NCBI GenBank assembly: GCA_002633005.1
Contig: NMRA01001141.1
Coordinates: 1-49,822, forward strand
Direction: 5' to 3'
Length of the DNA: 49,822 nt
Origin: Phoronis australis
Lineage: Eukaryota > Animalia > Phoronida
A program made the position numbers and the translations under genes. The notes below the pieces were generated by a model. The model did no database searches. It had not been told where the DNA came from and saw only the letters and a program-made list of their open reading frames with translations. Within the stretch, counting starts at the first letter, position 1; each line of letters starts with the position of its first letter. Shown here piece by piece: positions 1-49,822 of this stretch.

Positions 1-3000
1 TCTTCTGTCGACTATTAGGATTTTTGCATAATATTTGTATTATTTTTAAATTGTTACTGCTACCAGTCGATTGAGCTGGTGTTACCTTTGTGTCTATTGG
101 CTTTGTATGGCTTACTGTTAGTTATTATTAATCAGGTTAAAGTCAGTTATTATGAGATTGTTAAATATGCTGTTACATCCTTTTTCTTTGATACAGTTCA
201 TGGTTCCATCTGTTTTATTAACTTTAGAATTTTTGACTTTTTAAACTCGAGTTCCTATTTTTACTCAGGACTGGTGTTGAAAATGCTCGAAGAACAATTG
301 TTTTACATTCCATCAGCCTTCTTGCATAACTTTATATAGTTTGAATTGAGAGCAATTTGTATACTTATGCATTTGTTTTATAATTAATATCAAATATGAA
401 AGTGATTTTTGTTGTTTTCACTTCTGACTTTCCTAATTTTACCCTACAGTCCAATAGACCAAGTAGTGGTGTTTTTCCGAAGTTATTTCAGCTGCAGCGA
501 TCTTGTGTTATTTTTGCAGTTTGTAGTTGGTTATTTTTACCTTGACCTTGTCACTGTATTTCTAACTTGACTACTGTTCATCCGTGCGCTGGTTGCGTGT
601 CCACACATGGAGTCGCGGTTAAGCCAAGTTCAGAACAAATTCAAGACTAAAGCCCGGTGCTGCGGGCCGTGGAGCAAATATATCTTGCGAGATCATGGTA
701 GCCTGTTGTGAATTTGAGACCATTTCCAAGCAGGTGAGAAATGCGCCGTGTGATTGTCGTAAAAACATGAATCTAGTGTTATCAGTGGCATATTGTGAAT
801 GTGGTCTGCCAATTTTGTTTGGCCGACATGCACGTTGATGGCTAATAAATCAAATGTAAAGAACAGGAATCGACGGCATCTTTCCCGCGAAACTAGAAAA
901 CAACTTACTTAACATAATTCACGGACTTGTTAAATCAACTATTTCACACAAATTAATGCGTCCCTCTTATACAACTCTATTGCGCATTCAGTGGTTTTCA
1001 GGGTCGTAGATTTACTATAGACGCAACTTGTACCCGAACAGGAAACCCCTATTTATAGACGTGCTGCGCGCACGCATGGATGCCCTAGGGTTCCGGACCG
1101 GATTCAGTCTCCAAACTCAAGACTCAAACTTTTAAGAGATTTTAAAAGATTTTCGTCTTCTCAAATTCATTTTCGTTGTATTTTAGACTAGTTGCGCTCT
1201 ACACGTACCAAAAAAGGGAAAAGGGGGAGCGTAGCATGCGCAGGCACGGGATGCAAAACAGTGAATTGGTGGTTAAGGAATAGCCCAAGATAACCGCCTT
1301 ATAAGGGGCGTGTGGAAAAACACTTGTGAAGAGGAGTAACGCTGTTTTTTTTCGATCATCATTTTTCGGGAATACACGGGTCTACATTTTCTTTTTTTGG
1401 CATTGGAAATTTTGCCTTGACCGACGAAGTTAACTGGCTCTAATGCTTTAAAGGAAGAATGAGACTCGTCAGGGTCCTGGCACCACGGCTCTACGTTTAT
1501 ACGTTGTCTGTGACTTTATTAGATAAATCTGCATGTGCACGTGTACCTTTCAGATGTTTTGTTATCGTCATTGTTTCGCTAGTGTGTTTAACTATAATCT
1601 GAGTTCAATTGGAGGCTGATTTGATTCTACCTCTTGGTCTACATCAGGCGTATGTACGTCTACTGACTTCGTCATTTATTTGACGTTTCTGCAGGTACTT
1701 TGCCACCATGGCGCAGATTTCATCAACGTGCAATTCGCAGTCAGTTTCGCTACCATTGGGCGGAACGATGCTTAGAGCGTTTGCAATTTCAAATTGGCGC
1801 GGAGGTGATTCAAAGCATACATTTTACGCGTGTTTGTGACAGATCATTCCAGCAATATGTGATGATGCACGTGATCGAATGACTCATTGTGTGGCTCGTC
1901 TTCGATAAACTAAGTTGGGTTCGCTTGATTTCAGTCCTGGGCTCTCGGAACCTGCTTTTTCTTCGCTCTTGCTACATTTAACAATTTGTTTCATAAAAGA
2001 CCATGCTAGTAGTTGTTCAATGTCTTGGTCTTCTTTGAACGCTTTCAGCCTGCTGTTCTCGGAACCACTGACTTTTTCGTCTTCGACATGTTTCCGCTGT
2101 CATATTGCTGATTTCCAGCATGACCAAAAGTTTTAAGTTGTTTTCCACTATTTTTCAAAATTAATCTATCTCTTGTGTTCTCGCTTGAACATTTATTTGT
2201 AAAACTAATTGCGTACTTCTACCAGGTGTGTTTTTGTAGTTCAAGTATAAGAAATTCTTGACATGATGGAACAAACGGCCGTAGATATTCATATCTAAAA
2301 ATGGTGTCTATGGAACAAACCTTGGCAGACACAGGTTACTGTAACATGCAATCACATGCTCGACTGTATATTTAGCTCATGTTGTGAATCAGCACAACAT
2401 GTATGCCTGTTAGTGATTTTTACTTTATTTTTTATATTGCGTTATCTACTTTTGTTATTCAGTTTGCTATTCAGTTCATATCTTTATATGTTAGTGTTTT
2501 CATTTATGTTTTCTTAATTCTTTTGCGGACGTTTTGTGCTATGCTTATGTCTCGCTTGTGTGTTTATTTGTTTTCATTTGTCTTGGAGTTTTTCTTGTAT
2601 TACCTGTACTTTTTTGAGCTTAATATAAAAGCAAAAACTAAGAGCACTTTTACGCGCTTGAAACCTTTATCGGTTATAAGGAAGACTTGAAATACGAAGG
2701 AAGTACCTATTAAACATATCAGATCAAAACAGAGTACAATTTACTGTGTACAAAAACCACTGAAACGCGCACGATGTTCTCTTCGTTCTGGATCAGTGAG
2801 TAGCAAACGATCGACTAGAGATAATTTATATAAATTGACGGAAATTTTCACAATTGAAGACGAAAATAGATAGTTCCCGTCCGTCTGTTCGTCGCCGTCC
2901 ATGTCCGCCAGAGTGTTAGTTTCATCAGTTTTGGTAAGTTTTGAATGAAAATTTTGATCTATTGAAATATCAATATGCCGATAGTTTCATGGGAATGGTA

Positions 3001-3635
3001 ATACATACAAAAATAAATCATTTGGTGTCCAATCCTATTGCTTGTCCATGATTTTGTGGCCTAGATTTTTCTTGACACTCGGCTCCCGGCCGAGTCAGTC
3101 GAGTTCACCACACACTTGACGCGTAACCCGTTCGCTAAATATTTGTATTTACAGAACGAGGCACGCCTGAGATGTTAGTTTCAATTGGAACACAAGTTTG
3201 CCTAAGTTTTAAAAATCAGAAACCTTACCTTTGCTTTGGGCTGTGATACAGTCAGTGTGCCAGACCAAAGATAGTGATAGTGACCGTGACGTGACCACCG
3301 TCCGACCTTAGTCAGAGACGATGAAGCTCCTATCGGTGCTGGAAGCTGGAAATACACACTGATTCAAATATCAAAGTCATGTTATTAACCTTAGAAGCCG
3401 TCGGTGTCTTTAATTCCTTCTAAGTTAAGCAAATACTCCTGAAAAATCGAACTTTTTAGACCTTCGTTAAGTTGCCCAAATCACCAACGCCTAAGGCCAG
3501 TAGAGACTGTGGTCAATGTCCATAGTGAGCCTATTAATAATAATTACTCTCTGTACTAATGTTTGTAATGTTGTGAAAGTGCTTCCGGTGTTCAAGTCAT
3601 GTATGAGCCTCTGTTAGCCACTCGCTAACGGGCAA

Positions 3636-3714
3636 TTGCCTATTAATTAGCTGAATGGTTAGCACGCTCGCCGGTTAAATCGGGGTTGCTGGTTCGATTC
3701 CCAAGGTCGGGCAA
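3636..3714 (+). ncRNA. tRNA-derived (Asn-GTT-like) Pol III cassette in the 5' LTR; not a functional tRNA gene
   Basis: A box TAGCTGAATGG (3648-3658), B box GGTTCGATTCC (3691-3701), TTGCC/GGCAA acceptor-like pairing. Confidence 0.7.
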
Positions 3715-3990
3715 TCTCGGCTATTACAATTGACATGGTCGGCAGGAGGACCTTAAAGCGAGGCAATCTTGGGGTTCATCTGTCGGGCGGCTATTCTGGG
3801 AGGTAAAAATCCAAGAGTAAAATCTTGTGACGTAGTCCAGGAGTAAAATCCTGTGATGAACACAGGAGTAGAATTCTGTGTTCACTTGCCAGGTGGCGCG
3901 CTTGTTCATAGGAAAGGGGGAAATGTTGTGAAATGTGCTTCCGGTGAATCATATTATATGAGCCTCTGTTAGCTGCTCGCTAATGGGCAA

Positions 3991-4065
3991 TTGCCTATTA
4001 GCTGAATGGTTAGCACGCTCGCCGGTTAAACCGAGGTCGCTGGTTCGATTCCTGAGGTCGGGCAA
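3991..4065 (+). ncRNA. tRNA-derived (Asn-GTT-like) Pol III cassette in the 3' LTR; not a functional tRNA gene
   Basis: A box TAGCTGAATGG (3999-4009), B box GGTTCGATTCC (4042-4052). GGTTAGCACGCTCGCCGGTTAAACCGAGG resembles the D/anticodon arm of eukaryotic tRNA-Asn (GGTTAGCGCGTTCGGCTGTTAACCGAAAGG). Confidence 0.7.
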
Positions 4066-4098
4066 TCTCGGCTATTACGACAGTAATGTCATCAATAA

Positions 4099-6298
4099 CA
4101 GTGTTCTCCCTGACCGCTTTTAACGTGTCGCAGCATCCTGTTTTGCCAAACGCGCGTCCTGTTTAAATGTCCCGCGTCCTGTTTAAAAGTTTCACCACCA
4201 GTTTAAAAATTTCATGACCGGTTTAAAAAATGGGGACCAGTTCGTAAATAAGGCGTCATCATCGTTTAAAATAAGGTCTTCACTAGTTCAAATTACGCTT
4301 GACAGCAACAGGTCATAGCCCTTTGAAACTGAATAAAGGCTCCGTGGTGAGTTGCCGAAAGCCTAACCACCGATCTCACTCAAGCGGCAGACCGGGCCGC
4401 TAGGCTATTTATGGTGCAAGGCGGCTTGTAAATAATCTCTCAATCATCTTTTCAATTCATCTCAGACAACTAGTCATAGTCATTTGAATTTAAACAAAGG
4501 CCTAGTGCCATCTATAAGCCTAATTCACTAGGCCTACCTGCTCAGTGGAGGTGCAGTCCGGCACGACAGTCGCTGATTGTTACGTTAGTCCTAATCGCTT
4601 TTGTAGTCATCTTTTGTTTTCGGCAGACAACTGATCACATAACCCTTTGAAAATTATTTAGACTCAATGGTTAGTTCTGCGAAGTCTAGCTAGTCAGCAG
4701 AAACACCTTTGCATAGGAGTTTTTACAACAGCCGTCTTTTGGGTGGCCAAAATTTTATTTTCGTAGTGCATTTTTCAATATTCCTTGGGCCCCACGACAT
4801 TACCAGCACCAGTCCCAACAAAACTGCAGACGCTTTGATGACTGTCATTGGTTGTTGTTTGGTTATTTCTCACTTAGATGAACATTATTGGTTACTTTTG
4901 GTGCCACCGGTCCATCGAGAGCACGGAATTCATCTCATTGCCTTATAAGGAGTATTATATTTGTGAGCGTACTCCTTCTGAAAATCTGCCTAACAGTTCG
5001 CAACAACTTCGTTTGCGGGCGTGCGTCACATTTCCGGTTTTGGGGGAGTAATCAGAGATTTGGGACAGCTAGTGATGTCGCTGGGTAAAGTTCAAAACAT
5101 ATGTCTCGCTTTGAGAAATTGTAGCCAAAATCACGTGCTCTCATTGAAAATATATGGTGATATCTCATGCAATCTCGCAAAGTCTTGTTTTCCTTGCTTG
5201 GTCCTTACGTTATTGAACTCTATCCTGGCTTCCGTTACCGATTGACATGCGCATTCTACATACTTAGTAATGTCATCTGCCGTGGGAAGGCATAGAAGGA
5301 CTGCTAAGGATTATTTTGAAAACGGAGAGATATTTCGGATACTGATGTTGACTCAGATGCAGACAGATAATCCAGATCGGGATGGTGGTGATAATGCCGT
5401 GCTCAGTCAAAGAATCGCAAATTTCCATGTTATGAACAGTGGACCGAATTTTTGCTGACAACATCCGACATCGGCATTCTTAGTCTTACAATTCTCTCCA
5501 ACTTGAGTTGAGAATAGATGGTTCTCAGCTAGAACATTGAGTTTGTGACAATCGAGAAAATTATGTAAATTCCATAGTTGCAAGCTTTTGACAGCCCAGT
5601 CAACATCTTTTTAGAAATATTGGTTTTTGTCAACAGGCCTAACACTCCCGTCCAAGTAAATGGAAAACACACGTGGATCGTTTTGTTTGTAAAACTCTAC
5701 CTAATTTGTATTCATTGGAGGGATATTGTGCAATTTTTTGCAAGAATTCTAATAGTGCAGAAGTTTAAGGTTGTATCAACTTCAAAACATCGGATTCAAA
5801 CAAAAAAAATGCAGGCTGAGGTATTGACCCTCAGAATGCTGTGGACGACATTGGACTGAGAGAAAACATAGACTTGCTGCCAAGACATAAAATTGCGACT
5901 GGCTTTAAAGAGTAACTTCACTTGTCCTGTCTACTTCGTGGGAAAAGTTTACTTTATCTTAAACTTTTTGGACTTCGTTGACATTGAAATCATAAGTATT
6001 GAGTAAAATATTTCATTCTGTTTCAAACACGTCTGTAGGAGTGTAGACTTCCATTTCAAAGTTGTCAACTAAACAAATGGGTTATGTGATATGTTTGTAC
6101 ATAAGTCCACCTTTTAAAAATAAAAAGTTGAACAAACCGTTATTTGTTTGCAATACTGTGCATTACTGTTAAAGTGGGTGGGTAAAAATAAGGTGCACAC
6201 TAGCCTACGGAGAACGTTGACCACTGTGCGGTTCCGGCATGTTTGTTGCAGTTTTTACGCATGCGACCCGTTTAGATATTCAGATGTGGAGAACACTG
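4099..6298. mobile_element. Degenerate hAT-like DNA transposon
   Basis: Terminal inverted repeat CAGTGTTCTCC (4099) / GGAGAACACTG (6288-6298), with subterminal inverted similarity and ~20-bp CCTGTTTAAA-type subterminal repeats at 4135-4270. No clean 8-bp TSD. Confidence 0.55.
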
Positions 6299-6514
6299 AA
6301 TAGTGATTGACTGAAAACCGTTGCTCGACAAAACATCAAGCAAAGCTAGTACATTCGAGTAGAACTGGTTTACGGCTGGATGCCACCAAATTTTTGTCTC
6401 CATTTAACTGTCAGTTACCTGTTGGTGTAGTCTCTAACACCAGTGACACCCTTGACGATTACTTTTGAAACACGTTGTTCCTCAGGTTCTTGACCTACGT
6501 TCCCCTTGCAGAAA

Positions 6515-6638
6515 ATGGCCTCCCAGAATGTTTTACAACGTTTACAACAGAGGGCAGAAGCAGCAGAAGCACTGTTATCCACCTTAAAAAAACAGCTCAA
6601 TGTAATTAGATCCTCCACTCAGGCTAATGGTCTAATAG
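6515..6638 (+). CDS. AIMP1: AIMP1/p43 coding exon 1 (MASQNVLQRLQQRAEAAE...)
   Basis: Resembles the AIMP1 N-terminal helix. Acceptor ttgcag just before the ATG; donor G|gtatgt, phase 1. Confidence 0.9.
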
Positions 6639-7002
6639 GTATGTTGACCTTGAAGTATTGCTGCAGATTGGTTCTCTCATCTATCCATACTTTCTAATTT
6701 CTCAATACAGTACTCCTTGCTCAAAAATCTCTATGGCATATTATTGATAAAAAGTTACTGAAGGTGGCACTGTGTATCAGGCAAGACCATGCCATTGGTT
6801 TTCAGCACTTAAACATTTTATTAGATTTCTTTGGTCCTGCGTATGAGGACCGACCTATAGATGTAGTAAAATCTATCACAGTGAAGACTGTCTATAACAT
6901 TTCAACACTGAATTCTTCCCAGGTATATAGTATTAGCTGAAAATAGGAAAAGTAAAAGTTACCTTGAATGTAGAATTATTGTGTTATTGCTATTAAATCT
7001 AG

Positions 7003-7116
7003 ATACACGTGCATGCGCGGCTGAGGAGGCCCGGCTGCGTGATGAAAACGAGGCTCTGAGGCAGGAGGTGGCAGCCATGAAAGAGAGGCTAAACCTTGCA
7101 GAAGTCATGAATGGCA
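7003..7116 (+). CDS. AIMP1: AIMP1 coding exon 2 (coiled coil, EEARLRDENEALRQEVAAMKERLNLAEVMNG); missed by the ORF track
   Basis: Acceptor tctag, donor A|gtaagt, phase-compatible with neighbours. Matches the AIMP1 EEKKLRVENAKLKKEI...AEIQNG segment. Confidence 0.9.
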
Positions 7117-7468
7117 GTAAGTAGCTTACAGTAAAGTTCGAGTCATGTCTTTAACTAAAAATGGAAGGTTACAAACTGCAACGTTGGTATTCATGCCAGA
7201 ATTTAGAACCCAGAATTTAGAAGCCAGTCACAATTATCGCCATTTTCACTTGTGTAAGGAATCAAAGGTTGCTGCTACTGTAAAATCCTGTATTTTATGA
7301 CCTGGCCTTATCTTTGAATAAAAGGCCTTGGCAGTCATTATTTTACTTGTGTTTTCTGCCAATCAGCCGTGACTCAGTGCAATGCTAAGCACTGAAAGTA
7401 ACTACTGTAACCTTTGACTAAAATCATTCCTTAAAAATAATGGTAAATGAAAAATGGTTTTACACGTA

Positions 7469-7715
7469 CTTCAGATATTAATGGCCACTAGGTGGGGTGG
7501 TGATCAGGATATTTCAAAGAATCCAGGTTAACTTATACACTCCCTCGTCTCTGATCATGACACTGACATTCTTCCAAAACGAAATCCAATTAGCCTCCAG
7601 GAGAACTAAAAGAACCAAGGAGTCTATTTGAGGTCGAGAAGAGTGAGGATACAAGTTGTACAGGGTTTGTAATTACCTGATCAGCACTCCACCTAGTGGT
7701 CATTTGTTTCTGAGG
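7469..7715. mobile_element. MITE in AIMP1 intron 2
   Basis: ~40-bp TIR: CTTCAGATATTAATGGCCACTAGGTGGGGTGGTGATCAGG versus CCTGATCAGCACTCCACCTAGTGGTCATTTGTTTCTGAGG. Confidence 0.7.
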
Positions 7716-8791
7716 ATGACTGCTGTAAGAAGCCAAAACTGTCAAATGTAATATGCACATAACTAATTGTGTATGAAGAGTTCAATTTTACTGTTTTTTT
7801 CACACCCAAGACCCTCGATATCTTGGTACTGGAGCGAAATACCCACTCCATTTTCCTCTGAAAAATCACACAAAATTGTCCTCATCAGGACCCTTACAAT
7901 GATTCAAAATTCCTGTCACAACTAGAATCACATTTAACTCGCTCAATTCCTCAAATTCACAGTGTTTGGGAGATTTCCCTTCACTCAAAAAATTCCCGTC
8001 AGAAGGCACACGTGCCTTTCCTCTCGAGTAAGCGAGGGCTCTGACATCACTAAGAATTTGACAAATAATCCACTGCTTGGGAACATGTTTCTTTGAACGG
8101 AATATTTATGTACCTTTTTGGGGTTAACATTGCCTGAGCTTGAGAGACAAGCAAAGAAAGGACAGACAACTTGTTTTTTCTCTTAATTTTTTTGTTTTGT
8201 TTTTTGTTCTATTTCAAGGGAGAGGTGTGCCGCAAATTGTGTGTTTTGTACACTTTTGAACATAGTGATAACTGTGAACAGTCCCTTACACTTTTCTGTG
8301 AAATGTAGACTCGACTGTTGGTTACAGTAATTTTCCAGCCTGTTTTGTTGGCGCATTATCACACCATTCTCTGTTTGCCAATAGGCTTTGACATACGGTT
8401 TTATAAAATTTAATTCAATTCAACCTAAACGTCACAAAGGCATCTGTTGCTCTCCACACACTTTTCTGGACAACCTGTTCAGAGCAGTCATCAGTTTTTA
8501 ACTCATATTTTAATACATAAACGTTCATAATTGTAATGCTGTAAATCAATGTGTTGATATGGTGTAAGTAGGAATTATTAATCGTTCCGTGTGCAGTGTG
8601 CAGGTCTTATCGCATTACCCATTGTTAAGTCTGAAGAGATCTCTGTCCCGACTGCAGAGGCTCAAACCTGGGACTTTGTGCTAACCTTGAATAAAGTGGT
8701 ACCAACACATGAATTTCTACAGAGGAATGTGATTGTTTGTAGTGCAGTCACTTTTAAAATGAATCAAGAAGTTGCTAACGCTGTGTTCCAG

Positions 8792-8974
8792 TAAAACAAG
8801 TGTCTGTGCCCATATCTGCCACAACGGCTGTGAAAGTGGATGCTCCAGCAAAGAGTAATGTTGTGGAGACTAACACTGTTGTAAAAAATGACACTGGAAG
8901 TCAACCTGCTGAGAAAAACAACAAAAAATCACATCCCCAGAAACAGCCAAAGAAGGAGGCAAAGGAAAAGAAAG
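8792..8974 (+). CDS. AIMP1: AIMP1 coding exon 3 (IKQVSVP... Lys-rich linker)
   Basis: Acceptor ttccag, donor G|gtgaat. IKQVSVP matches AIMP1 VKQIPFP. Confidence 0.88.
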
Positions 8975-9934
8975 GTGAATAATAAAACTGCGTTTGTTTC
9001 TGTTGAAAGGTTATTCCTTCTCTAATTCCTATTTTCCCGAAACTTGGAAACGTTGAAATAAGCATGTTTTCTCTCAACCCAACTTGTTTCTACCATGAAA
9101 TTGAGTTCACGGGATAGATGACTGGCAAGGCTGTTGCCACAAGTGGCCCGCTGTTAGAAATGTTGGCCAAATGCCAAAAAATGTTTTGCCATTTTGACAC
9201 TCATTTTTACTTGCCAGTACCCTGAACTGTCTGTTTGAGGGTGGAAGTTATTTTCCCCACTCTGTAGGGAGGTTTGAGGCATGCTTTTTTGCTTGGTTTA
9301 TAACTTACATTTTAGATGCTGATTAAAGAGGAAATGGAACTTAGCTGACCAAAAAGGGAAATCAATAATTAGAACGTGGCATCTGACCCCTACAAAATGG
9401 TGGATTTCTAGGAATGTCAAAAGTATTAGTTTCAGATGGTCAAACCTCACTGGACAAGCTACATTTCTATAAAACCATACTTGTATGTGTATGAGGTTTT
9501 TTTACCTTTGCGGAAATCCATGAGAGATGAGTGGTTTTTCTTTAGTTATTGAGCGCATGTGTTCGAGTACAGACCAGAGTCAGCACGTTTTTTTGGCCTT
9601 ATTTCTCAATTCCTCTTGTTGAATTTTAAAACCTATGCTGTCATGACTAGGAACATTTTAAGTGCATCTGGATAGACTTAGCTAATTTCTAGATGGGAAA
9701 TTTAGAGCAGCTAGTGGAAGGAAGTGCAGCTTTAAATTCGTGTTTGTATCTCACAATGTTTCACTTGGAATTATAGCCATGTACGATCTTCTCATCTAAT
9801 AGGCAGCTCACCACTGGTTTGCATGGAGCTACCTTCGTCAACGCAAGTGTCAATTCTAATTCATACTTTTCTAACAAATAATCCTTTCTTCGTGAACCAT
9901 CTGGTGAATGACAAGTCTCTTGATTTATTTCCAG

Positions 9935-10128
9935 GTGACTCCAAACCCAAAGAGCCGCCAGCGGCTGCAGAGGTGGACGTCTCACGACTGTTGTTCAAGG
10001 TTGGTCGCATCATCGACGTGTCTAAACATCCAGATGCTGACGGCCTCTATGTGGAGCAAGTAGAGCTGGGCGAGGCATCGCCGCGGACCATCGTCAGTGG
10101 ACTTGTGCAGCACGTACCCATTGAGGAG
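9935..10128 (+). CDS. AIMP1: AIMP1 coding exon 4 (start of EMAP-II/Trbp OB-fold tRNA-binding domain)
   Basis: [43 protein letters not shown]; acceptor ttccag, donor GAG|gttagt. Confidence 0.95.
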
Positions 10129-11117
10129 GTTAGTGTCCACCGATTTTGCTTTCAATATTGTGGAAATGTGCAATTTTCCGTTGTCATTTTTATCAGAAAT
10201 AGACATTACAGTTGAGCTACTTTGATTGGTCAAAAAGGGCCGGCTTAAAAATAGATATGATATTAATGAAGTTATTGATCGTGTCTAGTATATTGGGCAT
10301 GCCAGTGTCTATTGCCTTGGGACATACCATTTCACACAGTGGCGAGTGTCAAATGACTTGACTTAATTTTGCAATCCTCGCAAAAACAAGAGTTGTGCAG
10401 TAAGGTGAGGTGACACTTGTTCCAAGGGCGATACTGAGGTTGGAATGGAGTTCCTATATGTTGTTCTGGTTTATTTCATCTTTCTGTTAAGTAGGTCACT
10501 TTTGACTCGACAATGTAGCACTCACTGTAGTTATTACGCTTCTTGTTTCTATGGTATTATTGCTGGAATGTTGCTCATGCATGGTATTACGGCCTTCTTA
10601 AATTGCTTCATTCTCATTTGATCTTACTTTAGCGCTCAGCATGACTTTCAGAAAAGTCTTTCCTCATTCCCAGTGTGGTTTGTGCTGTACAGGTACCACT
10701 AAACAATAAACAGTTGGTTATCAAATTTTTTCAATTACTCCTTACAAACAAGGTAGCCGGCCTTTGAAATATAACGTGACTATTTTGATAAACTGTGTAA
10801 ACTAGTTAAAGAACTGTTGTGCAGTCCTACACAAACTGCTACTAAAACATGTCTGCAACAGGTGTGAGTCTGAATTTTTTCAAGAGTCCTGTTTCAGTCT
10901 TCTTTATTACTTCTTAAGTCCTTTATGTCTTCTTGGGATAGGATGAGACTATTGTCATCCTGACCTTTTCTTTTAATCTTAGACTTGTAGACCTGTTTTA
11001 GCAGCTGTCTGGATGAGGCTGTGAGACTTCACTTGTTTGAGGTATCGTGAAAATTGCAGTGCTTTTAGGGATATGACCATTGTGATAGTGAAGAATGACC
11101 GTGTTTTCTTGGTGCAG

Positions 11118-11286
11118 ATGCAGAATCGTCTTGCCATTTTCTGCTGCAACTTGAAGCCAGCCAAGATGAGAGGAATACTGTCACAAGGCATGATCATGTG
11201 TGCTAGCTCGGCAGAAAAGGTTGAAATAATCAATGTACCTGAAGGAAGCATACCTGGAGACAGGATCACATTTGACGACTATGCAG
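11118..11286 (+). CDS. AIMP1: AIMP1 coding exon 5
   Basis: MQNRLAIFCCNLKPAKMRGILSQGMIMCAS motif; acceptor gtgcag, donor G|gtactg. Confidence 0.95.
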
Positions 11287-11980
11287 GTACTGCTTTTTGT
11301 CCTCGCTTATATTCATTTTTTAGAATTTGAGTGCACGGCTGCTGGCTTGCAGAAGTTTTAGGGCAGTCTGTCAGGGCAGCAAAGTTGGTAACTTTATAGA
11401 AGTGTTTTGCCAGATAATATTGGTCTCTAGAATTGGGACTGGTTTCACCATCTACTGCAAACATGCAACACTTGACTATGAAAAGAATATTCATGAGATG
11501 TGTACTGTAGTTTACAGGCACTTTGCACTATTGTGAAATTACTTGTTCTCCAGCTAGGTGGCAGTAAAGGCCAATAGTCTTGTACGAGGCAAAAAAGTGA
11601 CCAAAACATTTTCTTTGATATGATTTAAATGAGTTTAAAATACTCTGCTGTTTAACACAATCATGAAGTTTGGCTTAGCAGCAGAATGTTCGGTTGCTAT
11701 TGTAGAGCAAATTGGTTTGTTTATATGCTACTACTAATTCTTGTAAAGTTCCTTTTCTCACCGAGAATGCCCTTTAAGATAATAACCATCACAGCAGCTG
11801 TAATGTTCCAGCCTGACATATGCACATTGTGGGTAAATGTTGATGAATATAGATTGATGGTGTAGTGCTTGGGGAGCACCCTTTTGCTCTAAATTAAGCT
11901 TAATATGTATAGGAACAAATTCATCAATGGCAGAAAAAGTGGAAACAGAAGAGAGTATGAATTTCCATTTCATATTTTAG

Positions 11981-12147
11981 GAACACCAGATGAGCAGCTG
12001 AATCCTAAGAAGAAGATATGGGAAAAAGTAAAACCCGATTTGCAGACAAACTCCGATCGTGTGGCCACCTACAAAGGATGTCCATTCAAGATTGAAGGAA
12101 AGGGATTTTGCATAGCACCGACTGCAGCTAACTCTGCTATTCAGTAA
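11981..12147 (+). CDS. AIMP1: AIMP1 coding exon 6 (terminal)
   Basis: GTPDEQLNPKKKIWEKVKPDL...TAA. The six exons total 951 nt = 316 aa plus stop, in frame. Confidence 0.95.
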
Positions 12148-12202
12148 ATGAACATAGTGTTGGGGAGGCATGCAATTTTCAGTGGTTGCTAAAGAGGCTC
12201 TG

Positions 12203-12208
12203 AATAAA
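12203..12208 (+). promoter_or_regulatory. Candidate AIMP1 polyadenylation signal
   Basis: AATAAA about 55 nt after the stop codon. Confidence 0.55.
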
Positions 12209-12563
12209 TGAGGTTTGAGTGTTAAAGGTGCTGTGTCTGAGCTTTTTACACTTTTTTAAAATGTGGGCAGAAATCACACTTATGTAGAAAGAGAAATATT
12301 AATGTTTAGGGGAATAGTCTTTATGAGTGCAAGAAAGGTGTTCATTTCACAAAGTTCCCAATGTTCTAGAAACTTTCTTCACGAGGAGCCATAATTGGGG
12401 TCTCGTGCCTTTGCTCAGGTGTTTTGTGCAATGGGCCCAACCATGAGGCCTGCGCACGTCTGATGCACCGCAAATGACATCAGACCACCTGCACTATTTT
12501 TTTAATTTTTTTAGAAATTTTGCAACATTCTATGGAAGTGAGTGACACTTTTGTGACTTCTTG

Positions 12564-13400
12564 TTTGGCCATCGATAAATTTTCGTCATTAATAATTAAT
12601 TCACGCTGTTAATAATAATTAATTTACCCTCGTAATTTACATTCTCTGCTTTCACTAATTTGGTCAGCAGTAGCTAATACGAAGACGACCTCGTTATTTC
12701 ATCTCTGGTGCCAGTAAGGGGTTAGATGTTGTTATACTGGCCTTAATGACACTAGTCGTGATTACAACTACATCTGAAAAAAAATCGTTTTTGCGAATTC
12801 TTAAACCACCTATCGCTGTACAATCCGTCTAATGTATTTACGCTCCTAACTATGCTAATGTATAGCAGGAATTTAGGACATTGCTGTTTGAACATCATCT
12901 GCGCTAAACAAAGGGTATTCACTGACAACTTAATAATGTGAAAACAAAAAATACAAATAAGTGACCTTTGCACTAATGATCGACATACCTTGGGGGTTCA
13001 CACAGCCCCCATCATGAAGTGTTTTCCCCCACGTCACGATAGTTACTGGACATGGTTGAGTGATATGCAGCGGATCATTTTCATACAAAACTCGTTCTAA
13101 ACATCTGACAATTTTCAACGTACTTCATATTCACATCGTGGCTATACGTTTTGGGTTTCTAACTAAATTGACCTTGCAAGCGCATAGATAAGGAAGTAGC
13201 TTGCAAGTTAGTTTTCCCTTAGGCCTTGGTCACCGTGATAGTACCGAGCGATGCTTGGTCGGTCAAGCTGATCGAGAGTTCTATCCCTATGCCAAGTGGC
13301 ACGGTGATCGGGCAATTTCTCATCGGATCGCCGCCAGTGACCAGATAACCCCCTTTTACTGCAGCAAACTCAATGGGTCGGCGTTTATAAAGTTTGTGTA
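12564..13400 (+). repeat. Interspersed repeat, copy 1 (empty-site copy relative to 46410-49075)
   Basis: Colinear similarity with 46410-47064 plus 48756-49075 (e.g. GTTTGGCCATCGATAAATTTTC; GCTGATCGAGAG; GATAACCCCCTTT). Confidence 0.8.
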
Positions 13401-14061
13401 ACTCTCGCACTCGAATTAGAGTGATTTCTGGGCTTATAAAAAACAGCGATTCGTTGCTGTTTGAGACCAGGTTAAACAAGTTGGCATAATCGAGCGGATT
13501 TTATGCGTACACCTAGCATGGCTTCAAGTAGTAATAAAACGAATTGCACTGGCTGATATAGGATGTCGGAAGCCTTGGGGGCAAAGGAGGCTATCAAGTG
13601 ACGTGTCGACTCTTACCTCCAAAACCAGAAATCATTTCCAATCGGAACTTGAGGAGGAAAGTGAGACCAGAACTGAGCTCCGCGAATCTAACAAAGGACA
13701 CTGGTGTGATCTTGTGCTTCGCTTGTAATACATCAGTGGCGATATCTCGTGAAATCTTGCGTTTAGTGAGATTCTCGCGTATATTGAACGTACGAAAAAT
13801 AAACAGTTGGCATTAAAGAGGCATGGAACGCGAAAACTCATAAGAATACTTTTTAAACCGATCTTTGCAAATCTACTTCTTCGGGATGCTAACGTGAGTA
13901 AGAGTTGTTTACTTTGAATATTAAAAGAATTTAAAGAAAACTGGCCAGATTCATTGTTTTCGAAACACAGACGAAGTATAAGCTCTTTCCTCCCCATACA
14001 GTTTTCAAATTATCCGCCTGTAATAATATATGTGCGCACATGCGCTCAAACAAGTCGAACC

Positions 14062-14200
14062 GGGTACAGTTCAGTAACTCTTGGTCCTCGCTAAAAGCAA
14101 GACTTCGTGAGATTGCTTGAGATATTGCCGTGTATTTTAAAAGAGTTCACGTGCTTATGGCTAGATTGTAGCGAGGTCCTTGCGTTACTGAACTCTACCC
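14062..14200. mobile_element. MITE (same family as 27563-27703)
   Basis: TIR GGGTACAGTTCAGTAAC...CCTCGCTA / TAGCGAGG...GTTACTGAACTCTACCC; shared internal CAAGACTTCGxGAGATT. Confidence 0.75.
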
Positions 14201-14662
14201 TGGTTGCTGCTTGAAGTCACCATTGTTTTGGTCACATCAAAGGTTAACGGTCACATTTCCATATAAGGGAATGTGCTTCGTTTATGCCTTGCCATACCAA
14301 ATAAGGAGACGATGTGACTTTACGGTGTGGGAGAAAAGCCGCCGAAGTGACCAGCAGTTGGCAGATCGTTTTTTTTTTCAAATTTGAAACTAACGAAAAA
14401 TGTTTTAACATGACAGGAATTCAAAATCTTTACGAAAAAACTAAAAATAACTGGTGAACAATTTGACTTCTGTTTCAGTGGCAGAGAACCACTTCGAATA
14501 ATGCAATTTAGTCTGTTTTCACGTTATGTGCCACTTTGAAACAAAAGTGACTGTGTAAGAAACCAAAATCGTCGACAAGAGAAACAATATGTTAAATGTA
14601 ATAGTGTGCATCATTCAGGTATAAATGAATCAATGTCTCAGTCACTTATGTTTTCATATGAC

Positions 14663-14668
14663 TTTATT
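14663..14668 (-). promoter_or_regulatory. Candidate polyadenylation signal of the cystine-knot gene
   Basis: AATAAA on the minus strand about 150 nt after the TAA at 14819. Confidence 0.45.
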
Positions 14669-14818
14669 CCGATAAATTGTTTCCTGGTTTTACAATGATT
14701 ATTGACATCGTTATACCCCCAGCAGTATCAGCATTTACTGTATGCCGTAGGAAGGTCAAATACTTTGCCATTGTTGCATCCTATTTAATCGCCCCAGTTT
14801 TCCTCTGTTTGACTCGAC

Positions 14819-14969
14819 TTAAACTGGAATACAGTCGCAAACTAAATGATACACCTTTGCTCTCTTCATTTTGTTATTTTCCGTATAAAAGCCGTAAGAA
14901 CGCTTCAGCACAGTATAACACCTGCCACGGAAGAGTATCCCATCTTTTCCCACTTCAACACAGTCAACA
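14819..14969 (-). CDS. Terminal exon of putative secreted cystine-knot (Spaetzle/neurotrophin-like) protein: VDCVEVGKDGILFRGRCYTVLKRSYGFYTENNKMKRAKVYHLVCDCIPV*
   Basis: Strong acceptor tttgtctttacag; phase 2 matches the upstream exon; ends in CxC then stop. Below the ORF-track size cutoff. Confidence 0.72.
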
Positions 14970-15111
14970 CTGTAAAGACAAACATTGTGTACAAATTACA
15001 ACAAGTGGATTTCACGGATGAAGAGTGTCGTTTCACTCAAAATGGGATTATAATTAAACAACAATGCGAACGGTGATAATGGATGATGAGTTGAAATAAC
15101 GTATTGTTCTA

Positions 15112-15763
15112 AATTCCCCTCGAACCCCACACCCGACGACCCCCATTACCCACAGCATCCCCGACCTGCGACAATAGAGGTATTTTTGGGCTTTTTGCAA
15201 ATTTCATGATCTTATTACATGTACGTCCCTGAGTTACTTTCTCATTAAACCTAACTACACGAATCTGCTCTGGCTCAAGGCTGGTAATTAAAACAGAAAG
15301 TGGCTTAAGAACGTGATCTGAAGTGGCGGATTGTGTCTATAGTCTACTATCGTTGTCACGGAAATAGTTCCACGAGCAACTACCAATGACCCTGTTCTAA
15401 CTTTGGGAGAGAGTACGTTAAACACATAATTTCATGTTTGTTTTGTTATTTGCTTTTTGTCGTATACTCCTTTACAACATAGGCCATGTAACTTTTACTG
15501 AAGAGCAGACGAGACGACTATACTCTGTAACAATGGTAGGTTTTTGATTTGATTTGATGTGGTCGCGTTTTTTTTTTTTGTTCTTGGCTTTCAAACTTGA
15601 CGAATCGATTCTCTTCATTGAAAAAAAAATATGTTCGGCGTTCTTAATACCAGCCAGACACAGCAAAACCGACGGTGAGTTGATAACCTGACTGAGCCGA
15701 ACCCCTTGGCTTTGGGTATTGTAGCTAGGTGATGGGTCGTCGGAGATGTGGTTCGAGGGGGTC
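15112..15763. mobile_element. Non-autonomous DNA transposon in the intron of the cystine-knot gene
   Basis: ~45-bp imperfect inverted repeat CCCCTCGAACC...CCGACGACCC / GGGTCGTCGG...GGTTCGAGGGG. Ends approximate. Confidence 0.6.
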
Positions 15764-15863
15764 TTAAAACAAGTTCAGGTTTAATTACATATTAATAATA
15801 CATAAAAACGGTTCCAAATGGTCAGTGCAACGGGTCCACCCGAACAGCCTGCACAAGTTGGCA

Positions 15864-16015
15864 CAGTGCTGTAGTGGGGCGTAGATGCACGTAGGCGCAG
15901 CCAACCACCTTTTGCCATTTGAACTTAACGCCTACGCACCGTAAGGTACGTTCAGTGCTCAAGGTGATACGGTGAGCTTTGGGCGCCTACTTACCTCTAA
16001 TTTTACCACGCACTG
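15864..16015. mobile_element. hAT-type MITE (second copy inverted at 41647-41792)
   Basis: CAGTGC...GCACTG termini; degenerate 8-bp TSD AGTTGGCA/GTTTGGCA. Confidence 0.8.
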
Positions 16016-16141
16016 GTTTGGCATAGCGTCTGCAATTGCGGTTTGGTCATTTGCGCAGATGAGTTGAAAAACCTTTTATGAGAAGAAGTCTCACGTGACA
16101 GTTGACGGGCATTCCCATAACAAGTTATAATTATTACTTAC

Positions 16142-16428
16142 GCGTTGAGCATGCACTTGTATGGTTGAAATGCTGTTATCAGGGTTCTATAATAACCCTT
16201 TTTATTCTTGACCTTTGTTATTTTACTCATCTCGCATTGGTCACATGGTATACGCTTCAAAGGGTAGTCCGGCTCGGGTTTAGGACGTTTTGTGGTAATG
16301 TCTGGGTAGGCTGTCGTCGTAGGCCTACTCGTAGAAGTAGTAGTCTGGGATCTCGTAGAAGTAGTATTCTGGGATCTCGTAGAAGTAGTATTCTGGGATA
16401 AGCCATTTGTGGCGAAAATCACCGTTGC
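16142..16428 (-). CDS. Internal exon of cystine-knot gene: end of signal peptide, Thr/Ser-rich repeats, KR site, start of Cys domain
   Basis: Acceptor tttctatatag, donor GC|gtaagt. Open frame ATVIFATNGLSQNTTSTR...PLKRIPCDQCEMSKITKVKNKKGYYRTLITAFQPYKCMLNA. Confidence 0.72.
16328..16399. repeat. 24-bp tandem repeat x3, coding (SQNTTSTR)
   Basis: CTCGTAGAAGTAGTA(G/T)TCTGGGAT x3; unit length preserves the reading frame. Confidence 0.9.
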
Positions 16429-16835
16429 CTATATAGAAAGTACATTTAGTTTAGACAAAACATAAAATGCTTAAAGTTACATTATCGATTGCCGAAAATG
16501 CAGCTTGGGGATAATTGTTGGTGGGGACGGGCTTTTTGAAGTTTTTAGGTTTGACTTGAGCTACAAAACAACGGATGCTGTGATTTTGTTATAAAATGCC
16601 AGTGCTCGCAGATGACTGCAAGACATTCGCTGAAATCAAGACAGGCATTTTTATCAAAATACGCTTTCAAAATAATAGGTTTTATATGCGCTAACTACAA
16701 AGCGATACCGAAGCTAGTTTGCAGTGAAACTACACATGAGGATGAGGTTAAAGGTCATATATATTATGACAAACTGTTGTAATACGGGTGTGTGACTGTC
16801 TGCCACAGATGCAGCAGAAAGATGCATCCGCCCAC

Positions 16836-16910
16836 CCAAAGAAGAGCGAGCGAAACGCAAAAATAGATTGTGTAAAATGGAGAATCAGTAGCTACGAAAA
16901 ATGACAACAT
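16836..16910 (-). CDS. Candidate signal-peptide exon of cystine-knot gene (MLSFFVATDSPFYTIYFCVSLALLW)
   Basis: Hydrophobic stretch ending at phase-0 donor TGG|gtgggc. Begins either at ATG 16910 or at acceptor tttttcgtag (exon start 16891). Confidence 0.45.
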
Positions 16911-17276
16911 GAAGTGGGACAGCTGGTTAAAATGACAATATAAAAACGTATACAAGACCCAACAAGGAGTCAAAATGAGAGTAACGTAAACTTAAAGGCG
17001 AAGGCAACCTTTTTTCATGTCACTTAGCAAAAATAAGGTTCGTTGATTATCCCAAACACATTTTTCACTTAATTACATCTTTTCGTAATTTGATTAATTT
17101 CTCGTCCTCTACTCCGGAAGTGACGTTTTGGGAGGCAAGAGTTTCTCGCCAATGTCTTTTCATTATAGCAAGGAGTGTAGTAGTATAGGAGAGTTCACTT
17201 GTGAGTTCGCTGTTACCGCTACTACTAGCGCGCCAAGTGCTGACTAAGCAACTGTCAACCAGGAAGCGCCAAAACA

Positions 17277-18200
17277 ATGGGGAAGGACGCATTTTGCAGT
17301 GCGATAAATTGCATGAATTCACCCACGAAAACCCCAGACGTGTCTTTTTTTAGGTTTCCTAAGGATCCAGAAAGGTAAGAATTATCTGTTATTCAATAAT
17401 ATGATACATTGTCTTTCATTTTGTGTGTTCTGTTCACGGTTGTTAGACAAGTCGATTGCAGTCCCGTTGCCACTGTTGTCTGCAGTGTAGGCTAGGCCTA
17501 CTGTATAGCCGGGCTGCCGGCGGAAGGACTATGATGAACGTACGATGTGATCGTCAGCTATTTGGATACTTGCAGTCCATGAATTCCAAATCAAAATGTC
17601 ACAGGTACGATCGCAGGGATAATTTTAGGAAAACATACCCATGCCCATGCCATGGGTAATATGACTGGTGATACGGCCATGCCACAATCACAGTGAGGGC
17701 CACAAGTCTGTCATTAGTCAAGTTAGAGATCTGTGGGTCTCGGTGAAAAGGTGAAAAAATCAACATAATTTTAATGTAGAGCGTCATCAAAAATTTAATT
17801 CTATGTGTCAATAATGCGGAGGCGCGGCCCTGTTAAAATATCCGTGGATCAACATTTGAGTCCGAGTTTTTTTCAGTTAATTTGACACCAAAACGCTTTT
17901 GTCTCTATCACAATCACAGTATGACAGGAATTCTGTAGTGTAGAGTACTTTAGTGTAGGCTACCAGTCTTCTGTGAACCTAGTGAGTATGAGGTTTGTTT
18001 CTGAGTCTCTCAGTCATTGATTTCTGTTCAGGTGCAAGCGCTGGGAGCTGACCTTATGAATAGAGATGCAGCCTATTTGTCCAAGAACTGCAAGTTATGC
18101 TCTCATCACTTTGAGGAGTCCATGTTCATGAATGAAGAACAAGCTGGTATTGACTGCAGTGCCCGAACAATATTTGATGTCGTGAATCCACCAAAAATGA
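17277..18200 (+). pseudogene. Two-exon THAP zinc-finger remnant of the P-like transposase
   Basis: Exon 17277-17374 MGKDAFCSAINCMNSPTKTPDVSFFRFPKDPER|gtaaga. Exon from 18032 reads CKRW / ADLMNRD...CKLCSHHFEESMF / AVP / TIF with frameshifts. Confidence 0.8.
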
Positions 18201-19441
18201 AGATGTCAGGGTCAAAAAGTTCTCCAGAAATTATATTACAGCTCTGGAGTAGGCTTTTTTGCATTTCTGATTATCATCTCACAAAGCAAGTACTGGAACA
18301 TCACGTGTAGAAAAGACAGTTAGTCAAAATCTAGTTTTCGTATTTTACTAAGGTTGATCAGATTGAAACATTTTATGAATGGTTAGCCTGTGATTTGGAG
18401 AGAGCCAAAATGAAACTGATGGATCATTCAGAGTCTGAGTGGTGGGCTGAAATTTTGTTAAACCCAAGCTATCCGCATCATTTTGCTTCTCGATGACAAA
18501 CATTTCTGTGAGTAAATTAGTTTTCAGCTTTACAACACATTTCTTTGGCGAAAGTGCTGTCTAGTGAATTAATAAAGAGTGACAAGGTTGGTCAGATTTT
18601 CTTGTAGTATTGATTGGTGTATGTGTTGCCTATTTTGTACGTTTTTCGAGTTTGTGATTAATTTAAGCCCCAGTTGTGGCTAGGTATCAAATATGATCTT
18701 GTGGTCTGGCTTTAACTTACCTGAAATATTTACTAATAGGAACAGTGGGTATATGAAATAAAATTTTGGTTTTATCATCCAAGTCTTTTTAATTCAATTT
18801 TGTATAAAGCTATGTGGGTAGTGAATATTTTGATTGCTGTTCAGTACCTCTTAATTTTTTGTCATGATATTTTGAACTTTGACTAGTTATGAGTGATGAT
18901 ATACTCAATGTTACTTCATTTTGTAAGTCGTGATCTATTCTACAGATTAGCAAGTGCCTTGTAACTGTTGGTGAGTGGGAGAGTGGAATTGAGTCCTATA
19001 CTGGCATGTCTACGAAATAATGGAATGTTCTAAAATTGTATTACAATTTTGTGGTAGTGACGAATTGCCTTGCTTTCTTCTTCTCACTTGTGTAACACCC
19101 ACTGCACAAAACAATTGTCTGCATTGCTAGTAGCCTGGTGCATTGAATACTAGGGAACACATGTGAAATTGTTGGGTGGAGATGAAACCAGCAGTGAGCT
19201 GGGAGCAACATGTTTGTCAATGGTCAGGGGAGCAACCAAAACGTGTGACGATGCGGGAGGGGCTCAACACCCATGTGGCATACATACCCATTGGTTTTTA
19301 CCTGTTCAGCACTCCTCTCATGCAACCACCCTGGGAGGGGGTCAACACCCATTTGGCGCCCACCTGGTTTTTGCCTGGTACCCCCTTAGCTGGCACCTGG
19401 GTGGAATTCCCCTCTGAACCCCCAGGAGCAATCATTCAAAT

Positions 19442-22400
19442 TGTTGAGAGCCTCACTCTGTATACGTTAGAGGGCGACACGATCGTCCGCCATCATTGGA
19501 ATAAACGACTTGAACGCGGTGTTGTAGTTGTCCGAACAAAAGACAAACTCACGGCTTAACTTGGTGTTAGGACGTGGACAATGAGTGAATCAAAACACCC
19601 AAAGCTTATTTTAGCCGAGGACAAACAACTTAGCGTAAAACTGCGGCGCAAAAAGTTCAACTCATGGTGCATCCTGCAGAAAGGCTGACGTGACCCAGAA
19701 AAACCAGTCACTGATCCACAGCACTGGAAAACTGACAAAGCGTCCCTCGAAATAGCAGCTGTCTATGTAGCACTTCCCGACGAAGTGCTAAACGTTTTTG
19801 ACACTACAACCATTAATCTCATGTCCGAGGATGAGCAAAAACAACCATGGTCATATTTGAATAGACTGGAGACCCAGTTCGCCGGCAAAGATGACATCAT
19901 GCCCCAGTGACAATTCTTTAACTTGACACAAAAGCCGAATGAATCTGTGACCGACTTTGAGACAAGAATTCGCACGGTTGCCGCAAACACTAAATACGCA
20001 GACATGACAGATCCTCTACAAGAACTAATGAGAGATAGATTCTGCACAGGAGTCCAAAATAAAGACCTACGAGAACAGTTGCTTCACTCATTTTAAAGAA
20101 GACGGTAAAACTCCTCTAACTTTCCAACAACAGTTGAACAAAGCCAAGTCCTGGGAGGCAGCACATAAAACCAACATGACTATCATGCAAGCAGTCAGTC
20201 TTGATGAACAAGATAATTTCGCAGGCAAACGCCATTATGAGAACAAGCCGGCACCGGCTCAGTCTCAAACGTCCCGGTGGTGCTTAGGATCACGACATTC
20301 TTGGAAAGATTGTCCTGCCAAGAAACCAGGAACTTGATTCGGCAGCAACATGCAACACACTTCCATTAAATATGTATCAAAAAATTGCCCCACTAAACAC
20401 ATTACTTTCATCCAAAGCAAAGATTTTCCCATACTCAGGCAGCCCAATAAGACCGATTGGGAGACAGTCACTGACGTGTGAGGGTAACAAAACCTTTGAA
20501 CTCCTTGAATTTCAAGTCATAGACCACAGTTACATCCCAAACAAGCCTGCACTTCTCTCTGGAGTAGCCAGTAAAAAAGGCCTCGTTACCTTTCACCAGT
20601 CCAAAGTATTTTCCTCTGATGGCACAAACATCACTGATCCACAGCCAAACCATCAACTACATGTACATGACCTATCCTCTGCAAAACCACCACAGCCCTT
20701 GCACAATACCTTAACCCCTGGTAAAATCACTAAATCCCAGTTAACGGATAACTTCAAGGAAAAATTCAAGGGTCTTGGGAAAATTGATAAGCCAGTGAAA
20801 TTCACTCTTGATGCCTCAGTACCCCCCATTCATGGCGGAATACATAGAATACAGCTAGGGAAAATGGATCAGGTTGAGGAAAGGCTCACAGAAATGGTCC
20901 ATGCTGGCAAACTAACGAAAGTAGAAGAGCCGACTGACTGGTGTAGCAATATGACAGTGCAAGAACGCAAACGTCCCGACGGCTCCACTAAAATACGCAT
21001 ATGTCTTGACCCGAGTCAAACACTAAACAAAGCAATTGTCATCCCAAAATACCAAGTACCCACACTAGATGAAATACTCCCCCATTTGTCTGGCAAGAGA
21101 TTCAAGACATTCTCAATATTTGATGCTCTTGATGGTTTTACCCAGGTTGAACTCGATGAAACGTCCAGTAAACTAACAACCATGCACACACCTTGGGGAC
21201 GATTTCGCTGGTTGCGCTTACCCTATGGTGTAAGCTGTGCCCCAGAAGAATTCCAGCTTAGAATACATGAGGCCTTGGCAGGCCTAGAAGATGACATACT
21301 TGTTATAGGTCAAGGTAACTCTCGGGAAGAGACTGATCGTACCCATGACTTAAGAGTGTTGTCCCTTATGGACAGGGCCAAGGAACGCGGCTTGATCACT
21401 GAACAAGGTGTCCAGGTTGACCCCAATAAGGTCAGAGCCATCACGGACATGCCCGTCCCAAATGACGAGAAAGCTCTACTAAGATTCTGTGGCATGGTTA
21501 ACTACCTCAACAGTTTCTGTCCCAATCTTTTGCAAACCATGCAACCACTTTTTGAACTCACGAGAGATGACCAAGAATTCATATGGTCAGACAAACATCA
21601 AACAGCCTTTATGATAGCAAAGAACCTCATATCTACAGCGCCCTGTCTCGCCTTCTTTGACAGAGCGAAAGACATCACACTACAAGTAGAGGCCTCCAAA
21701 GGAGGTCTGGGTGGCGCGCTTTTGCAGTGGTCAGCAATGAAAAAGGAATGTCTGGCAATCGTAGCGGTTTGCGACAAATGGGACCTTTGGCTTTATGGCC
21801 AAAGAGTTACCATCCACAGCGACCACTAACCTCTCGAAACAATCTTCAAGAAGCCTCTTCATTCTGCTCCCCAAAGACTTCAGCGAATGATGACGAGACT
21901 CCAACGATATAATCTCAGAGTTGTTCATAAAAAGGGGTCAACGATGTACATTGCCGATACCCTTTCAAGGGCAACATTAGACACTGTCAACGATTGTACA
22001 CAAACCAATCTTGAGGTGTTTCGCCTCAACCTAGAAGAAGACGCAATGAGCACAATTGCTTGTTTTAAATCACAAACATTTGATGAAATAAAACGTCACA
22101 CCTCAACAGACCCTGTTATGATGTCTCTTACCAGAACAATTATCACAGGCTGGCCAGACCAAAAGTCGTTGTTAGAAACTGGTCTTTCCCCTTTTTGGAC
22201 GTTCAGGGACGAACTGAGCGTTTTTGACGGAATTGTCTATCGAGGGTCTCAGATAGTTATACCACAACCTATTCGTAAACAGATGCTCTACAAGATTCAC
22301 ATTGCACATTTTGGTCCAGAGTCCAACATACGCATGTGTAAGGACATTTTGTTCTGGCCTGGAATGAAGAGCATGTGGTAAATGTGCACAGTTCAAAGCT

Positions 22401-23681
22401 CAGAACACTAAAGACCCCATGAGGACCCAACCTGTTCCATCCTATCCCTGGCAGTTTGTTAGCCAAGACCTGTGTACTTTCGAGTCAAACAACTATCTCA
22501 TAACAGTAGACCATTACTCAGACTTCATTGAAATCGATGAACTAGACAACACACTAGCTAGTACAATAGTTGACAAAACGGAAGCACATCTAGCACGTTA
22601 TGGGATACCGGAAATTTTATTGACAGATAATGGCCCTCAGTTCATTGCATGAGATTTTGAAGCCATGTGTTACAAACACAACATACAACATATAACTAGC
22701 TCTCCTTACTGGCCTCAGGGCAACGCGAAGGCTGAAGCCTCTGTCAAAATTATCAAGTCAATGCTGAAAAAGGCTGGAAAGCCCAACTGCAACTGGCATT
22801 GTTCAATCATAGGAACACACCACCGCAGGGCCACTCCCTTAGCCCGGCACAGCGTAGCATGGGAAGACACACTCGAGGTCTTCTACCTACATCCGGTAAG
22901 CAACTTCTACCCATTTGCCACGACCAGTCGCAAGTCCCTGACATTGTAGCTAAAAAAAGGCCCAGGCTAAGGCCTCATACGACAAACGTTTTGGAAACAA
23001 CAGATCCGAGAATGACTTAGTGCTTGTTGGCGACTTTGTCTACGACAAACCACCGCCTCACAAAAAGTCACAACCGTGGCAATATGGAGTCGTAACGGAA
23101 ATTCCAACTGCACGGTCTTACATTGTAGACACGCCAACCGGCATTTGGCAACAGAACAGACGTCATGTAAGATTAGCGGCTCTTCCACCACAAGGAACAC
23201 TTGTTCCTAAATCATGGAACCCGCGAGCATCCAACACACATACGCCACAACCAACCTTACCCGATACACAAAAAGAGCCCCAAATGCCAAACCTAACGTC
23301 TGTTCCCCGTCCACCTTCCCAACCCATTGCCAACCCACTACTACCTTCTGGAGCCACTTATGATTCTGTTAAGGATGCCAGTCAGCCCATGCCAGATTCG
23401 TCATCTGAATCCTTCAAGGAACCCAATACGAACCAGGTCAGGGCGTGTCTCCAAACCCCCACGAAGGCTGATAGAGACAATGTAGAATTCTTAGTGTTTT
23501 AAGTACGCGTAGTATTTTAAGTGACTTTCTATACATAAGAATTTTTTTTAAGAAAAGGGGATGTTGAGAGCCTCACTCTGTATACGTTAGAGGGCGACAC
23601 GAAAGTCCGCCATCATTGGAATAAACGACTTGAACGCAGTGTTGTAGTTGTTCGAACAAAAGCCAAACTCACCTCTTAACT
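19442..23681 (+). mobile_element. Ty3/Gypsy LTR retrotransposon (probably Mag-like), full-length but decayed
   Basis: 120-bp LTRs 19442-19561 and 23562-23681 (7 mismatches). TSD AAAT; PBS TGGTGTTAGGA at 19562; PPT AAGAAAAGGGGA at 23550-23561. Domain order RT-RNaseH-INT. Confidence 0.93.
19581..23502 (+). pseudogene. Disrupted gag-pol
   Basis: RT motifs IRICLDP, FDALDGFTQV, RLPYGVSCAPEEFQ, EDDILV; RNase H LQVEASKGGLG, IHSDH; integrase VDHYSDF, TDNGPQF, TSSPYWPQGN. Many stops, frameshifts and deletions. Confidence 0.92.
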
Positions 23682-24176
23682 AAATTATGTAGTCCATGGA
23701 GGTATGAACTGTTATAAGGAACGATAATTGCCGTGTTAAGAACTCAAACATGAAACAAAACCATGATGGATTTTGAAGGGAGCTTCAAGAAAATAAAAAC
23801 AAATACACTTTAATATTAATTAAAATACACATTTTCTTTCTCATTCTATTGTAAGTGGATGTTAGTTTATGTATTCTAACCACTTTCAATCACACAGTAG
23901 TTTTATTGCACGTTGAATGTCATTGAAGTATGAATTTATCAGTGTTTACATTGTTCGGATTGCGCTCCTAACTAAGTGTTGATTATTCACCGCTTGGGGC
24001 GCTAGTGTTTCGACTGGTACCCATTGTGGCGAATGGTAAAATGGCGGAGTGAACTCTCCTGTACTAGTACACTCCTTGATTATAGTCTGACTGTGAGAGC
24101 TGTCGAATCATTCATTGTTCTACCTCGTTTGTGATAAGTTCGGTCGTCGTTTGCTTTTGTTTACAAGTCAGTCAAC

Positions 24177-24890
24177 TTGCCACGTTGTTGCTGCGTGCCG
24201 GGATGTACTCATTATCGGCTCACACGCGCTTTGGGTACCTTGCGTCTCTTTCCGAAGGATGACACACTTCGACGTACTTGGTTAGCTCTTTCATGTGAAG
24301 AATGCAGCGTTACCCGTCCACGCAACGTACAAAGCAATGGAGGGTTACCGAATGTGTGGCAAGCATTTTCTGCCGTCAGATTATGACAGATATGTACGCT
24401 GAATTGATGAACAGTCGCTGTTGATTCCCGGCAGTGCCCCGTCGCCAACCCCGAGGAGTGCGTTTTTGAAGCGAGAGCTGTGGCCACTATATACAGTGAC
24501 TGGAGGCACTTCATCTACTGTTACCCGTGCCTCCGAACGTACCCCATTGCGTGCAATTCCGGGAACTAGCACTGAATCGCCCTGTGCTGTTGTCTCTCGC
24601 CCAGAGCCTGTAAGCAGCCCTGCAGCGATGCTGAGTAGTGGGAGTGAATACAGGCCCAGTTCGACACCCAGTGAAGAGGACAGTTCGTCATCCAATGAAC
24701 AGATCGTTTAGCCTAAGTTTGATAAGGTTATTGTGGACTTGTATTGGAGCTATTTGGAAGGTGCCAGGTGTGTTGCACGGGAGTCACACGGCGGGATGTA
24801 AGCAGTTTTTGTGCTCAGATCATCCTCCAGTGGGAGTGTGTCGCGGGACACTCGGGCAAGTGGGACAGTTCTTCCTCTGTACGTGAGACG
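24177..24890 (+). pseudogene. Kolobok transposase N-terminal remnant (THAP plus Cys/His motif)
   Basis: PRCCCVPGC...LFPKDDTLRRTW; ELFGRCQVC...WECVAGHSGKWDSS. Catalytic region absent. Confidence 0.7.
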
Positions 24891-27039
24891 ATAATGAGTA
24901 CACCCCAGTACGAAGCAACAGCGTGGCATGTTGACTGACTCGTAAGCAAAAGCAAAGGACGACCGAACTTATCACAACCGAGGTAGAACAATGACTGACA
25001 CGACTGCTCTCACAGTCAGACTATATGAAAAGAAATTGGCGCGAAATTCTTGCCTACCAAAACGTCACTTCGGGAGTAGACGACGAGTAATTAATTTAAT
25101 TACGAAAAGCAGTAAATAAGTGAAAAATATGTCTGGGATAATCAACGAGCCTTATTTTTGCTAAAAATGACATGAAAAAAGGTTGCCTTCGCCTAATTTA
25201 AGAGGAGTACAAAATTAACAAGGAGTGGTAATAAGCAAGGAATATACATAAGGCGACTTACACTGTATGCCACATAAGTAAAACATGCATACAGAAATAA
25301 ATATTTATCCGTGTACTCAGAAATACTTACAGACAAGGGAACATCGAACTGAGGTAATGTTAAATGGAAACATCTAGAATCCATGGTAAAACTTTTAACA
25401 TGGAGAGAATAACAATCGATAGACTAGGAAGTTAACCAACAACAAGTGTAACAAGGACTGAGATCGATAATTGCCCCGGAGTGAGAATACCGAAAAGTTT
25501 AGAGGTAGAGCGGTGATGAAAAGTAGCCTGTGCACTGGCAATATAGTTGGTCTTATGATTCAAAATCGGGATGAGTGAAACAAGATACTGGCAATACACT
25601 GTCAGGTGCCCTAGAGTGGAAAATGTTGGTGAGTGAAAAGGACAGTCAATACAGAAAATATTGGTGGGTGACACTGAACACTGCCAACACAGTTGCCCAT
25701 GACATGAAAATAGGTATTGAGATGGACAATGGCCCTTTGATGAAAGGTGAAGTTTGTGAGAGGAACTGGACACGGGCGAAAGAGTTGCCTTTTGATGAGA
25801 AAAAGTGTGATAAAGTTGAGCACTGGCAATATAGCTGCTCGAGACGGAGGGTTAAGGTAATGTGTGAATGGTAACGTTTGTAACGGGGAAGTGTAGGGAT
25901 GAGAGACCAATGCAGTTTCTGAGAGCGTTGAACTTCGAGCGACCCATACTCTGAATGGTCGAGTCAGGGATCTGGAGAGTCGCAGCGGTTGTGGCTGCGC
26001 CAATATGGAAACTGAGATTTTAAGTATTTGGGATCGTTACTGCATTGCTACTTGGCTCAACGGCTACTAATGCAGAGTTCATGGGTTCGATAACGCGCTA
26101 CTGCTGATTTATATAAAACTGTTAAATTTTCTCGTTAAGCAGCAAGAGGCATTTGGGCTTGAAGGCATCCACACTAAATATATTAGCATTCCATATGTTT
26201 TGATGGCCCTCTGGGAAAGCAATACTGTCACTGAAGGGGTCACCCTCATTTTAAATATAACAATAAATAAAAAATATATAATAAATAAATATACTTAAAA
26301 TGAAGCTTTTGATGATACCGGTAATAGAAAACGTTCAATCTGGCTGGGACATTGGCTGTGTAATTTAGTTGTTTCTGACTTCTCCTTTGAAAATCTTCCT
26401 CACTTTGTTACAACGATTAATACCATTCCAACTGCAAAATGTATTACAGTGTTATCACAAACTTACCAAAATTGCCCAGAAGAACATGATTTGCCACCAA
26501 AGACGACTCGATCACGGAGACGCAATATATTATTTCTCTAGCTATTTATAATGAACACGCAAACAATGACGGGACGTGATTGGATGAAACGTTTTTTTTA
26601 TTTTTACAGTAAGTTACGCTAACTGAACAGGGTACGTTACGTCACCTATTTGCGGAGGTGGTTTTAGTCAATTCCGCACATTTGAGTTCACATGCCTCAT
26701 ACTACACTAAATGTCCCAAATAGGTGTCCTAATAGTTTCCCTCTCACTCCATTAGAATGTAAGGCTTACTTGAGTTACGTGTGAGCAAAGCACCACAAAA
26801 TGTTGCTTCGTTTGCAGTGCACCGTGCTGTATGGGGTATTTTTACTACGCTTGAGCGTTTCCTCCTTCACTAACTTGGATGACGGAGGTAGATATTAGTA
26901 AACACTGAGTTTCGCCAATTTTTAATGAAATTGGGGTAGTTAAATTAAACCTTGACTCAAAAATCTATTTAGTGCTACCAAATTCACGTTCGACTGACTC
27001 CGAACTAGGTCCACGAATTAAGCAATAACAGCTCATTCT

Positions 27040-27260
27040 TTTAAATGACTTATTCTTACAGAAATGTCAAAGATAAGAAATCCAATTTTGGGTGTCAAAA
27101 GTGGGGTTACCGATAAGAAGCTCCGCCTGACAGCAGCTGAAGAGCAGGGGGAATCACTACTTATATAGGTGCGCCCGCTCTTCAGGTGGAGGACCCACGT
27201 TGGAGGCTCGAAATTGAATGTCTTGCCTATGACATTTCAATAAGAATAAGTCATTTGAAA
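27040..27260. mobile_element. Fold-back/MITE-like element
   Basis: Inverted repeat AAATGACTTATTCTTA..GAAATGTCA / TGACATTTC..TAAGAATAAGTCATTT, with inner hairpin CTGAAGAGC...GCTCTTCAG. Confidence 0.6.
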
Positions 27261-27562
27261 TAATAAAACATTTTACGTTCTCAGAAAATATAATAAGATA
27301 AAAGGTCATTCATTATGAGTATGAGTAAGATAAAGAAGTACAATAGAAAATCACAAAAAATGGTATAGACTGGGAAGATGAGCGGTCAAAAGCGCCAGGT
27401 TACCATTAAACAAAATATACAAAAATACACAAAAAGGCAAAAAATGCATAGAGTAATAGGATATTGAGGTAAAACTAGAGGTGGGAATGGGAACGATAAT
27501 AATTTGCGAGAAAAAATTGAGAATGTGTATCAGCTGAGGAGGGATAAAGGAGACCTGCTTCC

Positions 27563-27703
27563 CGTTCAGTAACACTAGGACCTCGCTAAAAAGCAAGACT
27601 TCGCGAGATTACGTGAGATATCGCCGTGCATTTTAATTAAGAACACTTGACTTTGATTAGGTTTTAGCTAGGTCCTATCGTAGGTCCTAGCGTCTACTGA
27701 ACG
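27563..27703. mobile_element. MITE (family of 14062-14200)
   Basis: CGTTCAGTA..CTAGGACCT / AGGTCCTAG..TACTGAACG termini and shared internal sequence. Confidence 0.7.
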
Positions 27704-29528
27704 CAAGCCTGGATTGAGTTTAGTAGCTGTCGCGCGGCGAGAGGGCAAACAAAGGGACCGTGTGGTAAGAATACGATTAAAAGGAAGAACGGATATGGAT
27801 GTAGAAAAGTTCAAATGTGAATTGATCAGTTCGTGACATAGGGGTGAATGGTTGATTGGCACTAGAGAATAAAAAAGTAAACGGAAGTTCATGTGCTCAC
27901 ATATACATATGTAACAAGCGAAATACCATTTATGTTTGAGTGACTCGTGTGTCATGGAAAAACAGGAAACCCTGGTGGGTTCACGAAGAAGACTCGTTCC
28001 CAAATATTAAAACAAGGAGCACGTAGACGATAAAAGGACATTTTTATGACGATGAATAAGAGAAGAGAGTACAATGGAAAAAGATAGAATAAACAGGAAA
28101 ATTACAAAAATGTAATACACAGTGAGAAGATGGCAAACAAAAGCACCACAAGGGACGCTCTGGTCCATAATGCTATTTTGAGACTTGTGAGGTATTGATA
28201 AATAGCGAACTATTTAGAAAATAACGTGTTATTTAAAGGAGTAGGAAACTATTTCTAGAAATTTGCAATAAAAAATTTTGAATGCTAAATACAGGAACTT
28301 AAGTAAAACCCTTTAATTTAACTAAATCGTGAACTATGAATTTGCAATAAATTTACAAATGGTACTCCATGGAACAACGTCACGTGGGATGATGGTGGGA
28401 TGTTGTTAACATTCAGCGAACAATTTTTCATCTAATTGACCAATGGAAATAACTTACTATTTAGTTACCAAAATTGGTGTCTTTGTGTACTGCAGTGGCA
28501 ATAACTAATCAGCTTTTTAAAATAAATAACGGGGTTGTATAGTTCCATCAGCTGCACATTATTACATTAACAACACCTAAGGAGCTTAACATTATCACTG
28601 GCCATCCATCAAACGTGTTATGACGGTGTTTCCTCGTACCAGGAAATTTAACGAAAACAAAGTGTTAAAAGCATCTTCCCTGCTCACTGAATTAAATCCC
28701 AGACTTAGAATCATTTTTGTCCCTGTTATGTTTGCCTTATTTTACACCAAGTGTTTTTTATTACGGTAAATTAATTCATTTAATATGCACAATTCTGTCT
28801 CGACGTGCTTGGTTGGTGAGTTAGAAAATAGTCTCCCAGCAAACCATGCAAGAAATATTACAATAAAATCACACCATAAATAAGATTTTAAGCAGACTTA
28901 GACAGACATATTTTCCCCTCGCCCTAACGTAAGTAGGCTGGTTTGTTGATAAAAAATGTAAACCTGAATAAAAATCCATTTTGTTTAATAAATCGTTTAC
29001 TTTTCCACTTTCAAAGGTTTCTTCTCGTTTATTTTTCTTACAAAGGTATTATTGCACACATACTTTACGGTCGGTGACGTGTAATTTTTTGCATGAAATC
29101 AGGTCAACCGCTACAGAGTGGAGCCTGTTCCAACTGATACAGTGCGTTTCTCAGTTCTACTAAGAGTTGCATTTTCATAACCGATATTGTCCAAAAGAGT
29201 CACTGTTCACGGTGAATATTTAAAAAAGAATAAAAATGCGCAGCCTATCTTTGTCATTTAAATGTACTGATCAATTATTTTATTTTTGAAAAAAATCGCA
29301 AAAACTGGTTATTCGGCCGAAAAATCAATAACGTACTTATAATATACAAAATTTGAAAACAAACTACATAAACGTTGCTGGCCGGTATTAATGCCATTAA
29401 ACACAAGTGTACCTTGCCTTGGACTGTTTTAACGTGTTACAAAGTCCATAACCTATCAGCTCTGCACTGAAACTTGGTGTGTTATAACTTTACCCAAATA
29501 AAGATCGGACTATATTGGCAGATCTGGT

Positions 29529-29634
29529 AGATTTGTCGCGCGTGAACTTAGAATAGACAGTGGAGCAAATACCGTAGAGAGGCTTCTTTGAGTGAACTCA
29601 GAATAAACTTCTATCCCAAGTTCACGCGACATCT
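29529..29634. repeat. Short inverted-repeat element
   Basis: TGTCGCGCGTGAACTTAGAATAGA / TCTATCCCAAGTTCACGCGACA. Confidence 0.6.
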
Positions 29635-30879
29635 TGTGTGTAAGCTAAGAAAATAGTCGTCGTGAGCAGAAAGGCACTGGTTGACATAAACACTAAGCCT
29701 ATATAGCTTGCTTGTCGTGAGTAAGTGTTTCTGTTTCAATTATTACTATTATTCGTTTTGTATGTTATTCCGGATTGTGGAATGTATGTGTAACGTATCT
29801 TTCTTCTCTCCTTGTCTCTCTTTGACTACTCCAATAAAACCGCGGTGCGTAGTCCTAGAGATAGCAACTCATTAAAAGTCGTTTTTTGTCGTGGCATAGC
29901 CAGAAGTATTCAACAGAGCAAACATAAAGTTGGTGACGGAGGGAGAGGGTGGGCGCTGAAGTGAGTGGTAATCTGGTGGCACTTTGCAATGACGTGGATG
30001 AAGAATAAAGTGGCAAAATAGCAATTTTAAAAATACTAATTTTATGTTACCTGAATATTAGTTTTTCATTGGTATGCAGCATGATGTCAACAGGTGTAAA
30101 TGTTGTAGACACTTGCTATAGAGCACAACTTTCTCGAACATAAATGATATTTCAACTCTTAGGTTTTGAAGGGTGGTGATTGGACCTTGTATGATCGAAA
30201 GTATTTTTCGGTGTTTTTGCGTGTTCTCTGGTGCAGACTGACATAGCAATACACATTAGCGCGTAAATACTTTGCGATACACATCACAGCCTCATCGAAA
30301 TAATACTGGGTGGTTCACTTGTTTTTGCACAATATATTTCACAAATCACTGTCCAGCATTCGCTACAAGAAAATCAACCTCGTACGACTGACTCAAGCAG
30401 CATATGAGTTCACTGCATTCACGCAGTCGCCTTTTTAGGTTTTAAAAACAATGCATTCTGCTCTTAATCACAGCGCAAAGTGTGATTTTTGCTTGTCTCG
30501 TTTTATTTATGTCTCAAATAAATTGTTTTTAAACCTTAAAGAGGCTCACTACTAAAATGACGACTGCGTGAATAAGGTCTGTATGTATCTTTTCTGGGTT
30601 GTCTAGAAATCTGAAGACAACTGAATTGAATCTTGATGGCATAATGTTTGATGCAAATATGCCCCGCATTTGAGTGAGGAGGATACGGAGGTAATGACAA
30701 ATATAAATTGTGCACAAACATGAAAAGCCTATTTTCTGTGACTAGCTTGCTCAAAAACTTAGGATTGAATTGTTTTGAATGAAACTGAAGTTCCATAAAA
30801 AGTCAAACATTTTACAAAAGCCCTGAAAATACTGCTTTAAGCGCTGCTTAAACTTCGAATCATGCAGAAAACGATCGTG

Positions 30880-31710
30880 TTACGTATACTCTCGACAACA
30901 GATTGCTTTATGGATGACCAGAGCGGTAAAAATATTAACAACACCTTCTGTCGTTTTTTGGAGTCCAAGAGCAAGTCCTTCGAAGACAGAATGGAATGAC
31001 AGGGCCAACAGAAGCAACATAGATCGGATAACCGAGTGAGAACTCAGATCTGCATGAACTGAGAAGTCATCATGTAAATGGCTGTGCCCGTGGTCATGGT
31101 GTCCGTGGCCATGGTGACCGCGGTGGTGTTCCTCTGAGATCACAACGTCTAAGTTGGATTCGGCTAGAGTTAAATCTTGATCTAAGTCGGGAGAGACCGG
31201 GCGTGAAGGTTTCTCCTGGTGTATGATTGGTCGATCACAGATTCCAACGGAGAGAGCGCGGTCAGACTGATACGATAATGATGCAATGGAACTCTTTCTT
31301 GAGGACGCTCTACTCGCACTTGGCAATAAGGGTTCCTTCTCTGCTTCAACACTGCCCTGGTGTTCTTTCGCGTATAAGACGAGTTGTTCAATGAGTAATA
31401 TTAGGAACAGTCCAAACACCATTACGAATTCCGCAAACGGGAATGACGTCACCACTTGGTACTGATCAAATGCTTCATTGACTTGCTCTCGCACATGGGG
31501 AAACAAGTCAAGAAAACAGGTAGCAAGAAACACGCCACCCGCGAAACATGAGCAAAAACTGATTGCTGTATAATATCTATGCTGCTTGTTGCTGTCGGTT
31601 GTGTTTTTTATGACGCTTATGAACTTGACGGGTATCAAGCTGAAGCCGAACGTAACAACGAAGAGCGCACACAGGACCAGGACTTTTGTTATCCACACTT
31701 CGAGCGCCAT
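30880..31710 (-). CDS. ZIP1/ZIP3-type (SLC39A subfamily II) zinc transporter, C-terminally truncated or interrupted in TM5
   Basis: SCFAGGVFLATCFLDLFP, FPFAEF, His-rich loop, LLLALSFHSVFEGLALGLQ, HKAI. Homology ends at ~30901. Splice acceptor ttgcatttcag upstream (exon start 31761). Confidence 0.85.
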   Translation of the reverse strand: MALEVWITKVLVLCALFVVTFGFSLIPVKFISVIKNTTDSNKQHRYYTAISFCSCFAGGVFLATCFLDLFPHVREQVNEAFDQYQVVTSFPFAEFVMVFGLFLILLIEQLVLYAKEHQGSVEAEKEPLLPSASRASSRKSSIASLSYQSDRALSVGICDRPIIHQEKPSRPVSPDLDQDLTLAESNLDVVISEEHHRGHHGHGHHDHGHSHLHDDFSVHADLSSHSVIRSMLLLLALSFHSVFEGLALGLQKTTEGVVNIFTALVIHKAICCREYT

Positions 31711-32318
31711 CTTTTTTCTTCATTTGTAGATTTTATTTTTCAAGTCCTCCAATATCCCTTCCTGAAATGCAAAGTTTAAACGAATGAAAAGACACGAAAT
31801 CACACACCTTTTGTGTATGAAGTTGAAATAACCAGCTACGATACTGATACGTCCAATGTGTAGCCTGTCGAAGCAGGTTCAATAAATATGATTTGCTTGT
31901 GCTTGTCAACTTGCTGCGAAACAGAAACGTCCATTAGTTTGGCTTTAGGTTTCATTTTATTCAATCTAGTGATACCCTACTTAATATTAAAAATAATCTA
32001 AATAAACGTCATTTTCGACCTTAGCCACAACGAAAAGTTTAACAGCGACTTGAAAACAGTAAGCTCGTGACACGCACACGCGCCATTGGCAATTTTTTCG
32101 ACATCTTTAGGGCGATAATTACAGCTTCACCGAAGAAACCATTTCTCAGAAATTCAGTATACACTAAAAACCTATAAAGAATTGACACCATAGAATAGTA
32201 GACCGGGAATGCTAACTTCGATATCGTGCCACTAAGGTTGCGCCGAGCATGCTTGGGATTTGTTCGCATTCGCTTTGTTCCGTTGTCGGTTCTTGCTATG
32301 GAATAAAGGGCTTAGGTG

Positions 32319-33235
32319 CATAGGCGGATTTAGGGGGGGCAAGGGACCCTTGACAGCAAGAGCGCAGGAAATGTTGAGTTTATTAATTAATCCCGGTAAT
32401 TAACATTATACGGCTGAAACAAGATNATTTCAAGTATCAAATTCGGAACACGGCGCAATCGTAACGGAACTATGGCTAAGTATAGAGTATAGGCTCTCCC
32501 GCGATATCTCAAACGACCGGCAGTGGCGCTGCGCACTACGACTCCGTTTCCGTCGTCTGCTTCACTGTGCAATGAAGAAAATTACTTCATTTTTAAAGAA
32601 AATGGAATCTGAGTGACAATGAAAAAACTGCTGGTAAGATGTGAATTTTAATCGAAAACTTAGAGAATCACTCAGAAACTCATAATTCTCTCTTTGACAA
32701 ATCTTAACTTAAGACGATTTCCAAAGCAATCGCTTCATTATTACCAACACAAAAAACGGATTTGGTATTTTGAGCAATTGAAGACTATTTTAAATACAAC
32801 AAACTTGTTACGAACTAATTGCACAAAATAAAAAAGTGTAATAAATATTACAAAATGAAGTAGGTTTCGCGCACAAACGCTGTGCACCATAAACAAAAAG
32901 GTCTCTTAGAATCAATGTGCGAGTGAAGTCGTGATGGTGCAGTGGTTAAGATCGCGCGTTCTATCCGCCAGGTCGTGAGTTCGAGTCTAACACTTTCAAG
33001 TTTGACACATTCTGTTTTTTTTTTCTTTTGCCTTTTTTGATAATACTTCAGGAATCAAGGAAAATGCTTGATTTTTAAAGAAAAAAACAAAAAAAAAATT
33101 CCTGGCGGGAGGAGGGCAAACCCCCCTCCCGACCTCCCCCCATTCGGTGCTATGCGCATCTACAATCGTGCTTTGCGCAAATGTTTACAGACAAAATGTT
33201 GGCCCTCCCCTTGTGATATCCTAGACCTGCCACTG
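32319..33235 (+). mobile_element. hAT-like non-autonomous element with internal tRNA-like boxes (uninterrupted copy)
   Basis: Starts CATAGGCGGATTTAG, ends CTAGACCTGCCACTG. Colinear with 40577-40819 plus 45100-45690. No TSD seen. Confidence 0.7.
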
Positions 33236-34433
33236 AGCTGGAATTTTTGCTTGATACAAACGAAGTAAGTTTAGAGCCATAGACAACATAATACTATGAT
33301 GTCTATGTTTAGAACACAGGCGCTAGTAGTCCAGTCATTCTAGGGCTCCAGAGGGCCCAACCTAGAAAAAATTGCAACAGAAGGTTTTTTTGCATAAATG
33401 GCATCTTCAAACATCCCTTGGTGTCAGAAAAAAAATCTACCGAAATCGGAGTGGCGGAAGTCGGTTTTGCAAGATGGCGGACAAAATGGCCGACAAAACC
33501 GGTGATTACTGTTTTCTGGCATATTACTCTTATGTAACAGCTAAAAATAAAACAATAAAGTTTGTCATTGATTATATACTTTTCATAACAGGCATACCAA
33601 TCAAAAGATGCCAATTTTCCGTAAAATAAAACCAATATGGCCGACAAAATGGCGGCCGAAACGGCAATTTGGTACATGTTGCAAGATTTCTTTTTATATT
33701 TTGCCCTGAAAATGGCAAAAGTTTTATTCTTTTGTAAGTTAGACAATTGAAAATATCTGGACCTTACAATTGGTCACTGGTTTGCGAGAAAAAATTCAAG
33801 ATGGCTGACAAAATGGCCGCCAAAATGGCTGCCAATTCACAAACCCTAATTTACCGCATTTACGTTCTGCAAACTTTGTTTGTAACCTGATACGCATTTA
33901 CACAAAAACATTTTACAATCTACAGTCAGGGTTAATGAGTTGATTGTTTCTATAATTTGTTTTTAAGATTTATATACTAAATGTGGAATTTTAATCACAT
34001 TTTAGATTACATAACATAAAAGTTGGTGTGTTTTTCAGAAAAGGCTTTAGTTAAATTTTCATAATAAATTACACAAACCCAATTATTTTTCTGTAAAATA
34101 TGTTGTTTGAGGTATCAAAAATAACATTTGTTAGAAAAATATGTTATTCTGGTGGAGTTATTGGCTTATTCATTATACAAACCCTTAATAAAATTGGGCA
34201 GGAAGTGGCTTTTTTCTCTGCTATTGGAGATATTATTAGTTGTTCCCAAGCAACGATTTCGTCTGCTGCTGGCATGTATTGAGAATTGGCTGCTGATTTC
34301 ACCTGAATTTGATGAAAAGCAAATAGGATTGTGTAACAAAAAGTTATTGATTAAATTTTAATAGTTAGGACCCACAATTTGTTTAATATGCATGCTTTTT
34401 ATGAACATAGGTAACTGATTTTAGAGGAAATTA

Positions 34434-36213
34434 GTGCCTGCAAACAAAACGATAGTGATCTGCAGTCACTTGTTCTTAGCCAGGCTTGGAAGATTTCATA
34501 CTGAGATGAGCTTTCTGGAATGTATTGGATACATAATGTCAAGCACAGGGCTTCAAGGAGTTCTTGAGACGGTGTATGCATCAGACAGTGTGATCCTTAT
34601 GTTAAATGGAAAAAGTGTGGATAGAGCAGTGAGGGGACATATGTTGGTAGACTCAGCACTGAATTCTATCATAAAAGCCAGAGCATTCAACATCCCACTT
34701 CCAAATATTGACAGATCAAGTAACGCCAATCCAAAACCAATGAAGAAAGAAAGTCAGGTTCTTCAGAAATTCCAGCAGTCTGGAATGTCACCAACACAGA
34801 ACACACAGATTACATGCCAAGAGGTGGAGCAGTTCTATGCTTGTACACAAATTTTGGCTCGTCAGAATATGGAGACAGATTCTTCAGACATCTCAGACAT
34901 CCCAACTGATCACATAACTAGATGTATACTATGGGGCATGCCATGTCCAGTCAGTGTCTTCCGATTCTGAACCTTGGATTACAGTGGAATGCCCTCACGA
35001 GAGCTCACTTCTGGTTTCCGACCTACTGCCAATGGTATATTCAAACACGTCTGAATCAGAGTATAGGTCTTCAGGGCCCGGTCTCCAATCTATTTACTCG
35101 AAATGGAACTCGAAATTATGTTTGGCATTTTCTACTCTACTTTTGGGCGAACTCAAGATAAGTGCCTATTATTCTATGCTCGAGTACACAAGAACTTACG
35201 TAGACAATTTATTGCCCTTAGTTCACAGTTTGTAAACCCAATATTAAAGCAATAAGTTCGAGTTTGAACTCGAAATTTCGAGTTTTTACTCGAGTTTGTA
35301 GCACGAATATAAGGGTCTTCAAGGGCAAACTTGAATTAGAAACTCCTATGCATAAACTATAATGTATTTGAGCACAGTCTGATAACCAATTATCTTAAGT
35401 TTGTACAAAAGGAGCACAGAAATTGCCAAAAATAGTTTCAAGTTCGTTTCGAGTACAAAGATTAGAGACCGGGGCCAGAATTCACAGTGGCAGAGAATAG
35501 TTCGTCAGAAGAATCAATGGCCAATGATATTCTTCATGATGATTTGAGAGCTGGTCTGAAGCGGTATGATGATCTTATTGCTGGCATGACGTCTGTTTCC
35601 GACGACGTATGCTCGTCCGAGTGTCTTGTGGGTATTCATAAAAAATCAAAGCACATAAATCAGACTTGTCCATGCAAAGTCCAATCATTAGTCTTTGACT
35701 ACAGTATATGAAGATGATTGACATCCTTCGAATTTTTAAAAGCAGAAATAACGTCAGATTGGGAGCTTCACCTAAAAGCAGTTTCTGAAATGCTGCCTTA
35801 CTTTGCAGCTGCTGGTCACAACTCTTATGCAAAATCTTCACACATACACTTGACTGAAGGAGACGTAGCAACTCAAAGACACCTGTCCAGACGTCAACGG
35901 CCAACAAACCATAAGACAAATTGACAGATTCTGGGCAGGCTTGTCATAATGAGATATGATCTTGTAATTGAACAAATGCTCATGAAAAGTATTAAAACAA
36001 CAGGAGGTTTAACTAGAGGTTGCGAAATGGGAGATACACAGAGTGCATCGTGGCTGCTTTCCTTGCCGGCATGCTCAAGTATAAATGGTGCCATGCAGAC
36101 TGTGACAAACTTAAGTTGTGAAACAAGTCAGCACCATAAAGAATGTACCCAGGCAAGACAGTTGCATGATGACAAAGACATCCGCAGCATTGTTGAATTC
36201 CTCCACAACAGTA
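34434..36213 (+). pseudogene. Academ-like transposase remnant
   Basis: LGRFHTEMSFLECIG...GKSVDRAVRGH; DWELHLKAVSEMLPYFAAAGHNSYAKS; DLVIEQMLMKSIKTTGGLTRG. Frameshifted. Family assignment is from recalled motifs plus TIR/TSD type. Confidence 0.72.
35075..35475. mobile_element. PIF/Harbinger-type MITE nested in the Academ transposase
   Basis: TIR GGCCCGGTCTC...TACTCGAAA / TTTCGAGTA...GAGACCGGGGC (~55 bp); 3-bp TSD CAG. Confidence 0.8.
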
Positions 36214-36721
36214 NNNNNNNNNNNNNNNNNNNNNNNNNNNNNNNNNNNNNNNNNNNNNNNNNNNNNNNNNNNNNNNNNNNNNNNNNNNNNNNNNNNNNNN
36301 NNNNNNNNNNNNNNNNNNNNNNNNNNNNNNNNNNNNNNNNNNNNNNNNNNNNNNNNNNNNNNNNNNNNNNNNNNNNNNNNNNNNNNNNNNNNNNNNNNNN
36401 NNNNNNNNNNNNNNNNNNNNNNNNNNNNNNNNNNNNNNNNNNNNNNNNNNNNNNNNNNNNNNNNNNNNNNNNNNNNNNNNNNNNNNNNNNNNNNNNNNNN
36501 NNNNNNNNNNNNNNNNNNNNNNNNNNNNNNNNNNNNNNNNNNNNNNNNNNNNNNNNNNNNNNNNNNNNNNNNNNNNNNNNNNNNNNNNNNNNNNNNNNNN
36601 NNNNNNNNNNNNNNNNNNNNNNNNNNNNNNNNNNNNNNNNNNNNNNNNNNNNNNNNNNNNNNNNNNNNNNNNNNNNNNNNNNNNNNNNNNNNNNNNNNNN
36701 NNNNNNNNNNNNNNNNNNNNN
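36214..36721. other. Assembly gap (508 N)
   Basis: Run of N. Confidence 1.
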
Positions 36722-38392
36722 CATCTTGGAAAATGGCGGACGGTGTCACCACAGCCATGTAAAACCATTTCCAATGGATTTTTTGACCCACAAAACATAG
36801 GTAAACCTTTTTGAATTTTTACTCTAGCACATTCCACTCTTGAGTTATAGTGCGCATCAGAAAATCTGGCGGCCATTTTGTCCGCCATCTTGAAAAACCA
36901 ACTTCCGCCACTCCGATTCCGGTAGACTTTTTTTTTCCCACTAAGGGGTATGAAAGGATACGATTTATGCAATAAAACCTTCTGTTGCAATTTTTTCCGG
37001 GTTATCCGTAGAATGACTGGACTATAGAGTTTATCAGATCCTCGATCACCTCTGACGTCACTCACTATTAAGAAAACGTACCGACATCGACATTTTTGTC
37101 GAACGGAACACCCGAAAACGCTTTAATGGAATGAGAAATTGGGTATGCTACAAAAACCCATGAAACATCTCTTTTCTTCTTTTTAGTCGAACGTGAAATA
37201 GGGCTAACCCTCGTGGGGAATTACAATATTATATACACACAAAACGTACCGAGAGTGGCGTACATGAAGTAATACCCCATGAGACATTACTCCTGTATCG
37301 ACCGAGACAGTATTGCGTAAACTGTGATCCAACAGTTCCAACTGCTATTTTCAAATTGTTGAATTGGACCCCCTTTTAAAAAAACCTGGATCCGCCCTTG
37401 AACAACCTTTCCCGGAGTCTTTCAGCTTCTATACATCTGTTTGACAGTATTTCAGAAGGATTACAAAATTAATCCTTTTAATGGTATCATTAATATATTT
37501 TAGGAGTGCTGGGTGTGGCTAAATAGGACAATAAAACTTTTGTAATACTGAGACACCAAAGGTTTTGAAAAAAATTGAATTTTCACTCAATCCACGTAGT
37601 CCATGTTGTTGACAGCAGCACTGAACTATTTGATGGAATTGTTTGCGTAATAAGCAATTTTGTTAGTTTGGCTATTCATTATAATAGATAAAAATTGATT
37701 GATAAATCTAAAGCACTGAAGCTCAAAAAGTTAATTCATTTGAAAGAAAGAACGTGATTTTATGACTTCAATTTAGAAATTTGTGAAGTCGTGCGTTTGC
37801 GTGACATTCTCCCCCGGACCATTTTGTAATTACAACAGTTATTGTTTTCAGTTTCTATAGCAGGTATACCAACTTTAAGGACTAATGGTCTGCTAGAGTT
37901 TCCTTCTGTGTATATGGTTGTATCTTTCACTCAAATGGTTCACCGACTTCCAAAACCTAGGCGCAAATCAGCCGCCAAAAGAACAATCACCTGCCAGGTT
38001 TTTCCATTCACAATCTTGAGTTATTTATCAACCCTTAGAGTTAGGGGAAATGCCCCCACTGTCAATGGTTGTGAAGTTTTGACTATCGATTGAAATCATT
38101 ATGGTTACATAAACGCATGAGACATTCTTTGATCGGAAGTAGAGGGACCTACACAAAACACAAACTCAATCCTTCAGCATGTAAAAGGCTTTAGATTTAT
38201 ATTATTTGGCAATAAATCTTAATTACTGCATTTCTCTTTCAGGACAATCGAAGTACGTCAGAATCGTGGATTGGCAACCGTCAAGTGAAGAATTTCACTT
38301 ACATGTGAGATATTTGAACAGCTTTTAGTGGAATTCGGGGAAACTCTGACGGCGGTAAAATTCGGACGAGTCTAAATATAGTGTCAAATATA

Positions 38393-38475
38393 CACGGGCG
38401 GCGCACCGTAGGGGGATGGGGGGCTTTAGATGGAGGGCTGAAGCCCCCACTTTTTTCAGTGCTGCGCCGCCCATG
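38393..38475. mobile_element. Very short hAT-like MITE
   Basis: CACGGGCGGCGCA / TGCGCCGCCCATG termini, flanked by ATATA on both sides. Confidence 0.6.
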
Positions 38476-41400
38476 ATATAATAACAACAAAACTGCATTA
38501 CAACAAAATGAAAATATTATTTACTTCCGTGAACAATAGTGAGAATTTAACCACCGCCTCACTGGAATTACAACACAGTTTCAGAACATATGACGGTATA
38601 TCATCTCGTTGGCCCGATCCTCCCAAATTCAGTTCGAAACAAAAGTTGCAACAACTTTGTACTGCTTAACCTGATTTTGACAAATATCTTTTGTGCATTA
38701 TCTTTCCGAGGATTGAGAAATTTCCTTAAAAACGAAAAAATTGATTCGACTCTTACTCCAGAGACAAGACTTTGAAATATTCTTTGGTAGACGATAGAAC
38801 GGCGTAGTAGCTCTATCCCCCTGTTCGAGCAGCCGACTATTGTACAAAATTCACCACTACATTGTATACTGAGTAAATTCTTTGGAAAATTCAGCTACGC
38901 AATGTGTGTCTGCTTCAAAATCCCGAAATGTTTGTTCTCCGAGGCTCCGCAAACATGATGGCAGATGACCTAAATAATGACGTCATTCCATAACACCCTG
39001 GCTAAATCGAACGAAGCATAAGATAACCCAGACAGATGTTGCATAACTCAACGCGGGGCTTTGGCAACAGGAGAAAACTTGGTTGTGCTGGCTGCTATTC
39101 CGGTAGCGATACCAAATGCGAAACGAGAGGCTTGCCCCTCGGATGGATTTTTAAGCGGTTTAGCAGAGTCCTCCGGTTAAATTTTACGAGACAATCCCAG
39201 CAAGTAGGCCGCTGGATCGCCGGTGTTATCCTTTATCCCCGGCCGTGTAGAAATGATCGACAACCGCTTTTTTGTACAGTCTTCATTACAAAAATGTGCA
39301 ACACATGTTTCATTACACACGCGCACACTATCATGAATAGCTGAGAAATCTCATAAACAAACCTGTAGGCCAAGTATTAATGTCATGCGAGAATTTGAAA
39401 TCATACGTGAACTTGGAATCCTGTCTGACGTTCAACTTGCTATCTCAAGTTTTTACACGTGACCTCAAGATTGACAAGCATTTGCGACATCTAGTGTGTA
39501 AACTAAGAAAATGATCGCCGTGAGCCGAATGTCACTGGTGTACACAGCGTTTGTTATATTTCTGTTTTAATCATTTTCATTACCCGGTTTGTATCTTATT
39601 CTGGGCTTTCCAGTTAACAACTGCGATGTATCTATATTCTCTTGAAGTCTATCTCTGATTATTAAGGTTAGGCCGACTCAAATTTGCACTCAAAGCAATT
39701 TTGTAAAAAAAAACTGACATAGCAAACGATAGCACTGACGAAAACGAATCAAAATATAACCAAGTGTCAAAACGAATTTCATGTACCTACTTACCTATTA
39801 GAGGCTCTTGCTGTCATAATGATTGGTAAAAACCCTAATTTCAGTACCGGCCGCCCCCTGTCGAGCAAGGCTCGTGATAGTCGACAAAAGACGGATTGGC
39901 CAATAAAAACCAATGCAAAGCTGAAGGTTTGAAAGCTTTAACTTCGACAAAAATGCGTATTATTGAATTACCGAAAAATAAAATATAACATTTTGGTGCA
40001 ATACCATAGCACTATAGAAACAGCAAAAATACGTAGCAAATCCCGTATTGGTTGACAGTGTATTCATTCTCAACATGGCACAGCGCGCCGCAGCGCCTAA
40101 GCAGACTATCTGAACCCGTGGAACTGAGTAGTTGGCTAGCTTAAAAATCCACTGTGCCTTGCCGCGGGGCTACGTGTTAATTCATATCTATAAAACCACC
40201 CGCCATTTCTGTCCTCTCTGAGTATTCATAGGATCCACCTGCACGGCGGGCATGAAAAACATATTTTCTTTGACCAGCCTTCCCAAAAAGAATATACCAA
40301 ATATTCAAGGATTTTGTATAGAACTGAAGTCAGTAGAAAGTGAAACACTTTACAAGCCCTGAAAAGGCTTAACTAAATAGCACTACTTCAATTATGTGTA
40401 AACGGATGTTCAGAATACTTAGGCCTATTTTATTGGCAACGCAGTAACCAGTCTGAGAATGCTTGCTTCAATACATATTTTTTGAAAATTGAAAACAGAA
40501 TCATTCCAAGTTTTGGCTTGCTTGAATTTGAAATTGGGTAGAAATCATTCACGAATGTGGTCAAGAGAGTCTCTTCATAGGCGGATTTAGGGGGAGGACC
40601 AGGGGGCCCGCCCCCCCCCCCTTGGCTGCCGCAAAAAAAGTAAAACAGAAAGAGCGTGGGGAAATGTTAAGTTTATTAATTAACCCCGTTAATTAAAATT
40701 GTACGGATGAAACAAGATTTAAATGTTTGCAGTTTTAGTGTTGGGGAGGGGGACTATGGCTAAGTTTAGGCTCTCTCGCGATATCCCAGGCGACCGGCAG
40801 TGGCGCTGCTCACTACGACCAGAGACCGTAGAGAGGGAGACGTTTCACCTAGCGAAATCCTATTGGACGGCCACTGGCGGCCATTGTTGTTCCATGGACC
40901 GTAGAGACGTCTAGCGGGTGTGTGTGGGAAAAAAGGAATATGGTTGATACTCGTGGTCAGCGGTCACAGAGACAAGATATTTTATCTGATCATGTAGTTC
41001 ATATAGATTTCCCATAGTTAATACCTCTGAGGGTAGTGCTGTGTCAAGTAACTACAAAACAAGATATGCCGGCTGCAGTCCCTAAAAAGAGGATCAGAGG
41101 AGCTTTTTGCGCTGCAGAAAAACCGGGACTTGCACTCCCCACTGATAAAGACAGGTGAGATATACGAGTGATACAAAGAATTCTTTTTGTGAAAATGCTG
41201 CCTGTCAACCATTGATGCTGGCAGAGTGATTTGAACTTGTCTTACCTTTAAGTTTCAAGGTTTTATTTGATTACTCAAAGCAAAATTGTGGTAATCCGTT
41301 ACATATGGCCGGGATGATGGGTACTAGTACTTGATTTTAGAGCCAGTTACTGAGTTACTCCCAATGAATTACGCCCGTTATTCAGTAGTAGTAACTGGTT

Positions 41401-41646
41401 CTCAAATGAATTTTGAGTGTGGGACCCACCTATCAAACTATAACCGAAATTGTCCTGCATGTGTTTCATTACTTAGGGCCTACTGATAACTTGTGTTTCT
41501 ATTCTATGATTGGCTCTAAACTGTAATTTCTTTCACTTCTTCAATTCACTTCAGTGTTTATACATTCAGATCCAAGAGATAGGTGATAAACAGCAAGTGT
41601 GAGGACCTGCTAAGGAGAAATGCTGTGATGTTAACTTGTTCCAGTA

Positions 41647-41792
41647 CAGTGCTGTAGAGGTAAAATTAGAGGTAAGTAGGTGCCTAAAGCCCACCGTATC
41701 ACATTGAGCACTGAACGTAACTTACGGTGCGTAGGCGCTACTTTCAAATGTCAAAAGGTGGTTGGCTGCGCCTACGCCCCACTATAGCACTG
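41647..41792. mobile_element. hAT-type MITE
   Basis: CAGTGCT...AGCACTG; 8-bp TSD TTCCAGTA/GTCCAGTA; reverse-complement copy of 15864-16015. Confidence 0.85.
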
Positions 41793-42202
41793 GTCCAGTA
41801 GATTAGTATGGGTTTAGTTAGGTCTTTACTGTGATGGGCATTCATTGTACTTTGAAGGACCTATAGTCCGAAGGGTCATTACTTGAAAAATATATCAATC
41901 AGGTGTTATTCCAAAGCAACATTACTCCGAAGGGTTATCACTTAGCTGCAATAATGGGAAAGAGTGAGTGACGCTGCATTATAGAGAATATTGCTGATGC
42001 CACATATTTTTCCTGCATGTTGTATTTGTTATAATATAAATGATATTTTTCCAGCCAATAGATCACAGCTACGCCACGAGTGAGCCCAGTGAAACACCCC
42101 CATCTGCTGAGCACCATTCAGTGCTGCTTTAGTAAAGCTCTTAGGTGAGGTAATAGGACATAATTGATAATGACCATAATTTCATCCTCCATGACTGATG
42201 GT

Positions 42203-42350
42203 TTTGTTATACCTATTGTATTGCTACCTGAAGCTCACCTCTCTACTTACTATAGTTATAAAAAAGCGGACTATGTTGTTATATCTATTGTATTGCTACT
42301 TGAAGCTAACCTGTCTACTTACTATAGTTATAAAAAAGCGGACTCTGTTG
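42203..42350. repeat. ~72-bp tandem duplication
   Basis: CTATTGTATTGCTAC..TGAAGCT..TCTACTTACTATAGTTATAAAAAAGCGGACT present twice. Confidence 0.85.
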
Positions 42351-44260
42351 TTTTTGATTTCATGACTTGGATGTATACTTTTCTTGATCTGAAATGGTAT
42401 TTCAAATATTTGTTTGGTTTAACACACTTGGGATTTTTAAAGCCCTTTGATTAAAAAATATGCTGAAAATCAGAGGATGAGTCTTAAGCCAGGCTGTTTG
42501 TTAAAAATCTGGGTGTGGACAAGTAGACAGTTGTAGGTAGTTAACATGTGTAGATACCTTAAATGTATTTTTGTATTCATTCATTTCAGAAAGTTGTTGA
42601 CTTGCATGAGAAAGTAAGTCAAGTGGGGATGCCGAAAAGTCTGCACCCAGTGGTCCCTATTGTGGCCGTGACTGTAGAGGGAATTGTCAGTGGTGCTGTT
42701 GGATTACGCATGGCGCCATTAACTTCAGCATCTTTGGTGCTACTATCAGAGACCCTAGATAGGGAGACAGTCCACCTAGCGAAATCCCATCGGATGGCCA
42801 CTGGTGGACATTGTTGTTTCATGGACTGTAGACACGTCTAGCGAGTGTGCGTGCAATAAACAAATGTGGCAAGATATCAGGGCTCCCGTCAGTAAAAAAA
42901 GCAATGGTGCTTTTTGCACTGCCTACGGCTGCAGCAACAGTTAATTGAAAATTCGTGACTCATGCTTTTTTGCTTCCTCAATGATTAAGATAGGTGATGT
43001 TCATGATTGAAACAGAGGATATTTCTGCGTGAATCTCTTGCCAGTCATTCAGTGATGGACTGGGTGTCTTTACTGTTTCCTGCATTTGATTGCTGATATA
43101 GAAAATTGTCGTAAATTGTTTGCATGATTTTGGAAACTACTGATTAGTTTATTCTATGCCCATTGATGCTTCTAATTACTTTTTTCATTTTGTTCTGCAG
43201 TCTTAATACATTCAGATCTAAAAGATAATTATATTTACTATTATTTACTAATTTTATTATTGTTTTTTTATCATATATTTGTTATTCTTGATTATTTATT
43301 ATTGTTTATTTGCTATTACTTATTTAAATTATTTCTTGTGATCCCATACAGTCAACATCCTGGCTGTCGTTGATCAATTATCTGTATAATATGATCATGA
43401 TATGTACTTCAGTGCATAATAACTATTATGTTTATGGTTTGGTAACCTACTTGATTATTTGCCATAGGAAGTGGTGAAGGAAGTGTTCTTTTAAAGGCAC
43501 ATTTAGCCATACATCTGTGGACACTTCGGTGGTATGTGTATTACCTTGGAAACTTGTTAAACTTCAGTGACGATGTTGTTTGTTTAGATTTTTGTTTTGA
43601 CATGGGTTTTAAAACATCAAGTCAAGAAATAAGGCGTCGTTATGTTATTTACTATGAAGTTGGCCTGCCAACGCAGGCTGAATATGCCTTTAACTAACTG
43701 CTGATAGTTGATTTAAAAATGTGAGTGATTTATGAGAGCTGGAAAGCATAGTAAAAAATATCCAAAATGGATTGCATATTCAATAGGCATCTTGGCTGTT
43801 TTATGGGGGCATACAAGGCAGGTTTACTGGACTTCAGGCAGGAATTCCATCTCTTGCAGGTTTGGAACCCGTACCCCTCTTGCCTCCAGTTTCATTCACC
43901 ACAACCCACCCCAATGCGCTACCCATTTCAGATACCATCGGGCACGGATGCTTGGGGTCCAGTGAATCAGTCCCAAGTAGCGACTCCACTGTTGCCTAAA
44001 ACTACTACGTTTTTGGGAGTTTTCTACGTTGAATTCTCAATGATTGAAAATAAGTAGGGATCTTTTCATGCAATGCACCTAATTTAAGGACTAAGTCCCT
44101 AAATGTTTTGACTGAATTAAGAGCTCAGTTTTTAGTTATATTATTATAAAACATCATAAGTCAAAAGAGGAGTTCATAATAAAGATAAAATGATAGAAAA
44201 ATATAAAAACTGTGAGTAAAGAACAAAAAAATGCCTAAAAGATTTACCAACTCAGTTGAG

Positions 44261-44421
44261 TACAGGCAGATCCAGGGTGGCAGGTTAAAGGGGTCTGGAC
44301 CCCCCATTTTCCTTGATTGTAGTGATATCAATGCTAGAATTTTCAAATTGTTGACTTGGGCCACCTTTCTTAAAAAATCATTATCCGACCCCCCCTTTAA
44401 AAAATCCTGGATATGACCCTG
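44261..44421. mobile_element. hAT-like MITE of the GGCGGATCCAG type (related ends at ~37365-37400 and ~49767)
   Basis: CAGGCAGATCCAGG / CCTGGATATGACCCTG termini; GACCCCCCCTTTAAAAAATCCTGG shared with 37367-37400. Confidence 0.55.
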
Positions 44422-46409
44422 TTGGGTCGATATTTGGGACAGTTTCATGTAAATGGGCACAGACACAACTGCTTGAATCTAGAACGTCTTTAAGATGTGA
44501 ATTTTCGAAAGAAAGATCTACTAATTTCTCCATTTTATTTTAAAACAAAGTTTGTGTGCTAAAAGCTTACATAATTAATTGTTAATTAATTGATATTAAC
44601 ACCTGGAATATTGGGGGAAGAAAGCTATCTCTGCCCCCAACCTTTCAATTGGTTGAGGGGCAGCCCCCACTCCTATCTCTTCTTCAGCAGATCCATTTGA
44701 TGTTTATTACATTCCTGACCCCCCTGGACAAAATCCTACAGGTTCGGTACCTGCACATTCTCCAATAACCTACTTTCATCAGCTCAGCTCTTATTACTGA
44801 GTCTCCCTCTTGCTTATGATTTATTTCTCGTAATTTATATTACCTTTGCTGCCCAAATTTTTTCTTGGTTTACTCTATATTTTGCCTATGTGTATTTTTC
44901 CATTACAGTGCTCGTGTTTTTTGTTTTCAATATTTTAAACAAAGACACTTCACTGACAATTTTGAATTTGGCAAACTAAGATCGGCCATAGTGAATGCCT
45001 TGCGTACTTCGTTGGCCCACACACACCCGCTAGGTGTCGCCACGGTCCATGACACAATAATGGCGGCGGCCTTGGTGAATAGTCTTGTTAGCGTCTTTGC
45101 TACGACTCCGTTTCCACCGTCTGCTCCACTGTGCAATGAAGAAAATTACTTCATTTTTTAAAGAAAATGGAACCTGTTTGACAATAAAAAACAGAAGCTG
45201 ATGGTAAGATGTTAATTTTAATCGAAGCCTTAGTGAATCACTCAGAAACTCATAATTCTCTCTTTGCCAAACCTTAACTTAAGACGATTTCCAAAGTAAT
45301 CCCGTCATTATTGCCAACACGAAAAACGGATTTGGTCTTTTGGGCAATTGAAGACTATTTTAAATACAACACATTGGTTACGAACCGATTGCACAAAATA
45401 TAAAACGTGTAATAAGCATTACAAAAAGAAGTAGGTTTCGCGCGCAAACGCTGTCGACCATAAACAAGTAGGTCTCTTAGTATCAAATAAGGAGTTAAGG
45501 CGTGGTGGTGTAGTAGTAAAGCACGCACGATGTATCCGCCAGGTCGTGAGTTCGAGCCTGTGGTATATACAGTTTTCGCTGTTTGACATGTTCTCGTTTT
45601 TTTGCCTTTATTCTTGGATAATAATTCAGGAATCAAGGAAAATGCTTGATTTTTAGAGGAAAAAACAGAAAAATTTCCTGGGCGGGAGGGGGGTGCAGTC
45701 GTGTCGTAACACATTCCATGTCATGTGAGAAAATGGAGAATGACTAGAGCTGTGATTGGTTGTCCCGATTTTACATAGTATGTTTAGACCAGTATAAATG
45801 CTGGTAATTTGAGATCAGCTGATTAATATTTCGGCAGATAGTGTTTGGAGGTGTTCTAACTTCACAGCTGATCGACTACTGGAGTTGTTTTTTTTTGATA
45901 TCTTCTTCTTTTTCTCGTTTGCCAAATGGTCAAATTATATTGACCATCATGATGACGTATGTGCGTTGCACTGCCGTTACGCACCACAGGTGCCCAGTGT
46001 ATCCGTTGTTTTTTTTATCCAAGCTTCCCTCTCGTAGGGAATCTGCCTCCCGTTGCTTAGGAGCATCCTCTGTCCCTGGTTTTAAATCAGAGTTTTCCTT
46101 TTTCTAGACAAACTGCCTTCCAAAGCTAACGAGCTCCATCTACCCGGCTATGGAATCAGACTTTTCCATTCTCCTAGGTTGAGTTGGTTCACGGCACCTT
46201 ATTCCGTAATATTCGGTACAACCCCCTTCTGGAAACTTAGGCTTCCCCAATCCACCACCCAGGGGACGCGCCTCCAGGCCATACAACCACAGCGCTAGGG
46301 TGTTTTTGATATTAAATTGGTGACTTTACGCACTTTAAATTCTTATATTTATTATTAACGCTATTAAGAATTAATTTACGCACGTAACCTAAATGCGTAA
46401 CCTTCATCC

Positions 46410-49075
46410 GTTTGGCCATCGATAAATTTTCACCTTTAAATTTTAATTTAAAACTTATTTTACGCTATTAACAATAATTAATTTACGCTCGCAATTTACG
46501 TGCGCAACGTTCAATCATTTGGCCCCGCGATAGCTAATTCGAAGACGGCGACGTTATCTCTGCTCTGGTGACGGTTAGCTGTTAGTCATACTGACGTTAA
46601 TAATGCTAATCGTGATTGCGACTAATCTGAAAAAAAATTATTTCGAGAATTCTTATTGTTTTAAAGATCTGAACCCGTGTTTTGATTTAACACCTATTGT
46701 TGTACAATTGGTCTTAAAGATGTATTTGGATGCTTCTGACTATGCTAATATATAGCATGAACATCAACTTGTAATGTGAAAGCAAAAAAATCTACAGATA
46801 GGTGACCTTTGCACTAATGACTTTCCTTGGGGCTCACATAGCCCGCACCATGCATTTTTTTGAAATCTTTTTATATTTTGCTCTAGCATGATAATTACAT
46901 GTCACATAAAACAATACAGTATACATCGTTGACAAAGAATAACATTAAAACATTAGTCAACAAGTCACCATGCAGTGTTATTTCCCAACACAACGTTATG
47001 ATACTTACTATACACTGTTAAGTGGTTCACGGCGGATCATTTTTGACGCGAAAATTGATCTTAAAGGAGAAAGCCATCCGATTTAATTAGTCTTTTTTGC
47101 CGTCTTAATCGGTCTATATCCACATCGCCTTGCATGCGGTCGACCTTACCTTGCCGAGAGGTGTCGCGTTAACCTGTGAAGAAGGTGAGAAACGACGCAG
47201 CGACGTCAGTGGTTCATTTGCAGAGTTAATGCCGCTATGTTGCGGTGCATCGTTCCCGCTTTTCCGAACAATGCAACTGCGAGGAAAGCAGGTATATCGT
47301 TTTTTCGACTTCCTCGAGAGTCCGAAATGCTTAGGAAGTGGCTCGCGGTAGTGAAGAATTAAAAGTACGCTGTAAATAGCAAGTATGAGGCCGTGAAACA
47401 TCTTCGTGTCTGTGGCCTGCAGTCGTGGCGGAACAGTGCCTGACGAATGCCGGCTTACCAAATAACTATCCATACGTTCCGTTGTCTGAGCTTGTTCACG
47501 GCGCCTCTCTAGTATTATTTCATCACTGTATTCCTGTTCGAACTGATAGCCTGTGAAACTTAACGATCCACCTGCGAAGTCTTCGTTGGGATGAGCTCGT
47601 CTAAGGGCGGGATTGCGAGTTGCCGTCTGGTGTTGACGTTTAGTACTGAGCGTTCTGTTTCAAAATGAATTATTCTCATCCTTATACCAATACTTATATG
47701 AAACTGAAACAAAGTCTGTCTCATTAGATACAATTTGGAACGTCTTTGGAGTGTTCGTGAGTGCAAATGATTTGAGAAGCCAGCAATGAATAAATCACTG
47801 CGTTAACGGCTTTATGTGTAATAAAACTAATTGACGGGACACCGAGGCCGTGCCGAGCTCATGCTAATTCAGTGTTTGCTGACAGAAACTGTTGTGAAAC
47901 AACTCGATTTCTATCCCACGGCCAGGTGTTAGGGGAATCTTTATTTACATTATTTTACATTATTCAAATAATGATTGTCAATGTACCCGTGACGGTTCTG
48001 TGGCCAAAGCGGAACCTGACTTCGCGACCCCCGACGAGTAAGTAGATTTGCAGGTTCGTGGCTAATTCACCTACTAATGACGTGCACTTTACTTCTTTGG
48101 CTCACTAGTATTTCTTGACTGGAAGTTTAGTTTCCAACTTTGGATGATTTATGTCCGTGATGTCTGACGGATCGGCTTCCGAGCCACTGGCCGGGATAAC
48201 GAGTCAGTCCCGCCGGCCGCGACGGGCCTGATCAGACTCCGAGCCACTGGCCAGGATAACAATCGTTTTGTGTGTTTAGAACTCAAATAATAACAAGTCT
48301 AAACAACACAGATCTAGGTTCTCCTGCCAGTGTCTGTATCTCAAGGAAAATTCTTAGAATTTATCTCCGAACAGACCCCAAACTCCTGCTACGGACCTTA
48401 TTAGCCTGCCGAACTTTGTAGTCTATGGTGTGTCCAAACACCAATAAATCCGTAAGAGCGAAATAAAACAACACGTTTTTATAAGAACTCGGTGTATTTT
48501 TAAGGGTTTTACATCGAAGTTTGACGATTCATTGGTGTTAAACGATTAATTCAAGCAATAAGCTGACACCAGTAACCCGTGTTGTGAATGAACTGCTGAA
48601 CAGACTGCGTGTGAAACCAATGACGTCATTGAACAATTTCAACACCTCCGTCTGCCGTCAGGTGTCAGGTAACGCAACTGTACGTGCCCTTATGGAGTAG
48701 AACTACTCGATCTAAATTGATATAAATCAGGTTGTTTTTTGGGTGGCATGCTCGTTTAAAAACATGTGGTAATGTTGAACCTACTTCATGTTCACATTTA
48801 GTTATGTGTTGTGTTTCTAACTAATTTGACCAAACAATCACAGAGATAAGGAATTAGCGTGGAGGATCCACTCAAAGTTCCCTTACGCCTTAGTCACAGT
48901 ATCGAGCAATACTTGGTCGATCCAGCTGATCGAGAGCTCTATCCCTCATGCCGAGTAACACGATGATCCGGCAATCTTTCATCGGTTCGCCAAAGCCTGG
49001 CAAGTGTTGACGGTGACCTGATAACCCCCTTTACATCAGCAAACTCAATGGATCGGCGTTATGACTTTTGTGTAA
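46410..49075 (+). repeat. Interspersed repeat, copy 2 of 12564-13400, interrupted by an insertion
   Basis: Colinear similarity on both sides of 47061-48759. Confidence 0.75.
47065..48755. mobile_element. Old Kolobok-like non-autonomous insertion
   Basis: TTAA|AGGAGAAAGCC ... GGCATGCTCGT|TTAA; absent from the paralogous site at ~13095. Confidence 0.62.
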
Positions 49076-49822
49076 TTGACCTATCGCAAGCTCCGCCCCT
49101 ATGCGAGAAGTCACGTGATACCCGACATTCGAACGAGATGTCAGAGGCAAATACACTGTCGCTAAACGACGTTCCTGGTGGAATCGATGAGTGTTTTTGC
49201 ACTATTTAAAAACGCTCCGACAGAGACAAGAGGCGATGCTTTTCAACAGAGAATCGTACGTTCATGATATGGGAATTTGTAAAGGTGACGATGAAAAAAT
49301 GGCTCGAGGAGCCAGAGAAAATCCCCTCTGCCTCGGGGCCACCTTCACGGCTCACCTGACAAATGACAAGGCCTCTGATACGATATGTTCATGTAAAGCT
49401 GGATATGTACCTTAAAGTCGAATTATCTGTACGATTCAATAGATTTCATGATCTTTGGAATAAAATCAGTGAAGATTCACCGATATTTTTATTCTGTCGT
49501 CTGCTAAATTTCGCCAAATAAAAAGTAGGTCACAACTGGTGGGACTCCTGGAGTGAAGTAGGTCATAGATTACAGACAATACATGAACTATAGTCTCTGA
49601 CTAGGTCGACTCGACAGCACTGTTTACGCTTTTCTAATCTTGTAAGGAAATATTTTGATAAAAAAATTCAGGTTCATAGCTCATGTACACATTCATCTCG
49701 TGCAAACAGTTTGCTCCGGCCGGGTAGGTCTAGGGTTGCGTCTAAGTCAAGTTAATGTTTGGAACTCAGTGGCGGATCTAGGATACCACAAGGGGGGTCC
49801 AACATGTTGCCTCGTGGAATTG

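What the first reader, a model, noticed from the sequence alone, without database searches (positions are those of the whole stretch)
14819..16910. Hidden spliced gene encoding a Spaetzle/neurotrophin-like cystine-knot ligand with a mucin-like pro-domain
Seen: minus-strand exons 16428-16142 and 14969-14819 have canonical, phase-compatible splice sites. They join to give ...ATVIFATNG-(SQNTTSTR)n-...PDYPLKR|IPCDQCEMSKITKVKNKKGYYRTLITAFQPYKCMLNAVDCVEVGKDGILFRGRCYTVLKRSYGFYTENNKMKRAKVYHLVCDCIPV*, followed by AATAAA. A hydrophobic exon at 16910/16891-16836 would supply a signal peptide. Established: Spaetzle and neurotrophin mature domains are ~100-aa cystine knots ending in CxC and released from a pro-domain; Spaetzle has a seventh Cys for dimerisation. 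Inference: seven Cys, a terminal CDC, a KNxxG-aromatic segment after the first knot Cys and a dibasic KR site suggest a divergent Toll- or Trk-type ligand. The ORF track misses the last exon.
Basis: partly seen in the sequence, partly recalled or inferred. Interest (0 to 1): 0.82.

Follow-up and report, generated by a model that had tools for sequence, protein, structure and literature searches.

The report
Orphan Spätzle-like secreted gene family
An invertebrate animal carries a spliced, expressed gene, with diverged copies and no database relatives, whose product is predicted to be a small secreted protein that likely folds like the insect immune signal Spätzle and would be cut free from a sugar-coated linker, but its fold and receptor are untested.

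Summary
The gene is real. Exons 16428-16142 and 14969-14819 (minus strand) have canonical splice sites and join in frame. RNA reads from one run cover exon 2 edge to edge on the right strand. Four reads of a diverged copy cross the matching junction; no read of this exact copy was seen crossing it. A better one lies at 26487-26467 (perfect donor, TATA and CCAAT boxes), behind a 10-kb intron filled with nested transposons; no read tests it. The predicted 152-residue precursor has a signal peptide, a Thr/Ser-rich linker, a Lys-Arg site and an 86-residue domain with seven cysteines. The spacing and a predicted long hairpin fit the NGF/Spätzle type of cystine knot. No profile or fold search reached significance, and only the two halves could be tested. 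It fails the neurotrophin motif and lacks Spätzle's extra cysteine beside Cys V; its odd cysteine is N-terminal. No homologue was found among 1.84 billion representatives. The scan has noted Spätzle/neurotrophin-like orphans on other DNA (mussel, worm, sea squirt). Verdict: a likely new, lineage-specific variant of a known ligand kind.

The parts
26543..26583 (-). Likely core promoter: CCAAT box (26583-26579) and TATAAATA (26550-26543)
   Evidence: Sequence; function inferred
26467..26487 (-). Likely first coding exon: ATG plus six mostly hydrophobic codons, phase 0, donor GTAAGT; with the start of exon 2 it would give a 16-residue signal peptide
   Evidence: 1 of 349 phase-0 ATG..GT candidates on 16429-30800 combines a perfect donor, hydrophobicity and a TATA box; 2 of 200 shuffles do (criteria set after seeing it); no read test
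16996..25194 (.). Nested transposon block inside the inferred intron 1 (inverted ends, THAP gene, Gypsy-type LTR element, second inverted pair)
   Evidence: Self-BLAST, ORFs, THAP splice joint
16836..16910 (-).
   Evidence: Weak donor; repeat-like reads next to it, no joint shown
16142..16428 (-). Exon 2: end of signal peptide, Thr/Ser-rich linker (48% S+T over residues 17-62, two N-glycosylation sequons), Lys-Arg at 65-66, Cys69, Cys72, Cys99
   Evidence: RNA reads edge to edge
16328..16399 (-). 24-nt tandem repeat, 3 copies, coding the linker
14819..14969 (-). Exon 3 coding part: Cys106, Cys120, Cys147, Cys149, stop; predicted long beta-hairpin
   Evidence: X3 reads on the expected strand and an X4 contig over 14676-14886
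14663..14818 (-). 3' untranslated region ending near AATAAA (14668-14663)
   Evidence: the X4 contig match ends at 14676 with 1 difference in 211 letters

Best explanation
This is a spliced, expressed gene with diverged copies, whose product is predicted to be secreted and likely cut at Lys-Arg to free an 86-residue basic domain that likely folds as an NGF/Spätzle-type cystine knot, would pair through its odd N-terminal cysteine, and would signal through a leucine-rich-repeat receptor, more likely Toll-type than Trk. Shown: exons 2 and 3, transcription on the minus strand in one of three raw-read runs, splicing at the matching junction in a diverged copy, and the cysteine pattern. Inferred: exon 1, secretion, glycosylation of the linker, cleavage, knot pairing (I-IV, II-V, III-VI with Cys72 or Cys69 as Cys I), the dimer and the receptor. 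It looks like a lineage-specific, weakly constrained expansion, comparable in kind to Daphnia Spz7/Spz8.
For: The layout of signal peptide, low-complexity pro-region, dibasic site and C-terminal Cys domain is the Spätzle/neurotrophin precursor plan (PMC2772990; PMC9427763). Cys spacings are 2-26-6-13-26-1; six of the seven give a knot with terminal CxC and no CxGxC, and the inner 6/13 spacing equals that of Drosophila Spz1 (recalled, no call). AlphaFold2 on exon 3 alone gives pLDDT 92 with strands 2-6, 12-30 and 33-48, which puts Cys IV opposite the CxC (inferred from strand ranges). 9 of 46 listed Foldseek rows are cystine-knot proteins (TGF-beta, vWF CK, IL-17), all with E of 1.7 or more. 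In the diverged copy Cys72 is kept through a synonymous change, no difference is listed at Cys69 or Cys99, and the Cys106 codon is kept (by eye). Expanded, divergent Spz families are known in Daphnia (PMC2772990).
Confidence: 0.42

Rival explanations
1. The knot fold is right, but the protein is a bulk gland product (mucus, adhesive, matrix, clotting or defensive secretion) that uses the knot as a stable, basic, cross-linking scaffold and the Thr-rich repeats as a glycosylated spacer, not as a receptor ligand.
For: Very uneven expression: exon reads in X3, none from this copy in X1, none in X2, and contig depths in the thousands in X4. Copies differ in their linker repeats (loose ends). Many replacement changes. 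Predicted pI 9.3. Horseshoe-crab coagulin is a precedent for a bulk protein of related fold (fold kinship recalled; its link to Toll is mentioned in PMC6043800).
Against: Tissues of the runs are unknown; contig depth is not an expression measure; insect Spz1 also diverges fast (PMC8296651 passages); the Lys-Arg site directly before the domain fits regulated release.
Confidence: 0.3
2. The domain is a different disulfide-rich beta protein and the likeness to cystine-knot cytokines is a coincidence of cysteine spacing.
For: All profile, sequence and fold searches were blank or non-significant; a long hairpin occurs in many folds.
Against: Only half-domains could be searched, which removes most of the power; the precursor plan, terminal CxC, cysteine spacing and hairpin agree with a knot.
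Confidence: 0.18
3. It is a true neurotrophin that signals through Trk/p75.
For: No extra Cys next to Cys V, a dibasic site, and an aromatic residue four before Cys IV as in the neurotrophin motif; lophotrochozoans have neurotrophins and Trks (PMC2772990).
Against: The neurotrophin consensus motif is not met and Cys III-IV are 13 apart, not 11; a true neurotrophin half would be expected to hit Pfam NGF or database homologues, and none did.
Confidence: 0.06
4. This copy is a dying duplicate, cut off from its promoter by the transposon block, and the RNA comes from other copies.
For: 14 of 22 X3 reads are only 90-95% alike; 8 kb of transposons lie upstream; no exact read is shown across a junction.
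Against: 8 of 22 reads are 99% or more alike and stop at the acceptor at 16428; the frame, splice sites and promoter-like motifs are intact.
Confidence: 0.04

Closest known systems
Spätzle family (Pfam PF16077; Drosophila Spz1 C106, Aedes Spz1C)
   Same: Signal peptide, unstructured pro-region, protease site, C-terminal domain with seven Cys and terminal CxC; intron inside the domain; inner Cys spacing like Spz1 (recalled).
   Different: Odd Cys near Cys I instead of next to Cys V; no Pro just before Cys V; much shorter pro-region made of Thr/Ser repeats; shorter first finger; no Pfam hit for either half.
Neurotrophins (NGF/BDNF/NT-3; Pfam PF00243; lophotrochozoan NTs of PMC2772990 and PMC4812194)
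   Same: Six-Cys knot-compatible pattern without a Cys doublet, dibasic site before the mature domain.
   Different: Consensus motif not met; seventh Cys; shorter Cys I-II stretch; fast divergence between copies.
Daphnia Spz7/Spz8 expansions (PMC2772990)
   Same: Lineage-specific, multi-copy, divergent Spätzle-like genes with extra cysteines.
   Different: Their extra Cys lie between Cys III-IV and IV-V; here it is N-terminal; no sequence similarity shown.
Trunk / PTTH / IL-17 type T1A (PMC11087794)
   Same: Complete six-Cys knot pattern; PTTH has an inter-chain Cys just before Cys I (recalled).

Membership tests
Cystine-knot growth factor superfamily | Six Cys spaced to pair I-IV, II-V, III-VI, with CxC at V-VI | tested here: met
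   Pattern only: Cys at 69, 72, 99, 106, 120, 147, 149; pairing itself not shown
Cystine-knot growth factor superfamily | Two pairs of antiparallel strands knotted by three disulfides | tested here: inconclusive
   Only halves could be folded: exon 3 long hairpin, pLDDT 92; exon-2 half pLDDT 70 with four short strands; fold searches non-significant
Cystine-knot growth factor superfamily | Secreted precursor with signal peptide | tested here: inconclusive
   Inferred exon 26487-26467 gives a hydrophobic 16-residue leader with a fitting (-3,-1) site; no read test, no SignalP
Spätzle (Spz1/Spz2 type) | Extra Cys adjacent to Cys V for the covalent dimer (PMC2772990) | tested here: not met
   Val precedes Cys147; the odd Cys is at 69 or 72
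Spätzle | Pro at alignment position 136, said to be kept in all Spz (PMC2772990) | tested here: inconclusive
   No Pro in the six residues before Cys V, but that this is where position 136 falls is recalled; the figure and supplement were not readable
Spätzle | Match to Pfam PF16077 | tested here: inconclusive
   No hit for either half at E up to 5; whole domain not scanned
Spätzle | Pro-domain removed by a protease at the knot boundary | not testable with these tools
   Lys-Arg at 65-66, two residues before Cys69; cleavage untested
Spätzle | Binds and activates a Toll receptor | not testable with these tools
   No receptor sequence or genome held
Neurotrophin | Consensus motif around Cys III-IV as quoted in PMC2772990 | tested here: not met
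   No match; Cys III-IV spacing 13 against 11
Neurotrophin | Match to Pfam PF00243 | tested here: inconclusive
   No hit for either half
IL-17 / Trunk / PTTH | Match to the IL-17 profile or fold | tested here: inconclusive

The most novel reading that the evidence does not exclude
A fast-diverging, probably spiralian family of Spätzle-fold proteins that dimerise through an N-terminal cysteine, carry a variable mucin-like spacer and exchange segments between copies (a near-identical 3' end joined to a diverged front), acting as self-made ligands of the Toll-like receptors that are usually assumed to sense microbes directly in these animals.
Probability: 0.15. Interest if true: 0.75.

Novelty: new variant of a known kind. 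Interest (0 to 1): 0.42.

Why it matters
Spätzle-type ligands are thinly recorded outside arthropods. None was recovered from three lophotrochozoan genomes in 2009 (PMC2772990) or from the nemertean Lineus ruber, whose authors suggest direct pathogen sensing (PMC9835746). One clam homologue is cited second-hand (PMC8637286). A family this divergent is invisible to sequence searches, so such absences may be detection failures. If the fold is confirmed, the gene gives a concrete candidate for testing whether Toll-like receptors of non-arthropod invertebrates have self-made ligands, or an example of the growth-factor knot reused as a bulk secretion. If not, it is one more orphan secreted protein.

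Tried and rejected
Homologue searches were all blank: exon-2 knot half among proteins of 169-2000 aa (a range that misses a 152-aa relative), exon 3 among proteins of 87-2000 aa, exon 3 against 1.84 billion representatives (0 at E up to 0.001), two metagenome scans (360 and 564 pattern matches, none confirmed), the Atlas twice, PDB sequences (best E 0.62 and 0.28, unrelated proteins), and a within-window tblastn (no second copy). No Spätzle or neurotrophin chain appeared in any fold list, which does not exclude them. Co-folding of the two exon-encoded halves gave no answer (score 0.02) and is not used either way. No RNA holder was listed by the index; the runs came by species label. The whole domain could not be folded or scanned against Pfam, because no tool holds the spliced product; no genome is held, so copy number is unknown. 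Rejected: first exon 16910/16891-16836; three other perfect-donor candidates with weaker hydrophobicity and no TATA box; a signal-like stretch near 28170 without ATG or phase-0 donor (by eye); a second CxC-ending candidate exon at 12965, which lies beyond the AATAAA. Supplements of PMC2772990, which hold the alignment, could not be read, so Spätzle spacings are recalled.

Full report
Setting. The window is animal DNA of about 40% GC. It has spliced AIMP1-like exons on the plus strand at 9736-12147 and a ZIP transporter exon on the minus strand at 31719-30880. The best named ZIP relatives are a clam and a ribbon worm at 44% and 41% identity, and no full-length match is closer. The animal is therefore probably a lophotrochozoan whose proteins are not in the database; an earlier unchecked scan note on this genome says likely mollusc. 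No whole genome is held.

Observation. The two exons are as described. 16428-16142 has an AG acceptor and a GTAAGT donor, 14969-14819 has an AG acceptor, and they join in frame to a stop. The linker is a 24-nt repeat in 3.0 copies. AATAAA lies 150 nt past the stop. By pattern alone the last exon is only modestly unusual: 2 of 223 acceptors on 16141-12200 open a frame ending in CxC, and 15 of 200 shuffles give at least one.

RNA. Four runs were offered by species label, and about a fifth of each raw-read run was read. On 16090-16500, run X3 gave 22 reads: 8 at 99% or more and 14 at 90-95%. Depth starts at 16143, ends at 16428 and is zero in the intron bins on both sides. Nearly all depth is from pairs whose first mate is on plus. 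The plus-strand THAP joint 17372-18030 (GT..AG) has first mates on minus, so the RNA is minus-strand. Four reads of the diverged class continue from 16143 into letters that match the start of exon 3 (15 of the 16 nearest the joint, 21 of 29 ungapped, compared by eye), in frame and keeping the Cys codon. No read of the exact copy is shown crossing a junction: the joint table is empty because exon 3 was outside the stretch, and the 15 of 22 joints shown do not include it. X3 also covers 14707-14907 on the expected strand only (depth 2.45). X1 gave 3 reads, all 90-95% and on the linker. X2 gave none on 14707-15108 or 16114-16515. X4 (contigs; RNA is a guess) holds a contig over 14676-14886 with 1 difference in 211 letters at depth 2,296, and linker-like pieces at depths 50, 6,909 and 7,556. 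Nothing in X4 was laid on the rest of exon 2 at 90%. That may mean a copy with this 3' end and a diverged front, or only filter holes.

First exon. Reads just below it lie on both strands with near-fixed differences, as for a dispersed repeat. Directly upstream starts a nested transposon block: inverted ends 16996-17168 and 25021-25194 (89%), a spliced THAP gene, a Gypsy-type element with direct repeats 19442-19561 and 23562-23681 (94%), and a second inverted pair. Beyond it, at 26487-26467, lies a seven-codon phase-0 exon with a GTAAGT donor, 56 nt below TATAAATA, with a CCAAT box above that. Of 349 phase-0 ATG..GT candidates on 16429-30800, 4 have a perfect donor, and only this one also gives a hydrophobic leader and has a TATA box. 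39 of 200 shuffles give donor plus hydrophobicity and 2 of 200 give all three. The criteria were chosen after seeing the candidate, and no read tests it.

Protein. The three-exon model gives 152 residues: a 16-residue leader, a 46-residue linker with 48% Ser+Thr and two N-glycosylation sequons, Lys-Arg at 65-66, and an 86-residue domain (pI 9.3). The Cys are at 69, 72, 99, 106, 120, 147 and 149, spacings 2-26-6-13-26-1. The 11 listed read differences fall in 10 codons. Leaving out one linker site, 3 are synonymous (one keeps Cys72) and 6 are replacements. Whether this is a paralogue or a very divergent allele is open.

Comparison with known families. PMC2772990 (sections 7 and 16 and passages read; supplements unreadable) states that Spz1/Spz2 carry one extra Cys adjacent to Cys V, quotes the neurotrophin motif, and recovered no Spz from three lophotrochozoan genomes. 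This protein fails the first two tests. PMC9427763 (passages, plus a supplement search) describes the unstructured pro-domain, cleavage at the knot boundary and a second inter-chain bond in mosquito Spz1C, so dimer cysteines can vary. PMC11087794 (parts 1-2 of 6 and passages) defines the 1/4, 2/5, 3/6 pairing and lists Trunk, Spätzle, NGF, PDGF and TGF-beta. PMC9835746 (passages) found no Spätzle in Lineus ruber. PMC8637286 (passages) cites a clam Spätzle homologue, so molluscan Spätzle-like genes are not unheard of. PMC8296651, PMC6043800 and PMC4079206 were seen as passages only; PMC4812194 was seen only in a search listing. Earlier scan notes report Spätzle- or neurotrophin-like orphans in a mussel, a worm and a sea squirt; they are unchecked and a sequence look-up found no look-alike.

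Verdict. It works, most likely, like Spätzle: a secreted precursor, proteolytic release, a knotted and probably disulfide-linked dimer, and an extracellular partner. It should not be filed as Spz1/Spz2 or as a neurotrophin. A Toll-type ligand (0.42) is only slightly ahead of a bulk secretion built on the same fold (0.30). It is a new variant of a known kind, interest 0.42.

Noticed in passing
window 16996-25194: Nested transposon block: inverted ends (89% over 175 nt) starting after TTAA on the left, a spliced and transcribed THAP gene on plus (joint 17372-18030; reads mostly 90-95%, so from many copies); Kolobok-like by recall, untested.
   Followed up: partly
window 19442-23681: Gypsy-type LTR retrotransposon with a broken pol (ORFs 20288-23502) and direct repeats at 94%, inserted in the THAP element.
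   Followed up: no
window 24081-25025: Second inverted-repeat pair (24081-24223 / 24883-25025, 90%) inside the block, with a short THAP-like ORF start at 24138-24386.
   Followed up: no
window 30880-31719 (-): ZIP zinc-transporter exon matches only residues up to about 251-260 of 367-377-aa homologues; the frame runs into a stop and tblastn with 4 of 71 homologues finds no C-terminal exon in the window, so it is truncated or the exon is missing from the assembly.
   Followed up: partly
window 9736-12147 (+): AIMP1/EMAP-II-like exons (tRNA_bind hits E 9e-12 and 9e-13), converging tail to tail with the knot gene.
   Followed up: partly
window 28110-28175 (-): A signal-peptide-like hydrophobic stretch that begins with ATA, not ATG, and ends in a stop; possibly chance or a dead exon.
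   Followed up: no
window 16286-16332; run X4 contigs: Very deep contigs (about 7,000) resemble the Thr-rich linker but continue with a different repeat, pointing to highly expressed relatives with other linkers.
   Followed up: partly
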